Assembly: GCA_965243205.1 (NCBI GenBank)
Contig: CBDEUK010000002.1
Coordinates: 800,001 to 864,000 of the forward strand
DNA length: 64,000 bases
Source: Gammaproteobacteria bacterium
GTDB taxonomy: Bacteria; Pseudomonadota; Gammaproteobacteria; Eutrophobiales; Eutrophobiaceae
Reading direction: 5' to 3'
Below, piece after piece: positions 1-64,000 of the stretch; positions within the stretch are counted from its first letter, which is position 1, and every line of letters begins with the position of its first letter. A model generated the notes under the pieces. That model did not search any database and was not told the DNA's origin. It saw nothing but the letters and a program-made list of their open reading frames with translations. The position numbers and the translations under genes are program-made.

Positions 1-3000
1 CTCCATCGAGAATATCATTGCCATTACCACCACTTAACCAATCATCTCCAGCTTCTCCATAGATAGTATCATTTCCTTCACCACCCATAAGGCCGCCGCT
101 ATGTCCATTAGTACGTCGGTATAATCCATCATCACCATCACCGCCATAAATCACATCATCTCCTGCATCACCAAAGATTCGATCAATACCAGAGCCACCA
201 TAAATGGTGTCATTACCATCCCGACTATAAATATCATCATCGCCTGCATTACCAGAAATGCTATCATCAGAATCATAACCAGTAATACGATCATTATTGC
301 TGGTACCAATCAATAACTGACTTTTAACCCACTCTGTTGTCCAAACAGTATTATCAGAAAAACGAATTTCTTCGATACGACGTTCAGGCGTATTACCATC
401 ATTATTGAAATACCATTCAAGAGTTAATTTATCGGAAGTATTTTTGATTAGCAGTTCTAAGTGGATTCCATTACGAATTAATTGAACATCATCAGGCGAA
501 ACATCACTTAAAAACTCTACTGCATCTACCTTATTGGTTAGGTCAGTACCGTAACCATTGTAGTTCATGACTCTGTCATGACCATAACCTCTACCAAAAC
601 GATAAACATCATTTCCTTCGCCGCCAACAAGAGTATCGTTACCGGTTCCACCATCTAATATGTCATTACCTTCATCACCAACCAGATAATCATCACCAGC
701 ATCACCAAACAGTTGGTCATTACCTTTATGTCCATAGAGGGAATCCTTACCGTCATTTCCGTGAACTATATCATTGCCACTTCGTGCATAGATATAGTCA
801 TCACCAGCATTACCAGTAATCACATCATCCGTTAGATAACCCGTAATAGTATTATTGTTATCATCTCCAGTAAGTACAAATTGTTTAATATAATCGACAT
901 CCCATATTTGACCATTGGCAAAACGAATTTCATCTACCGCTGAAGCCTCGTTAATATCTTCAGTTGTAAAATAAGCACTAACAATCAATTTATCTGTTGT
1001 ACCAATAATTTCTAACTCTAATGAATTGCCAACTCGAGAAATTGCAATGTCTTCTGGAGAAATGTCGTTATTAAATACAATGGCATCTTGTTTTATTGGT
1101 GAATAATCATAACTTGAAATGGTATCTATTCCATAACCTCGGCCAAATTTATAAATATCGTTTCCATAGCCACCGTCAAGCCTATCATTGCCTGCACCAC
1201 CGTCTAAAATATCATCCCCAAATCGTATGGAACCATTATCACCATGAAGATAGTCATCACCAGCGCCGCCAAACAGGATGTCATCGCCAGCATCTCCGTA
1301 AAGAGAATCATCTCCATCATTTCCATAGAGGATATCGTTTAGCTCACCGCCTTGAAGTCGATCTGTTTCAGCTTGCCCTAATATAATTTCATTTTCTAAT
1401 CCTAAGCCATTACGAAACTGAGGATCATTTATGTCAGTTCGGTTGAATACATTCATTTGAACTAGTAAAGATTCAAGAGCACTATTTCCTTCTGCTTCAT
1501 CAGCCCAACTTTTCAACTGCTCAAGGCCATTCCATCCATATTGGTGCAAAGTATTGCCAGCATAACGATTTAGCTCAATCAGATCGATATAAGCTAACAT
1601 TGCACTTGACTGTTTAAGATCAGACAGTAAGGTATTGAGTGTTGTGAAATCAAAATCGATTGTCCCTGTATCACTAATACCAAAATCAATTGCTTCCATG
1701 TATGGTTTTAGTCGAGTTTGAAATAGTAGGCCTGCATAAATAGACTCACGTAATTGAGCATAAGACCTTTCTATATTTACTTTCTGTGCTTCTGCATATA
1801 CTAAATCCGTTTCTTTCATATAAATAACATTACTGTCCACACGACCACTACTTGAACCAGTACCAACGCCTCTTCTAAATGTAGTTCTTCCTGTACTAGC
1901 CGACGTTACAAATCGTTCTGGCTCTCCATCTTGATTGTCATCTTCAATCTCAAAACTAAAATCAAAGAAGTTTTGATTATTAAACACTTCTAACATTTGA
2001 ATTTTTGCTAGTACTTCAACATCTCGTCTGTCTGGATAAGCGCCTACTCTAAGTGTTGAACCGTCATGAGTAACATCTCCAATTGTTAAATAACCTGTAG
2101 AGCCGTTACTTCCAGAACCACTGCTAGTTGGGGTAGTAAATTCAGCATCATCTTCTAGAATTGGATTAGAGATTACAAACTCGACATCCCATGTTTTTGC
2201 AGCTACATTAACAGTGCCTGTGGAGATTGCAGGTGTTTCTATAGTGGCATCATCGAGTCGATCTTTTAAAAGATAATAGCCAGACGTTAAAGCCCATTCA
2301 TGGATGATTTGATCTAATAAAGCTTCTTGGCCAGCTTTAGTTGTGATTTGAGAATATTGATTTAAAAGGCTAGTCAATTCAGAACTTAATGTTGCTGCTT
2401 GTCTTAAATCACGAACCGCACCTGAACCTTGCATATTCGGAAGGGCTTGATGAGATTCAGGTATAGCTAAAACATCTTGGAACTCACGATAAAAATTATT
2501 CGTTGCTAGATTCAAACTTGCAGCAGCACCCGTTTGTCCAGTACTACCATTGCTATAAGTAAATGTACCTTCAGCAATCGCAACATTTCCATGACCAACA
2601 TTAGTGTTTGCCTGGACACCGTCAGTACTTATACTCTCGACACCTAGTTGGTTTAGAGTAAATAATTCATTTGATTGACTGATACCGTCAGAATTTAAGT
2701 CTCTCCAAATTCTTAACTTACTAAAATCAACATCTCTAGAATCAACTAACCCATCAGAATTGCTATCCAAATCACTTAAAGCATCAAAACCATCTTTTGC
2801 AGTAGAACCATCAGATTTAATCGTATTGTCACCAAATAACTCAAGACCATTATCGATCATACCATTATTGTTTCTATCCATGACGACCATTCCATCATCT
2901 GGATGAATCCAACCTATAGCAGATTTAGTTCCATCTGCATCATGATCAAACAATACTGTTCCATCAGCTGGAATCGTCTCAATACCGTCTCCATCTAAGT

Positions 3001-3682
3001 CAAGAGTAAGAGGATCACTAGGTGGAATCCATTTCAGTGCCTCTTGAAAAAACTCGCCTACAGGTTTGAATATTTCATCAAAATATGGCGCAAAGTAACT
3101 ATCATTTAATAACCAATCAACAGCTAGACCTACACCAATAAAAACACCAAATGTCGCAATAAGCCCCCATGATGCTGGAATTAATGCTGCTGCGATTAAA
3201 CCAGTTAATGTTGAAAATGCTAATTTTCCAATTTCACTTGGGTCATCACCAAATAGCGCATCAAGAAATTGATATAAATCATATGCTGCTCCACCTGCCT
3301 CTTTAATAATTTTTCCTGCAGCACCATAAGCAGCACTCTCTGTTGCAAGTTGAAGTTGTCCATTTACAGCATCTATACGGTTTCTTAAGTATGTACGTAT
3401 CTGACCCAAATCACCTGCTTTATCAGTAAGGGTTCTTGCTTCAACACTATCAGATCCAAAATGTGTTTGTGCTTTATCAGCTATATCTAAACCTAGATTT
3501 TGAATATACTCTAAGTTTTGTTCTAATTTATTCAGGGTATGTAATGCTGTCTCAGAATCGGAGAGCCCATTTTCTAACGCAAAATCAAATGCATCTCCTA
3601 TAGTTTGATTAATTGTATTTTTTACAGCCGAAGCAAAAGTTTTAACATCATTTTGAAATGAATTTTGGTTTTGTCCTGACAT
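1..3682 (-). CDS. FrpC-like RTX protein with self-processing module, partial (C-terminus beyond window start)
   Basis: Not in ORF track. ATG at 3682 with AGGAGGA RBS (3688-3694); no stop seen in the stretches translated by hand down to position 1 (1227 codons). Reads MSGQNQNSF..., then D223-P224 LTLDLDGDGIET...GWIHPDDG...ELFGDNT...LRIWRDLNSDGISQSNEL (FrpC SPM), then GGxGxD nonapeptide RTX repeats (e.g. GGAGDDYLH, GGAGNDRLD, GGYGNDIYK). Confidence 0.93.
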   Translation of the reverse strand, partial: MSGQNQNSFQNDVKTFASAVKNTINQTIGDAFDFALENGLSDSETALHTLNKLEQNLEYIQNLGLDIADKAQTHFGSDSVEARTLTDKAGDLGQIRTYLRNRIDAVNGQLQLATESAAYGAAGKIIKEAGGAAYDLYQFLDALFGDDPSEIGKLAFSTLTGLIAAALIPASWGLIATFGVFIGVGLAVDWLLNDSYFAPYFDEIFKPVGEFFQEALKWIPPSDPLTLDLDGDGIETIPADGTVLFDHDADGTKSAIGWIHPDDGMVVMDRNNNGMIDNGLELFGDNTIKSDGSTAKDGFDALSDLDSNSDGLVDSRDVDFSKLRIWRDLNSDGISQSNELFTLNQLGVESISTDGVQANTNVGHGNVAIAEGTFTYSNGSTGQTGAAASLNLATNNFYREFQDVLAIPESHQALPNMQGSGAVRDLRQAATLSSELTSLLNQYSQITTKAGQEALLDQIIHEWALTSGYYLLKDRLDDATIETPAISTGTVNVAAKTWDVEFVISNPILEDDAEFTTPTSSGSGSNGSTGYLTIGDVTHDGSTLRVGAYPDRRDVEVLAKIQMLEVFNNQNFFDFSFEIEDDNQDGEPERFVTSASTGRTTFRRGVGTGSSSGRVDSNVIYMKETDLVYAEAQKVNIERSYAQLRESIYAGLLFQTRLKPYMEAIDFGISDTGTIDFDFTTLNTLLSDLKQSSAMLAYIDLIELNRYAGNTLHQYGWNGLEQLKSWADEAEGNSALESLLVQMNVFNRTDINDPQFRNGLGLENEIILGQAETDRLQGGELNDILYGNDGDDSLYGDAGDDILFGGAGDDYLHGDNGSIRFGDDILDGGAGNDRLDGGYGNDIYKFGRGYGIDTISSYDYSPIKQDAIVFNNDISPEDIAISRVGNSLELEIIGTTDKLIVSAYFTTEDINEASAVDEIRFANGQIWDVDYIKQFVLTGDDNNNTITGYLTDDVITGNAGDDYIYARSGNDIVHGNDGKDSLYGHKGNDQLFGDAGDDYLVGDEGNDILDGGTGNDTLVGGEGNDVYRFGRGYGHDRVMNYNGYGTDLTNKVDAVEFLSDVSPDDVQLIRNGIHLELLIKNTSDKLTLEWYFNNDGNTPERRIEEIRFSDNTVWTTEWVKSQLLIGTSNNDRITGYDSDDSISGNAGDDDIYSRDGNDTIYGGSGIDRIFGDAGDDVIYGGDGDDGLYRRTNGHSGGLMGGEGNDTIYGEAGDDWLSGGNGNDILDG

Positions 3683-3699
3683 TTAAATCCTCCTACTAT

Positions 3700-4224
3700 T
3701 TAGTTAACTAATTTCTTAAAAAAATGGGATAAATAAAAAATACTTATTATGAACATAGTCCATGAACCCCAAGATAAAATTGCCATCCCAATTAAAGTCT
3801 CTGAAAACAACCTAATAAATATTCCTGGTTTTACATTTTGAATGTTCCCTGAATGCTCAAAGCCACCAACACAAGTAATAACCCCTAAAAAGAATAAAAC
3901 AAATAAAAGGATTACTACTTTAGTTGTATATGCATCGTAATTTATTATTTTTATATTTCTGAAAAACAAGAAAAGTATTAATACGCTACTCAAAGGTAAA
4001 AATAGCCATACAGCTCTGGCCTCATCATAATAATCTGATAAAAGTGGTGATCGATTCACCGCAGGAATTAATAAAGATAATTGATCACAAACACTACAAT
4101 TCGCCATATCTATTTCCATATAATTTATTAAGCAAGCAATAGTTAAAGTAATTAATGCCCAACTACCTAATACTATGTTAGAAAATCGTTCAGATTTCTT
4201 AGATATATATCTCTCATCATTCAC
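3700..4224 (-). CDS. Small 4-TM membrane protein, candidate immunity/accessory protein of the RTX locus
   Basis: 174 aa, GTG start, four hydrophobic segments, CxxC in a loop, very AT-rich; lies between hlyD and the RTX gene in the same orientation. Confidence 0.7.
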   Translation of the reverse strand: MNDERYISKKSERFSNIVLGSWALITLTIACLINYMEIDMANCSVCDQLSLLIPAVNRSPLLSDYYDEARAVWLFLPLSSVLILFLFFRNIKIINYDAYTTKVVILLFVLFFLGVITCVGGFEHSGNIQNVKPGIFIRLFSETLIGMAILSWGSWTMFIISIFYLSHFFKKLVN

Positions 4225-4266
4225 TTATATGTTACCCAGTATATTTTTATTTCTAGCATTATAATT

Positions 4267-5709
4267 TTATCGCTCACGAATACTCTCTTGCTTATATCTA
4301 AGAAGCGGACTCAAAAAATATTCAATCACTCTTCGCTTACCTGTTTTAATTTCAACATTCACACTCATACCAGGTGTTAAATTAACTAATTTATTATTGA
4401 CCTGCATTTTAGTTTTATGAATTAAAATTTTAGCCATATACACCAAGCCTAAATTCTCATCAGATATTGCATCATTAGATAAATTAATTACCTCAGCATC
4501 AATGGTTCCGTATTTTGTAAAATTGAAGGTATCTATTTTCACCTCAGCAACTTGTCCTTCCTCGATGAAACCAATGTCTTTATTAAGCACTAAAGCTTCT
4601 ACTTCCAATACAGATTGTTCAGGAACAATGAGCATCAACTCTTGAGCTGGCGTAACGACTCCACCTATAGTGTGAACTGCTAATTGTTGAACTGTTCCAT
4701 TGATTGGAGAATAAATAACTTGTTGATGATTTCTTTTATTGGCTTTTATCAACTCTTGTTCAATTGAAGAAATTTGAATAGAAGTTTCATTCAATTCTTG
4801 CAGATTCGTTTTTTGTACTTCTGCTTTTAATGTTTTTAATTGTGAATTTATTTCATTGATAGAAGCTATGATTTCTCTGTGCTGCGCTTTTAATGCTTGA
4901 AGATCTTGCTCTTGCTCTATTCTTTCCTGTTCTAAAGATAAAAATTGATCTCTAGCAACTAAATCTTTTTTCATAAGTTTCTTTAAAGAATCAACGCGTT
5001 CAGTAATCAACGGCAATGTTCGCTCTAATTTAATAACTGTCGCTTTGATACTTTGTTTCTCTGACTGCCGTTTTTCTAACTCATTCAATAATGTCTCTTT
5101 TCTATGATCGTATTCATTGATTTGTTCAACTAATAACTGATGTTGATTATTCACTTCATTTTTAGAAAAGGCTTGCTCGTTATTTTGGTTATGAGAATCA
5201 TAAACATCATTAAACTCAGACAAAGAATTCTGTAACCATTCATTACTTCTTGAATCGCCTGTATCAAGTATTTTTTGGAATTCTGTATTACGTGTTTTTT
5301 GTAAGCCTAACGAATAAAGTTGTTGTTCAAATCGTGTCGCATCTGCTTCTGTGGCTGTAGTATCTAAGGTAATTAATACATCGCCTTCTTGAACATACTG
5401 CCCCTCTTTAACATGGATAGTATTGATTTTGCCTATTTCTAATGGTTGAATTGTTTTTACACGATCACTTGGAATAATTTTTCCTGGCGCAACAGCGACC
5501 ACATCCAGTTTTCCGAAATATCCCCAAACCAAAGTTAATACAAATAACAACATAATCGTCCAGATAATGGCTCTTCCAATAGGCGATGGAGGCGTCTCCT
5601 GAATTTCAAGTACTGCTGGCATAAAAGCATAGGTGCTTCGTCTGATTTTCTCAGGGGTATCAAACCAATCAATCGGTTTGTTTAAAATTTTTGTCAACCA
5701 TTTGATCAT
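4267..5709 (-). CDS. hlyD: HlyD-family T1SS membrane fusion protein
   Basis: FMPAVLEIQETP, single TM, long coiled coil, SPINGTVQQL, C-terminal IEYFLSPL...ESIRER; 4-bp overlap with hlyB. Confidence 0.95.
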   Translation of the reverse strand: MIKWLTKILNKPIDWFDTPEKIRRSTYAFMPAVLEIQETPPSPIGRAIIWTIMLLFVLTLVWGYFGKLDVVAVAPGKIIPSDRVKTIQPLEIGKINTIHVKEGQYVQEGDVLITLDTTATEADATRFEQQLYSLGLQKTRNTEFQKILDTGDSRSNEWLQNSLSEFNDVYDSHNQNNEQAFSKNEVNNQHQLLVEQINEYDHRKETLLNELEKRQSEKQSIKATVIKLERTLPLITERVDSLKKLMKKDLVARDQFLSLEQERIEQEQDLQALKAQHREIIASINEINSQLKTLKAEVQKTNLQELNETSIQISSIEQELIKANKRNHQQVIYSPINGTVQQLAVHTIGGVVTPAQELMLIVPEQSVLEVEALVLNKDIGFIEEGQVAEVKIDTFNFTKYGTIDAEVINLSNDAISDENLGLVYMAKILIHKTKMQVNNKLVNLTPGMSVNVEIKTGKRRVIEYFLSPLLRYKQESIRER

Positions 5710-7859
5710 GCAACGGCTCCATTACCAACGGTTTGATGAAAATGCAGTTTTGCATACAATCCTTTATGTTTTATTAACCCTTCATGATTCCCTTGTTCGA
5801 TAATCTTTCCTTTATCCATGACAATAATTCGATCGGCATTTCTGACAGTGGATAGTCGATGCGCAATAATTAAAACCGTTCTATCTTGTGCTATCGCTTG
5901 CATGTTATTTTGAATAATGCGTTCAGACTCATAATCTAAAGCGCTGGTTGCTTCATCAAAGATCAAAATTCTTGGGTTAGTTAATAATGCCCTTGCAATT
6001 GCTATACGTTGTTTTTGGCCGCCTGATAAATTTTGTCCTTGTTCTTCAATACGTGTGTCATAACCTTCAGGCATTTCTAAAATGAAATCATGTGCACCTG
6101 CTAATTTTGCAGCGTGAATGACTTCTTCGATTGGAGTTCCAGGGTCTGTCAAGGCAATGTTGTCTTTCACCGAACGATTAAATAAAAAGTTATCCTGTAA
6201 TACGACACCAATTTGTCGTCGGAGCCATGCGGGCTGTATTAATGATAAATCAATACCATCAACTAATATTCGACCGTTTTCTGGAACATATAATCGTTGT
6301 ACGAGTTTTGTAAGTGTGCTCTTACCTGAACCAGAACGCCCAACAATGCCAACAACTTCACCTGCTTGTATCGCTAAATTAATATCAGACAATATCTGAG
6401 GTTGGTCGGGGCGATATCGAAAACTGATATGCTCAAACTGGATATGACCTTTGATATCAGGAAGGGTAGTTCGATTAGGATCGTGTCCAGCTTCAGGAGG
6501 TGAGTTTAATATGTCACCCAATCGTTCAATTGAAATACCTGCTTGCTGGAAATCTTGCCATAATTGAACTAATCGTAAAATTGGACCTGATACTCTTCCA
6601 GCAATCATATTAAATGCTATTAATTGACCTACACTAAGTTCACCTAAGATAACCAAGCGAGCACCAAACCAAAGAATTAATATGGTTACAACTTTATTAA
6701 TGAATTGTGCAACCTGAGAAGAAATGTTTCCTAAATTTTGACTTCTAAATGCCGATGACACGTAGCCCGCTAATTGTTCTTCCCATTTGCGCTGCATCTG
6801 TGGTTCAACTGACATTGATTTTAATGTCTCTGCGCCTGAAATAGATTCAACTAAAAAAGCTTGATTCTCTGCACCACGTTTGAACTTTTCATCTAAACGT
6901 TTTCTTAAGATAGGTGTAATAAAAGCTGATAATGCAACATAAAATGGAATTGAACCAAGCACAACCCAAAACAAGGTTGGGCTGTAGTAATACATGACAG
7001 CAAAAAAGATGACTGTGAAAAATAAATCAATAACTAAAGTTAACGCTGAACCTGTAATAAAATTACGAATAGTATCCAGTTCTCTTACTCTTGCTACAGT
7101 GGTGCCAACTTGTCGAGTCTGAAAATAACTAATCGGTAAGCTAATCAGATGTCGATATAAATTTGATCCTAACGTTACATCAACACGATTGGTTGTGTGT
7201 GAAAATAAATAAGTTCGAAGACCATTCAGAACAACATCAAAAATTGAAATTGCTAGCAACCCAATCGCTAGAACATCCAGTGTACTCAAACCTCGATGCA
7301 CTAAGACTTTATCAATGATCACTTGAAAAAATAGCGGTGTAATCAATGCAAACAATTGTATAAAGAAAGAAGCCAGCAAGACTTCTCCTAATAATTTTTT
7401 GTGTTTAAGAATGGCAGGGATAAACCAACTAATATCAAATTTTCCTGAAACACCAGGAATAATAGAACGCTTGGTTATTAAAATCAGATCACCTGACCAA
7501 CGTTCATTCAAACGTGTTACGGATATTTCTTCTGGTCGATTTTGAGTAGGATCTTGTATTAAGACTTTTTCTTTTTCAGCGTTATACTGAGCTAAAATAA
7601 AATAATTACCTTCATTATCTTTTGCTATTGCAGGAAAAGAAAATTCAGATAAATTGCTAGAGCTAGTATGAACCGATTTAGCTTTAAGCTTAAGATATTT
7701 TGCTGCGCGTAAAATTTCTGTATCAGAAAATAAGCGATCTAATTGCCCAAACTCATGTTGTAGAGCTGGAGAATCAGCCGCTAACTGATAATAACGAGCG
7801 ATTAATACGAGACAGACGCACCCTGTATCAATTTTATTATTTTGTACTTCATCAGGCAT
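5706..7859 (-). CDS. hlyB: HlyB-family T1SS ABC transporter with C39-like domain
   Basis: Walker A GRSGSGKST, LSGGQ, Walker B ILIFDE; N-terminal IDTG where active C39 peptidases have DCG, consistent with an inactive C39-like domain. Confidence 0.95.
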   Translation of the reverse strand: MPDEVQNNKIDTGCVCLVLIARYYQLAADSPALQHEFGQLDRLFSDTEILRAAKYLKLKAKSVHTSSSNLSEFSFPAIAKDNEGNYFILAQYNAEKEKVLIQDPTQNRPEEISVTRLNERWSGDLILITKRSIIPGVSGKFDISWFIPAILKHKKLLGEVLLASFFIQLFALITPLFFQVIIDKVLVHRGLSTLDVLAIGLLAISIFDVVLNGLRTYLFSHTTNRVDVTLGSNLYRHLISLPISYFQTRQVGTTVARVRELDTIRNFITGSALTLVIDLFFTVIFFAVMYYYSPTLFWVVLGSIPFYVALSAFITPILRKRLDEKFKRGAENQAFLVESISGAETLKSMSVEPQMQRKWEEQLAGYVSSAFRSQNLGNISSQVAQFINKVVTILILWFGARLVILGELSVGQLIAFNMIAGRVSGPILRLVQLWQDFQQAGISIERLGDILNSPPEAGHDPNRTTLPDIKGHIQFEHISFRYRPDQPQILSDINLAIQAGEVVGIVGRSGSGKSTLTKLVQRLYVPENGRILVDGIDLSLIQPAWLRRQIGVVLQDNFLFNRSVKDNIALTDPGTPIEEVIHAAKLAGAHDFILEMPEGYDTRIEEQGQNLSGGQKQRIAIARALLTNPRILIFDEATSALDYESERIIQNNMQAIAQDRTVLIIAHRLSTVRNADRIIVMDKGKIIEQGNHEGLIKHKGLYAKLHFHQTVGNGAVA

Positions 7860-7944
7860 TCGTGCCTATCCTTCCCATCTAACTAATTATTACTACTCAC
7901 TCTATATTGAGTGTTTTAAGGAAAGGAACTTAACATTAATTATG

Positions 7945-7970
7945 AAAAAAAAAATCACCCATATGGGTGA
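7945..7970 (-). terminator. Probable intrinsic terminator (or operator) between the transglycosylase gene and hlyB
   Basis: Perfect palindrome TCACCCATATGGGTGA (7955-7970) followed on the minus strand by T10. Confidence 0.55.
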
Positions 7971-8087
7971 ATATAAATGAATGTTTTATGAATATTGTGT
8001 AGTAATCTTATAAGATTATTATCTAAGCGAATGATTCCATTATGTTAAATAAAGTATCAAACGCAATAATATATTTTTAATTATTGA

Positions 8088-8699
8088 TTAACTTTTTAAA
8101 GATTTTTCGTATTTCTTGTAGTAACTCAAAACTTTTTTCACATAATTTTGAGTTTCTTTATACGGCGGAATTTTGTTTCCATATTTGATAACTGCATTTT
8201 CACCTGCGTTGTATGCAGCCAGTGCGAGTTGTAAATCGTTATCAAACATTTGTAACAAGTCACGAAAATAACGACTACCGCCATTAATATTTTCATGCGG
8301 GTTTTTACGATTTCCAACACCATAACGTTTCGCGGTTGCTGGCATTAATTGCATCATACCAACAGCACCTGCAGATGAGATCGCATGTGGATCGTATGCA
8401 GATTCTGCAGAGATGATCGCATGCAATAAACTTTTGGGAATGGCATATACCTTGGCGTAATGTTCAATGGTTGAAGAATATTTCTTTTGATTCTTTAAGA
8501 AATTTTTATAAGCAACACTGCCACGAGGTTTTTCAACCCATCCTTTCCATGTTTTAACTAATTGCTTATAACCTTTATGAGGTGGCTTGTCCGTTAAGGT
8601 CACACGGCCGTGTTTATCGACATAACGATAGATATCGGCTTGCACACTCTGCATGCCAATCATCAAAGTTATTAATGCTGATAAAACGAACACTCTCAT
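8088..8699 (-). CDS. Lytic transglycosylase (SLT domain) with N-terminal DUF4124-like domain
   Basis: Signal peptide; AES catalytic motif, GMMQLMP, AAYNAGE, ETQNYV. Confidence 0.9.
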   Translation of the reverse strand: MRVFVLSALITLMIGMQSVQADIYRYVDKHGRVTLTDKPPHKGYKQLVKTWKGWVEKPRGSVAYKNFLKNQKKYSSTIEHYAKVYAIPKSLLHAIISAESAYDPHAISSAGAVGMMQLMPATAKRYGVGNRKNPHENINGGSRYFRDLLQMFDNDLQLALAAYNAGENAVIKYGNKIPPYKETQNYVKKVLSYYKKYEKSLKS

Positions 8700-8750
8700 A
8701 AAATAAAACTCTGCTCAGTCCTAATTAACTTAATTTATCCTGAATAATGG

Positions 8751-9236
8751 CTAAATATATAACAAATAGGCAATTATTTGCAAAATAACCAGGCCATAAA
8801 GCCCGGCAAGTACATCATCTAACATAATGCCCAGACCACCTTTCACGCCTTTATCGATGCTTTTTATTGGCCAAGGCTTCCAAATATCAAAAATTCGAAA
8901 CAATACAAATCCAAGCAGGATCCATTCCCAACCTTTAGGAGCCATTAACATCGTTAGCCAGAATCCGATGAACTCATCCCAAACAATAGCTGGATGATCA
9001 TGCACTTGTAATGCATCCGCTGTTGCTTGGCATAAATAGATTCCGATCAAAAATCCAATCACCAATACTATGATATAAGGCAACAAAGCCAGATTTTGCA
9101 AGAATAGATAGGGTAAAATTGCGGCCACTGTCCCAAAAGTGCCTGGTGCTTTGGGAGCTAGGCCGCTACCAAAGCCCAATGATAGAAAATGCACTGGGTT
9201 CAGAAGTAACTTTACTGGGACTGGTTGAGAACTCAT
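8751..9236 (-). CDS. pgpA: Phosphatidylglycerophosphatase A
   Basis: GFGSGLAPKAPGTFGT, HDHPAIVWDE, FRIFDIWKP, GIMLDD motifs. Confidence 0.95.
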   Translation of the reverse strand: MSSQPVPVKLLLNPVHFLSLGFGSGLAPKAPGTFGTVAAILPYLFLQNLALLPYIIVLVIGFLIGIYLCQATADALQVHDHPAIVWDEFIGFWLTMLMAPKGWEWILLGFVLFRIFDIWKPWPIKSIDKGVKGGLGIMLDDVLAGLYGLVILQIIAYLLYI

Positions 9237-9287
9237 GATGAATTATTCGTTATGACAATGACTATAGCTTTATCATAGAATTAAACG

Positions 9288-9671
9288 ATGATTGCGAAAA
9301 CATTTTTAATTATTGGGGCTATCAACGCCCTACTCTCAGTGGTTCTTGGTGCTTTTGCTGCGCACGGTTTAAAAAATAAATTGGATCAACACTATTTAAA
9401 TGTATTTCAAACAGGTGTTGAGTATCAATTCTACCATGCCTTGGGATTAATACTGATTGGGATCGTGTGTATGCAATGGTTACCCAATGGCTTTTTGAAA
9501 TCCTCTGGTTGGGTCATGTTATTTGGCATTGTGATATTTTCAGGCAGTCTTTATATATTAAGTATCACCCAAATCCGTTGGATGGGAGCTATTACACCTA
9601 TCGGTGGTTTATCATTCATAATAGCCTGGGCTTTATTTATTGTGGGAGTAATGAAAGCTCAAGCGGTTTGA
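9288..9671 (+). CDS. DUF423 (YgdD/TMEM256) membrane protein
   Basis: GAFAAHGLK, YQFYH, FSGSLY, TPIGG. Confidence 0.9.
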   Translation: MIAKTFLIIGAINALLSVVLGAFAAHGLKNKLDQHYLNVFQTGVEYQFYHALGLILIGIVCMQWLPNGFLKSSGWVMLFGIVIFSGSLYILSITQIRWMGAITPIGGLSFIIAWALFIVGVMKAQAV

Positions 9672-10024
9672 TAAAAGAAAAAGTGATAAACCAAATATGC
9701 GACTGCAAACCAGATCGTAATCACAATGAATAAGCCTGTTATTTGAAACGCTTTACTCGGCTGTTCAGCTTCTAAAACATTTTCCTGTTCGTATTCTTGG
9801 ATTAAAACCTGAGGAATTATCCCGTACGCCAACTTTAATAAAAACGGAATTATAATCACATCGTCCAACCAACCCAGTACTGGAATAAAATCGGGTATGA
9901 GATCCACTGGACTGAGCAAATAAGCAATCGCCAGCAAAATAATGAGTTTTGCCAATAACGGGCAGCGTTGATCAAACACCGCTTTTCGCAATACCATTAG
10001 CTTATTTTTTATCTCACTTATCAT
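9659..10024 (-). CDS. DUF1232/YkvA family membrane protein
   Basis: YLLSPVDLIPDFIPVLGWLDD signature. Confidence 0.9.
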   Translation of the reverse strand: MISEIKNKLMVLRKAVFDQRCPLLAKLIILLAIAYLLSPVDLIPDFIPVLGWLDDVIIIPFLLKLAYGIIPQVLIQEYEQENVLEAEQPSKAFQITGLFIVITIWFAVAYLVYHFFFYQTA

Positions 10025-10121
10025 GTGCTTTTTATCATTTACTGGCTTCAGAATGCCCTTAAGGATAATTCGATTATTTGGTATGATTTTATCCTAATTT
10101 TTCTAACATAAAAGATTCGAT

Positions 10122-10475
10122 ATGGCGCTACCTCCACTCGGCACAATTCTAAATAACGCCCCTTTGATCATTCAAGGTGCAAACCATTTATTAAAAATGC
10201 TGCGCGATAAAGACAAAGAGCCAGAACAAGAAACACCGCCAACGAATATCGATGATGTCGCTACAGAATTAAAAAAAATCAATGAACGTTTGAACAATGC
10301 AGATAAATCCGATATTCAACAAATTGAACTTATTGAAGCCTTAGCCAAACAAAACGAATCTTTAGCCAGTTCTATGCAAACATCTTTAAAGAAAACACAT
10401 TTTGCATCGACCCTTGCAATCATTGCTATCGTATTAGCCGCCATTAGTTTGGCAAAGGTATTTAATATCATTTAA
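10122..10475 (+). CDS. Hypothetical coiled-coil protein with C-terminal TM anchor
   Basis: 117-aa ORF, co-oriented and tightly spaced with downstream genes. Confidence 0.7.
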   Translation: MALPPLGTILNNAPLIIQGANHLLKMLRDKDKEPEQETPPTNIDDVATELKKINERLNNADKSDIQQIELIEALAKQNESLASSMQTSLKKTHFASTLAIIAIVLAAISLAKVFNII

Positions 10476-10479
10476 TCCT

Positions 10480-10782
10480 ATGAAGCTTGTGTATACCAGT
10501 GACAACCTGATGATAGCAGGGCAAATTCAAGGCTTGCTTGAATCCAACCAAATCAATAGTTTTATGAAAAACGTTTCGCTCACAGGTGGTATTGGTGAAT
10601 TACCTGCTAACGAATGCTGGCCTGAAGTTTGGGTGCATAATGATAACGATGAAACTTCTGCGCTTGAATTGATACAAAGTTATTTAAAACAACAACCTTC
10701 AAATTCACCATGGCAATGTCAATGTGGTGAAACCATTGAAGGGCAATATACTGAATGCTGGAACTGTGGACATGCTGTTTAA
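10480..10782 (+). CDS. DUF2007 family protein with C-terminal zinc ribbon
   Basis: GELP..ECWPEVWV and WQCQCGE...CWNCG. Confidence 0.85.
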   Translation: MKLVYTSDNLMIAGQIQGLLESNQINSFMKNVSLTGGIGELPANECWPEVWVHNDNDETSALELIQSYLKQQPSNSPWQCQCGETIEGQYTECWNCGHAV

Positions 10783-12208
10783 CACAAAACTATTTTTAAT
10801 TACTTTAATATGCGTTTTATCTTTTGGTATCCATAGTAATGCTTTAGCCAATAACAAATTACCTACCGTCGTTCTAAACACACTCAAAAAACATAAACTG
10901 CCTGTGAATTCGATGAGTGTGTATATAAAAGAAATTAACAACGCCACTCCGTTAATTGATTATCAATCGAGTTCCTCACGTAATCCAGCATCAGTCATGA
11001 AGATGGTTACAACCTTAGCAGGCTTAGAAATTTTAGGCCCTGCGTATCATTGGGAAACTGACTTTTATTATGATGGTGTGTTATCGAATAACACTCTACA
11101 AGGAAATTTACGTATTAAAGGTGGTGCTGATCCATTTTTTACTCGAGAAAATTTTTGGCACTCATTATTCACATTACAATCAAAAGGTTTAAAACATATA
11201 AAAGGTCATTTAATCATTGACCGTAGTGCGATCGAACAAGAAAACGGCCATCCTGGTCAGTTTGATAAAAAACCGTATCGTGCTTATAACGCATTTCCAG
11301 ATGCAGCCTTATTAAACTTTACAGCACAACAGTTTATATTTTTACCGCAAGGTAATAATGTGAAAGTTTATTCCGATCCATCTTCATCAAATTTAGAAAT
11401 TCGTAATAAATTAAAATTAGTTAAAGGTAAATGTCGCGGCATTAGTCGTGCAGCAAAAATGAACGTAACTCATCAAGGTTTAAAAACCATTGCAGAGTTT
11501 ACTGGCAATTATCCTAAAAGTTGTGGTGAACGTGAATTATTACGTAGCGTGACCAACAATTCAGTTTATACCTATGGTGTATTCAAATCATTATGGGAAA
11601 ACATGGGTGGCACCATTGATGGCACAGTAAAACATGGCTTGATTGGAACGGATTTAGAATTAATTCATAAGCACCACTCATTACCTTTATCTGACATCAT
11701 TCAATACATTAATAAATTCAGTAACAATGTGATGGCAAGGCAATTGTTATTAACCATGGCTAAAGAAAAATTCGGTGAACCTGGCACCAAACAAAATGCC
11801 AAAATGGTAATCAATGATTGGTTAAAACAAAAAGGCATTAATCCAGCTAACATTATTATTGATAACGGAGCAGGCCTTTCACGTACTGCACGCTTCAATG
11901 CTATATCCTTATCCAAATTATTAGAACAAGCTTATAAAAGTCATCTACGCCCTGAATTCTTAAGTTCCTTACCCATCGCTGGCATTGATGGCACCATGAA
12001 AAAACGTTTTAAAAATACTATCCCTGCAGGAACCATGCGTATAAAAACAGGTTTACTTAATGACGTACGTTCTATGGCCGGTTATGTCACTACAAACAGC
12101 GGCAAAGAATACATCGTAGTATCCTTTCAGAATCACCCTGGTGTACAAAACTGGACTGGCACAGAAATACAAAATGTTTTATTGCATTGGTTGTATCATA
12201 ATCACTAA
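10772..12208 (+). CDS. dacB: D-Ala-D-Ala carboxypeptidase/endopeptidase PBP4 (peptidase S13)
   Basis: PASVMK (SxxK), SNN, KTG motifs; likely start ATG 10772 gives a signal peptide. Confidence 0.93.
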   Translation: MLFNTKLFLITLICVLSFGIHSNALANNKLPTVVLNTLKKHKLPVNSMSVYIKEINNATPLIDYQSSSSRNPASVMKMVTTLAGLEILGPAYHWETDFYYDGVLSNNTLQGNLRIKGGADPFFTRENFWHSLFTLQSKGLKHIKGHLIIDRSAIEQENGHPGQFDKKPYRAYNAFPDAALLNFTAQQFIFLPQGNNVKVYSDPSSSNLEIRNKLKLVKGKCRGISRAAKMNVTHQGLKTIAEFTGNYPKSCGERELLRSVTNNSVYTYGVFKSLWENMGGTIDGTVKHGLIGTDLELIHKHHSLPLSDIIQYINKFSNNVMARQLLLTMAKEKFGEPGTKQNAKMVINDWLKQKGINPANIIIDNGAGLSRTARFNAISLSKLLEQAYKSHLRPEFLSSLPIAGIDGTMKKRFKNTIPAGTMRIKTGLLNDVRSMAGYVTTNSGKEYIVVSFQNHPGVQNWTGTEIQNVLLHWLYHNH

Positions 12209-12252
12209 GAATTCGATCATATTGTTCATCAAAGTAAGGAAAGAAGAATACG

Positions 12253-12483
12253 ATGATAAAAATTTTTCCTACAGTACTAATTACCATTGGGGTTGCGGGA
12301 ATTATCTTTGCGTTACGAGCTTTGTTTGTGTGGGAACTTCCATTCATTGGAAGAAATGACATTCTCTATATAATTTCAATTAATGAAAATCAGTATTTAT
12401 TTTGGTTCATTGAATTATTTTATTTATTTGGTGGGATAGTATTTTTTCTACTAGGCTTAAAAGAATATAAAGATGAGTTCTAG
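12253..12483 (+). CDS. Small 2-TM hypothetical protein (cassette-like)
   Basis: 76 aa, AAGGA upstream, followed by an attC-like site. Confidence 0.55.
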   Translation: MIKIFPTVLITIGVAGIIFALRALFVWELPFIGRNDILYIISINENQYLFWFIELFYLFGGIVFFLLGLKEYKDEF

Positions 12484-12496
12484 GAACATAGAATAT

Positions 12497-12555
12497 ACTC
12501 TAGCCAGTTATTCCAACCAACTGCTAACGCGCCCGGCTGAATTCAAACTTTATAT
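12497..12555 (+). mobile_element. Degenerate integron attC-like site
   Basis: ACTCTAGC (decayed RYYYAAC)...ATTCCAACC...GCTAACGC...GGCTGAAT...TTTATAT (decayed GTTRRRY); the L''/L' arms pair with one extra C, as expected for the attC extrahelical base. Confidence 0.5.
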
Positions 12556-12590
12556 GTAGCAATTAATATCGAGCAGTCCAAATTAAAATA

Positions 12591-13130
12591 ATGAATACAA
12601 GAAATAAAACAAATAAAGTTATAGTAGAAAACTCACAGGTTTCTCATAGCATTATAGCTAAAATCTTTCATTGGGGTTTTATTGCTGTTTTCTTCTATGC
12701 ACTAACTAAGCAACTAGATGAGGTAGAGGAACTTGAAAATACCTCTTTGCTCTATTCAGAAATTATTTTTGCAACAATATTTTTATTATTATTATTTATC
12801 AGATATGTATATATGCGAATAAAAAGTACATCCGCACTCCCAAAAGATAGCTCTGCAATAGTAAAATTTATGGCAAAATTAGTACATACATGTATGTATA
12901 TTGCTTTGTCTATGATCGCTATTACCGGTCTTGGAATTGGCGCCTTGTATTGGTACGGTATTAAGAGTGGGGCTGTTATGAATGCTATGCTTTTATCACA
13001 TGAAATATTTGTTAATTCGAGTTTTATATTAATAGGTCTGCATATTTCAGCGGCTTTATACCATCGATTTTTAGGAGATGGTGTGTGGAATTCAATGGTG
13101 CCAATTTGGAAAGAAAAAAATAAGACATGA
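12591..13130 (+). CDS. Cytochrome b561 family (YceJ/CybB-like)
   Basis: KIFHW, KLVH, HE...HISAALYH heme-ligand histidines, 4 TM. Confidence 0.85.
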   Translation: MNTRNKTNKVIVENSQVSHSIIAKIFHWGFIAVFFYALTKQLDEVEELENTSLLYSEIIFATIFLLLLFIRYVYMRIKSTSALPKDSSAIVKFMAKLVHTCMYIALSMIAITGLGIGALYWYGIKSGAVMNAMLLSHEIFVNSSFILIGLHISAALYHRFLGDGVWNSMVPIWKEKNKT

Positions 13131-13202
13131 ACATATTTATAAATAATTTAATACACGCCAAGCTCATAATAATCAATATCAAGGCAATATTATTGCATTG
13201 CC

Positions 13203-13233
13203 ACCTAACAATTCCTTAATGATATCGTTAGAT
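13203..13233 (+). mobile_element. Collapsed attC-like remnant
   Basis: ACCTAAC (RYYYAAC) and GTTAGAT (GTTRRRY) separated by only 17 nt. Confidence 0.35.
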
Positions 13234-13275
13234 TAGTTTTTTTTAAGAATACCTAAGAGAAGAGTAACTCATGAC

Positions 13276-13950
13276 ATGAAATACTTTTTACCTATCATGT
13301 TATTATTTTCAAGTAATGTGTTATCTATTGAGAGTGTATGTTACGGAACAACATCAAAAGGCAGTCTAGAGAATGGGGTTAAGTTACCTCCAAAGGGAAA
13401 CAATTTTATCAGTTATAGTAATATGGCTGAAATATTAGGCCGAACATATGTCCATTCCGAAGTTAAAAAAATTATTATTGCTGCATATAAAGACTTAGAA
13501 ACATCACAACCTAATAAAGTTTTCAAATACGCTGAAACCGGTTCCAAAAGCGGTGGGCAATTTAAACCACACAAAACACATCAAAATGGTTTATCTGTTG
13601 ATTTCATGATACCAGTAATTAACTCAAAAGGCGAATCCGTTCATTTACCAACTCATGCACTCAATAAATTTGGTTATAACATTGAATTTGATAAAAATGG
13701 TAATTACGATGATTTAACCATTGATTATGAGGCTTTAGCTGCTCATATAACTGCTTTGCATAAACAATCTAAAAAGATAGGCTATAATTTGTGGCGTGTT
13801 ATTTTTGATCCTAAATTACAAGCAAATCTTTTTAAAACTAAATACGCAGATTATCTAAAAAATAATATACAATTTTCGAAAAAAAGATCATGGGTTAGGC
13901 ATGATGAACATTATCATGTTGATTTCTCCATTCCATGTAAGAAATTTTAG
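13276..13950 (+). CDS. MepA-like penicillin-insensitive murein endopeptidase
   Basis: Signal peptide; G.L.NG..LP, HKTHQNGLSVDF and HDEHYH (LAS-type Zn ligands). Confidence 0.8.
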   Translation: MKYFLPIMLLFSSNVLSIESVCYGTTSKGSLENGVKLPPKGNNFISYSNMAEILGRTYVHSEVKKIIIAAYKDLETSQPNKVFKYAETGSKSGGQFKPHKTHQNGLSVDFMIPVINSKGESVHLPTHALNKFGYNIEFDKNGNYDDLTIDYEALAAHITALHKQSKKIGYNLWRVIFDPKLQANLFKTKYADYLKNNIQFSKKRSWVRHDEHYHVDFSIPCKKF

Positions 13951-13987
13951 AGTCAAGGTAACAATTTAATTACAATATATTCTAGCG

Positions 13988-14016
13988 TTGACTTCCTAAA
14001 CCTTCTCAGTAATGAT
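13988..14016 (+). promoter_or_regulatory. sigma70-type promoter for the attenuator leader
   Basis: TTGACT (13988-13993), 17 nt, AATGAT (14011-14016); predicted +1 falls on or next to the leader ATG at 14023. Confidence 0.55.
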
Positions 14017-14022
14017 CAACTT

Positions 14023-14076
14023 ATGAATATAGATTCTCTACGCACAAATTTTCGAATTATTACCATCATTCCATAG
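14023..14076 (+). CDS. Attenuator leader peptide MNIDSLRTNFRIITIIP (17 aa)
   Basis: Not in ORF track. Ends ATT ATT ACC ATC ATT CCA TAG; the control codons overlap segment 1 of the attenuator. Confidence 0.8.
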   Translation: MNIDSLRTNFRIITIIP

Positions 14077-14138
14077 GAATGGTGGGTTTTGATACGTAAA
14101 TCATTTTCAAACCCGCCCAAGAGGCGGGTTTTTATTAT
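14063..14138 (+). promoter_or_regulatory. Four-segment transcription attenuator (pause / antiterminator / terminator)
   Basis: 1:2 = CCATCATTCC(14063-72)/GGAATGGTGG(14076-85); 2:3 = GGTGGGTTTTGA(14081-92)/TCAAACCCGCC(14107-17); 3:4 = AAACCCGCC(14109-17)/GGCGGGTTT(14123-31) followed by TTATTAT. Confidence 0.85.
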
Positions 14139-14177
14139 CAGCTTCTTGGGCATTGAGTAATAGCCAAAGGAGGCAAT

Positions 14178-14705
14178 ATGAAAAAAATAGCAATATTCGG
14201 AAATACTGGAGGTGGTAAGTCTACATTGGCTAAACAATTAGCCGAAGTTACTGGGCTTCCACTCTACCCTTTAGATAAAATACAATACAAATTTGGTGGT
14301 GCAAAAGTATCAGACGATAAATATCTAAAAGCTCATGTTGAACTATTACGGCAAGAGAAATGGATCATCGATGGCTTTGGTAATATTACAACTGCATGGG
14401 AACGCTTTGGTGTTGCCGATACATTAATCTATATCGACTTACCTCTAATGACACATGCGCTATGGGTAACCAAGCGATTTTTTAAAGGCTTTATTGTTAA
14501 CCCTGAGGGTTGGCCTGATAAGAGTCCTTTATTTAAAAGTACATTGAATAGTTATCGAGTACTTTGGTTATGCCATCGCAAGCTCACACCTGCTTATCGA
14601 AAACTAGTAGCTGAATCTATGGAATCGAAAAATGTTTATCATTTAAAGTCGCCTGCTGACATACAGCAATTTTTAGATGATATACAATCAAAAAATATTT
14701 TATAA
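14178..14705 (+). CDS. P-loop small-molecule kinase (adenylate kinase-like / FlaR-like)
   Basis: AAGGAGG RBS; KIAIFGNTGGGKSTLA, LD, WIIDG, ADTLIYIDLP. Confidence 0.85.
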   Translation: MKKIAIFGNTGGGKSTLAKQLAEVTGLPLYPLDKIQYKFGGAKVSDDKYLKAHVELLRQEKWIIDGFGNITTAWERFGVADTLIYIDLPLMTHALWVTKRFFKGFIVNPEGWPDKSPLFKSTLNSYRVLWLCHRKLTPAYRKLVAESMESKNVYHLKSPADIQQFLDDIQSKNIL

Positions 14706-14741
14706 ATTAATACTTCAGATTTATTTTTAAATAATTGAATT

Positions 14742-15362
14742 ATGTTTAACAAAGAAAATCTTCATGCCAGTCTTTCAAAATTAGGTATTTCTAATCCAGG
14801 AGATATCTTTGAAAGGCTAGAAGCTGCTTACACAGACTCTACTAGGTTCTATCATAATGAAACTCATGTCAGTGAATGTTTGAAATACCTGTATGAATAT
14901 TCTTATCTCGCGAATAATATTACTGAAATTGAGATCGCTATTTGGTTTCACGATGCTATCTATGATACGCATCGTAATGATAATGAAGAATTGAGTGCTG
15001 CTTGGGCCAATGATTATCTCAATAATTTCGCTATAACGAATAACATTGTTAAAAATATATATGACATGATTATATGCACTAAGACACATGTTGCCGATAA
15101 TATAGATGCTCAACTAATGCTTGATATTGATCTCAGTGTTTTAGGCGCATCAAATGAAGTATTTGAATCTTACGATAAAAAAATTCGCAAAGAATATCAT
15201 TGGATTTCAGAACTCGACTATCGAAAAGGGAGGATAGAGGTTTTAGAATCATTTCTAAAACGAGAAAACATTTATCACACTTCAGAATTCTCAGAACGTT
15301 TTGATAAAAAAGCTCGAAATAATCTCTCACGTAAGATAAAGGAATTATCGTCTAGTAATTAA
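14742..15362 (+). CDS. Predicted metal-dependent phosphohydrolase, HD superfamily (COG4339-like)
   Basis: RFYHNETH, WFHDAIYD, NEELSA, DIDLSVLG, IRKEY, ARNNL. Confidence 0.85.
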   Translation: MFNKENLHASLSKLGISNPGDIFERLEAAYTDSTRFYHNETHVSECLKYLYEYSYLANNITEIEIAIWFHDAIYDTHRNDNEELSAAWANDYLNNFAITNNIVKNIYDMIICTKTHVADNIDAQLMLDIDLSVLGASNEVFESYDKKIRKEYHWISELDYRKGRIEVLESFLKRENIYHTSEFSERFDKKARNNLSRKIKELSSSN

Positions 15363-15371
15363 ACAATAATT

Positions 15372-15403
15372 ATAGAGCGAGTTAACTAATTAACTCGCTC
15401 TAT
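15372..15403. terminator. Hairpin between convergent genes, probable bidirectional terminator
   Basis: ATAGAGCGAGTTAA-CTAA-TTAACTCGCTCTAT, 14-bp perfect stem. Confidence 0.7.
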
Positions 15404-15407
15404 GCTT

Positions 15408-16313
15408 TTATGAAACTACTAATTCACATCCATCTTCCGATGTATCTTGCCAACCTATTTCACTAGGCCACCGACCTAATAATTTCGGTAAATAATTAAT
15501 ATTGGGAGCATTATAACCTTGCATCAATTCATAGTGACCAAACGATAATGGCGTCCAATTAATTACATCAAAGATATGACTAACGATTCTCACTATAAAT
15601 TTATTAATCGGAATTTGCATAGTTGACTCAAGATGTTTTGTTTTTCTAAGCTCAGTTAAGTACTCAGCAATACTCATAACATCGTTGCCTCCTAACTCAA
15701 CAATGCTAGGTAATTCTTTTTGTGTATAAAACACAATGTTTGCTATCGCTTCACCTAAATCAGAAACTTGTAATGGAGCTACTAAACCATCTGACTTCAT
15801 CACAAACTGTATTGGCCATAACGCCACTCTTCTAAACCATTTTGCTCCAAAACCTCCTTTACCATCTAATAATGATGGTCTTACGATCACTGCATTTGCC
15901 CCACTAGCAAATATTGCCTGCTCACCTGCATACTTAGATTTAATAAAGCGACTGCCTGCTGTAGGCGATAAGCCTAAAGCTGAAACGTGGATAAGTTTGA
16001 TATTTAAACCCTTACACGCACTGGCCAAAGCAGAAACACTGTTAGTATGTACATCTGCATACGATTCATTTTTACGTTCTCTTAAAATACCTACACTATT
16101 CACCACCACATCAAAATTGCTCAAAATATTCTTCCATTTTGATGGTTCTAACATTTCGTGCATACGCACCGTTATTTCATTGCTTTTAATATTGGTTTTT
16201 TGTGTTCCGATGCTAACTTGAGCATTATTGCTTAAAAACTTAACCACTTGGTTACCGATAAATCCATTACCACCTAAGACTAAAGCTCTGATATTTCGAT
16301 TATTTTCATTCAT
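15408..16313 (-). CDS. NAD(P)-dependent epimerase / atypical SDR (NDUFA9-like)
   Basis: GGNGFIG, VNSVGIL, HVSALG, SKY.GE, IVRPSL. Confidence 0.85.
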   Translation of the reverse strand: MNENNRNIRALVLGGNGFIGNQVVKFLSNNAQVSIGTQKTNIKSNEITVRMHEMLEPSKWKNILSNFDVVVNSVGILRERKNESYADVHTNSVSALASACKGLNIKLIHVSALGLSPTAGSRFIKSKYAGEQAIFASGANAVIVRPSLLDGKGGFGAKWFRRVALWPIQFVMKSDGLVAPLQVSDLGEAIANIVFYTQKELPSIVELGGNDVMSIAEYLTELRKTKHLESTMQIPINKFIVRIVSHIFDVINWTPLSFGHYELMQGYNAPNINYLPKLLGRWPSEIGWQDTSEDGCELVVS

Positions 16314-16328
16314 TTTCTTTATTTCTTT

Positions 16329-16375
16329 AATTTCTGTATTGACAGAAATTTATGATATAAGTGATAATATGTCAA
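16329..16375. promoter_or_regulatory. Divergent promoters with palindromic operator, probably for the GbsR/MarR regulator
   Basis: AATTTCTGT-ATTG-ACAGAAATT (16329-16350) overlaps a plus-strand TTGACA (16339) and the -10 (TAAATT) of a minus-strand TTGACA promoter (16375-16370, 17-nt spacer). Confidence 0.7.
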
Positions 16376-16400
16376 GTTAGATAGATTAAAGAGTTATTTA

Positions 16401-16934
16401 ATGAGCGAAAAAATAGAATTAAGTGAACAAGGTAATCAGTTTGTTTTGCACTGGGGTGAAATGGGTTCCCGTTGGGGAATCAATCGTACAGTGTCACAGA
16501 TCCATGCTTTTTTGTATTACATCGGCCAGCCAGCCAATGCAGAACAAATCTCAGAAACTTTGCATGTTGCACGTTCGAATGTCAGTAATAGTTTAAAAGA
16601 ATTGCAAAATTGGAATTTGATTCATGTAACGCATGTAATGGGAGATAGACGAGATTATTTTGAAACATCTTTGGATGTATGGGCGTTATTTAGAACCATA
16701 ATCACTGAAAGAAAAACTCGTGAGTTTGATCCAACTGTAGATTTTCTTAAATCGTTTCTTAAACAAAACAATTTTAATAAAAATGACAAAGAAGCAAAAA
16801 AACGTGTCGAAGACATACTAGAGCTTATGGAAGCTTTATCTGTTTGGGGTGAAGAAATGTTAAACCTTAAACCAGAGACGCTGACTAAAATAATGAAATA
16901 TGGTACGAAAATTCAAAAATTACTGAGAACTTAA
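16401..16934 (+). CDS. GbsR/MarR-family transcriptional regulator
   Basis: FVLHWGEMGSRWGINRTVSQIHA, ARSNVSNSLKEL, GDRRDYF. Confidence 0.9.
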   Translation: MSEKIELSEQGNQFVLHWGEMGSRWGINRTVSQIHAFLYYIGQPANAEQISETLHVARSNVSNSLKELQNWNLIHVTHVMGDRRDYFETSLDVWALFRTIITERKTREFDPTVDFLKSFLKQNNFNKNDKEAKKRVEDILELMEALSVWGEEMLNLKPETLTKIMKYGTKIQKLLRT

Positions 16935-16937
16935 ATT

Positions 16938-17345
16938 ATGGATGTTACCTACCCTTTAACTATTTATTACGACGCATCTTGTCCTATGTGTAAAACTGAA
17001 ATGGAAACCTTAAAAGAAACTGATACTGAAAATAAACTTATTCTAAAAGATTGTTCTGATAAAAATTTATCGGTACCAACAAGTTGCCCTGTTACGCGAG
17101 AAGAAATGATGGAACGTATACATGCAATTGATGCGAATGGTATTTGGATCAAAAGTGTGGATGTATTCGCTGTAGCTTATGATGCGAGTGGCTATAAAAC
17201 TATTTCTAAAATTTGGGCAAGCAAAACATTGAAACCAATACTTAGCAGAGCTTATCCATTCATTGCTGATAATAGAAAATGGCTTTCAAAAACACCATTA
17301 CCTTATTTTCTAAATCGAGTATTGAAATTCCTTTCTAAAAAATAA
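16938..17345 (+). CDS. DCC-family (DUF393) thiol-disulfide oxidoreductase-like protein
   Basis: IYYDASCPMC (DxxCxxC), YPFIADNR. Confidence 0.85.
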   Translation: MDVTYPLTIYYDASCPMCKTEMETLKETDTENKLILKDCSDKNLSVPTSCPVTREEMMERIHAIDANGIWIKSVDVFAVAYDASGYKTISKIWASKTLKPILSRAYPFIADNRKWLSKTPLPYFLNRVLKFLSKK

Positions 17346-17458
17346 AAAAATTATTTAAATTTTAATAATTCAATCTCACTTCTAAAAAGTAATTTTTGTT
17401 TACATTACTATATTTGCAATAATATCATTTAACTTTAACAAACTATTAAGTTACCTCA

Positions 17459-18082
17459 ATGGAAATAATTATACCCGCTATACTAATTATATCTCTCATA
17501 TATGGAATTTATCTAACGATCCGTAAGTTTCGTATTCGACATCGAGAAAAGAAGATTGACGAGTTTCAATTCCCTAAAAAAATTTCTGAAAAGGTTTTAG
17601 AAACCTATCCACATTTAACTGAGCCACAACTCAATAAAGTCATCAATGGTTTAAGAGAGTATTTTCATATTTGTAACATCGCTGGCAATCGTATGGTATC
17701 AATGCCATCTCAAGCAGTAGATATTGCATGGCATGAATATATTTTATTTACAAAACAATACGAAATATTTTGTAAAAAATCTTTAGGACGTTTTTTACAT
17801 CATACGCCTGCTGAAGCCATGCAATCGAAAACCAAAGCTCAAAAAGGAATTAAAACTGCTTGGAAAATTTCTTGTTTCAGAGAAAACATAGAATCTAAAT
17901 CTCCAACAAGGTTACCTTTGCTTTTTGCTATGGATGCAGAGTTAGATATTCCTGATGGTTTTAAATATTCACTCGATTGCAGTAAAGATAATAATTACTG
18001 TGCAAGTGGTATTGGATGCGGCTCAGGTTGTGGTGGTTGTAGCAGTGGTGATGGATGTGGCGGTGGTTGTGGTGGAGACTAA
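17459..18082 (+). CDS. Membrane-anchored glycine-rich-domain (GRDP/DUF1399-like) protein with Cys/Gly tail
   Basis: N-terminal TM, MPSQAVDIAWHEYILFT, FLHHTP, tail CASGIGCGSGCGGCSSGDGCGGGCGGD. Confidence 0.8.
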   Translation: MEIIIPAILIISLIYGIYLTIRKFRIRHREKKIDEFQFPKKISEKVLETYPHLTEPQLNKVINGLREYFHICNIAGNRMVSMPSQAVDIAWHEYILFTKQYEIFCKKSLGRFLHHTPAEAMQSKTKAQKGIKTAWKISCFRENIESKSPTRLPLLFAMDAELDIPDGFKYSLDCSKDNNYCASGIGCGSGCGGCSSGDGCGGGCGGD

Positions 18083-18097
18083 TAACAACTGAACTTA

Positions 18098-18829
18098 TTA
18101 TTTACCATAACGCTCAAGTAACTTAAATTCCCATTCTCTCAATGCTACCAGAACACCGATATTAATACGTTTATCAATAGGCAGCTCACTGTCACGTTTT
18201 TGTAATTGGTGAAATTCATCTGATAAGGACTTCATACTTTCTAATAAAATAACTCGTGAATTTTCACTTACTAAGCCAGAAAAAAACATTCGAGGATTAT
18301 CAGTATGATCAAATCCGCCTTTTAAAAATTCACGTTCGATGTTTTTTTCATAAAATTTTTCAATAGGACCATGAGGAATCCAATGAAAGTTTTCAGCCAC
18401 ACGAAGTTTAATACGATTATTGGGTAACAAATCGATGATCTTAATTCGATCAAGTTTAGCTAGACTTTGAATTAACTCAGATTCCTCTACGGAATAATGT
18501 GAAATGATGTCCTGGAATGAAAGATGATTACGTACACAAACAGCAGCAAATAATAATTTTGTATCTGCTACCAACTCCTGCTCTTGTTCAACAGTCAAAT
18601 GAGATATTTTTTTACGTGAATCTTCGTACATATTAAAAAGATCACTCAGTTCCATTTCCAATAAACGACAAATTGCCTCCACTCGATCGATCGTAATGCG
18701 ATTAGCAGAAAACATGCGTTTTACATTGGCCTCGCTCATATCCAATCCAGTGGCAACTTCACCATAGGTCAATTTTTTCTCTTTCAAAGCCAGTTTTAAG
18801 GTGGCAATAAGCCTTTCTGTTCCTTCCAT
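18098..18829 (-). CDS. XRE/Cro-type HTH transcriptional regulator with C-terminal uncharacterised domain
   Basis: LTYGEVATGLDMSEANVKRMFS HTH; divergent from the pspA-like gene. Confidence 0.85.
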   Translation of the reverse strand: MEGTERLIATLKLALKEKKLTYGEVATGLDMSEANVKRMFSANRITIDRVEAICRLLEMELSDLFNMYEDSRKKISHLTVEQEQELVADTKLLFAAVCVRNHLSFQDIISHYSVEESELIQSLAKLDRIKIIDLLPNNRIKLRVAENFHWIPHGPIEKFYEKNIEREFLKGGFDHTDNPRMFFSGLVSENSRVILLESMKSLSDEFHQLQKRDSELPIDKRINIGVLVALREWEFKLLERYGK

Positions 18830-18843
18830 ACTATCTATCTTAA

Positions 18844-18878
18844 ATCTATAAAGTATATTTTTATTATACTTTATAGAT
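18844..18878. promoter_or_regulatory. Inverted-repeat operator in the divergent promoter region
   Basis: ATCTATAAAGTATA-N7-TATACTTTATAGAT, perfect 14-bp arms; a related weaker copy at ~18902-18923. Confidence 0.7.
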
Positions 18879-18968
18879 ATTTAAATTCTACTTTTTATAT
18901 AAAAGTATCTTTATATTAACTTTTAAACAATAGTTACTGGTACTTAAACCCAACATAGGAGAATAGCA

Positions 18969-19625
18969 ATGTCCCTTTTTAAACGATTAAGAACCAGTAT
19001 CTACGCTCAACTTGATGAAATGGTGGGCGAGATTGAAAACCATGATGCACTCATCAAAGCGGCTATCACTGAGCAAAAGAAGAAGTTGGTAGCAGCCAAA
19101 TTACAGTTGGATCGCATCAGAGCCAATGAATCGAAATTACAAAAACAAATTCATGAATTAGAAACGAAAGCCAATCAATGGTCTCAACGAGCCATTAAAG
19201 CTGCAGAGGATGATGAGCAACAAGCCTTAAGTTGTATGCAGCGACATGAAGAAGCATTAGCTCAGATTAGTCACTTAAAAGAATCAAAACAGTCCTATCA
19301 AAACACAGCACATAAGATGTCATCTGATATTAAAGCATGTGAAAGTGAACTCAAAATCATGATTCAAAAACACGACATGATGCGAGCTCGACAAAGTACC
19401 GTTGAAGCTAAAGCCGTGATTGTTGAAAATAATGAAAATACTTTAGAAGAATTGGCGACTAGTTTTGATCGATGGGAACTCAAGCTTGCACAAAATGAAA
19501 TTCATCTTGAAACAGTTGATCCAATTGATGATTTTGAACAAACCTACATTGAAGAAGAAAAACGTGATGAGTTAAAACATAAACTTAAAGAATTATTAGA
19601 AAAAAATAAAGGAGAAACATCATGA
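18969..19625 (+). CDS. PspA/IM30 (bacterial ESCRT-III) family protein
   Basis: MSLFKRLR amphipathic N-terminal helix, IENHDAL, W..RA..A...DE..AL, SFDRWE; 218-aa coiled coil; AGGAG RBS. Confidence 0.85.
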   Translation: MSLFKRLRTSIYAQLDEMVGEIENHDALIKAAITEQKKKLVAAKLQLDRIRANESKLQKQIHELETKANQWSQRAIKAAEDDEQQALSCMQRHEEALAQISHLKESKQSYQNTAHKMSSDIKACESELKIMIQKHDMMRARQSTVEAKAVIVENNENTLEELATSFDRWELKLAQNEIHLETVDPIDDFEQTYIEEEKRDELKHKLKELLEKNKGETS

Positions 19626-21028
19626 GTAGCTATCCAGGAACTATAGACTCAGATAATTTTCCTGAGCAAGAAACAAACTCACTAGATGCAGGAGTTGATT
19701 ATCAACACTCCTATACCAACAAATCTGTACAAGATGATAACTCAAAAAAGAATTGGACACTGAGTTTACCAAGTCTGTTACGTGGCATAGGTTCAATTGC
19801 CATTCTAGTTTCACTTTATACGTTTTTGATGAAAGGTTGGGAAGGCAGTAGCGATGTATTTCGTTATCTCATGTTACTTGGACATACTGGTGTCTTATCT
19901 GTTATCGCTTTTGCTAGCGCACGATACTTTAAAGAAGGCAAAGGGCCGCGCTTATTAATCATGCTGTCCTTAATATCTGCTGTGGTAAATTTCGCCATTC
20001 TTGGCGCATTTATTTTTTCTACTACAGCAGATATAAGTCAAATTATAATGCCAGACTATATCGTATGGAGTATGGATGGGTTTTATAACTCTATATTATT
20101 AAGCATTGTATCTATAGCGTTACTTCTACCAATCATAGGTTTTGGGTTCCGTATCCTTGCCAGAGGTATGAGTAGAGAGATGACATTGTTATTTTTAGTC
20201 AGCAATGCATGTTTATTAATCCCTGAACGCAGTCCTGAAATTATGGGTTTAATCGCTGTGGGGTTAGCTTTATTAACCACATTTTTCACTGGCCAATCTG
20301 CACGCAGTCGTATTGAAGCAAAAACATTTGAAGGTAAATTTGTTTTGTTTTTACAATTCTTACCGATCGTAGTGTTATTAGGTCGAAGTTTTTGGTTACA
20401 TTGGTTCTTTCATCAAGAATTAATATTTCTTGCTGCGATATCAACAAGTTTGTTTATTATTTTTCGACAAATTAGTTTGAGTATCACTCCAGGATATATT
20501 ATTCGAGGCCTGTTAGAATTTAGTTCGGCTATTTTATCCATAATAACTGGACTTATCTGTTTAGTGTATTTCATGGACGTTGGTTTAAATGAAGAAGTTG
20601 CATTTATAACAAGCGCATTTATTACTTCTGTTATGTGCTATGAAATTTCATTACGAACTAAGAAAATGAGTAACATTTATCATACGCTTGCAGTTGGTAT
20701 TATTAGTTGGAGTCTTGTCATTAGTTTAATGGAACATGGAACCAGTATCTCAATACTAGCGAATATTGCGACAGGTATTATGTTCCTAGTAATGAGCTAC
20801 AAAGACCAAAGAATATCGCTATTAATAGCTGGATTCATTTTATTAATGATCAGTATTCTTAAACAGAGTATTGAGTTAATGCAGTTTTTTGATTTTGGTT
20901 ATTGGTCGATTCTAGCAATCTCTGGCATTGTAGCAATTGTTTTAGGTTCAGCGCTTGAATCGAAAGGTAAGAATATACTCCAGTATTTAAGCCAACGAAA
21001 AAAAGCATACTCAAATTGGAGTTATTAA
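19622..21028 (+). CDS. Large polytopic membrane protein (~14 TM), coupled to the pspA-like gene
   Basis: ATGA overlap with the upstream gene; acidic N-terminal tail followed by many hydrophobic segments. Confidence 0.8.
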   Translation: MSSYPGTIDSDNFPEQETNSLDAGVDYQHSYTNKSVQDDNSKKNWTLSLPSLLRGIGSIAILVSLYTFLMKGWEGSSDVFRYLMLLGHTGVLSVIAFASARYFKEGKGPRLLIMLSLISAVVNFAILGAFIFSTTADISQIIMPDYIVWSMDGFYNSILLSIVSIALLLPIIGFGFRILARGMSREMTLLFLVSNACLLIPERSPEIMGLIAVGLALLTTFFTGQSARSRIEAKTFEGKFVLFLQFLPIVVLLGRSFWLHWFFHQELIFLAAISTSLFIIFRQISLSITPGYIIRGLLEFSSAILSIITGLICLVYFMDVGLNEEVAFITSAFITSVMCYEISLRTKKMSNIYHTLAVGIISWSLVISLMEHGTSISILANIATGIMFLVMSYKDQRISLLIAGFILLMISILKQSIELMQFFDFGYWSILAISGIVAIVLGSALESKGKNILQYLSQRKKAYSNWSY

Positions 21029-21042
21029 GATAATAATAAATC

Positions 21043-21067
21043 AACGCCCCTTGATTGGGGCGTTTTT
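21043..21067 (+). terminator. Intrinsic terminator
   Basis: AACGCCCC-TTGATT-GGGGCGTT followed by TTT. Confidence 0.8.
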
Positions 21068-21069
21068 AT

Positions 21070-21456
21070 TTATAAGCTTTCTATTAACTGTTTTACTTTT
21101 GTTTCAATATAATCCCTAACTTCCGCAAACTCTTTTTCATCCATGTGTTTAGGATCGGGTATCTGCCAATCTTCTCGATGCATCGCATTAATCATAGGAC
21201 ATTCATCACCACAACCCATAGTGATTGCATATTCGTATTCAATACTAGGAATTTCATCTAATGACTTAGATTCATGCACACTTAAGTCATAACCAACTTC
21301 ACGCATGGATTGAATCGCTTTTGGATTGACAACACCTGAAGGTTTAGAACCACTACTAAAAGCTTTAATAACACCTTGTCCATGCATATTCGCATAGGCT
21401 TCTGCGATTTGGCTACGACAAGAGTTTTCGACACAGACAAATAAGACGTTTTTCAT
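21070..21456 (-). CDS. arsC: Arsenate reductase, thioredoxin-dependent LMW-PTPase fold
   Basis: LFVCVENSCRSQIAE, TMGCGDECP, WQIPDP. Confidence 0.88.
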   Translation of the reverse strand: MKNVLFVCVENSCRSQIAEAYANMHGQGVIKAFSSGSKPSGVVNPKAIQSMREVGYDLSVHESKSLDEIPSIEYEYAITMGCGDECPMINAMHREDWQIPDPKHMDEKEFAEVRDYIETKVKQLIESL

Positions 21457-21468
21457 TTTTATAACTTA

Positions 21469-22938
21469 TTAAATAATTTTTTGATCAAGCAATAAATTCA
21501 CGGTGAAACGAACACCAAAACCAGTTGTATTCGTTGGAACATGTCCTAACCCACCTTTGTTTTCTCCACTCGATAAATCAACATGGATCCAAGGCGTGTC
21601 ATGTTTTACAAATCGTTGTAAGAACCTTGACGCCATAATGTGATCAGCATTACCTTCTAAAGCACATTGTTTTACATCTGCAATGTCACTTTTAATCCCT
21701 TCATCATAATCTTCATCAATAGGAAATGGCCATACACGTTCGCCACTATCACGTCCCGCCTGAATTAAAGTATGAATATAGTCGTCTTGATTAGTAAACA
21801 CACCACTATAAGCCGTACCCAAGGAATAGACACAAGCACCTGTCAATGTTGCATAGTCTATGATCAATCCTGGTTTAGTGTTTGAAGCCATCACTAAAGT
21901 GTCGGATAACACCATGCGTCCTTCAGCATCGGTATGTACCACTTCAATATTCGTTCCATCACAAGCAGTCACAACATCGTTCGGCTTATAGGCTTTAGGG
22001 CCGATATGATTCATGGCAACTGCAAGCCAACATTCCATTGGAAATTTCACATTAAGTTTAGACAAGGTTAAAAACGTACCTAATGCAACAGAACTGCCTT
22101 GCATATCTTCATGCATACCAAACATGTATTTTGCTGGCTTTAGATTCGTTCCTCCAGTGTCGTAACAGATTCCTTTACCAACTAAGATCACTTTTTTACC
22201 TTTTGGTTTAGTTGGTTGATACTTTAAACGAATAATACCTGCATCTGCGACAGGACTACCTTGAGCGACAGCTAAAAAGGCCCCTGCTTTTTTCTTTTTT
22301 AATTCAGGTATGCCGTAAAATTCAAGTTTGAATTTATTTTCTTTGGCAATCACTTTTACACGTTTTAAATATTCACCTGGTGTTAATACGTTAGGCGGTA
22401 ACATACTTAAATGACGCGCAATCTCATTACCTTCAGCTTCAGCTATAGTGCGTTTATAACCATGACGCACTGATAATCCGTATATCTTTGCCGATTTAAT
22501 CGACTTGTGATTCGACTTCTCTTTTTTATACTCAGGCATTTTCGCATTAGAAGTAGCGATAGCAGCAATTAATGCTTCTATTATTCTTTCCGCTTGTTCA
22601 TCATTAAAACCATAAGTACATAGTGCGATCGTAGAAGGTTTGAATTCTAAATGTGAGCTGAGTAACTTACGTGCTACGGTCAGTAATTCAAATTGACTGA
22701 TCGTTTCACTGATATTGGATTGTGTTAAATGGCTGTGTTTTGTATTCGGTAAATCCAATGTAACCACTTGTTGATTATCCGATTTAATATCAAGCTCTTT
22801 TCTACGCGCTTTAAGCGCTGTGTTATACGCAAAATCATTCGCTGTTTTATCTTGATTGATAACGACAATCCAATGCGCATAGCGGTCTACATTAGATTGA
22901 TTAGGAGATTGTTTTGTTTGTTGAATACTTAATGTCAT
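21469..22938 (-). CDS. Leucyl aminopeptidase (M17 family)
   Basis: VGKGICYDTGG, HTDAEGRMVL, ATLTG. Confidence 0.92.
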   Translation of the reverse strand: MTLSIQQTKQSPNQSNVDRYAHWIVVINQDKTANDFAYNTALKARRKELDIKSDNQQVVTLDLPNTKHSHLTQSNISETISQFELLTVARKLLSSHLEFKPSTIALCTYGFNDEQAERIIEALIAAIATSNAKMPEYKKEKSNHKSIKSAKIYGLSVRHGYKRTIAEAEGNEIARHLSMLPPNVLTPGEYLKRVKVIAKENKFKLEFYGIPELKKKKAGAFLAVAQGSPVADAGIIRLKYQPTKPKGKKVILVGKGICYDTGGTNLKPAKYMFGMHEDMQGSSVALGTFLTLSKLNVKFPMECWLAVAMNHIGPKAYKPNDVVTACDGTNIEVVHTDAEGRMVLSDTLVMASNTKPGLIIDYATLTGACVYSLGTAYSGVFTNQDDYIHTLIQAGRDSGERVWPFPIDEDYDEGIKSDIADVKQCALEGNADHIMASRFLQRFVKHDTPWIHVDLSSGENKGGLGHVPTNTTGFGVRFTVNLLLDQKII

Positions 22939-23097
22939 GGCGGCTGTTAATTCCTGAACTATACTATTAATAATAAATACGTTGGCATCATTCGTGCATT
23001 TTGGCTTAAGCGATTTTAATTCGGCTAAAGATTACAGCATTGTATTTTGTATCTTTAACTTTTTCATGCAGTTTATGTCATAGGCGAGTGGAACTAT

Positions 23098-25758
23098 ATG
23101 ACCGAGACAAAACACGATACGGATCCTCAAGAGACCAAAGAATGGCTTGAAGCTCTGGAATCAGTGATAGAAAACGATGGACTGGACCGTGCTCACTATA
23201 TTATTGAGTCATTGGTAAATAACGCACGTAAAGCTGGTGCATATCTGCCCTATTCTGCGAATACAGCTTATATCAATACCATTCCTCCACATAAAGAAGA
23301 ACCTTCTCCTGGTGATGCTGCGATTGAATGGCGAGTACGTTCTTACGTACGTTGGAATGCCATGGCAATGGTCGTTAAAGCCAATCGTATCAGTAGTGAA
23401 CTGGGTGGTCATATTGCCAGTTTTGCATCTTCCGCTACATTATATGATGTCGGCTTTAATCATTTTTTTCATGCACCTGATGAAAATCATGGTGGTGATT
23501 TGTTATACATACAAGGGCATTGCGCACCTGGTATCTATTCCAGAGCATTTTTAACTGGACGACTTAGCGAAGAACAACTCAATAATTTTCGTCAAGAAGT
23601 GGATGGTAATGGTTTAAGTTCCTATCCTCATCCTTGGCTCATGCCTGACTATTGGCAATTTCCTACCGTATCCATGGGGCTTGGGCCACTAATGGCCATC
23701 TATCAAGCTCGCTTCATGCGCTACTTACAACATCGAAACTTGATCGAAGAAAAAGGTAATCGAAAAGTTTGGGCATTCATGGGTGATGGAGAAATGGATG
23801 AACCAGAATCCCTAGGCGCAATTAGCCTAGCCGCAAGAGAAAACTTAGATAATTTAATTTTTGTCATTAACTGTAACTTGCAACGATTAGATGGCCCAGT
23901 TCGCGGTAATGGAAAAATTATTCAAGAATTAGAAGCCGTATTTCGTGGTGCAGGTTGGAACGTTATAAAAGTTGTTTGGGGTTCTTATTGGGATCCATTG
24001 CTAGCACGCGATACCAAAGGTTTATTACAAAAACGTATGGAAGAATGTGTGGATGGTGAATTCCAAGCGTATAAAGCCAAAGATGGCGCTTATGTCAGAG
24101 AACATTTTTTTGGTAAATATCCTGAACTGAAAGCCATGGTCGCCAATATGAGTGACGAAGACATCTGGCGTTTGAATCGTGGTGGTCATGATCCACATAA
24201 AGTCTATGCAGCTTACTCTGCCGCAATGAAACATACTGGCCAACCAACCGTTATATTAGTTAAAACCGTCAAAGGTTATGGGATGGGTGAAGCTGGTGAA
24301 GGACAAAACATCACTCATCAACAAAAGAAATTAGGTGAAGATTCGCTTAAACATTTTCGTGATCGTTTTAATATTCCAATTAGCGATGAAGAAATTAACG
24401 ACGCACCATTTTTTAAACCTGCTGATGACAGTGAAGAGATTCAGTACTTAAAGAAACAACGTGAAAAATTGGGTGGTTACTTTTTTAAAGAAAGAACACC
24501 TCCTACTCAGTTAGCGATCCCAGATATTTCTATCCATAATAAATTATTAGAAGGTACTGGTGAGAGAACCATCTCTACGACGATGGCGTTCGTTAGAATA
24601 CTTAATGCCTTAATCAAAGATAAAGCCATTGGTAAGCACATTGTTCCTATCGTGCCTGATGAAGCGAGAACTTTTGGTATGGAAGGCATGTTCCGTCAAT
24701 TAGGTATCTATTCTTCCATGGGTCAGTTGTACGAACCAATGGATTCTGATCAAGTGATGTATTATCGCGAAGAAAAGGATGGGCAGATATTAGAAGAAGG
24801 TATCAATGAAGCTGGTGCGTTTTCTTCTTGGATTGCTGCTGCTACTGCATATCGTAATCATCATATTCAGATGATCCCTTTTTATATCTATTACTCAATG
24901 TTCGGCTTTCAACGTATTGGCGACTTAGCATGGGCTGCGGGTGACATGCGGGCACGTGGCTTTTTATTAGGCGGAACGGCAGGTCGAACGACGTTAGCTG
25001 GCGAAGGTTTGCAACACCAAGATGGACATGGACATATTTTAGCTTCAACCATACCGAACTGTATTTCTTATGATCCTACATTTGCTTATGAGCTCGCAGT
25101 GATCATTCAAGATGGTTTAAAACGTATGTATGTAGACGAAGAAAGTGTGTTTTATTACATCGCAGTTATGAATGAAAACTACGAACACCCTGCTATGCCT
25201 GAAGGTTGTAAAGAAGGCATTATTAAAGGTATGTATCCGTTTAAACAAGGTGAAGCATCGGATAGAAAAGTTCAGTTACTTGGTAGCGGTACCATTTTGC
25301 GCGAAGTGATTGCCGCAGCTGAATTATTAAAACAAGATTTTGATGTAGATGCTGATATATGGAGTGTTACCAGTTTTAATGAATTACGCCGAGAAGGTTT
25401 GGATATAAATCGTCATAACTTATTGAATCCGAATCAAGAAGCAAAAACATCTTACGTAGAGCAATGTTTAGCGAATACTCAAGGACCTGTTATTGCTGCT
25501 ACGGATTATATGAAAATATACGCTGACCAAATACGAGAATTTATACCTAAAGATTATATTGTATTAGGAACAGACGGTTTTGGTCGCAGTGATACTCGTG
25601 AACAATTACGTAAACATTTTGAAGTAAATCGTTTTTATATTTGTATCGCTGCATTAAAAGCGTTAGTCGATGAAGGAACACTATCAAGTGATATCGTCGA
25701 TAAGGCTATTGCTCAATATGATATTGATCCGAATAAACCGAATCCTGCGATTAGTTAA
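23098..25758 (+). CDS. aceE: Pyruvate dehydrogenase E1
   Basis: D.DPQETKEWL, GGHIASF, GDGEMDEPES, GFGRSDTR. Confidence 0.98.
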   Translation: MTETKHDTDPQETKEWLEALESVIENDGLDRAHYIIESLVNNARKAGAYLPYSANTAYINTIPPHKEEPSPGDAAIEWRVRSYVRWNAMAMVVKANRISSELGGHIASFASSATLYDVGFNHFFHAPDENHGGDLLYIQGHCAPGIYSRAFLTGRLSEEQLNNFRQEVDGNGLSSYPHPWLMPDYWQFPTVSMGLGPLMAIYQARFMRYLQHRNLIEEKGNRKVWAFMGDGEMDEPESLGAISLAARENLDNLIFVINCNLQRLDGPVRGNGKIIQELEAVFRGAGWNVIKVVWGSYWDPLLARDTKGLLQKRMEECVDGEFQAYKAKDGAYVREHFFGKYPELKAMVANMSDEDIWRLNRGGHDPHKVYAAYSAAMKHTGQPTVILVKTVKGYGMGEAGEGQNITHQQKKLGEDSLKHFRDRFNIPISDEEINDAPFFKPADDSEEIQYLKKQREKLGGYFFKERTPPTQLAIPDISIHNKLLEGTGERTISTTMAFVRILNALIKDKAIGKHIVPIVPDEARTFGMEGMFRQLGIYSSMGQLYEPMDSDQVMYYREEKDGQILEEGINEAGAFSSWIAAATAYRNHHIQMIPFYIYYSMFGFQRIGDLAWAAGDMRARGFLLGGTAGRTTLAGEGLQHQDGHGHILASTIPNCISYDPTFAYELAVIIQDGLKRMYVDEESVFYYIAVMNENYEHPAMPEGCKEGIIKGMYPFKQGEASDRKVQLLGSGTILREVIAAAELLKQDFDVDADIWSVTSFNELRREGLDINRHNLLNPNQEAKTSYVEQCLANTQGPVIAATDYMKIYADQIREFIPKDYIVLGTDGFGRSDTREQLRKHFEVNRFYICIAALKALVDEGTLSSDIVDKAIAQYDIDPNKPNPAIS

Positions 25759-25760
25759 TC

Positions 25761-27359
25761 ATGAGTCAAAAAGAAATCTTACTTCCCGACATCGGTGACT
25801 TCGATACAGTTGAAGTGATAGAACTTGCTGTTGACGCAGGTGACCTAGTTGAAAAAGAATCTACTTTAATCACTTTAGAAAGTGATAAAGCTTCTATGGA
25901 TATTCCTTCACCTGTAGCCGGTAAAATTATTGAATTTAAGATTGCTGTCGGTGACATGGTTAGTAAAGATCAATTGATCGCAATTATTGATGAATCTGAT
26001 AGTCAAACATCTGAAACAGAAGTTGAAGCCGCATCTGTTGAAACAAAAGCAACAGAAGAAACAGCCACGGTATCTGAAACTTCTCAACAAGAAATCTTAC
26101 TACCTGATGTTGGTGATTTCGATTCGGTAGAAGTAATAGAACTTGCTTTTTCCGCTGGCGATACAATTGAAAAAGAAGCTACTTTGCTGACTTTAGAAAG
26201 TGATAAAGCTTCGATGGATATTCCATCACCTTATAGTGGTACTTTGCTTGAATTTAAAGTGAATGTTGGTGATATGGTCAGTAAAGATCAACTGATTGCG
26301 ATTATTGAAATACAAGATACAAATACAACTGAAAAGAAAATTGAATCAAAACCTGAGCCTGAACCAGTTGAAACTAAATCTATTGAACAGCAAGTTCCAC
26401 CAAAACCTCCTGAAACACCAAAAACAGCAGAAACTGTTGGCACCAGTCAATCATCAAAAGCCTATACAAGCCCATCTGTTCGACGTTTAGCCAGAGAACT
26501 TGGTGTTGATTTAGGTTTAGTTCGAGGAACTGGACGTAAAAACAGAATTTTAAAAGAAGATGTAAAAGCCTTTACTAAATCTGTGATGTCGAGCGATCGA
26601 GTCTTTGATAAAGGTAGCGGTTTTCAATTACCTGAAATACCACCTGTGGATTTTTCTAAATTCGGTGAAACCGAAAATAAACCACTAACCCGCCTCAAAC
26701 GCATCGCTGGACAAAACTTACATCGTAGTTGGATTACTGTTCCTCATGTTACTCAATTCGATGAAGCCGATATTACTGAGTTAGAAGCTTTTAGAAAATC
26801 CAAACTAAGTGAAGCCGAAAAAGAAGGCGCAAAATTGACCTTAGTAGCCTTTTTATTAAAAGCTGTTGTTGTGTCATTAATAAAATATCCAGAATTTAAT
26901 TCTTCATTAAGTCCTAATGGCGAAGAGTTAATTCTAAAAAAATATTTTAATATCGGCGTTGCTGTTAATACTGACGAAGGCTTAATGGTGCCAGTTGTTA
27001 AAGATGTTGATAAAAAAGGCTTATACGATCTTGCAAAAGAAATTAAAGAGCTTAGTGATAAAGCACGTACAAAATCATTAAAACCAGATCAAATGCAAGG
27101 TGGTTGTTTTACAATCTCTTCTCTAGGAGGCATTGGAGGTACATCTTTTACACCTATCGTTAACACGCCCGAAGTTGCCATATTAGGTATTTCACGTTCA
27201 GTCATGAAACCTGTTTATAAAGATGGTGAATTTATGCCACGTTTAATCATGCCTTTTTCTTTATCGTATGATCATAGAGTTATCGATGGTGTAGCAGGCG
27301 CAATGTTCACTCAATACCTCAGTAAGGTCTTAAGCGATATTCGACATATCTTATTATAG
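25761..27359 (+). CDS. aceF: Dihydrolipoamide acetyltransferase E2 with two lipoyl domains
   Basis: Two LESDKASMDIPSP motifs, SPSVRRLAREL, DHRVIDG. Confidence 0.97.
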   Translation: MSQKEILLPDIGDFDTVEVIELAVDAGDLVEKESTLITLESDKASMDIPSPVAGKIIEFKIAVGDMVSKDQLIAIIDESDSQTSETEVEAASVETKATEETATVSETSQQEILLPDVGDFDSVEVIELAFSAGDTIEKEATLLTLESDKASMDIPSPYSGTLLEFKVNVGDMVSKDQLIAIIEIQDTNTTEKKIESKPEPEPVETKSIEQQVPPKPPETPKTAETVGTSQSSKAYTSPSVRRLARELGVDLGLVRGTGRKNRILKEDVKAFTKSVMSSDRVFDKGSGFQLPEIPPVDFSKFGETENKPLTRLKRIAGQNLHRSWITVPHVTQFDEADITELEAFRKSKLSEAEKEGAKLTLVAFLLKAVVVSLIKYPEFNSSLSPNGEELILKKYFNIGVAVNTDEGLMVPVVKDVDKKGLYDLAKEIKELSDKARTKSLKPDQMQGGCFTISSLGGIGGTSFTPIVNTPEVAILGISRSVMKPVYKDGEFMPRLIMPFSLSYDHRVIDGVAGAMFTQYLSKVLSDIRHILL

Positions 27360-27419
27360 CCATCCTATTACGCTATAAATCTTTGAAGCTTTTTCGGTTG
27401 TTCGGTATATTTTCATTAT

Positions 27420-27836
27420 ATGAATCTATCTCCTATCAAAGCTCGTTTCGCTATAAATGTCATAGAAAATTCTGCCAATAAGATTTTATTAATTAAACGT
27501 TATCCAGGAGCTAAGATGCAGCCTGAACGATGGGGTTTTCCTGCTGGACATATTGAAGAGGGTGAAACACCAGAACAATGTGCTGAACGTGAACGATTAG
27601 AAGAAATAGGCAAGGAACATGATGTGCGTTTAATCAAATATTTTGGTCCAGTGAGAGATACTTTTTATGGTGGAATTTATGAACTGTATTTATTTCATCA
27701 ACAATGGCTAAACGGAAACATTCATCTCAATCATGAACATACTGATTATGCATGGGTCGATCGTGATGAATACAAATCCTATCCTATTATGGATGGTATT
27801 GATGAGGATTTAATTTATTTAAATATTTGGCAATGA
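27420..27836 (+). CDS. NUDIX hydrolase
   Basis: Nudix box GHIEEGETPEQCAERERLEEIG. Confidence 0.9.
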   Translation: MNLSPIKARFAINVIENSANKILLIKRYPGAKMQPERWGFPAGHIEEGETPEQCAERERLEEIGKEHDVRLIKYFGPVRDTFYGGIYELYLFHQQWLNGNIHLNHEHTDYAWVDRDEYKSYPIMDGIDEDLIYLNIWQ

Positions 27837-27842
27837 TTGGGT

Positions 27843-28265
27843 TTAAAGTTCGTCAGTATTAAACTCTTTAATTTGTTCAATAAAATTACTCGCCAAATTC
27901 ACTTTATGATGCTCTTTAAAATTATGCAGGAATTGATTAAATTCTAAAATTCTATCAAAACGTGTTTCTTCCAGAGGTAATAACCGCATAGACCAGTGAG
28001 GGAAATTACGTTTAATTGAAAACTCTTCAAATAATAAAATAATCTTCTCATGCCGTTCATCATTTTTAATGATGGTATAGAGACTTTTTACTTTATTACT
28101 ATCTCCTTCAATCACTTGTATAAAAACACCAAGACCATAAAATAAAACACTGGTAATATCTCTGTCGTGATTGCTTTTACGGCATTTGATTGAGAACTCG
28201 AGTAACTCTGAATCCGTAAACTCATAATTGATTTCACTTAAATAGGCTAATCGAAAAGTATCCAT
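27843..28265 (-). CDS. Standalone BLUF blue-light sensor domain protein
   Basis: Y-L-S, N, FIQVIEG, DERH, R.FPHWSM; Tyr, Gln, Trp and Met conserved. Confidence 0.9.
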   Translation of the reverse strand: MDTFRLAYLSEINYEFTDSELLEFSIKCRKSNHDRDITSVLFYGLGVFIQVIEGDSNKVKSLYTIIKNDERHEKIILLFEEFSIKRNFPHWSMRLLPLEETRFDRILEFNQFLHNFKEHHKVNLASNFIEQIKEFNTDEL

Positions 28266-28337
28266 GTTTAACTATAAAAATCTTATCTTTATAACTAACT
28301 GACAAGTCTAAAACAAAAAGTTTCATACTCAAAATAT

Positions 28338-28802
28338 ATGCAGCATATAAAACACCTTATTTTTTTAACACTGATCACGTTTTCAACATTTAGTAGCGCT
28401 GAATTTCAAATTAAACAACTATGTGAGTCAGATTCAGAAATTGAAGCTAATACAGGTAGAAAACATAAATTTTATGCTGCCATGCTTGCTTTCAATAATG
28501 AACCTCCTCGTTGCCTTAGAAACAACCCTGTTGTTGATAATGCTACTACCTTAGAAGCTGAGTTATCTAATAATGCACAAACCAATGACATCATCGTAAC
28601 AATTGTATTAACTGAGGAAGGTAAGAAATTATTTTCTGATTACACTAATCAAAACACTGAGAGTGAAATAGCATTAGTCGTTGATGACAAGATACTAACC
28701 ATGCTTAATATAATCCAACCAATAAATGATGGCGTTATTCAAATTCATGGGCTTTGGTATGAAGATTCTATCCGCTTAAGTAATGCAATTAATTTAAAAT
28801 AA
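28338..28802 (+). CDS. Secreted protein resembling the SecDF P1 head subdomain
   Basis: Signal peptide; LTEEGKKLFSDYT.QN....IALVVD...I..PI.DG.IQI. Confidence 0.65.
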   Translation: MQHIKHLIFLTLITFSTFSSAEFQIKQLCESDSEIEANTGRKHKFYAAMLAFNNEPPRCLRNNPVVDNATTLEAELSNNAQTNDIIVTIVLTEEGKKLFSDYTNQNTESEIALVVDDKILTMLNIIQPINDGVIQIHGLWYEDSIRLSNAINLK

Positions 28803-28805
28803 CGT

Positions 28806-29591
28806 ATGCCAATTAATTTGTTTACAAAACGTATCGGTAAAGATACTGAAACGACTTTAATCTTCTTGCATGGCTTATTTGGTAATCATCGAAATTTATT
28901 ACCAATAGCAAGAAAGTTTGAAAACCAATTTAATATCGTATTAACTGATTTACGCAATCATGGTCAATCACAGCATAATGATTTAATCGATTACGAATCA
29001 ATGTGTGATGATGTAAATCATCTTATTTCCAATACTCATCAACAACAAGCGATCATTATTGGTCATAGCATGGGTGGTAAAGTTGCTATGTTGCATGCTC
29101 TAAAATACCCCGAAACAACACAGGGTATTTTTATATTGGATATCGCGCCCGTGGATTATTCATTTGATTATCTTTCCGTGATTAAAAACTTACAGAATAT
29201 TGATTTGGCCAAGCTTGGCTCACGCGAACAAGCGGATACTGAATTAGCACTTCATTATAAAAACAAAGACTTCCGACAATTTTTATTACAAAACTTAATT
29301 AGAGTGAACAATCAATTCCAATGGAGATTGAATCTAAATGCAATAAAACAACATCACTCTAGTATTTGTCAGTTTCCAAAAAAGTCTTTTAAGGCCTATA
29401 CAAAACCAACGTATTTTTTGGCTGGTGAAGTATCAGACTATGTAACGAGTAAATATCAAAAACGAATCGAAGAGTTATTCCCGAATTATCTACTTCATCA
29501 TGAACCTAATGCAGGTCACTGGCTGCATGCTGAAAAACCAGAACGGGTTATCTCGCACCTACAGCAATTTTTAAATTCATTTGAACAATAA
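28806..29591 (+). CDS. Alpha/beta hydrolase, YbfF-like esterase
   Basis: HGLFG, DLRNHG, GHSMGG, DIAP, GHWLHAEKP. Confidence 0.9.
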   Translation: MPINLFTKRIGKDTETTLIFLHGLFGNHRNLLPIARKFENQFNIVLTDLRNHGQSQHNDLIDYESMCDDVNHLISNTHQQQAIIIGHSMGGKVAMLHALKYPETTQGIFILDIAPVDYSFDYLSVIKNLQNIDLAKLGSREQADTELALHYKNKDFRQFLLQNLIRVNNQFQWRLNLNAIKQHHSSICQFPKKSFKAYTKPTYFLAGEVSDYVTSKYQKRIEELFPNYLLHHEPNAGHWLHAEKPERVISHLQQFLNSFEQ

Positions 29592-29676
29592 AAAAACCTG
29601 CTTTCGCTTCACCCAAAAGAGCAATATCGCTACAATGCCGACCAATTTCCAATGAATAGATAAAAACTATAACCCC

Positions 29677-30894
29677 ATGAGCAAACAAAACATATCTAAA
29701 ATCGTCTTAGCCTATTCAGGTGGACTCGATACTTCTGTCATTCTCAAATGGCTACAAGAACAATACGACTGTGAAGTCGTCACATTTACCGCAGATATCG
29801 GTCAGGGAGAAGAAGTCGAACCAGCCCGAGCCAAAGCCGAAGCCCTTGGCGTAAAAGAAATTTATATTGAAGATCTGACCGAAGATTTTGTACGCAATTA
29901 TGTCTATCCAATGTTTCGCGCCAACACCATTTATGAAGGCGAATATTTACTCGGTACTTCCATTGCACGTCCTCTGATCGCTAGACGTTTAGTTGAGATT
30001 GCCGCTGAGACGGGTGCAGATGCCATATCACATGGCGCAACAGGTAAAGGCAACGACCAAGTTCGATTTGAATTAGGCGCTTACGCGTTAAATTCTGATA
30101 TCAAAGTCATCGCTCCTTGGCGCGAATGGGATTTGAATTCACGTGAAAAATTACTCAAATTCGCCGAAGATAACAGCATTCCTATCGAAGCCAAGCGTAA
30201 AGGTGGCTCCCCATACTCTATGGATGCCAATCTTCTACATATCTCATACGAAGGCGGCATCCTTGAAGATCCTTGGGCAGAACCTGAAGAATCGATGTGG
30301 CGCTGGACTACCTCTCCAGAAAATGCCCCTGATGAAGCTCAAGTTATTGAATTAACGTTTAAAAATGGTGATATCACGGCAATCGATGGCACTATGATGA
30401 CGCCAGCTCAAGTACTCGCAAAACTTAACCTCGTTGGTGGTAAGCATGGCATTGGGCGTTCCGATATCGTTGAAAACCGTTATGTAGGCATGAAATCCCG
30501 AGGTTGTTATGAAACGCCTGGCGGAACCATCATGTTGAAAGCACATCGAGCAATGGAATCTCTGACTCTAGACCGTGAAGTTGCTCATTTAAAAGATGAA
30601 TTAATGCCGCGTTATGCCAAATTAATCTATAACGGTTACTGGTGGAGCCCTGAACGCCTAATGCTACAAGCCGCAATCGATGATTCACAACGCACGGTTA
30701 ATGGGAACGTGAGACTCAAACTTTATAAAGGTTCGGTGTCAATAATCGGTCGACAATCTGACTCTCACAGCCTATTTAACGCCAACATAGCAACATTTGA
30801 AGACGATGCTGGAGCTTATGATCAGAGTGATGCAGAGGGTTTTATCAAGCTTAATGCCCTCAGGTTACGATTGAATAAAGATCCAGGTTATTAA
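29677..30894 (+). CDS. argG: Argininosuccinate synthase
   Basis: [32 protein letters not shown]. Confidence 0.98.
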
Positions 30895-31093
30895 ACACTT
30901 ATAGGGCTAATTTTGTGAATATGTTTACATTATTAGCCCATTTCCTTGCTTGCTAAGACACCCACCTACTTCTAGTCTTATCACGATGGTCTAAGTTTTG
31001 CAGTTTTATTATTGCTCGCACAGCGAAATTTAAACCAGAAACTCGTATTTATTATAAGAATAGCCGAAAAGCTGATGAAGACGGTTTTTCGGA

Positions 31094-33604
31094 GTGGATT
31101 TATCGATGGAAAAGCAAGTTAAAAGTCATTTGGACGATGACGATTTTGGTATAGAAAGTGCCAATTTTGACGTCACGTCTGAAAATATCGTTTTAAGTAA
31201 CGATGAGATTTACAAAAGCAATCATTCATTTGAGCAAGCGCCAACTGGTATCTGCATAAACTTGATTGGAGCTGTGTTATTGACCATATGGCTATGGCAA
31301 ACCGTTCCAGAATTCGTTTTGATCCCTTGGTTATTTTTCATAACGACCAATACATTTATTCATTTTTCGATAATTAATCAATATAGAAAATCGATAAATC
31401 GTTCCAGAGTTAAAAAAAGCTGGGCTTTTTATAATGGTTTTTTATTTAGTATCTATGCTATTGCCTGGGGTATTGGATATCACTTCATATTTCCTCATTT
31501 AGACTCTAACCAACAAATTTTTCTATACTATTTGTCTGGGATATATTTGCTGTCGTTAATTCCAGTTTTATCATCGACCCATAAAGCTTATCTATGTGTT
31601 ATCGTAGGTTTTGCCGTTCCATTATTAGCTTTAGCATTTGAATATTCAGAGTCTGATGCCTTTATAACAAGTGGCCTTATTTTATTCACTGGTATTGCCT
31701 TAGCTTTTATTTCTAAAAAATATCAAAATACGATTAACCAATCGTATTCGTTGGCAATGGATATCAAACACACCAGTGAAAAAATGCACCTTGAACATAT
31801 GGAGAAGTTCAGTCAAGCGTACAAAAAGAATATTACAAAACATAAAACTGAAACCAAACGTGTTATCGAAGAAAAAGATCATGTTGTTAAAACATTAACC
31901 AGTATTGGTGAAGCTATTTTAACCACAGATGCTAAAGGTAAGATTACCTATATCAACCCTGTAGCCGAGGTGTATCTCGGTTGGCAAAAACAACATGCCA
32001 TAGGACAACACATCGACCTTATTCTTAATATCTTTGAAGAATCAAGTAATAAAAAGATACATTCTATTTTTGAACGCTGTGTTAATTCTTACAGTACGAT
32101 AACAGGCACAAACCAAACCAAACTCTTGCGTAAAGATAAAGTTGAATACTATATCGATTATAGTATCAGTCCGATTATGGATAGTGCGCATGATATTGTT
32201 GGTGCTGTAATGGTTTTTAGAGACGTAACGGAAGAACGTGGTAGAGAAAAAGTCTTAGCCTGGCAAGCCAATCATGACCAACTAACTGGTTTGATTAATC
32301 GACGTGAATTTGAAAATCGATTAAATCGAATTATCCGTTCAAAAGATAAATCAAGACAACATGCGCTTTGTTATATCGATTTGGATCATTTCAAAATTGT
32401 AAATGATTCATGTGGTCATAACGCAGGCGATGAATTGCTCAAACAAATCGCCCAATGTTTAAAAAACAAAACACGTGACACAGACACATTAGCACGATTA
32501 GGAGGCGATGAATTCGGACTAATACTTTATAGCTGTAGTTTAAAAAAAGCAGAATTACTCGCTGAAGTTGTAAGAAAAGAAGTAGAGAAAATTGATTTTT
32601 ATTGGGATAACAAACTCTATAAAGTAAGCGCAAGTATTGGTGTTATTGCGATTACTGATCAGTTCACTAATTTAGAAGATATATTACGTTCTGCTGATAG
32701 CGCATGTTATAACGCAAAAGGTAAAGGCAGAAACAAAGTTAACATCCTTGATCTGACTGATGAATTCATTAGAGACAATCGATCTTCCACAGAAAATTTA
32801 GACTCTATACAGTCTTGTTTAAATAGAGAATCTTTTCAATTACATCATCAAGTTATTGAATCAATTGAAACGGGAGAAAAAACTCATTGCGAATTACTTG
32901 TCCGTGCTGAAAAAATGAATGGTAACATTGTATTACCTGAAGAGTTAATCCCTGTAGCCAAACGTTATCATTTAATGTCAAGCATTGACAGATGGGTAGT
33001 TCGTAACAGTTTTGAGTTTATAACTATAGAAGATAAAGAAATTAACCCGTATTCTATTATTAGTATTAATATCTCTGAACAATCTATTAATGATAATTCA
33101 TTTTTAGATTATTTATTACTCAGCTATAATCATTATTCCTTATCATCCTCCGGAAAGAATCTGTGTATAGAAATACCAGAGAATTGTTTAATTGATCATT
33201 ATGAGCAAACTTCAAAATTTATTTATGAAATAAAACAACAAGGTTTTCTCGTTGCTATCGATGACTTCCATTCCGGTTTAAATAGTTTCAAAAAAATAGA
33301 ATCCGTCAACGTAGATTACATTAAATTTGATGGGCGTCTTTTATCTCCGATTGCCAGTAACAATCTTGAACATATAATACTTCAATCTATTATTGATATT
33401 AGTCATCATATCAATGCAAAAACGGTTGCTAAATATGTTGACAACCAAGAAAATCATGATGAGTTGAAAAAACTAGGAATAGACTATGTACAAGGTTATT
33501 TCATACATCAACCAACTTTATTACCTAAACCAACTAAAATAGATAAAGAGTTTGAAGAAGTATTCGGTAAAAGTGATGAATACGAAATTGCTCTAAGTGA
33601 ATAA
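31094..33604 (+). CDS. Membrane PAS-GGDEF-EAL protein (EAL degenerate)
   Basis: 5-6 TM, PAS, intact RxxD-GGDEF; EAL domain shows ELLVR, DDFHSG and AKYVD in place of AEGVE. Confidence 0.9.
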   Translation: MDLSMEKQVKSHLDDDDFGIESANFDVTSENIVLSNDEIYKSNHSFEQAPTGICINLIGAVLLTIWLWQTVPEFVLIPWLFFITTNTFIHFSIINQYRKSINRSRVKKSWAFYNGFLFSIYAIAWGIGYHFIFPHLDSNQQIFLYYLSGIYLLSLIPVLSSTHKAYLCVIVGFAVPLLALAFEYSESDAFITSGLILFTGIALAFISKKYQNTINQSYSLAMDIKHTSEKMHLEHMEKFSQAYKKNITKHKTETKRVIEEKDHVVKTLTSIGEAILTTDAKGKITYINPVAEVYLGWQKQHAIGQHIDLILNIFEESSNKKIHSIFERCVNSYSTITGTNQTKLLRKDKVEYYIDYSISPIMDSAHDIVGAVMVFRDVTEERGREKVLAWQANHDQLTGLINRREFENRLNRIIRSKDKSRQHALCYIDLDHFKIVNDSCGHNAGDELLKQIAQCLKNKTRDTDTLARLGGDEFGLILYSCSLKKAELLAEVVRKEVEKIDFYWDNKLYKVSASIGVIAITDQFTNLEDILRSADSACYNAKGKGRNKVNILDLTDEFIRDNRSSTENLDSIQSCLNRESFQLHHQVIESIETGEKTHCELLVRAEKMNGNIVLPEELIPVAKRYHLMSSIDRWVVRNSFEFITIEDKEINPYSIISINISEQSINDNSFLDYLLLSYNHYSLSSSGKNLCIEIPENCLIDHYEQTSKFIYEIKQQGFLVAIDDFHSGLNSFKKIESVNVDYIKFDGRLLSPIASNNLEHIILQSIIDISHHINAKTVAKYVDNQENHDELKKLGIDYVQGYFIHQPTLLPKPTKIDKEFEEVFGKSDEYEIALSE

Positions 33605-33641
33605 ATCAACTTAGAACAATTTCAATTATTATAATTATTGG

Positions 33642-34295
33642 CTAACTTCGAAAAACCTTACTCAACCAATAATCTAATGAGAAAAACCTTCCTGCACCTA
33701 GGAAAAATAATGCTAACAACATTAAGAAATATGTTGCAGCAAACTCAATACCGTTTTTCAAAACAGTGATAGAGCCATGCTCTGTTAACCACTGATAATT
33801 CCCGTGTTCTTTTAAAACCTCAATAGCTTTGGTCTTTCTTTTTTGTGCTTCTTCAATCTTATCAACACGCCATTCCCAAGGAGCGGTTAATTTAGATTCA
33901 GGTAACGCATGCCAACCATTATCCCAATGCGCAGTTGTTGCAGCTACAATCATAGTAACCATCAATGGGATCGAAATTAATCGAACCATGAAACCAAATA
34001 ACAAAAACCAACCGCCTAAAAATTCTGTCCAACCAGCCATAAATGCTAATAGGTTTGGAAAAGGCAAACCAAGACCCCAATCAGGATTACCAAACCAACC
34101 CACAACACTTGGTTTTGCTAAAAACATTTCAAAAAAACTCACATCAGCAACGCCTAATTGTAACTTCCCATAACCAGCATAGATAAAAATAGGTGCTAAA
34201 AAAATACGTAATAATAAAGGCGCAGTAAAGTCTAATGCCTTTAATCGATCTAAAATATCATATATAAAATTAAACAGACCGCTGATAATTCCCAT
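33642..34295 (-). CDS. DoxX-family membrane protein of the type associated with MNIO Cys-RiPP clusters (HvfX-like)
   Basis: LLLRIFLAP, WFGNPDWGLGLPFP, HWDNGW, NGIEFAATYF, SLDY. Confidence 0.85.
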   Translation of the reverse strand: MGIISGLFNFIYDILDRLKALDFTAPLLLRIFLAPIFIYAGYGKLQLGVADVSFFEMFLAKPSVVGWFGNPDWGLGLPFPNLLAFMAGWTEFLGGWFLLFGFMVRLISIPLMVTMIVAATTAHWDNGWHALPESKLTAPWEWRVDKIEEAQKRKTKAIEVLKEHGNYQWLTEHGSITVLKNGIEFAATYFLMLLALFFLGAGRFFSLDYWLSKVFRS

Positions 34296-34315
34296 GATAA
34301 TTCCCCCTCTAGTTA

Positions 34316-35827
34316 TTATATCGAAGTAGTTTTGTTTAATGTTTGAGGATAAAGTTCATTTAATGGTACCGATAAACCATTTTGCATGACAACTCTTGCA
34401 TGAAAACGTTTTAACTCTCTAGGCGCTTTAACACCACATGAATGCGCTATAATTCCAACTTCTTTACTCATATTTTTCGCGTAATTCATAACTCGAATCG
34501 CTTTATCTTCTGGGTCTAAACCTTTTTGTAATTTTTTATTATGCGTTGTGATTCCAGTCGGGCATGTATTCTTATTACATTGCAGTGCTTGAATACAACC
34601 TAATGCAAACATAAATCCTCTAGCAGAAGTAACTGCATCAGCACCAATACATAATGCCCAAGCAACGTCAGCTGGAGTCACTAATTTTCCTGAGCAAATA
34701 ACTTTTATACGATCACGTAATCCATATTCAGTCAGTTTATCAATTAATAACGGTAAACTCTCTTTTAAAGGTAAACCCATATCATCCATCAAAGGCATAG
34801 GTGCTGCACCTGTACCACCATCAGCACTGTCGACAGTAATAAAATCTGGAGCTGTTTCAATACCTCGCTTATTAATCTCAGAAAATAAATTATCTAACCA
34901 ACCATATGCACCTAACACGGCTTTAAAACCAATAGGTTTACCGGTAACAATTCGTATCCTATTTATCATATTTAATAAATCATCATTATTGTTAATATCA
35001 GGATGTCGGTTTGGACTAATGGCATCATCACCAGGATTGATTCCACGAATCTTGGCAATTTCTTCAGAAACTTTAGCACCGGGTAAAATACCTCCTTTCC
35101 CAGGCTTTGCTCCTTGACTTAATTTGATCTCAAACATTTTCACTTGTTCATAATTAGCCACTTCTCGTAACTTATCATCATTCAAATTACCTTCGAGATC
35201 ACGTACCCCATTTTTTGCTGTTCCTATTTGAAACACGATATCAGCACCGCCTTCAAGATGATAAGGTGATAAACCACCTTCGCCAGTATTCATCCAACAC
35301 TGTGCCATTCTTGCGCCATTTGAAAGAGCTAATACAGCAGGTTTAGAAATAGCACCATAGCTCATACCTGATATATTAAAAATAGATGCTGCGGTATAAG
35401 GTTGTTTGCAATATGGCCCATAAGTTATGGGTTCAGGTTCTACGGCATCTTGACCTAGAGTAGGAAAGGGACAATTTACAAATAAAACTGTGCCTGGCGA
35501 TCGTAAATCTCGTGAAGAGCCGAATGCAATCGTATTATCAATATTTTTTGCTGCACGATAAGCCCATGTTCGTTGGGCTCGGTTAAATGGCATTTCCTCC
35601 CTATCCATAGCAAAAAAGTATTGGCGAAAAAATTCTCCGATATGTTCGAAGAAATAACGCATATGACCAATGACAGGATAATTACGACGAATTGCGTGTT
35701 TGGTCTGCGTAACATCCAATATATAAATAACAATAATGGCTAATACAGCCAGACCAATACAGAAAATAAATATTGTCGCTATGACTTCTAAGGAAGTCAT
35801 TAGAAAAGATGGAAGTTGTTCTATCAT
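34316..35827 (-). CDS. FMN-binding glutamate synthase family protein (membrane-anchored)
   Basis: SGMSYGA, NTGEGG, EIKLSQGAKPGKGG, GCIQALQCNKNTCPTG. Confidence 0.92.
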   Translation of the reverse strand: MIEQLPSFLMTSLEVIATIFIFCIGLAVLAIIVIYILDVTQTKHAIRRNYPVIGHMRYFFEHIGEFFRQYFFAMDREEMPFNRAQRTWAYRAAKNIDNTIAFGSSRDLRSPGTVLFVNCPFPTLGQDAVEPEPITYGPYCKQPYTAASIFNISGMSYGAISKPAVLALSNGARMAQCWMNTGEGGLSPYHLEGGADIVFQIGTAKNGVRDLEGNLNDDKLREVANYEQVKMFEIKLSQGAKPGKGGILPGAKVSEEIAKIRGINPGDDAISPNRHPDINNNDDLLNMINRIRIVTGKPIGFKAVLGAYGWLDNLFSEINKRGIETAPDFITVDSADGGTGAAPMPLMDDMGLPLKESLPLLIDKLTEYGLRDRIKVICSGKLVTPADVAWALCIGADAVTSARGFMFALGCIQALQCNKNTCPTGITTHNKKLQKGLDPEDKAIRVMNYAKNMSKEVGIIAHSCGVKAPRELKRFHARVVMQNGLSVPLNELYPQTLNKTTSI

Positions 35828-35909
35828 TACATTGCCCCCTTATTATTTTTGTCTCAGACAGGACAATGCGGTGGATGTTCACCACATTAACTTTTATTAA
35901 TTAAGTTAA

Positions 35910-37349
35910 TTATAGGCTTTTTGATTTTATAACCGTTAGCTTATCAATTTGCATATCATGCATGGTATGAGGAATGCCTCCTACGCCTAGGCCTGATTGT
36001 TTCAATCCAGCAAACGGCATCCAATCAACACGAAAAGCAGTATGATCATTCACCATAACGGCTGCAGCGTCTAATTGTTTTACTACTGACATAATTTTAT
36101 CAATGTTCTTGGCAAATACCGAAGCTTGAAAAGCAAAAGGAAGTGAATTGGCCGAATCAATGGCATCATTCATATCACTGTAAGGATATACACAAACAAC
36201 TGGCCCGAAGATTTCATTTTGAGTCAGTTTACAATCCGCTGGTGGATCATAAACAACCGTACATTCATAACAAGAATCTGAGATTCTATTACCACCAGTA
36301 ATAAGTTTCGCACTTTCGTTTACTGCCTCATCTACCCATGATTCAACACGGTCGACTTCAGCAGGACGTATTAAAGGTCCTATCTCAGTCGCTTCTAACG
36401 TAGGATCACCAATTGAATAATTCTTAGCGATGTTTGCTAAACGATTTGCTAAATCTTCTGCAATGGATTCATGCGCATATATTCTTTGAACGGATACACA
36501 TACTTGACCTGCATGATAGAAACCACCTTTTGCTAATAACGGTAAAGCTTCATCTAAGTCAGCATCCTCCGTAACAATAACAGGGGCAGCACCACCATGT
36601 TCTAAAGCACAACGAGTACCAGGGGCCAATTTCGAACGCAACATCCAACCCACTTTGGCACTACCTATGAATGTGAAAAATGCAACTCGCTCATCTGTCA
36701 CTAATTGAGTTGCAACATTGAGATCACTTACCGTCAATGCCTGACACCATTCTTCTGGTAAGCCAGCTTCCCGCAAGATTTCTACAAAACGAAAACAAGA
36801 CAATGGTGTATCTTCAGCAGGTTTTACAATAACAGGACAGCCCGTTGCGATTGCGGGAGCGACTTGATGTACGATTAAATTTAATGGATGGTTAAAGGCA
36901 CTTACCGCAACAACAACACCTATCGGTTCTTTGGTTGTAAATGCCATACGACCAGCTGAAGCCGCATTCAAACCCATTGGAATCTCTTCACCAGCACTGG
37001 TGCGCAAATGTTCTATACATAACTTAACACCATCAATTGCCCTGGCTACTTCAACTTTGGAATCAGGTAATGGCTTACCACCTTCACGTGCAGCTTCAAT
37101 AGCGAGTTCATCGAATTTAGCTTGCATAATGGCTGCGGTTTTTTCTAATACTTCGATGCGTCTTTCAGCAGGTAGCCAAGAATGTTTATCGCGAAATAAT
37201 TGATAGGCTGTGGCTAATGCAGACTCAACAGCATCACTCGAGGCAGTATCAACTGTCGCTATAAGTTGTTGATCATAAGGCGCAAACACCTCTATAACGC
37301 CATCAGATTGTTGTGAATTTGCCACCATCAATGGAAAATGCTGAGCCAT
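35910..37349 (-). CDS. NAD(P)-dependent aldehyde dehydrogenase
   Basis: AFNHP, FIGS, LEHGG, GQVCVS, EIFGP. Confidence 0.93.
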   Translation of the reverse strand: MAQHFPLMVANSQQSDGVIEVFAPYDQQLIATVDTASSDAVESALATAYQLFRDKHSWLPAERRIEVLEKTAAIMQAKFDELAIEAAREGGKPLPDSKVEVARAIDGVKLCIEHLRTSAGEEIPMGLNAASAGRMAFTTKEPIGVVVAVSAFNHPLNLIVHQVAPAIATGCPVIVKPAEDTPLSCFRFVEILREAGLPEEWCQALTVSDLNVATQLVTDERVAFFTFIGSAKVGWMLRSKLAPGTRCALEHGGAAPVIVTEDADLDEALPLLAKGGFYHAGQVCVSVQRIYAHESIAEDLANRLANIAKNYSIGDPTLEATEIGPLIRPAEVDRVESWVDEAVNESAKLITGGNRISDSCYECTVVYDPPADCKLTQNEIFGPVVCVYPYSDMNDAIDSANSLPFAFQASVFAKNIDKIMSVVKQLDAAAVMVNDHTAFRVDWMPFAGLKQSGLGVGGIPHTMHDMQIDKLTVIKSKSL

Positions 37350-37573
37350 AATAAATACCTTTATTTTGTATTGTAGTAAGCAATAGCACAGACGATGCCA
37401 ATTACCAGCTAATTTGAATTCAGAACTAGCTTTGGAATACTAGGAATATTTCCAGGTGTGTAAATAGAAGAATTCCCTATCATGTATTTATTAGATTTGT
37501 GAACATACTATCCGTAGTTAAATCACTAGCTATAAGTTTTTAAACCCCATATTAAAAACTTCTTCCTCTAACG

Positions 37574-37609
37574 AAGCCGGGCAGAGCGATAACGCCCTGC
37601 CCGGTTTTT
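37574..37609. terminator. GC-rich terminator-like hairpin downstream of the PepSY gene
   Basis: GCCGGGCAG-AGCG-ATAA-CGCC-CTGCCCGGT followed by TTTT. Confidence 0.7.
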
Positions 37610-37633
37610 ACTAATGATAAACGAATATAATAT

Positions 37634-38182
37634 CTATTCGTCTTCTGGACCAATCTCGTAGATTTCAATATTAGCTTCTTCAATTTCACCAGTAGAAGCA
37701 TCGACATCGACTTTTACTTCATAACCCAGATCAGTTTGGATATCGAACTCATACGTAGCATCACCATCAAAGCCAATCTCATACTCACTTGAAGTTACTT
37801 TGCCAGGATGAATCGCTAGAGCAAACTCTCTCGCTTCTTGTTCGCTAACTTTAGCCAATTTTTTGAAAGTTGGGTCATTTGCATCAACTTCACGCTCAAC
37901 CTCTGTAATGAATCCTTCTTCAGCATTACATTCAACATTATAGGTAGTGCCCTTTGCTTCGATGTCGAATTCATATACTGGGTCATCTCCTTCCATTTTC
38001 ATTTCCAGTTTGCGTGGATGTCCAGGAATTAAGTCAATAGCAGCATCCAAGCAAGTTTCAACCGAAACAATATCCCAATTACGAAGATCATCTAAATCTT
38101 GTGTATCGCTATGACCATCTGCTAGGGCGCTATTTGCCAATAAAACTGACGCAGTCAATACGAATGCTTTATGAAATTTCAT
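37634..38182 (-). CDS. Secreted acidic PepSY-domain protein
   Basis: Likely start MKFHKAF (GAGG RBS), signal peptide, two YEFDI...V..DA..G PepSY repeats. Confidence 0.85.
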   Translation of the reverse strand: MKFHKAFVLTASVLLANSALADGHSDTQDLDDLRNWDIVSVETCLDAAIDLIPGHPRKLEMKMEGDDPVYEFDIEAKGTTYNVECNAEEGFITEVEREVDANDPTFKKLAKVSEQEAREFALAIHPGKVTSSEYEIGFDGDATYEFDIQTDLGYEVKVDVDASTGEIEEANIEIYEIGPEDE

Positions 38183-38384
38183 GTAAAAATACCTCTTAAT
38201 TATTTGGTGCAAACCTTTAAAATTGATTGTAGACGCTCAAAAACCCAAAATAAAGGAAATTTTCCTATTTTTTTTGCGATGCGATTAATGATAGCTCGAA
38301 ATGAATATTTCAGATTATTAGCAGGATTTATTCCTTATCTATTGCTACTCGGACTTTTCAATAGAGCTATTTGGTAGAGTTGCC

Positions 38385-38456
38385 GTACAGGCAGTTGGCT
38401 TGATCTTCGATGGGCTTATCGCAAACCGGCTTGTTGAAGTCGCCGATTGCCTGTAC
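38385..38456 (+). other. Long GC-rich intergenic hairpin, unknown function
   Basis: GTACAGGCAGTTGGC...GCCGATTGCCTGTAC outer stem with inner stems; mismatches become G-U pairs on the plus strand. Confidence 0.6.
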
Positions 38457-38485
38457 TTGAAATGAATGAAAATAATGGAATGTTT

Positions 38486-39238
38486 TTAACCCATAGTGCC
38501 TAAAAGAATTCCTTTTTCTAGCATTTGTTCCAAAGTTTGCCTACCACCTTGGATGACGACCTCAGGATTAGGATGCTGTAATTCCTCAGCAATTTGTTGC
38601 AATAAATCCAACCCTGTTTTATGGGTATTATTTACGATCAAATCGAGCAACCTAGCAGATACAGGATTCAACTCCATATAACCAACGACATCTTCTTCGT
38701 CACGATAAACAACTAAATAAGTGGGTTGCTCAGGAATAGCTTCTGGTTTATAGCTGGGACTAATATTCTGCACTGGAAATTGATATGACAATAAAGCCAT
38801 AACAGGATTAGCCTTTAATATCCCATGCTCAAAAGCACCGTCTGGTTCAATATTAGTAGTATCAATTTCTCGACTATCAAATTTCAGCGCCATGCCCATC
38901 CACTCATAGTGTGCTAATTCTGCTAAAAATGGATAATCATCCTTAGAAGTTCTTTCCGTTTGTAAATACTCAACAAACTCTTTGGGCATTTTAGGAAAGT
39001 ATGGGGTATGTGCTTGATGATGGATAAAATAATCCCGAATTAATGCTTCCCATTGCTCAGGACTGTGAATTTTATACAAAACAGGAAAGCTATTTTCCAT
39101 AAAACCCGAAATATTGCCAAATAACAAACGTCGATAGATTGCCAAGCGCCTATCTTCGATGCCATCTGGAGCAGGATTTGATATTGGGTCACGCATATGT
39201 TGCGTGAAAGTTTGCTGTACCTGACGAAAATCAACCAT
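38486..39238 (-). CDS. DUF2063 / HvfC-like MNIO partner protein
   Basis: Q..FT.HMRDP, RRLAIYRRL, FPVL, HTPYF, ELAHYEW. Confidence 0.9.
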   Translation of the reverse strand: MVDFRQVQQTFTQHMRDPISNPAPDGIEDRRLAIYRRLLFGNISGFMENSFPVLYKIHSPEQWEALIRDYFIHHQAHTPYFPKMPKEFVEYLQTERTSKDDYPFLAELAHYEWMGMALKFDSREIDTTNIEPDGAFEHGILKANPVMALLSYQFPVQNISPSYKPEAIPEQPTYLVVYRDEEDVVGYMELNPVSARLLDLIVNNTHKTGLDLLQQIAEELQHPNPEVVIQGGRQTLEQMLEKGILLGTMG

Positions 39239-40115
39239 GTGATGTGTGTTGAGCGTCAGGTAAATAGTTTGATTGGATATCTGAGATCTTTATTGCTTCT
39301 TGAACTAATTCTTCCAGTGGTGGAATATTAAAATCTCGTTCCAATAGCGTTGGGAACACACCAAAATGTTGATATGCCTTATCTAATAAGGCCCAAACTG
39401 GATCAATGACATCCGCTCCATGTGTATCAACACGTAAATCGATATCTTCTTCATGATGTCCAGCAATATGAGAATAAGCAATACGTTCACTAGGTAACGA
39501 TTTTAAGTAGTCTTCAGCATCGTAACGATGATTAATACTATTGACGTAGATATTATTAATATCGAGTAAGAGATTACAATCTGCTGTTTCTAATACAGCA
39601 TTAATAAATTCTATTTCAGTCATCTCTTGACCAGGTGCTGCGTAATAAGAAACATTTTCTACGGCGATTTTATCACCAATAATATCTTGGACTTGTTGGA
39701 TCCTCTCAGAAACATGTTTCACTGCTTCTTCTGTAAATGGAATAGGCATTAAATCATATAAATGTGCATCATCGGCACAGTAACTTAGATGTTCGCTATA
39801 ACAATGGATTTGATGATCTTGCATAAAGCCTTTCACGCGCTTAATGAACGCTTCATCTAGAGGAGCAAGCCCACCTAAATTGAGTGATAGCCCATGACAG
39901 ACCATCGGAATTTCTTGGGAAATCTTATTAAAGTGCTTTCCAAATTTACCGCCAACATCAATCCAATTTTCAGGTGCGACTTCCATAAAGTCGATACCTT
40001 GAGGAATTGACTCAGCAACCAATCTGGAAAATGCTCTCCTAAGACCCAGCCCGGTACCTAGTACCGGGCTGTTATCTAAAGGTCTAACAGAAGTCTTAAC
40101 TTCTAGTGGCCGCAT
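39231..40115 (-). CDS. Multinuclear non-heme iron oxidase (MNIO, DUF692), HvfB-like
   Basis: GLGLRR, EVAPENW, HGLSL, SEHLS, ENVSYY, DINNIYVN, HIAGH, DTHG, LLERD; likely start ATG 40115 overlapping the end of the precursor gene. Confidence 0.95.
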   Translation of the reverse strand: MRPLEVKTSVRPLDNSPVLGTGLGLRRAFSRLVAESIPQGIDFMEVAPENWIDVGGKFGKHFNKISQEIPMVCHGLSLNLGGLAPLDEAFIKRVKGFMQDHQIHCYSEHLSYCADDAHLYDLMPIPFTEEAVKHVSERIQQVQDIIGDKIAVENVSYYAAPGQEMTEIEFINAVLETADCNLLLDINNIYVNSINHRYDAEDYLKSLPSERIAYSHIAGHHEEDIDLRVDTHGADVIDPVWALLDKAYQHFGVFPTLLERDFNIPPLEELVQEAIKISDIQSNYLPDAQHTSHG

Positions 40116-40423
40116 TTGCCTTCGCCACAAGAACCTTCACCGTCTTTTTTCTCACCGCATTTACCTTCACCGCAAGAACCTTCACCGTCTTTCTCGCCGC
40201 ATTTACCTTCGCCGCAAGAACCTTCACCGTCTTTCTCGCCGCATTTACCTTCGCCGCAAGAACCTTCACCATGGCCTTCAGCTAGTTGCATATAGCCACC
40301 AGAAAGCTCACTAACTTCAAAAGGGTTTTGTTCAGCATTCGCGATAGGGCTAGCCATTAAAGAAACTGCAAAAGTAGTACCTAGAGCTGCAGCGATTGGG
40401 GTTAATTTTGATTTGTTAGACAT
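40103..40423 (-). CDS. HvfA-like EGKCG-repeat RiPP precursor (106 aa)
   Basis: Start at 40423 with AGGAGGA RBS; Sec signal, NPF...L..GY, then four EGSCG-EGKCG pairs (8 Cys). Confidence 0.92.
   Translation of the reverse strand: MSNKSKLTPIAAALGTTFAVSLMASPIANAEQNPFEVSELSGGYMQLAEGHGEGSCGEGKCGEKDGEGSCGEGKCGEKDGEGSCGEGKCGEKKDGEGSCGEGKCGH
40109..40270 (-). repeat. Coding tandem repeat, ~42-bp unit (GEGSCGEGKCGEKD), 4 copies
   Basis: Units of 42, 42, 45 and 33 (partial) bp. Confidence 0.95.
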
Positions 40424-40685
40424 TGTGTCTATCCTCCTAATATACATCGTTAATAAAAGAAGAAAGTTGTTGTTTAGAACGCCCCTCTCCAGAAAGTTAA
40501 AAAATCTCAATAAAGCTTATTGAAAAATTACAAATCTGTTGACTAATAATTTTTAGCAAAAGTTTCTGTATAGAACAAAAAAAACATTAAATTTGAGTAA
40601 TATTCCTTAATTAAATGCTCTGATAATACTAGCGATGATAAAGACCGTTACACATAGAGAATAATCTGTCTATTTATTAACCAAT

Positions 40686-42170
40686 TTAGCTATTTGAAGG
40701 GCGCATATGTGGAAATAAAATCACATCCCGTATCGTTGGTGAATCCGTTAAAAACATAACCAATCGATCGATTCCTATACCCTCTCCCGCGGTCGGAGGC
40801 ATACCATACTCCAATGCTGTTATATAATCTGAATCATAGTGCATAGCTTCATCATCACCTGCCTCTTTCTCAGCCACTTGCTTTTGAAATCGTTCAGCTT
40901 GATCTTCAGGATCATTTAACTCTGAAAATCCATTTGCGATTTCCCTGCCACCAATAAAAAATTCAAAACGATCGGTTATAAAAGGGTCTTCATTATTCAT
41001 ACGAGCCAATGGAGAAACTTCCGTAGGATATTCTGTAATAAAAGTCGGTTGCATTAATTTGGATTCAACCGTTTTTTCAAAAATTTCTATTTGTATTTTG
41101 CCAAGACCGTAACTATCTTCGATCGGTATCTGTAATCGCTCAGCAACATTTTTAATTGCATCCATTGATTCAAGTTCATCAGTGGATATATCAGGATTAA
41201 AATCCAATATCGATTGTTTTACAGTAATTCGTTGAAATGGTTTAGATAGATCATACTCATCACCTTGATAAGTAATATTGTATTCACCCGTGATCTCTTT
41301 AACCATCTTACGTAATAAATCTTCGGTTAAGCTTATCAAGTCTTCATAATCAGCATAGGCTTGATAAAATTCAATCATAGTAAACTCAGGATTATGCCTT
41401 GGTGATAAACCTTCATTACGAAAGCTACGATTAATTTCAAACACACGTTCTATACCACCGACAACAAGGCGCTTTAGATATAACTCAGGTGCAATACGTA
41501 AATATAAATCCATATCTAATGCATTATGATGCGTTGTGAATGGACGAGCTGTTGCGCCTCCGGGTATCACATGCATCATAGGCGTTTCAACTTCAATAAA
41601 ATCTTCTTGCTTTAAATAACTTCGAATAAAGTCGATTACTTTAGAACGAATACGAAATGTCTTTCGTGTCTCTTCATTCATGATCAAATCAACATATCGT
41701 TGACGATATTTTATTTCTTGATCAGTTAAACCATGATATTTTTCTGGCAAAGGTCGTAATGACTTAGTCAATAACTCAATTGAATCAACAGCAATACTCA
41801 ATTCACCTTTATTCGTTTTCATGACTATGCCAGTTGCGCCAATAATATCCCCAATATCCCATTTCTTAAATTCTTCGTTATAAACACCCTCAGGCAATTC
41901 ATCACGTTTTACATACAGTTGGATTTGCCCTGTCATATCTTGGATATGAGAAAAGGATGCTTTACCCATAATGCGACGACTCATCATACGACCTGCGACA
42001 GCTACTTTAATTTGTAACTGCTCTAGCTCTTCTTTGCTTCTATCTTGATAAGAATTTATCAAATTTTCTGCATAAGAATCACGACGAAAGGTATTGATAT
42101 AAGCTTTACCTTTTTCACGATACGCTTTTAATTGTTCTCTTCTTTGCGTAATTAAATCGTCTTCTGACAT
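40686..42170 (-). CDS. lysS: Lysyl-tRNA synthetase (class II)
   Basis: [32 protein letters not shown]. Confidence 0.98.
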
Positions 42171-42172
42171 TA

Positions 42173-43271
42173 TTAAACTCCAGCTTTTAAGCTTGCTTCT
42201 ATAAATTTATCCAAATCACCATCGAGTACAGCTTGTGTATTACCGGTTTCAATACCAGTGCGTAGATCTTTAATTCTAGATTGATCTAAAACATAAGAGC
42301 GAATTTGGCTACCCCAACCAATATCAGCTTTATTATCTTCCATGTTTTGTTTTTCTTCATTCATCTTTTGAATTTCCAGCTCATATAACTTTGCTCGTAA
42401 CATCTTCATCGCTTGGTCACGGTTTTTATGTTGTGAGCGATCATTTTGACATTGAGCAACAACACCTGTTGGTATATGAGTTAAGCGCACCGCTGAATCG
42501 GTTTTATTCACATGTTGACCACCTGCGCCGCTAGCCCGATAGGTATCGGTTCGAATATCCGCAGGATTGATCTCAATTTCAACATTATCGTCGATTTCAG
42601 GCGATAAAAACACCGAGGCAAAAGAAGTATGGCGACGGTTACCAGAATCAAAAGGTGATTTGCGAACTAGGCGATGAACCCCCGTTTCTGTGCGTAACCA
42701 ACCATAGGCAAACTCGCCTTCAAATTTGATTGTCGCACTTTTTATACCCGCCACATCACCAGGAGATGCTTCGATCAAATCGGTTTTAAAACCATGTTGC
42801 TCTCCCCAGCGCAAATACATCCTTAATAACATTTCTGCCCAATCCTGGGCCTCGGTACCACCCGAACCCGATTGAATATCAAGGTAAGCATTATTTTCAT
42901 CCATCTCACCAGAAAACATGCGACGAAATTCGATTTCTACTAACTGTTTTTCTAGAGTATCGAGATCAGCTTCGATGGAATTTAGAGTGTCCTCGTCATT
43001 ATCTTCTTGTGCCAACTCTAATAGCTCAGCAGCATCCTCTAAACTTGTACCAATAGTATCAAGTCCTTCGACAATTTTTTGTAGTGTAACTCGTTCTTGA
43101 CCTAGTTCTTGGGCTTTATCAGGATTATCCCAAACATCGGGTTGTTCTAGTTCTCGTTGAACTTCAATTAAACGTTCGTGTTTTGCGTCGTAATCAAAGA
43201 TACCCCCTCAACGCAACAACTCGCGCTTGCATATCTTTAATTCGTGAAAGGATTAAGTTTGTCTCTAACAT
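42173..43271 (-). CDS. prfB: Peptide chain release factor 2 with programmed +1 frameshift
   Basis: ATG 43271; internal SD AGGGGG, then TAT CTT TGA T with CTT at codon 25; the +1 frame gives 365 aa with SPF and GGQ motifs. Confidence 0.97.
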
Positions 43272-43347
43272 TTCTAATTATTGTTTTTCAAAAGACGTGA
43301 ATGTTACCTATTGTTTTGTCAGGTAACAACTCTATTCAGAAAGTGCG

Positions 43348-45117
43348 TTAAGCTGATTTTTGAATAGGAAGGTTTATATCAAGATTTGATGATAGTTGAT
43401 TAGAATTGATCCCTATAAAAGAGAGAAGCGCTTCAGCTGGAAGAGGTTTACTGAAAAAATAACCTTGACCTTGTTCACAACCTAATTGTGATAGAAATTT
43501 TAACTGCTCAGCATCTTCAATACCTTCTGCAGTTAAATTTAGACGCAGTGCATGCCCTAAACTTACGATAGCCTTTGTAATTGTTGCATCATCAGGTTCC
43601 GTCATAATATCTTTAATAAAAGAACGATCAATTTTTAACGTATCTAATGGAAATTTTTTCAAATACCCAAGCGAGCAATACCCAGTACCAAAATCATCAA
43701 TTGAAATATGCAAACCCCAAGCTTTTAATTTATTTAGATGATGTATCGTTCGTTCAATATCTTCCATTAATAAAGTTTCTGTTATTTCGACCTCAAACTC
43801 TTCAGGCTTAATATCGTATTTCACCAATGTATCTAAAATAAAATCTACTATATCATCACTACGAAATTGTCTTGGTGATAAGTTGACTGCCAATCTAATT
43901 GGTTTATGACCTAAATCCTTCCATTCTTTTAAATATTGACAGGATTTTTCAATTACCCACTGTCCAATAGGTATGATTAATCCAGTCTCTTCAGCTAACG
44001 GAATAAAATCCATTGGTGAAACCATCCCCATTTCAGGATGGTCCCAACGTAATAAAGCCTCAGCACCAGAAGTTTGCATGGATTGGATATCAAATTTAGG
44101 TTGAAAATATAAAACAAATTCGTCGTTATCAACTGCGCTACGAAGTTTATTTTCTAACACTAAGCGTTTTTCTAAATCTGAGTTAGTTTCATTGGTTGTA
44201 AAATGATAGGTATTTCCTCCTTTAGCTTTTGCAGAATACATAGCAGTATCCGCTTTTTTTAATAATTCACTTATTTTTAAATTATCATTTGGATAGACTG
44301 AAATCCCAATGCTTGGTGTTGTATAAAGTTCTTGTCCATTTATATTACAAGGAGCAGAGAGCGAATTAATAATTTTTTTAGAAACAATTTCAATATCAGG
44401 CAACTGTTCTATATCTTCTAATACAACAACAAACTCATCGCCACCTAAGCGAGCTACCGAATCCTCTTCTCGTACACATTTTTTTAATCTTCCAGCAACT
44501 TCAATTAATAAATTATCACCTACATCATGCCCTAAAGTGTCATTGATTTGTTTAAAACGATCCAAATCAATAAATAATATTGCTATTAATGTTTGCTTAC
44601 GTTTAGCACGTGAAACTGCATGTTCTAATTTTTCACGAAATAATAACCGATTAGCTAAACCGGTTAAACTATCATGATGTGCTAGATACTGCATATTACG
44701 CTCTACACGTTTACGCTCGACAGCATAACGTATAGAACGGTTAATCAAATGAGCGTCGCCAACTCCTTTTAGCAAATAATCTTGTGCTCCCATTTGTACA
44801 GCTTTCAATGAAAAGAGTTCATCATTCTTACTTGTGAGTACCACTATAGGTAAAGACTGATCAATTTGTAATAATCTTTCAATTGCTTCGAAACCATCTG
44901 CATCGGGTAATGTTAAATCCGTTAATACGATGTCATATTTCTGGTGAGTGATTGTTAACGTTGCTTGAAAAAGGTTCTCTACATGATGAACTCGATAATC
45001 AATATCCTCAATGGATTTTAATTCTTCCTGTAAAAACTTCGCATAAGATAAACTATCTTCAATCAGTAATATTTTGATTTGTTCTTTTATGTGATTATTT
45101 ATTTTAATATTTTCCAT
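43348..45117 (-). CDS. Response regulator REC-GGDEF-EAL c-di-GMP enzyme
   Basis: LIED...DLTLPD REC domain; RxxD-GGDEF; EAL, DDFGTG and AEGIE intact. Confidence 0.93.
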   Translation of the reverse strand: MENIKINNHIKEQIKILLIEDSLSYAKFLQEELKSIEDIDYRVHHVENLFQATLTITHQKYDIVLTDLTLPDADGFEAIERLLQIDQSLPIVVLTSKNDELFSLKAVQMGAQDYLLKGVGDAHLINRSIRYAVERKRVERNMQYLAHHDSLTGLANRLLFREKLEHAVSRAKRKQTLIAILFIDLDRFKQINDTLGHDVGDNLLIEVAGRLKKCVREEDSVARLGGDEFVVVLEDIEQLPDIEIVSKKIINSLSAPCNINGQELYTTPSIGISVYPNDNLKISELLKKADTAMYSAKAKGGNTYHFTTNETNSDLEKRLVLENKLRSAVDNDEFVLYFQPKFDIQSMQTSGAEALLRWDHPEMGMVSPMDFIPLAEETGLIIPIGQWVIEKSCQYLKEWKDLGHKPIRLAVNLSPRQFRSDDIVDFILDTLVKYDIKPEEFEVEITETLLMEDIERTIHHLNKLKAWGLHISIDDFGTGYCSLGYLKKFPLDTLKIDRSFIKDIMTEPDDATITKAIVSLGHALRLNLTAEGIEDAEQLKFLSQLGCEQGQGYFFSKPLPAEALLSFIGINSNQLSSNLDINLPIQKSA

Positions 45118-45275
45118 CTTTTATACTACGACCAAATAATTTGCCTATCTGAGGCTACGCAATCAAATTGATGATATTTATTATGGGATATGGAAAACTA
45201 TTTCGGCTGAAATGATAAAAACTTTAACTCAATCAAATACTTTTTAATCTAGTAATTAATACTGTATCTTTCATA

Positions 45276-47021
45276 TTACATAGCATTTTCTGGTCGATTT
45301 ATTAATGGTTCCAAATATTCAACAAATAACTGCAATTTTGTACGCCCATTAAATTCATTGATATCCAAACGATAAGCGACGTGGATACTATCAATATCAT
45401 CAGGCCAATCTTCATCAGTTAAATTAAATGCAATAGCATCAATGACTTGAGTTGTATTTTGAGGTTGTAGATCGAGTTTTAAATGGTTGCCACCAACAAT
45501 CCGTTTCTTAATAATCGAAAAAATTCCATCGAATATTGGCTCAGGAAAACCTTGTCCCCATGGCCCTGCTCGCTCGATTAATTGTGCAAGTTGTAATGAA
45601 AAATCTTTCTCTACTAATTCACCATCAGAATATACAATATTATCCAACTGCCCGGGTTCAATAATCCTGGCTAATTGTTGAGTGAAAAGCCCAGTAAATT
45701 GATCAAAATTATGGTTTTCAATCGTTAAACCCGCGGCCATTGCATGCCCGCCAAATTTACTGATCACTCCTGGATGTTGAGTATCAATGGCCTCTAATAC
45801 ATCTCGAATATGAATACCTGAGATCGAACGGGCAGAACCTTTTAAGGTATTTTCATCTTCACGTGCAAAAGCTATCACAGGACGATGGAAACGCTCTTTA
45901 ATTTTGGATGCTAAAATTCCAACAACACCTTGATGCCATTCTTCATGAAACAAACATAAACCGAAATTATCTTTACTTTCTAATGCTTCAACATCTAAAT
46001 TATCTAACGCTTGAATATGCATTTCATCTTGGATCTTTCTGCGTTCTTGGTTAAGTTGATCCAGCTGCGTAGCTAAACTCTCTGCACGCGAAGGATCATC
46101 CGACAATAAACATTCTATACCCACAGACATATCAGTTAATCTACCCGCTGCATTCAAACGTGGCCCTATCGCAAACCCAAAATCACTGGCTTTTAATTTA
46201 TGTAAAGAACGATTGGAAACTTTGACCAAAGCCTTTATACCTTCACAACAATACCCTTTACGTATTCTTGCTAGGCCTTGTGAAACTAAGATACGGTTAT
46301 TTCTATCTAATGGAACAACATCGGCCACTGTACCTAGAGCAACAAGATCAAGGTATTCAGCAAGGTTAGGTTCTTTTATATTATTTTCGCCAAACCAATT
46401 TAGTTCACGAAGATGCGATCTTAATGCTACAACAACGTTAAACATAACCCCGACACCTGCGAGATTTTTAGAAGCAAATTCATCGCCTGGTTGATTTGGA
46501 TTCACAATCACATTTGCATTCGGTAATTCTGGACCAGCTAAATGATGATCAGTCACTAGTACATCAATCTCTAATGCACGAGCTTTAGCTACACCATCAA
46601 TACTTGAAATACCATTATCAACAGTAATAATTAAATCAGGTTCAAGATCAGCTGCTAATTCAACGATCTCTGGGGTTAAGCCATAACCATACTCAAACCG
46701 ATTAGGAACAATGTATTCAACATTTTTAGCTCCCATTGCAGTTAGAGCCTTAATCGCTAAAGCACAACTGGTTGCACCATCCGCATCAAAGTCGGCAACG
46801 ACTAATAATCGTTGTTGTTTTTGAATCGCCTGAGTTAGTAATTCAACAGCTTGTTGAATATTTAATAAATCTGAAAATGGCAATAGATGTTTTAATGAAT
46901 AATCTAATTCATTTGTATGCGAAATATTTCTTGCTAGAAAAACTCGCTCTAATACAGGATGAAGATTGTCATCCATTAATTCACCATCAGAAACGGTGCG
47001 TTGAATTATTTTTTCAGACAT
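45276..47021 (-). CDS. recJ: ssDNA exonuclease RecJ
   Basis: DFDADG, TVDNG, DHH, GGHAMAAG. Confidence 0.97.
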   Translation of the reverse strand: MSEKIIQRTVSDGELMDDNLHPVLERVFLARNISHTNELDYSLKHLLPFSDLLNIQQAVELLTQAIQKQQRLLVVADFDADGATSCALAIKALTAMGAKNVEYIVPNRFEYGYGLTPEIVELAADLEPDLIITVDNGISSIDGVAKARALEIDVLVTDHHLAGPELPNANVIVNPNQPGDEFASKNLAGVGVMFNVVVALRSHLRELNWFGENNIKEPNLAEYLDLVALGTVADVVPLDRNNRILVSQGLARIRKGYCCEGIKALVKVSNRSLHKLKASDFGFAIGPRLNAAGRLTDMSVGIECLLSDDPSRAESLATQLDQLNQERRKIQDEMHIQALDNLDVEALESKDNFGLCLFHEEWHQGVVGILASKIKERFHRPVIAFAREDENTLKGSARSISGIHIRDVLEAIDTQHPGVISKFGGHAMAAGLTIENHNFDQFTGLFTQQLARIIEPGQLDNIVYSDGELVEKDFSLQLAQLIERAGPWGQGFPEPIFDGIFSIIKKRIVGGNHLKLDLQPQNTTQVIDAIAFNLTDEDWPDDIDSIHVAYRLDINEFNGRTKLQLFVEYLEPLINRPENAM

Positions 47022-47029
47022 ATAAAACG

Positions 47030-48046
47030 TTATTCAAAAAAGCTATGGATAGATTGATTCCAGCGCCAAAACTTCAACCATATGGAATACTCTAATGTGA
47101 TTTCATACTCGTCAGTAATGATATTTAACTGATGAATTTTTTTATTTTTCAGTAACGATAAAACTTTTTCTAACCATTCGGTTTCAATTTTTTTTATTGT
47201 TTCTAACCAACCAACTGGTTCATCATACTGAGTGGATTGTAATGTATCATTTATGATGATTAAATTTTGAGTTTGCTGATTGAAGTCATATCGACTCCAA
47301 AAATCCTTAGCTGGAAAATAATCCATTGATGATAACATTGCCAAACATTCAACCAAATTTTCATTTGAAAAAACTGCAGACCATTTTCTATCCAAACTAC
47401 GCGGTATTTCGCCAGCTCCCCAAAACCATAAACTGTTGATCGGTAATTCACCTCTCTGTTCACGTTGCTGATTTATTTCGCAGTCATGCAATCGCATTTG
47501 AATATCATTAAACAATGATATCCAGCGTGACTCTTCTTCACCAATGGGTAAATGATTGGCTATATCTTTTCCTGATACTCGATGAATATCATGGGTTTTG
47601 ATCGAAGGTTGTTTGTTTAATTTTAAATACCAATGATCATTCTCGGGAATTTCAATTTCAATATTCTGTTCTTTAAACAAATCATTCAAATAACCAGCAA
47701 TAGCAAGAATATCATGGCGAGATAAAGCAAATTGACGTGAATCAAACAATACCAATCCATTGCTTGTAGGTTTAAGATGAACTGGATCCGCATACATCCA
47801 AATCCCTTCGGGCCTTTCATCATCGATTTTTAATCGTGAAATGGCGGCAAAAGGCACTTCATTATTTGAAATATCAAGAGCAAAAAGAGTTGATATGCGC
47901 TCAAGATACGTTAATGGAGTAATCTTTCGTATTGTTCCTAAGTTTAATAGGCTACGTAAAGATTTTAAGTCGGCTAAATCTTCTGCTGTATATTCAGGTA
48001 TAAAATGAAATAACCCTGGAATATAAAGCGTAAGATGATGCATCAA
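47030..48046 (-). CDS. Conserved protein commonly found between thrC and recJ (phosphoglycerate mutase-like)
   Basis: ADPVHL, QMRLH...N..R...G..PINSLWFWG. Confidence 0.75.
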   Translation of the reverse strand: MMHHLTLYIPGLFHFIPEYTAEDLADLKSLRSLLNLGTIRKITPLTYLERISTLFALDISNNEVPFAAISRLKIDDERPEGIWMYADPVHLKPTSNGLVLFDSRQFALSRHDILAIAGYLNDLFKEQNIEIEIPENDHWYLKLNKQPSIKTHDIHRVSGKDIANHLPIGEEESRWISLFNDIQMRLHDCEINQQREQRGELPINSLWFWGAGEIPRSLDRKWSAVFSNENLVECLAMLSSMDYFPAKDFWSRYDFNQQTQNLIIINDTLQSTQYDEPVGWLETIKKIETEWLEKVLSLLKNKKIHQLNIITDEYEITLEYSIWLKFWRWNQSIHSFFE

Positions 48047-48049
48047 TGA

Positions 48050-49192
48050 CTAACTAATATTATCCAATATTGCTTTTTCTACTTCACTCAATGTTGCTTG
48101 AGTCTTGATCACAGGTGCAGTACTTTGTTTTATCGCGGTATCTGGATCTTTCAAACCATGACCAGTCAAAGTACAAACAACTGTACTACCTGCAGGGATT
48201 TTTCCAGATTTAATATCATACAAAGCACCTGCTACAGAGGTTGCAGAGGCAGGTTCACAAAAGACCCCTTCTTTTTCAGCTAACATCTTTTGCGTTTTTA
48301 ATATTTCTTCATCAGAAAACTCATCAAACCAACCACCAGACTCTTTATTCACTATCCAAGCATTATCCCAAGATTGAGGATGACCTATACGAATGGCTGT
48401 TGCGACTGTTTCTGGATTATCGACCATTGCTCCACGCATAAAAGGTGCTGAACCTGCAGCTTGATAACCTACCATTACCGGTCGTTTATCGATAATAACT
48501 TCGTTTGTGAATTCACAATCACCTTGGCACAAGCTACAACCTTCGGAAGTTTTACCACCTTTAGGAGTAGCGTATTCTGAATAACCTAACCAATGGGCTG
48601 TGATGTTACCCGCGTTACCTACAGGCAAACAATGATAATCGGGCGCACGACCTAACTCTTCAATAATTTCAAATGATGCTGTTTTCTGACCTTGTAATCG
48701 ATAAGGGTTAATTGAATTCACAATGGTTACTGGTGCTGTTTCAGCCACTTCTTTGACTAAGCGCATACCATCATCAAAGTTACCTTGAATTTGAATAACC
48801 ACAGCACCTTCCATCATAGCCTGTGCTAATTTACCTTGCGCAATTTTACCATCAGGGATTAATACAAATGCCGTCATCCCAGCACGGGCCGCGTATGCAG
48901 CAGCCGCGGCAGACGTATTACCCGTAGAAGCACAGATGATCGCTTTAGAGTTATCTTCTGCTGCTTTACTAACGGCCATGGTCATACCACGGTCTTTAAA
49001 TGATCCCGTTGGATTTAACCCTTCGTATTTAACATATAACTCTACATCCAGTTCCAATAGGCCAGGAATATTATTTAATCTTATGAGAGGAGTATTACCC
49101 TCACCTAAACTGATCACAGGTGTTTTATCACTTACTGGTAAACGATCACGATAGTGATCAATTAAACCTGTATAGCGTTTACGAAATGTCAT
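48050..49192 (-). CDS. thrC: Threonine synthase
   Basis: NPTGSFKDRG, CASTGNTS, PVGNAGN, TGHGLKDP. Confidence 0.96.
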   Translation of the reverse strand: MTFRKRYTGLIDHYRDRLPVSDKTPVISLGEGNTPLIRLNNIPGLLELDVELYVKYEGLNPTGSFKDRGMTMAVSKAAEDNSKAIICASTGNTSAAAAAYAARAGMTAFVLIPDGKIAQGKLAQAMMEGAVVIQIQGNFDDGMRLVKEVAETAPVTIVNSINPYRLQGQKTASFEIIEELGRAPDYHCLPVGNAGNITAHWLGYSEYATPKGGKTSEGCSLCQGDCEFTNEVIIDKRPVMVGYQAAGSAPFMRGAMVDNPETVATAIRIGHPQSWDNAWIVNKESGGWFDEFSDEEILKTQKMLAEKEGVFCEPASATSVAGALYDIKSGKIPAGSTVVCTLTGHGLKDPDTAIKQSTAPVIKTQATLSEVEKAILDNIS

Positions 49193-50502
49193 TATTGCAA
49201 ACTCTCCACGCGAATCCTCATCACGTCTTTTTTAACTTGTTCTAATGCCTCAATCTTTTTAATGGCATCGTTCATAAATTTTTCTTGTACCGATTGAGTT
49301 AAGATAATAACAGGTACATCTGATTCATCTGCAGCAGCTTCTTTTTGAATAATCGCTTCAATGCTAATGCCTGTATCACCTAAAATTTTAGTGACATCCG
49401 CTAACACGCCAGGCTCATCAGTCACTTGTAAGCGTAAATAGTACGCGGTTTCAACTTCTTCCATATCCAATATAGGGAAATCTGATAAGGCATCAGATTG
49501 GAATGCCAAATGAGGCACATGATTTTCTGGATCGGAAGTCAACGCTCTTACTACATCAATAACGTCAGCAACGACTGCAGAGGCCGTTGGTTCAGCACCT
49601 GCACCAGGGCCATAATATAAGGTAGGTCCAACAGCATCGCCTTTAACGACAACTGCATTCATCACTCCATCAACATTCGCAATCAAACGTCGATGAGGAA
49701 TTAACGTTGGATGAACACGTAATTCAATACCATTATCTGTTTTACGCGTAATACCTAAATGTTTGATGCGGTAACCTAGCTCACCAGCGTAAGTAACATC
49801 TTGTACTTCGATTTTAGTAATACCTTCGGTATACGCCTTATCAAATTGCAAAGGGATACCAAATGCAATAGATCCCATAATGGTTAACTTATGTGCTGCA
49901 TCAATCCCTTCAACATCAAAGGTCGGATCTGCTTCAGCGTAGCCAAGCTCTTGGGCTTCTTTTAATACGTCATCAAAGTCACGCCCCTTGTCACGCATTT
50001 CAGTCAGGATAAAGTTGCCTGTACCATTAATGATTCCTGCAGCCCACAATAATTGATTCGCTGCCAAGCCTTCGCGCATTGCTTTAATGATTGGGATGCC
50101 GCCAGCAACAGCAGCTTCAAAAGCAACCATCACTCCTTTCTTATGTGCAGCTTCAAAGATTTCATTGCCATGAATAGCGATTAGGGCTTTATTAGCAGTC
50201 ACAACATGTTTTCCATTTTCAATCGCGGTCATAACCAATTCTTTTGCAGGTTCATAACCACCGATTAGCTCAACTACGATATCAACATCTGGATCATTAA
50301 CGACAGCGAACAAATCATTGCTTAAGTTAGGAATGCTATCCATGCCATCTGCATCACGATTAATACTTCTAGATGCTGCATGTGAAACTTGAATACCTCG
50401 ACCAGCTCGTCGAGTAATTTCTTCAGCATTACGGTTTAAGACTTGAACGGTTCCACCACCAACAGTTCCTAAACCCAAGACTCCTATATTGACAGGTTTC
50501 AT
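49192..50502 (-). CDS. hom: Homoserine dehydrogenase with ACT domain
   Basis: GLGTVG, TANKA, EAAVAGGIP, GYAEADP; likely start MKPVNIG at 50502. Confidence 0.96.
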   Translation of the reverse strand: MKPVNIGVLGLGTVGGGTVQVLNRNAEEITRRAGRGIQVSHAASRSINRDADGMDSIPNLSNDLFAVVNDPDVDIVVELIGGYEPAKELVMTAIENGKHVVTANKALIAIHGNEIFEAAHKKGVMVAFEAAVAGGIPIIKAMREGLAANQLLWAAGIINGTGNFILTEMRDKGRDFDDVLKEAQELGYAEADPTFDVEGIDAAHKLTIMGSIAFGIPLQFDKAYTEGITKIEVQDVTYAGELGYRIKHLGITRKTDNGIELRVHPTLIPHRRLIANVDGVMNAVVVKGDAVGPTLYYGPGAGAEPTASAVVADVIDVVRALTSDPENHVPHLAFQSDALSDFPILDMEEVETAYYLRLQVTDEPGVLADVTKILGDTGISIEAIIQKEAAADESDVPVIILTQSVQEKFMNDAIKKIEALEQVKKDVMRIRVESLQ

Positions 50503-50548
50503 TATGATTTTTTCTCTAAACAATTATTCTATAAATTTATACGATTCT

Positions 50549-50590
50549 TAAAACGTTATCGAGGCAGTCAGAACAAGGCAAATAGTTTTA
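50549..50590. repeat. Internally deleted copy of a MITE/ERIC-like repeat
   Basis: TAAAACGTTATCGAGGCAGTCAGAACAAGGCAAATAGTTTTA matches both ends of the element at 56472-56607. Confidence 0.75.
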
Positions 50591-51787
50591 AGCGTTGCTA
50601 ACAACAGGTAACTCATCCTTAAACATAACCTTTAAGTTACGAATCGCTTGTCGAGTTCGATGTTCATTTTCAATTAAAGCGAAACGTACATGCTCATCAC
50701 CGTATTGACCAAAACCAATACCTGGTGAAACAGCCACTTTTGCTTCTACGATTAATTTTTTACAAAATTCTAATGAACCCATTTCTTTATAGGGTTCTGG
50801 AATTGGTGCCCAAACAAACATCGTCGCTTTTGGTTTTTCAACTTTCCAACCAATTGAGTTTAAGCCATCACATAAAACATCACGACGTTGCCAATACATA
50901 TTACGGATATCAGCTACACATTGTTGATCATCTTCAAGGGCAGTAATTGCAGCAACTTGCATCGGTGTGTACAAACCATAATCTAAATACGATTTCATAC
51001 GTGCTAATGCGTTAACTAATGTAGGATTGCCCGCCATAAACCCGATACGCCAACCAGGCATATTGTAACTTTTCGACATTGAAAAAAATTCTACTGCGAT
51101 ATCTTTAGCACCAGGAACTTGTAGAATAGAAGGTGCGGTATAACCATCAAACACAATGTCCGCATAAGCTAAATCTTGAACGACCCAGATCTCATGTTCT
51201 TTAGCAAACTCAATAACACGCTCAAAGAATTCCAGTTCAACACATTCTGCTGTTGGATTACCTGGAAAATTGATCAACATCATTTTCGGTTTAGGAAAAT
51301 TATCACGTACCGAACGTTCTAATTCAGCAAAGAAATCTATTCCAGGCCCCGTTGGAATATGCCTTACATCGGCACCGGCTATAACTTGGCCAAAAGGATG
51401 AATTGGATAAGCTGGATTCGGCACCATAACCGCATCGCCTCTATCAACCACCGCCATTGCTAAATGCGCTAAACCTTCTTTGGAACCTAACGTAACAATC
51501 GCTTCTGTCTCAGGATCAAGATCCACATCATATCGAGATTTATACCAATTACAGATAGCACGGCGTAATCTCGGGATACCTTTCGACATTGAATATCGAT
51601 GAGTGTCATCTCTTTGAGCGACTTCTACTAACTTATCAATAATGTGTTTAGGCGTAGGTTGGTCTGGATTACCCATACCAAAATCAATAATATCTTCGCC
51701 TCGACGGCGTGCCTCCATCTTCAAATCGCCAACGATGCTGAAGACATAAGGAGGTAATCGGTCTATTCTTGGAAAATCTTTGTTCAC
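50588..51787 (-). CDS. alaC: Alanine transaminase (class I PLP aminotransferase)
   Basis: [30 protein letters not shown]; upstream of hom-thrC; likely GTG start at 51787. Confidence 0.88.
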
Positions 51788-51919
51788 AGTTAGGTATTTT
51801 TCTTCGATAATTTGCAAATCGCGCAGTATACGACATCGTATAAAGCGAGTCATTTTTGAAATTAAAATTTCATAATTTATTCATTAAAATTTGAACTTAA
51901 ACAGGCAATTATCACTAAA

Positions 51920-52741
51920 ATGTCAAAATTTCGTGCCGCAGTTATACAAATGGTCTCAACCGACCATGTCCAAGAAAACCTAGAAACCGCAAAACGACTC
52001 ATCAACGAAGCCTGCCTTGATGGCTCAGAGTTTATTTTACTACCAGAAAACTTTCCGTACATGGGGCAAGAAGAGCAAGATAAGTTAGCGAATAAGGAAC
52101 CCGCTGGTGTCGGACCAATCCAAACCTTTTTATCACAACAAGCCCTGCAACATGGTGTTTGGATTTGTGCAGGCACAATACCGCTTGAGGCAACCGATCC
52201 TGATAAAATCAGACCAGCCAGTATCATCTTCGACCCACAAGGTAATGCGTGTGCCCGCTACGACAAAATTCATTTATTTGATGTCCTAGTCAATGATGGT
52301 GAGGAAAGTTATTTAGAATCTTCTACCTTTGAGCCTGGCAGCGAAATTATCGTCGCTAAATTGCCATTTGCTAATATTGGTATGAGTATATGTTATGACC
52401 TACGTTTTCCTGAGCTATATCGTCAAATGCATAACGATGACGTGAATGTCATCACTGCACCTGCCGCTTTTACCTATCTAACAGGAGAAAAACACTGGGA
52501 ACATTTACTCAAAGTTCGAGCAGTGGAAAACCTCAGCTATGTGATTGCTGCGAATCAAGGTGGTCGACATGTTAATGACCGCAAAACCTGGGGACACAGT
52601 ATGATTGTGAATCCGTGGGGGGAAATTATCGCTGAAGTTGAACATTCAGGGCCTGGCTTTGCTTGTGCAGATATTGATATGGATGAACTGACTCAATTAC
52701 GTAAATCGTTTCCTGCTCTACAGCATAGAAAATTTCTATAG
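51920..52741 (+). CDS. Carbon-nitrogen hydrolase (Nit1-like)
   Basis: LPENF, YDKIHLFD, ICYDLRFPE (Glu-Lys-Cys triad). Confidence 0.92.
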   Translation: MSKFRAAVIQMVSTDHVQENLETAKRLINEACLDGSEFILLPENFPYMGQEEQDKLANKEPAGVGPIQTFLSQQALQHGVWICAGTIPLEATDPDKIRPASIIFDPQGNACARYDKIHLFDVLVNDGEESYLESSTFEPGSEIIVAKLPFANIGMSICYDLRFPELYRQMHNDDVNVITAPAAFTYLTGEKHWEHLLKVRAVENLSYVIAANQGGRHVNDRKTWGHSMIVNPWGEIIAEVEHSGPGFACADIDMDELTQLRKSFPALQHRKFL

Positions 52742-52819
52742 CCTCTATTAATAAACAACATTTCCCTGCTGCGACAATTTCATCTACTATGAAATTCAAC
52801 ATTTAAATGCTGACTGACT

Positions 52820-54262
52820 ATGACTGATTCAATCCAAATAGCCGAAGAACAATTACTTGCCAACACTGGCTTACAAACCAGTGATGTCGAAAAAACGCTA
52901 AACTCATTAATGTCACATGACATCGATCATGGTGATCTCTATTTTGAAACCAGTCGCTCGGAATCTTGGGTATTAGAAGACGGGATTGTTCGTGAAGGCA
53001 GTCATAGTATTGATCAAGGTGTCGGCATTCGTGCCATCAGTGGTGAAAAGACTGGATTTGCCTACTCGGATGAAATCATTTCTCCAGCATTAAGTCATGC
53101 CGCTGAATCTGCACGAGCAATTGCCAAGAGTGGTGGCGATGGAGGTCTCAAGGCCTGGAGCAAAACTCAAACGCCCGTTCTATATCAACCTATGGATCCA
53201 TTAGGCACCTTAAGTTCTGATGATAAAGTTGCGTTATTAAAACGTCTTGATCAAGAAGCTCGTGCAAAAGATCCACGTGTTAAACAAGTCATGATTGGTT
53301 TAACGGGCTTAACAAATACAGTCTTAGTCGCTTCCAGTGACGGCACCTACTCTGCTGATGTACGACCATTAGTAAGATTAAACATTAATGTGATTGTTGA
53401 GCAAAACGGTCGTATTGAAAAAGGTGGTTCAGGTGGTGGCGGACGTTTTGGTTATGAATATTTTATTAATAATGACATGGCTTCAAGCTATGTCGATGAA
53501 GCCATTGAACAAGCTTTGATAAACCTTGAAGCCGTTGAAGCTCCAGCCGGTACGATGACGGTTGTACTTGGTCCTGGCTGGCCGGGAATTTTATTACACG
53601 AAGCGATTGGTCATGGGCTTGAAGGTGACTTTAATCGTAAAGGTACATCAGCATTCGCGAATCGAGTCGGCGAACGCGTTGCAAGTCCTGAAGTAACTGT
53701 AGTCGATGATGGCACGATTGAAAATCGACGAGGCTCATTAAATGTCGATGATGAAGGTGTCCCAACTCAATGCACAACATTAATTGAACATGGAATCCTC
53801 AAAGGTTATCTACAAGATAAACACAATGCCAAATTAATGGGTGTTGCACCAACAGGTAATGGTCGTCGTGAATCGTATGCCCATCTAGTGATGCCACGTA
53901 TGACCAATACTTACATGTTAGGTGGTCAACACAAACAAGAAGAAATTATTGCTTCTGTTGAAAAAGGTTTATTCGCCACGCAATTTGGTGGTGGTCAAGT
54001 AGATATTACTAATGGCAAGTTTGTGTTCAGTGCTTCCCAAGCTTATTTAATTGAAAACGGAAAAATCACAACACCAGTGAAAGGCGCTACCATTATAGGC
54101 AATGGTCCTGATGTTTTGACACGTGTTTCTATGGTCGGTGATGATATGTCATTAGATAGTGGCATTGGTACATGTGGTAAAGATGGTCAATCTGTTCCTG
54201 TGGGTGTTGGACAACCTACGATTAAGATCGATGAAATGACAGTTGGTGGCACGAGTACTTAA
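52820..54262 (+). CDS. tldD: Metalloprotease TldD
   Basis: HEAIGHGLEGD, PRMTNT, CGKDGQ. Confidence 0.97.
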   Translation: MTDSIQIAEEQLLANTGLQTSDVEKTLNSLMSHDIDHGDLYFETSRSESWVLEDGIVREGSHSIDQGVGIRAISGEKTGFAYSDEIISPALSHAAESARAIAKSGGDGGLKAWSKTQTPVLYQPMDPLGTLSSDDKVALLKRLDQEARAKDPRVKQVMIGLTGLTNTVLVASSDGTYSADVRPLVRLNINVIVEQNGRIEKGGSGGGGRFGYEYFINNDMASSYVDEAIEQALINLEAVEAPAGTMTVVLGPGWPGILLHEAIGHGLEGDFNRKGTSAFANRVGERVASPEVTVVDDGTIENRRGSLNVDDEGVPTQCTTLIEHGILKGYLQDKHNAKLMGVAPTGNGRRESYAHLVMPRMTNTYMLGGQHKQEEIIASVEKGLFATQFGGGQVDITNGKFVFSASQAYLIENGKITTPVKGATIIGNGPDVLTRVSMVGDDMSLDSGIGTCGKDGQSVPVGVGQPTIKIDEMTVGGTST

Positions 54263-54284
54263 TTCTTATTATCTTAAAACTTAG

Positions 54285-55409
54285 ATGCAAAAAATTCCTG
54301 CGGCATTTATTCGTGGTGGCACCAGTAAAGGCGTGTTCTTTCATGAAAAAGATTTACCGAAAGATAAACACGAACGTGATCAAATTCTTTTAAAAATTCT
54401 TGGCAGTCCCGATCCTTATCAACGACAAATGGATGGTCTTGGTGGTGGCTACTCCTCTGTTTCCAAAGCTGCAATTATTTCTGTTTCAGAAAGAGATGAT
54501 GCTGACATTGATTATACTTTTGCTCAAGTTGCGGTTGATAAACGTTTGGTAGATTATTCGGCAAATTGCGGGAACCTTTCTTCTGCAGTTGGACCGTTTG
54601 CTATCGATGAGGGATTAGTTAAAACGGAAGATAGTAAAGTTACTATAAAAGTATTTAATACGAATACTCAAACTTTTTTTAATTCCACATTTGAAGTTAA
54701 AAATAATAAAGCCATAACTCATGGTAGTTTTGAAATTCCAGGTATTGCTAATACTGGAGCAAAAATTAAATTAGATTTTTTAAACCCTGATGGTGCTACC
54801 ACAGGAAAGTTATTACCAACTGGGAATGCAATCGATATATTATTAATACCTAAATTAGGAGATATAGAGGTATCGATCGTTGATTCTAGTAACTTATTAA
54901 TTTTTGTGAATGCAAACACATTAAACACTTCATGTAATCAACTACCTGATGATATACAAAATAATAAAAGCTTAATGGAGCAACTCGAAGTTATACGCAA
55001 ACATGCAGCTCTGCATTGTGGTTATGCTTCTAGCTTAGATACAGTTCCTCTAGCCAATCCTAAAATAGCCATTATCGATACTGTAAAAGATTTTCAAACT
55101 CTAGATAATAAAATAATATCTTCTGAAAAATTTGATATTGCGATAAGAATGTTATCAATGGGTAAAGTACATAAAGCGGTTACATTAACTGGAGCTATGT
55201 GTTTATCAACTGCTTGTTTTATTGAAGGGACTATACCTAACCAACTTATAAACAACTCAAGCAAAGAAGACATACTGATTGGTAATCCTTCTGGCATTTT
55301 ACCTGTAAAATCTGAAGTGGCTAATAACTCAGGCATTTATAAAACAGAATCAACAACTGTTTATCGTACTCAAAGAAGATTAATGGATGGATATGTTTAT
55401 ATCGATTAG
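54285..55409 (+). CDS. PrpF-family isomerase
   Basis: RGGTSKG, GSPDP...DGLGG, NCGN, HKA. Confidence 0.9.
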   Translation: MQKIPAAFIRGGTSKGVFFHEKDLPKDKHERDQILLKILGSPDPYQRQMDGLGGGYSSVSKAAIISVSERDDADIDYTFAQVAVDKRLVDYSANCGNLSSAVGPFAIDEGLVKTEDSKVTIKVFNTNTQTFFNSTFEVKNNKAITHGSFEIPGIANTGAKIKLDFLNPDGATTGKLLPTGNAIDILLIPKLGDIEVSIVDSSNLLIFVNANTLNTSCNQLPDDIQNNKSLMEQLEVIRKHAALHCGYASSLDTVPLANPKIAIIDTVKDFQTLDNKIISSEKFDIAIRMLSMGKVHKAVTLTGAMCLSTACFIEGTIPNQLINNSSKEDILIGNPSGILPVKSEVANNSGIYKTESTTVYRTQRRLMDGYVYID

Positions 55410-56548
55410 AAGGTATAAGATAAATTAACGGATCCAAATTTCTGAGTATTCTCCTGACCCTTAAATTCTTTCGTTCTTAATACTTGGGAATAAGAAAGTT
55501 TAAATCGACTCCATGTCATGCTTGCTCCAGCAACGAAATCTCCAACCCAATTTTCTTTATCGATTTCATGACTATCTGAGAAAGTATTTCCATCAAGAAA
55601 AATATCTCGTAACACTAAACGGCCATTAGTTGCAGCGAACACATGAAAACTAAAACCATCCCATCCAGTTTTATATCGTGGATCATTTCTATCCGCTGGC
55701 GCATTGGTATCACCAGCTGGTCTAATCAATGCTGTTCCAAAGTCACTGGGTAAATTCCATCCAAAACGAACTTCAACTCCGGAATTAATGTGCGTAAAGA
55801 TATTACCTAACGCCGCACCACCATAAAAAATTCCATCCGCACCAAATTTTTTACCTAAGTTATCTCTGGAAAAGAAACGATACTTACGATCATAAATTAG
55901 ATTAATACCAACTTCGGTATCAATCTGATTATCCCAACCATTAGCTTTTTCAATATCTCGAATACTATGTACTAAGTCTTGAGCCTCTTCACCCAAAGAT
56001 AAATCGCCAGTAAAACCAAGCTGCACTTCAAACGTATCCAATCGGGTACGAGTTTTGGTATGGAATGCAGCACTGCCATATAACCAACCACCATAAGGTC
56101 GATCATTGGTAATTAGATCTCGACGAGAAATATCTTGAGGTGTATACATTTTTTGGCCAATAGAAAACGCAATGTGTCTTTGTCGCTCTCTATCTCGATA
56201 GGGTAAGCGTGATGAAATCGTATCAGATAATTTTTTTAGAAATGGACTTTTGTCCAAGTAAGGGTGATTATGAAACCATTGGAATTCAGGCGAGATCCAA
56301 CTGAGCTTTATTCCATTGGTATAAAAACGATCAGTATCAGCAAACAAATCATTTTCAAATTGAAAAGTAAACGTCCATGATTCTTCAGGTGGTTTCTCAG
56401 CATAGCTATTTGCTGAGAAACAAAAGAGTAATAAAAAAATGGTTTTATTAAGATATTTAAAATATATTTTATAAAACGTTATCGAGGTAGTCAGTACGAG
56501 GCAAACATCTACGAAAAGAGGGCCAGAAAAAATATTCATTCTATACAT
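55406..56548 (-). CDS. Lipid A 3-O-deacylase LpxR-family outer-membrane protein (start uncertain)
   Basis: ENDLF..TD..YTNG, GQKMYTP, DRPYGGWL, C-terminal Phe; the only in-frame ATGs upstream of the signal peptide lie in the repeat element. Confidence 0.85.
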   Translation of the reverse strand: MYRMNIFSGPLFVDVCLVLTTSITFYKIYFKYLNKTIFLLLFCFSANSYAEKPPEESWTFTFQFENDLFADTDRFYTNGIKLSWISPEFQWFHNHPYLDKSPFLKKLSDTISSRLPYRDRERQRHIAFSIGQKMYTPQDISRRDLITNDRPYGGWLYGSAAFHTKTRTRLDTFEVQLGFTGDLSLGEEAQDLVHSIRDIEKANGWDNQIDTEVGINLIYDRKYRFFSRDNLGKKFGADGIFYGGAALGNIFTHINSGVEVRFGWNLPSDFGTALIRPAGDTNAPADRNDPRYKTGWDGFSFHVFAATNGRLVLRDIFLDGNTFSDSHEIDKENWVGDFVAGASMTWSRFKLSYSQVLRTKEFKGQENTQKFGSVNLSYTF

Positions 56549-56607
56549 AATAAATGACCGATTTTGAGTAGGTGTTTAACATAGTAATGACAACGCAGAT
56601 AGTTTTA
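56472..56607. mobile_element. 136-bp TA-flanked MITE/ERIC-like palindromic element
   Basis: Imperfect terminal inverted repeats TAAAAC(GT)TATC / GATAGTTTTA; nested stems GTCAGTAC/GTAATGAC and AAACATCTAC/GTAGGTGTTT; second short copy at 50549. Confidence 0.7.
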
Positions 56608-57801
56608 GATTTGTTCCATCATATCAGGATTACGAATCGTCTTACCTTTATCACGATCAGAAGTCACTGAAAATAAAACTATCACAAAGGCTATAACACA
56701 ACAAACAGCAGCCCACAAAAATGTTTGTGTACCACCAATTTTATCCCATACCAATCCACTTAAATACGTTCCTAAAGTAATTCCTAAGCCATAACCTGCA
56801 CTACTGTATAAGGCTTGCCCACGCCCTTGGATAGAACCAGTGAAATATTCATGAAATAATGTAATCGCACAGGCATGGTACAAAGCAAAACTTGCAGCAT
56901 GTAATAATTGTGCAAAAATAATGATCGCGAGGTTATCAACAAACGAAGCTATTAAACTCCAACGAACCGCTGTTATTAAGATACTGGCCAAGAATAATGC
57001 TTTTATTGTGAAGCATTGACTGAGTTTATGCATATAAGCAAACACAAACACTTCTGCTATCACACCTAAGGCCCACATTTGCCCAATGAAACTTAGTGAA
57101 TAATTATTCTCTTCTAAATAGATAGAGTAAAAAGTGTAATAAGGCCCATGACTTCCTTGCATAAAGATACAACCTAAAATCAAACCGATCACTTTCCATT
57201 GTGACAACGTTGAAACTATGGATTTTTTTTCATTCGCACTTTCTGATTCTTTTTTATCATTAACTAAAAAACTCGATATTAAAATTAATATCATAATGAA
57301 AAAAATCACATGTACTAAATAACGTATTTCAATTTTTTCAAATAATAAACCAAGTAACCATCCAATAAGAATAAAACCAATAGAGCCCCATAAACGTATG
57401 TGAGAATATTGATAAGAAGAATTTTTTAAATAATTTAAAGTAGTGACTTCATATTGAGCCAATGTCGCATTCCAGAAAAATCCAAAACTTAACATTACAA
57501 AAGCCAAACCCCAAAAACTGGTCGTAAAAAAAGCGCCAACAAATGCAATAACCGAAATTAAGGAACCAATTCGAATGATTCGCATGCGTTTACCAGAATG
57601 ATCGGCCATCCAACCTAATAAATTAGGCGCTACAATTTTACTGCCGACTAAAATTGCTGATAGTAAACCAATGGCTTCTGCGTCAAAGTTGATTGATTGT
57701 AAATACAATGACCAATAAGGAATGAAAGCTCCAAGGGCTGCAAAATACGCAAAATAGAAACTCGACAAGCGCCAGTAGGGAACCTGCGATGAAGAATTCA
57801 T
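56605..57801 (-). CDS. MFS transporter (HcaT/MFS_1-like)
   Basis: 12 TM, YSHIRLWGSIGF, HGPYYTF, GRGQALY; follows aroC. Confidence 0.9.
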   Translation of the reverse strand: MNSSSQVPYWRLSSFYFAYFAALGAFIPYWSLYLQSINFDAEAIGLLSAILVGSKIVAPNLLGWMADHSGKRMRIIRIGSLISVIAFVGAFFTTSFWGLAFVMLSFGFFWNATLAQYEVTTLNYLKNSSYQYSHIRLWGSIGFILIGWLLGLLFEKIEIRYLVHVIFFIMILILISSFLVNDKKESESANEKKSIVSTLSQWKVIGLILGCIFMQGSHGPYYTFYSIYLEENNYSLSFIGQMWALGVIAEVFVFAYMHKLSQCFTIKALFLASILITAVRWSLIASFVDNLAIIIFAQLLHAASFALYHACAITLFHEYFTGSIQGRGQALYSSAGYGLGITLGTYLSGLVWDKIGGTQTFLWAAVCCVIAFVIVLFSVTSDRDKGKTIRNPDMMEQI

Positions 57802-57808
57802 TTAAGGA

Positions 57809-58906
57809 TTAAGCTTCTGAAGGGAGAACAGGCGTATCTGTTTGAACATCACCACACTGTCCACGATGACGTAATACATGATCCATTAATGTTAATGCCA
57901 ACATCGCTTCAGCAATTGGAGTCGCACGGATACCTACGCAAGGGTCATGTCGACCTTTAGTGATTGCTTCATCTTTTTCACCAGAGCGGTTAACCGTTTG
58001 CCCAGGAAGTCGAATACTTGAAGTTGCTTTTAACGCAATACTGACGACTAAATCCTGACCACTAGAAATACCACCTAACACGCCGCCAGCATTATTTGAT
58101 AGAAATCCCTCTGGTGTCATCTCATCTCGATGTTCAGTTCCGGTTTGAGTAATGCATTCAAAGCCAGCGCCTATTTCAACACCTTTCACTGCATTGATAC
58201 TCATCATAGCTTTCGCAATATCAGCATCTAATCGGTCAAAGATTGGTTCGCCTAAGCCGACAGGCATATTATCCGCAATCACATTAATACGTGCGCCAAC
58301 CGAATCACCACTTTTACGAAGGGCATCCATATACGTTTCAAGCGCATCGATTCCATCTGGCTCAGGAGAGAAGAATGGGTTATCGTTCACACCATCCCAA
58401 CTTTTAAATTCGATTTTATTTGGGCCAAGCTCAGATAAATACCCGCGAATGTTCATACCGAACTTTTCTTTTAGATATTTCTTAGCGATACCAGCAGCAG
58501 CGACACGCATACAGGTTTCTCGCGCTGAAGAACGACCGCCACCACGATAATCTCGGATACCGTATTTTTGTAAATAAGTGTAGTCAGCATGACCAGGACG
58601 GAACATATCTTTAATATTGGAATAGTCTTTTGACTTTTGGTCTTCGTTTTCTATCACCAAACCTATCGGCGTTCCTGTAGTCACCCCTTCGAACACGCCG
58701 GCAAAGATGCGAACTTTGTCTGATTCTTTACGTTGTGTAACATGACGGGACTGACCAGGCTTACGACGATCAAGATCGACCTGTAAATCATCTTCACTGA
58801 TTTCTAGCCCAGGCGGACAACCATCAATAATACCAAGATAGCCCAGCCCATGACTTTCGCCAGCGGTAGTTAAAGTAAATAATTTTCCAAAAGTATTTCC
58901 AGACAT
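57809..58906 (-). CDS. aroC: Chorismate synthase
   Basis: [28 protein letters not shown]. Confidence 0.98.
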
Positions 58907-58962
58907 GGGCGCGGAGTATAACAGTATTCACCATGGGTGAATATTCTTGACATTAATTTTGT

Positions 58963-59241
58963 TTAGGATTTGCGAATTCGAACCACTGTCATTACCTGCA
59001 TTTCCATGCCAGCAACCGTTTCTCTATCAGAATAATACGTCATATTCACGTAGCTGCCTTTTAGACTTTGATATTCTTGTTTTCGTTTATAGCGAAACGG
59101 CGTTTCGACTCCTTCAACCATAATTGTATTAACGTACCATTCACCATCATTGCGTTGTACATGTGAAACAACTTTCAGTCGATCAGTTTGGTTTAATTTT
59201 TCATGAGAAGAGAGTAATTTTTTTACATCATTACGTTTCAT
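58963..59241 (-). CDS. Hypothetical protein
   Basis: 92-aa ORF overlapping the end of the YigZ-like gene, same strand. Confidence 0.7.
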   Translation of the reverse strand: MKRNDVKKLLSSHEKLNQTDRLKVVSHVQRNDGEWYVNTIMVEGVETPFRYKRKQEYQSLKGSYVNMTYYSDRETVAGMEMQVMTVVRIRKS

Positions 59242-59839
59242 CAGTTGATTCTTTTAATAATTTATTTTTATGGAGTTCAATAAAAGATTTTGAATTGGAT
59301 TCAGGCAACTGCACTTTAACATGTATTTGTTCTAAAAACTCTTGATGAATAAAAACACCATCATGCTGTTTCAAATCGTATTCAAACTGCTGCATTTCTG
59401 AATAATCAAAATAAAACTGTAATTCTATTTGTAGAACCCAAGGTTTTAACTCAGCAACTTCAATGACTTGTTTCGCAGCCGTGCCATAAGCACGTGTTAA
59501 TCCACCTGCTCCAAGCTTTACTCCACCAAAATAACGCACGACAGTAATAATACAATTTATTAATCCAGCACCTTCTAAATAATTTAAAATCGGTTTGCCT
59601 GCTGTTCCCGAAGGTTCACCTGCATCATGAAATTTAATATTCATCGAACCATCTGGATTACGAATCTTCCACGCAAAGGCAATATGATTAGCTTGCGGAT
59701 GTTCTTCAGCTTGTTGTTGAAGTATTTTCACAGCTTCGGTCTGTAAATTTATGGGGGCTATAGTTCCAATGAACTGAGATTTTTTTATCTCGTAAGTAGT
59801 AGATTGAATTATATTTGGGATAAATAATTGATCAGGCAT
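59231..59839 (-). CDS. IMPACT/YigZ family protein
   Basis: IKKSQF, DAGEPSGTAG, RYFGGVKLGAGGL.RAY. Confidence 0.93.
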   Translation of the reverse strand: MPDQLFIPNIIQSTTYEIKKSQFIGTIAPINLQTEAVKILQQQAEEHPQANHIAFAWKIRNPDGSMNIKFHDAGEPSGTAGKPILNYLEGAGLINCIITVVRYFGGVKLGAGGLTRAYGTAAKQVIEVAELKPWVLQIELQFYFDYSEMQQFEYDLKQHDGVFIHQEFLEQIHVKVQLPESNSKSFIELHKNKLLKESTDET

Positions 59840-59874
59840 AAAACAATTTTAAGTAAATTGTTTTAAAAAGATAG

Positions 59875-60417
59875 TTATTCTAGTCCTTTATATATATTTA
59901 TAAACCCAGTTTTATTCGGCATTTGAAAATTCTTTATAGTTTCAGAATTCATTACTACATCTTCGGCGACGAGGTTATTTAAGTACAGCATATAAGCAAC
60001 CAATGCGTAGGTTTCATCATTCGTTAATGAACCTGGTTGATTCATTGGCATAGAGCGGCGGGTAAAATCGAATAAGGTAGTTGCATATGGCCAATAGGTG
60101 CCTATTGTTTTTTCAGGCCATTCATCGGTAAGTTTATTGATAGCACCGGCAAGTTGCTCGCCTGTATTCCCTACTCCACCTTCACCATGACAGGCTAAAC
60201 ATTTTTCTTGATAGAGTTTTTCACCTTGTTGAACAGAACCAGCACCACTGGGTAATCCAGTACCATCTGGCATGATACCGATATCATAGGTTGTTAACTC
60301 TTCTGCACTAATAGGTTCTCCAAGACCTGGGCCTTGAACAACTTCTGCATGGCTAAGTTGAATGAAGAAAAAATTAATCCCAACCAGCGTCAATAGAAAT
60401 AGTTTCGTTAGATTCAT
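59875..60417 (-). CDS. soxD: SoxD-like monoheme cytochrome c
   Basis: CLACH, PDGTGLP.G.G, TIGTYWPYATTLFD..RR.MP; likely start MNLTK. Confidence 0.85.
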   Translation of the reverse strand: MNLTKLFLLTLVGINFFFIQLSHAEVVQGPGLGEPISAEELTTYDIGIMPDGTGLPSGAGSVQQGEKLYQEKCLACHGEGGVGNTGEQLAGAINKLTDEWPEKTIGTYWPYATTLFDFTRRSMPMNQPGSLTNDETYALVAYMLYLNNLVAEDVVMNSETIKNFQMPNKTGFINIYKGLE

Positions 60418-61735
60418 CGTCTTCGCTTTTATAAATATGAGTAATGGAACCATCTTCTTCTACTTGCCACGTAACAATAGCGTTGTAATGAAAGAAGCCA
60501 TGTCGACCACGATTTTTAATCAGTTCTTCACGTTCAGGTTGTACATAACCTGTTTCATCAATGGCCCGGCTTTTTAAAATTGCACTTTGACCATTCCATT
60601 GCCAAGGCATACGAAAACGTGTGAAGGCTCTATCCAAAACAGGTTCTTGTAATTCCGCTTCAGCCCAGGTTTCACCACCATCGGCTGACACTTCTACCGC
60701 TTTGATCTTGCCGTTACCTGTCCAAGCTAAACCAGTAATTTGATATAAACCTGGACGCTTTAATCGCATACCACCTGATGGTGAAAGGATTAATGATTTA
60801 GCTTCCATTACAAAAGTAAACATACGTGCTTTACCGTCAGGTTGTAACTCGGTATATCGCGCAGTTTCATTACGTGCCATTATAGATCGATCAGTAATGG
60901 TTAAACGTCTTACCCATTTCACATGTGTCACCGCTTCCCATCCTGGAAAGATAAGCCGCATCGGATAACCATTCTCTGGTCTGATACGTTCGCCATTTTG
61001 ATAAAGACCTAACATTCCATCTTGCATGGCTTTTTCTAATGGCACAGAGATATTCATCGCAAAGGCATCAGCACCTTCAGCAACTAACCATTTACCTTCG
61101 GGTTTAATTCCAACTTCGTTGAATAATGTCGCCAGTGGAATACCGGTCCATTCCGCATTGGAAACTAAACCATGAAAATAGCCAACATCAGAACGTGATG
61201 GTTGTGTGTTAAAACCTGCATTGCTATTGCCACCACATTCGATAAAGCAAATCTTTGATTGCATTGGATATTGCAATAAATTATCGACGCTAAATTTTTT
61301 CGGTGTTTCGACTAAACCATGTATGACTAATTGATGTTTGGCCGGGTCGATTTGAGGAACACCGTTATGGTGACGCTCGTAATGTAAGCCATTTGGGGTG
61401 ATTGTGCCTTCAAGTTCATGTAACGGTGTCCATGCCACACCATTGCCTGGAACAGACTCATTTGCAGATGGAAATCGAACCACATCAGATTCGTATTCTG
61501 ATGGTTGGCCATAACTAGAGAAAGGATCGCCAGGTTGTTTCATCCAGACTGGATTCGCTGGATCGAATTCAGCTGAGTCCGAAATTGTTTTGTCGATTGA
61601 GGTTTCTGTTTCCGCCGAACACGCGCTGCTCACTATAGCAGCCGAACTGAATACCAAACCTTGTTTGAGGAATAAACGCCTATCGAGCAAGCCATTACCT
61701 GCAACAAAATCTGTAGAATCAATGTCTGGTTTCAT
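60374..61735 (-). CDS. soxC: SoxC-like sulfite-oxidase-family molybdoprotein
   Basis: Tat signal DRRLFLK, TPNGLHYERHH, FIECGGN, QNGE..RPENGYP. Confidence 0.9.
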   Translation of the reverse strand: MKPDIDSTDFVAGNGLLDRRLFLKQGLVFSSAAIVSSACSAETETSIDKTISDSAEFDPANPVWMKQPGDPFSSYGQPSEYESDVVRFPSANESVPGNGVAWTPLHELEGTITPNGLHYERHHNGVPQIDPAKHQLVIHGLVETPKKFSVDNLLQYPMQSKICFIECGGNSNAGFNTQPSRSDVGYFHGLVSNAEWTGIPLATLFNEVGIKPEGKWLVAEGADAFAMNISVPLEKAMQDGMLGLYQNGERIRPENGYPMRLIFPGWEAVTHVKWVRRLTITDRSIMARNETARYTELQPDGKARMFTFVMEAKSLILSPSGGMRLKRPGLYQITGLAWTGNGKIKAVEVSADGGETWAEAELQEPVLDRAFTRFRMPWQWNGQSAILKSRAIDETGYVQPEREELIKNRGRHGFFHYNAIVTWQVEEDGSITHIYKSEDDESNETISIDAGWD

Positions 61736-61812
61736 ACATGAATTTTCTTATTATTTATTAATATATCGTTATATTTCGATATATTAATCTAATGCTGTGA
61801 AAAAACAAAGGT

Positions 61813-62352
61813 TTATTCGTCTTCGAATGGGTCAACAAACGGATCGTCCTGATGCATTTCATCAAATTCAGCTATGAATTGTTCCAAATCTGACGTTTCA
61901 ATATCTCCCGACCAACGCGCGACGACCCGTCCATCTGGATGAAAGAGTGTTGTTTGCGGAATACCAACTAACCTTCTTCCAATTAATTCCGCGGTTAAAT
62001 CTAGATCTGCTAAAAAGATAGGAAAATCAATTGGATTTATCTCAAGAAATTTTTTAACGATATCCGCTTTGCCATACTCAAAACTGGGGTAATCAAGTGT
62101 GACGCCAACAGTGGTGATAGTATCTTTATGTTTTTTATTAAACGCTTCAATCTTAGGTAATTCACGCAAACACCAAGTGCAGGTGGGACTCCAAACATTC
62201 ACCAAAACCCATTTCCCTTTTCCGATATATTGATCCATTGCTTGCACATTGCCATCAACGTCTTCTAGTTTTGGTAAAGAATGCGCTTCAGAACAGGCCA
62301 GCAAAGCACTGAAAGAAATAAGTAATAAGATGTTCGGTAATATGTGTTTCAT
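61813..62352 (-). CDS. TlpA-like thioredoxin-fold lipoprotein
   Basis: Lipobox LLAC, WSPTCTWC..ELP, GIP. Confidence 0.85.
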   Translation of the reverse strand: MKHILPNILLLISFSALLACSEAHSLPKLEDVDGNVQAMDQYIGKGKWVLVNVWSPTCTWCLRELPKIEAFNKKHKDTITTVGVTLDYPSFEYGKADIVKKFLEINPIDFPIFLADLDLTAELIGRRLVGIPQTTLFHPDGRVVARWSGDIETSDLEQFIAEFDEMHQDDPFVDPFEDE

Positions 62353-62384
62353 TTTGTGCGAATCACAATGGTCATTACTCTATT

Positions 62385-63278
62385 CTAGACTGAAATCGAC
62401 AATAATTGTTCCTTATTCAACATAAATACGCCTTCTCCACCATTAGCGAATTCAAACCAGAAAAAGGGAATTTCAGGTAATGCATCAATTAATGCCTGTT
62501 GCGAATGCCCTACTTCTACAATCAATATACCGTTATCATTTAAATAATCTGGAGCCTGTCTTAAAATCTGTTTTACTAAAGATAATCCTTCATCATCAGC
62601 ACGTAAGCCTGTAACCGGTTCATGATGATACTCTTCAGGCAATTCTGCTACTTCCGCATCACTGACATACGGCGGGTTACTTACGATAAGATCATAATTC
62701 TTGGTTTCAATATTTGAAAATAAATCTGATTCAACAGCTCGCATGCGATGAGATAAGTTATGTTCATTAATATTTCTCGTTGCAACTTCAATAGCAGCAG
62801 AAGATATATCAGCAGCATGAACCATAGCTTCTTCAAAAGCATAAGCACATGCAATGGCTATACAACCAGAACCTGTTCCAATGTCTAATATATTATTTAC
62901 TGAATTAATATCTAACCAAGGTTGAAACCGTTCTTCAATTAACTCGGCGATGGGCGAACGAGGGATTAATACATTTTCATTCACATAAAAAGGTAAGCCA
63001 CAAAACCATGCTTCGTTAAGTAAATAAGCCATTGGTTTTCGAGAATCGATACGTTGTTGGCAAATTTCATCTATTGTGTTTATTTGTTGAGAATCGACCA
63101 ACTCTTGAACAGCTTCTTCTGAACAATCAAATGGTAAATTTAAAACAGTGAATACTAAATAAACGGCTTCATCTAATGGATTGGATGTACCATGACCATA
63201 AAACAGATTTGCTTTATCAAAACGTTCTTCAATGATATGAACTAACTCAAGAACGGTTAGTGAATTTTGATCAGACAA
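62385..63278 (-). CDS. prmB: Ribosomal protein L3 glutamine methyltransferase
   Basis: GHGT, VLIPRSPIAELI, DIGTGSG, SNPPY; likely TTG start at 63278; upstream of aroC. Confidence 0.95.
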   Translation of the reverse strand: MSDQNSLTVLELVHIIEERFDKANLFYGHGTSNPLDEAVYLVFTVLNLPFDCSEEAVQELVDSQQINTIDEICQQRIDSRKPMAYLLNEAWFCGLPFYVNENVLIPRSPIAELIEERFQPWLDINSVNNILDIGTGSGCIAIACAYAFEEAMVHAADISSAAIEVATRNINEHNLSHRMRAVESDLFSNIETKNYDLIVSNPPYVSDAEVAELPEEYHHEPVTGLRADDEGLSLVKQILRQAPDYLNDNGILIVEVGHSQQALIDALPEIPFFWFEFANGGEGVFMLNKEQLLSISV

Positions 63279-64000
63279 TCGGAGAATATCCAGGCAGGTT
63301 ATTGAGATCGACTTCATCGATCTGTTCAGGATTTAAATATTCTTCTGCAAACTTTAAATATACTTTTTGATCGATAAACACATCAAACAATTGCGAATCA
63401 ACATGGTTATCTTGTTTCATACGTCCCAGTATTGATAAGGCTTGTGAAAGTTTCATACCTTTTTTATATGGACGACTTACTGATGTTAATGCTTCAAATA
63501 CATCAGCAATGGCTAACATACGAGCAGGTACAGACATTTGCTCCTGAGTTAAGCCGTTTGGATAACCTGTACCATCCATACGTTCATGATGACCACCAGC
63601 ATATTCAGGTACACGCTCTAAATGTTTAGGATAAGGCAATGATTCCAACATTTTTATAGTAACGGAAACATGATTATGGATAATTTCTCGTTCGCGTAGG
63701 GTTAAAGTACCGCGGCTAATTTGTAAATTATTAATTTCTTCATCGCTTAATAACGGTTTGGTATTGTTATCCGAATAAGTAATAGATGTTTCAGCAATAT
63801 TTTCGATACTGAGTTTATCTTCTTCTGATAAATATTCACCGCCAACATTGGTTTTTTGAATAAAGTCTCGTTGTTTTAGTAATCGATCTACTTCTTGTTG
63901 ATATTGAAGATCTTCTTTGGCTTCGAAACCATCATTTTCCGATGTGCGTAACAACGCTTTTATTCTTGCATCACGAATTAATATTTCATATCGTAAATTA
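63271..64000 (-). CDS. HD-GYP c-di-GMP phosphodiesterase, partial (N-terminus beyond window end)
   Basis: HHERMDGTGYP, IADVFEALT, RPYK. Confidence 0.9.
   Translation of the reverse strand, partial: NLRYEILIRDARIKALLRTSENDGFEAKEDLQYQQEVDRLLKQRDFIQKTNVGGEYLSEEDKLSIENIAETSITYSDNNTKPLLSDEEINNLQISRGTLTLREREIIHNHVSVTIKMLESLPYPKHLERVPEYAGGHHERMDGTGYPNGLTQEQMSVPARMLAIADVFEALTSVSRPYKKGMKLSQALSILGRMKQDNHVDSQLFDVFIDQKVYLKFAEEYLNPEQIDEVDLNNLPGYSPIV

What the first reader, a model, noticed from the sequence alone, without database searches (positions are those of the whole stretch)
13988..15362. Complete Ile-sensing ribosome attenuator controlling a kinase and HD hydrolase instead of biosynthetic genes
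Seen in sequence: a 17-codon ORF (14023-14076, MNIDSLRTNFRIITIIP) ends in Ile-Ile-Thr-Ile-Ile-Pro. Those codons form segment 1 of three mutually exclusive hairpins: pause 1:2, antiterminator 2:3 and U-tailed terminator 3:4. Established: this is the layout of E. coli thrL/ilvL-type attenuators, where stalling on uncharged-tRNA codons allows read-through. What is unusual is the output: a P-loop small-molecule kinase (14178-14705) and probably an HD-type phosphohydrolase (14742-15362), in an accessory region. The real hom-thrC genes in this window show no such leader. Inference: the element may sense loss of Ile-tRNA charging caused by an IleRS inhibitor or toxic Ile analogue (mupirocin/thiomarinol-type compounds, aminoacyl-adenylate mimics) and induce modifying or detoxifying enzymes. 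It would then be an attenuator repurposed as an antibiotic sensor.
Basis: partly seen in the sequence, partly recalled or inferred. Interest (0 to 1): 0.88.

Follow-up and report, generated by a model that had tools for sequence, protein, structure and literature searches.

The report
Isoleucine attenuator guarding an unknown kinase
A short isoleucine-rich leader peptide and a switchable terminator sit in front of an uncharacterised kinase gene, and the same pairing recurs in many bacteria, so it is a real regulatory switch whose purpose is still unknown.

Summary
A 17-codon uORF (14023-14076, MNIDSLRTNFRIITIIP) overlaps three mutually exclusive helices and a U-tailed terminator (14109-14133) ahead of a P-loop kinase (14178-14705).

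The RNA is not new as a sequence family. It scores above threshold for Rfam RF00624, "Pseudomonas sRNA P9" (56.6 bits, cut-off 43), which is filed as an sRNA but reads as an Ile leader-peptide attenuator.

The leader-kinase pairing is strongly conserved:
- 25 of 80 kinase loci from named genomes carry the leader.
- 108 of 109 assessable metagenome loci found by the leader motif have the kinase as the next gene.

A sister leader precedes a DUF4440 gene. In P. aeruginosa that gene is probably PA1325, which forms an operon with ilvA2. That operon is strongly induced by an EF-G mutation and by tobramycin.

The promoter geometry predicts a leaderless uORF.

The HD gene (14742-15362) is a local passenger. 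It was found next to the kinase in this locus only.

The kinase is an uncharacterised adenylate-kinase/FlaR-like family. It also occurs as an integron cassette.

The "IleRS-inhibitor sensor plus detoxifying enzyme" idea has no direct support, but it is not excluded.

The parts
13988..13993 (+). -35 hexamer TTGACT of the leader promoter
   Evidence: In 104 distinct upstream sequences of metagenome leaders, TTGACA is conserved at exactly -35..-30 relative to the uORF ATG.
14011..14016 (+). -10 hexamer AATGAT. It ends 6 nt before the uORF ATG, so a leaderless uORF is predicted.
   Evidence: One search gives a 17-nt spacer. One search shows a family -10 at -12..-7 (A at -11 in 95%, T at -7 in 87%) and an SD-like 4-mer in only 19 of 104. 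The transcription start at the ATG is inferred and was not measured.
14023..14076 (+). Leader peptide uORF MNIDSLRTNFRIITIIP plus TAG
   Evidence: Homologous 16-17-codon uORFs ending in an Ile run occur in 118 of 120 metagenome loci and in the genome loci.
14056..14070 (+). Regulatory codons ATT ATT ACC ATC ATT (I12 I13 T14 I15 I16)
   Evidence: Synonymous ATT/ATC changes and 3-5 Ile in the last 7 residues are seen across relatives.
14039..14056 (+). 5' strands of the outer helices: TACG (14039-14042) and TCGAA (14052-14056). They pair with 14095-14098 and 14088-14092.
   Evidence: MFE fold. The outer helix covaries across relatives. It is weak in the window itself: -5.3 kcal/mol, rank 21 of 23.
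14063..14085 (+). Helix 1:2 (anti-antiterminator), a 10-bp hairpin with the stop codon in and next to the loop
   Evidence: In the model-fitted alignment of 31 leaders, 93.8% of cells are paired and 5 of 10 pairs change on both sides.
14081..14117 (+). Helix 2:3 (antiterminator): 14081-14092 pairs with 14107-14117
   Evidence: Duplex energy is -15.5 kcal/mol. It forms (-14.3) only when the RNA 5' of 14072-14081 is masked, as by a ribosome stalled at I13 or I16 (the two cases folded). GGTGGG is invariant in 27 of 27 leaders. No covariation test was possible.
14109..14133 (+). Intrinsic terminator (helix 3:4) with U-tract
   Evidence: In the alignment 95.9% of cells are paired.
14167..14173 (+). 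Shine-Dalgarno AAGGAGG of the kinase gene
   Evidence: Read directly from the sequence.
14178..14705 (+). 175-aa P-loop kinase of an uncharacterised adenylate-kinase/FlaR-like family. This is the conserved output of the leader.
   Evidence: characterise the protein. Searches show its association with the leader.
14742..15362 (+). 206-aa HD-superfamily-like protein. It is probably co-transcribed here (36-nt gap, no terminator seen) but is not a conserved partner.
15371..15404 (.). Bidirectional terminator that closes the unit, facing the convergent gene 15408-16313

Best explanation
This is a ribosome-mediated transcription attenuator that reads the supply of charged tRNA-Ile. It gates a two-gene unit whose conserved member is an uncharacterised adenylate-kinase-like P-loop kinase.

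Proposed mechanism:
1. Transcription starts at or next to the uORF ATG. The promoter geometry predicts a leaderless mRNA.
2. With no stall, the 5' half of the leader pairs with the 3' half (outer helices plus helix 1:2), or a ribosome sitting on the stop codon covers GGTGGG. Either way segment 2 is unavailable, helix 3:4 forms and RNA polymerase terminates at about 14133. The product is a leader RNA of about 110-130 nt, the 'P9 sRNA' seen in Pseudomonas.
3. When Ile-tRNA is scarce, the ribosome stalls on I12-I16. This holds the 5' strands and frees GGTGGGTTTTGA to pair with TCAAACCCGCC before segment 4 is made.
4. Polymerase then reads through into the kinase, and here also into the HD gene.

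Shown: the anatomy, its conservation and covariation, and the link to the kinase.
Inferred: the response to Ile-tRNA, the leaderless start, and the co-transcription of the HD gene.
The substrate of the kinase is unknown. My best guess is a nucleotide or nucleoside-like small molecule whose phosphorylation helps the cell when Ile-tRNA charging fails.
For: Family membership:
- Rfam RF00624 matches at 56.6 bits against a cut-off of 43. In frame, its consensus starts AUU AUU AUU ACC.

Folding:
- The fold has z = -4.57.
- In co-transcriptional folds the antiterminator forms only with a ribosome placed at I13 or I16 (the two stall cases folded). It does not form without a ribosome or with one at the stop codon.

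Link to the kinase:
- 25 of 80 kinase loci from named genomes carry the leader at E <= 0.01. They include Gamma- and Alphaproteobacteria, Desulfuromonadota and one cyanobacterium.
- All 120 metagenome loci fetched by the leader motif were examined. 118 have a uORF, and 116 of those are 16-17 codons long.
- The next ORF is the kinase in 108 loci and DUF4440 in 1. The other 11 have too little sequence to tell.
- On a kinase tree the leader label needs 4 changes against 23.6 in shuffles (0 of 500). It occurs in both deep kinase clades, which share about 44% identity.

Covariation:
- 90.7% of cells are paired, against 39-47% when partners are slid.
- 9 pairs change on both sides (shuffles 4.9 +/- 1.3; 1 of 500 reach it).
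- The covariation score is 0.172 against 0.138 +/- 0.008 (0 of 500).
- Cognate outer-helix duplexes average -9.21 kcal/mol against -7.06 +/- 0.47 when permuted (0 of 20000).

Ile codons rather than peptide sequence:
- The Ile run is kept while the end varies. A Vibrio plasmid copy ends ...RIIIIL-TAA with compensating stem changes.
- 4 of 27 aligned uORFs run past the usual stop.

Literature on P. aeruginosa:
- The P9 transcript is about 130 nt on Northern blots and lies 44 nt upstream of a 405-nt gene on the same strand (PMC1524904, table passage).
- PA1325 (DUF4440) and ilvA2 are 'an operonic pair' and the most up-regulated genes in an EF-G mutant (bioRxiv 10.1101/842781, passage).
- ilvA2 rises 24.7-fold with tobramycin (PMC8120321, table passage).
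Against: - There are no expression data for this organism. No RNA run was listed (reported under Tried and rejected only).
- The window's own outer helix is weak: -5.3 kcal/mol, rank 21 of 23.
- At equilibrium the terminator wins even when segment 1 is masked, so the switch must be kinetic, as in classical attenuators.
- Helix 2:3 is invariant, so it has no covariation support.
- The alignment used for pair counts was fitted to the structure, and many rows are kin.
- Similar uORF-plus-terminator pairs occur by chance in this genome.
- Promoter-like sites are not enriched locally: 14 found against 19.2 expected.
- The link between P9 and PA1325 is my inference. It rests on gene length, spacing and homologous loci, not on a read of the PAO1 sequence.
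- Induction by tobramycin or an EF-G mutation fits any ribosome-stalling model, not Ile sensing specifically.
Confidence: 0.75

Rival explanations
1. Nascent-peptide arrest switch. The conserved C-terminus (R-I-I-I-I-P-stop) would stall the ribosome in response to a small molecule or a ribosome-targeting drug, as TnaC or Erm leaders do, rather than in response to uncharged tRNA-Ile.
For: - The uORF has a fixed length of 16-17 codons in 116 of 118 cases. Most genome-derived copies end in Pro-stop.
- The related P. aeruginosa operon is induced by an EF-G mutation and by tobramycin.
- That Pro-stop slows termination is my recollection of the literature and comes from no call.
Against: - The Pro codon's CC is dictated by the stem (C61 and C62 pair). 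Its third base takes all four values.
- The metagenome pattern forced ATTCCNTAGG, so Pro-stop in that set is there by construction.
- A Vibrio plasmid copy ends in Leu-TAA with compensated base pairs.
- 4 of 27 uORFs, plus L046, L093 and L096, read on past the usual stop.
- The number of Ile varies from 3 to 5.
Confidence: 0.1
2. The physiological signal is an IleRS inhibitor or a toxic Ile analogue, and the kinase (with the HD enzyme) modifies or detoxifies that compound.
For: - Any Ile-codon attenuator would be opened by IleRS inhibition (inference from the established mechanism).
- The kinase is sporadic, stands alone in variable contexts, and occurs on megaplasmids.
- It is also an integron cassette next to an IntI integrase at 501.7 bits. 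That is typical of accessory adaptive genes.
- Many hosts are marine.
- The adenylate-kinase-like fold implies a nucleotide-like substrate pocket.
Against: - No match to any resistance or defence family.
- No solved relative with a drug substrate.
- The HD gene is not conserved with the kinase.
- A sister leader controls ilvA2, an ordinary Ile-pathway gene.
- Many kinase homologues have no leader at all: 55 of 80 loci.
- No paper linking them was found.
Confidence: 0.12
3. A trans-acting small RNA, as the Rfam label says. The RNA of about 120 nt would be the functional product and base-pair with targets elsewhere.
For: It is a member of RF00624, typed 'Gene; sRNA'. A discrete RNA of about 130 nt is seen in both growth phases in PAO1 (PMC1524904, table passage).
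Against: - A terminated leader gives the same band.
- The element always lies about 40-45 nt upstream of, and on the same strand as, one of two gene families.
- It holds a conserved uORF with synonymous variation.
- It has the antiterminator alternative.
Confidence: 0.04
4. The kinase is an Ile/Thr-pathway enzyme, for example a non-orthologous homoserine kinase. On this reading the attenuator is biosynthetic after all.
For: - G000 (100% complete) has no thrB, thrB_alt or ThrH over their cut-offs, yet it has hom, thrC, ilvA, ilvC and ilvD.
- A sister leader controls ilvA2.
Against: - An apgM-like ORF (47030-48046) lies directly after hom-thrC. It has a weak match to 'proposed homoserine kinase' TIGR02535 (39.9 bits, cut-off 446) and is the more likely homoserine kinase.
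- 5 of 5 other kinase-bearing genomes tested have a canonical homoserine kinase over the cut-off.
- The gene is sporadic and cassette-borne.
Confidence: 0.05

Closest known systems
Rfam RF00624, 'Pseudomonas sRNA P9' (Livny et al. 2006, PMC1524904)
   Same: The window element scores 56.6 bits (cut-off 43) over the whole model. It has the same 5' hairpin, spacer and terminator. The transcript size fits the Northern band of about 130 nt.
   Different: Rfam types it as an sRNA gene. Here it reads as a leader-peptide attenuator. In PAO1 the next gene is 405 nt long. I infer that it is PA1325 (DUF4440), followed by ilvA2. Here, and in most relatives, the next gene is a kinase.
Classical amino-acid leader-peptide attenuators of Enterobacteria (thr, ilv, trp, his, leu, phe operons)
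   Same: It has a short uORF with clustered codons for the sensed amino acid. It has mutually exclusive 1:2, 2:3 and 3:4 helices and an intrinsic terminator, with a stop codon placed so that a terminating ribosome masks segment 2.
   Different: - The output is an uncharacterised kinase, not the pathway operon.
- The uORF is predicted to be leaderless, with no SD and a -10 ending 6 nt before the ATG.
- An extra outer helix ties codons 6-9 to the spacer after segment 2.
- The module moves between phyla and sits among cassettes.
- The Rfam models for the Phe, Trp and Leu leaders score below their cut-offs.
Drug-responsive leader peptides in front of resistance genes (erm, cat/cml and ABC-F leaders; PA5471.1 for MexXY). 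Named from my own knowledge and from the search listings.
   Same: A ribosome stalled on a short uORF opens expression of a downstream accessory gene. The related P. aeruginosa ilvA2 responds to tobramycin and to an EF-G mutation.
   Different: Here the conserved feature is a run of Ile codons, not a drug-specific arrest motif, and the downstream gene belongs to no known resistance family.
Adenylate kinase / AK6 (hCINAP, Fap7) / 'DNA topology modulation protein FlaR' P-loop kinases
   Same: It has the Walker A motif GNTGGGKST, an IIDGFG motif and the adenylate-kinase-like core fold. The best Foldseek matches are 1rkb, 3iij, 4cvn and 8pvw. The best NCBIfam match is PRK08118.
   Different: - It scores far below the family cut-off: 88 bits against 215.
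- TM-scores are only 0.46-0.64 among the listed matches.
- It has its own conserved PEGWP / VTKR / YRVLWLCH region, which is modelled with low confidence.
- No substrate is known.

Membership tests
Rfam RF00624 (P9) | Covariance-model score at or above the curated gathering score | tested here: met
   56.6 bits against 43, E = 1e-10, model positions 1-74 of 74. This is the only such match in the 2.79-Mb genome.
Rfam RF00624 (P9) | Acts as a trans-acting sRNA (the Rfam type) | not testable with these tools
   The constant position in cis upstream of two gene families argues for a cis leader.
Rfam RF00624 (P9) | Genomic context as in PAO1: upstream of a 405-nt gene on the same strand | tested here: not met
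   Here the next gene is the 528-nt kinase. The PAO1-like context, a DUF4440 gene of 133-134 codons, is seen in L002, L093 and L096. In L046 a DUF4440 homologue also follows the leader (tblastn match of 129 aa).
Leader-peptide transcription attenuator (thr/ilv/trp type) | Short uORF with clustered codons for one amino acid, conserved in relatives | tested here: met
   There are four Ile codons in codons 12-16. A uORF is present in 118 of 120 metagenome loci, with 3-5 Ile in the last 7 residues. Synonymous ATT/ATC variation is seen.
Leader-peptide transcription attenuator (thr/ilv/trp type) | Anti-antiterminator (1:2) and terminator (3:4) helices supported by conservation and covariation | tested here: met
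   90.7% of cells paired, 9 pairs changing on both sides, and slid controls at 39-47%; permutation test, 0 of 20000. Caveats: the alignment was fitted to the model and the rows include kin.
Leader-peptide transcription attenuator (thr/ilv/trp type) | Antiterminator (2:3) mutually exclusive with both other helices | tested here: inconclusive
   It is present and energetically plausible (-15.5 kcal/mol; forms co-transcriptionally only with a stalled ribosome). Its bases are invariant, so no covariation test is possible.
Leader-peptide transcription attenuator (thr/ilv/trp type) | Read-through rises when the cognate tRNA is uncharged | not testable with these tools
   There is only indirect literature on the P. 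aeruginosa relative under translation stress.
Drug-sensing leader plus resistance gene | The downstream gene belongs to a known resistance family | tested here: not met
   Pfam, NCBIfam and PADLOC give only generic P-loop or FlaR-like matches below their cut-offs.
Adenylate-kinase-like P-loop kinases (FlaR / PRK08118) | Walker A motif and adenylate-kinase-like fold | tested here: met
   G8 and K14-S15 are invariant in 31 sequences; G11, G12, G13 and T16 are conserved in 90% or more. The AF2 model has pLDDT 83. Foldseek probability is 1.00 to AK6, Fap7 and adenylate kinase chains, with TM 0.46-0.64 among the listed matches.
Adenylate-kinase-like P-loop kinases (FlaR / PRK08118) | Score over the NCBIfam equivalog cut-off | tested here: not met
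   88 bits against a cut-off of 215. It is therefore a separate, unnamed family.
HD-superfamily phosphohydrolase (ORF 14742-15362) | Match to an HD domain model, or a conserved H...HD metal-binding motif | tested here: inconclusive
   No Pfam or NCBIfam hit. The sequence shows HNETH ... FHDAIYD. Homologues are named HD-superfamily phosphohydrolase by JGI and NCBI.
Integron gene cassette (kinase homologues elsewhere) | Flanking attC-like core sites and a nearby integron integrase | tested here: met
   L063 has IntI (TIGR02249) at 501.7 bits against a cut-off of 265, divergent from the kinase. GTTGGGC lies 43 nt upstream of the kinase, and downstream there is GCCCAAC followed about 50-120 nt later by GTTAGGC. 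L046 and L057 have the same flanks. This was not seen around the window's own copy.

The most novel reading that the evidence does not exclude
The P9 'sRNA' family is really a portable, self-contained Ile-tRNA charging sensor. It comprises a promoter, a leaderless Ile-run peptide and an attenuator, and it travels with its cargo between phyla and among cassette arrays. Its main cargo is an unstudied adenylate-kinase-like enzyme. On this reading the enzyme is a dedicated response to failure of isoleucyl-tRNA charging, for example by phosphorylating and inactivating a nucleoside-type or other IleRS-directed natural toxin, or a metabolite that blocks IleRS. That would make it a new amino-acid-specific stress or resistance module.
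Probability: 0.15. Interest if true: 0.85.

Novelty: new variant of a known kind. Interest (0 to 1): 0.6.

Why it matters
1. It re-reads an Rfam 'sRNA' (P9) as an Ile leader-peptide attenuator. It also explains why PA1325-ilvA2 tops the induced genes in P. aeruginosa under EF-G mutation or aminoglycoside stress.

2. It gives the first regulatory handle on a large, highly conserved kinase family with no known function. The family has 2873 relatives at E <= 0.001 and 55-73% identity across phyla. Whatever the enzyme does, cells want it when Ile-tRNA runs short.

3. The predicted leaderless uORF and the outer helix are design features not described for the textbook attenuators. The leaderless start would synchronise the first ribosome with RNA polymerase.

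4. The module's mobility shows that amino-acid attenuators can travel with accessory genes. The evidence is the neighbourhood of integron cassettes, the megaplasmids and the cross-phylum spread.

Tried and rejected
- Chance. Rejected on comparative grounds, although the pattern alone is not rare in this genome.

- Terminator of the upstream MepA-like gene (13276-13950) with an accidental uORF. Rejected because the leader travels with the kinase in unrelated upstream contexts. No neighbour is conserved; the largest non-kinase cluster covers 6 of 80 loci.

- HD gene as part of the module. Rejected.

- Kinase as a replacement homoserine kinase. Largely rejected.

- Anti-phage defence. PADLOC gave only two weak P-loop hits, at 16.9 and 13.7 bits.

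- PDB by sequence. Nothing better than E = 0.43 for the kinase and nothing for the HD protein.

- ESM Atlas. Only generic labels: 'shikimate kinase', 'adenylate kinase', 'DNA topology modulation protein'.

- Expression. No RNA holder was listed. Read laying was therefore not used, and this says nothing about expression.

- Reaching P. aeruginosa itself. The family and order of genome G187 gave only 2 of 46 P9 matches and 2 of 127 DUF4440 matches, both from G187 and G214. The P9-to-PA1325 link therefore rests on the table in PMC1524904, on homologous loci and on my recollection of PAO1 gene order.

- Literature. Searches for RF00624 / 'sRNA P9' (0 papers), PA1324 + PA1325 + sRNA (0 papers) and leader peptide + isoleucine + attenuation + kinase terms (8 papers, none relevant by title or abstract) found no description of this leader as an attenuator or of its link to the kinase. 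This is no proof that none exists. The supplements of the Livny 2006 paper and of the transcriptome papers may hold relevant tables.


Full report
**1. What is in the sequence**

One search confirms a 17-codon uORF at 14023-14076, encoding MNIDSLRTNFRIITIIP and ending in TAG. The RNA that follows can form three helices:
- a 10-bp hairpin, 14063-14072 with 14076-14085 (helix 1:2), with the stop codon in and next to its loop;
- an 11-bp alternative, 14081-14092 with 14107-14117 (helix 2:3);
- a GC-rich terminator, 14109-14131, with a U-tract to 14133 (helix 3:4).

These are supported. The leader folds far better than shuffles: -33.2 kcal/mol, z = -4.57, 0 of 200.

A strong SD (AAGGAGG, 14167-14173) precedes a 175-aa ORF (14178-14705). 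After a 36-nt gap comes a 206-aa ORF (14742-15362). A bidirectional terminator (15371-15404) closes the unit.

Taken alone, the pattern is not rare in this 36.7% GC genome. My crude scan found about 11 distinct uORF-plus-terminator sites, 4 of them Ile-type, among 324 strict terminators. The case rests on comparison with relatives.

**2. The RNA is a known Rfam family with a misleading label**

cmscan places 14053-14132 in RF00624, 'Pseudomonas sRNA P9', at 56.6 bits (gathering score 43, E = 1e-10). The Phe, Trp and Leu leader models score below their thresholds. Aligned in frame with the window's uORF, the P9 consensus begins AUU AUU AUU ACC. It has the same hairpin and terminator.

The distribution is sparse:
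- It is the only P9 match in the 2.79-Mb genome.
- Over the cut-off it was found in 2 of 61 relatives, counting the genome itself. None of the 36 same-family genomes is over the cut-off.
- It was over the cut-off in 3 of 151 genomes sampled across the class.

The element is therefore sporadic.

**3. The leader and the kinase travel together**

Two class-level hits, G084 and G104, have uORFs MDTNLTQQIARIIIIIP and MNTNLTQQIARIIIIP, each followed by a homologue of the window's kinase.

A scan of named genomes with a kinase alignment gave 551 relatives, of which the best 80 were kept. A covariance model built from 27 leaders finds the leader at E <= 0.01 in 25 of those 80. Carriers include:
- Gammaproteobacteria: Methylotuvimicrobium, Microbulbifer, Cellvibrionaceae, Oleiphilus, Oceanospirillum, Marinobacterium, Marinobacter, Shewanella, Granulosicoccaceae;
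- Alphaproteobacteria: Terasakiella;
- Desulfuromonadota: Desulfuromonas, Geopsychrobacteraceae;
- Cyanobacteria: one Acaryochloris.

The other 55, mostly Alpha- and Betaproteobacteria, Nitrospira, Coriobacteriia and cyanobacteria, lack it.

All 120 were examined:
- 118 have a uORF, of 16-17 codons in 116 cases, with 3-5 Ile among the last seven residues.
- The first downstream ORF is the kinase in 108 loci and a DUF4440 protein in 1.
- 11 loci have too little sequence to tell.

That pattern fixed ATTCCNTAGG, so Pro-stop in this set is there by construction. Many of these contigs are also close kin.

On a FastTree of 83 kinases (L088 left out), the leader label needs 4 changes against 23.6 in shuffles (0 of 500). 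It occurs in both deep clades, which share about 44% identity. No other gene is conserved next to the kinase; the largest other cluster covers 6 of 80 loci.

**4. Structure support**

The core hairpin and terminator are almost invariant, so covariation there is limited. RNAalifold found 12 pairs, 2 of them with double changes.

On the model-fitted alignment of 31 leaders:
- 90.7% of cells pair, against 39-47% when partners are slid.
- 9 pairs change on both sides (shuffles 4.9 +/- 1.3; 1 of 500 reach it).
- The covariation score is 0.172 against 0.138 +/- 0.008 (0 of 500).

An outer helix joins codons 6-9 to the spacer after segment 2. It shows clear swaps, for example GC in 12 rows and AU in 10 at one pair.

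An alignment-free test on 23 non-redundant leaders gave cognate duplexes of -9.21 kcal/mol against -7.06 +/- 0.47 for permuted partners (0 of 20000).

Caveats:
- The rows are related.
- The alignment leans towards the model.
- The window's own outer helix is weak (rank 21 of 23).
- Helix 2:3 cannot be tested because its bases never vary (GGTGGG in 27 of 27).

**5. How it most likely works**

I folded the RNA available before segment 4 is made. The results:
- The antiterminator (-14.3 kcal/mol) forms when the RNA 5' of 14072 or 14081 is masked, as by a ribosome stalled with I13 or I16 in the A site.
- It does not form without a ribosome, because segment 2 is locked in helix 1:2.
- It does not form with a ribosome on the stop codon, because GGTGGG is covered.

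With the complete RNA the terminator is the equilibrium winner in every case. The choice is therefore kinetic, as in textbook attenuators.

The Ile run is the conserved coding feature. The end of the peptide is not:
- A Vibrio megaplasmid copy reads MKCNRTTFNQRIIIIL-TAA, with compensating stem changes.
- 4 of 27 aligned uORFs run on past the usual stop.
- The Pro codon's first two bases are stem bases.

This favours sensing of Ile-tRNA supply over a peptide-specific arrest. I keep the arrest model at about 0.1.

**6. A predicted leaderless uORF**

In 104 distinct upstream sequences, TTGACA sits at -35..-30 and a -10 element at -12..-7 relative to the ATG. An SD-like 4-mer occurs in only 19 of 104.

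The window fits exactly: TTGACT at 13988, a 17-nt spacer, AATGAT ending at 14016, ATG at 14023, and no SD. Transcription should then start at or next to the A of the AUG. This is inferred from geometry and was not measured. Locally, promoter-like matches are no more frequent than chance.

**7. The sister leader and the Pseudomonas literature**

In G047, G187 and G214 (loci L002, L093, L096) a P9-type leader with an extended uORF lies upstream of a 133-134-aa DUF4440/SnoaL-like gene; the gap is about 44 nt in L002, L093 and L096. In a Methylobacter MAG (L046) a leader also precedes a DUF4440 homologue. An example uORF is MKRQAIILQQIIIIIRREW. In L046 that gene is in turn followed by the kinase.

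What I saw of each paper:
- PMC1524904 (table passage only): P9 lies at 1,436,491-1,436,618 in PAO1. It gives a Northern band of about 130 nt in exponential and stationary phase. A 405-nt gene lies 44 nt downstream on the same strand.
- bioRxiv 10.1101/842781 (one passage): PA1325 and PA1326 (ilvA2, threonine dehydratase) are called an operonic pair. They are the two most up-regulated genes in a fusA1 P443L mutant.
- PMC13015387 (table passage): PA1325 is listed as a DUF4440 protein and is co-induced with IlvA2.
- PMC8120321 (table passage): ilvA2 is up 24.7-fold with tobramycin.

That P9 is the leader of PA1325-ilvA2 is my inference. It rests on gene length, spacing, the homologous loci and my recollection of PAO1 gene order. 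I could not read the PAO1 sequence.

If the inference is right, the family includes a plainly biosynthetic Ile attenuator, and its behaviour under translation stress is what a ribosome-stalling switch predicts.

**8. The proteins**

The kinase:
- It has 2873 relatives at E <= 0.001, many named 'adenylate kinase family enzyme', at 55-73% identity across phyla.
- It keeps the Walker A motif, IIDGFG, ADTL..DLP, VTKR and PEGWP.
- Pfam gives only P-loop fragments. NCBIfam's best match is 'DNA topology modulation protein' at 88 bits against a cut-off of 215.
- An AF2 model (pLDDT 83) resembles AK6/hCINAP, Fap7, adenylate, shikimate and gluconate kinases, at TM 0.46-0.64 among the listed matches.
- The substrate is unknown.

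The kinase is also an integron cassette. In L063 an IntI integrase (501.7 bits, cut-off 265) lies divergent from the kinase, which is flanked by attC-like core sites. L046 and L057 have the same flanks. These cassette copies form one tight clade. A Vibrio megaplasmid carries leader plus kinase inside a run of small same-strand genes that looks like a cassette array.

The 14742 ORF belongs to a family that sources call an HD-superfamily phosphohydrolase. It lies beside the kinase only here, in 1 of the 216 loci held.

**9. The host**

G000 has ilvA, ilvC and ilvD, so it can presumably make Ile. Its IlvD is closest to proteins of MAGs labelled Gammaproteobacteria or Thiotrichaceae.

It has no thrB, thrB_alt or ThrH over their cut-offs. 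An apgM-like ORF directly follows hom-thrC. Five of five other kinase carriers have a canonical homoserine kinase. The kinase is therefore not a general homoserine-kinase substitute.

**10. Verdict**

The attenuator is real, and it is a member of RF00624. What is new:
- its reading as an Ile leader;
- its dominant and ancient coupling to an unstudied kinase family;
- the predicted leaderless uORF and the outer helix;
- its mobility.

The IleRS-inhibitor sensor idea is untested speculation. I put it at about 0.12-0.15. I found no paper that describes any of this, within the limits of the library.

Noticed in passing
window 47030-50523 (- strand): hom (49192-50523) and thrC (48050-49192) are followed directly by a 338-aa apgM-like ORF (47030-48046). 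It has weak matches to cofactor-independent phosphoglycerate mutase and to 'proposed homoserine kinase' TIGR02535 (39.9 bits, cut-off 446). The genome has no thrB, thrB_alt or ThrH over their cut-offs. This ORF may be a divergent non-canonical homoserine kinase.
   Followed up: partly
L063 452-2111; also L046 and L057: Kinase homologues occur as integron cassettes. An IntI integrase (501.7 bits) lies divergent from the kinase, which is flanked by GTTGGGC upstream and by GCCCAAC...GTTAGGC downstream. The cassette copies from different taxa are nearly identical and form one clade.
   Followed up: partly
L046 66-620: In a Methylobacter MAG a leader (MRYENFVSQRIITIVLFERWVC) with promoter and terminator precedes a DUF4440 gene. 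An attC-like site and the kinase follow. A cassette-like unit therefore appears to carry its own attenuator.
   Followed up: partly
L228 2343-3016 (Vibrio sp. THAF190c plasmid pTHAF190c_b): The leader variant MKCNRTTFNQRIIIIL-TAA plus kinase lies inside a run of small same-strand genes (VOC, GNAT, LprI, YHS, CutA, ACT, methyltransferase, nucleotidyltransferase) that looks like a cassette array. An HD-domain gene lies five genes upstream.
   Followed up: no
G000 C2:477624-477730 (+); C2:1885470-1885591 (+); coordinate 729213 on the reverse complement of C2, as printed by the script: Other Ile-rich uORFs lie ahead of terminator-like hairpins in the same genome, for example MEIITISIGKAV. They may be chance or may be further leaders. 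They were not examined.
   Followed up: no
L060 2349-2461: A degenerate copy of the leader (33 bits) lies upstream of the kinase in a low-GC gammaproteobacterial MAG. It may be a decaying attenuator.
   Followed up: no
window 16339-17345: A strong promoter-like site (TTGACA-18-GATAAT, 11 of 12 matches) lies ahead of a MarR-family regulator (16401-16934) and a DCC1-like thiol-disulfide oxidoreductase (16938-17345).
   Followed up: no
window 15371-15404: A 14-15-bp near-perfect inverted repeat serves as a bidirectional terminator between the HD gene and the convergent NAD-dependent epimerase/RmlD-like gene (15408-16313).
   Followed up: no
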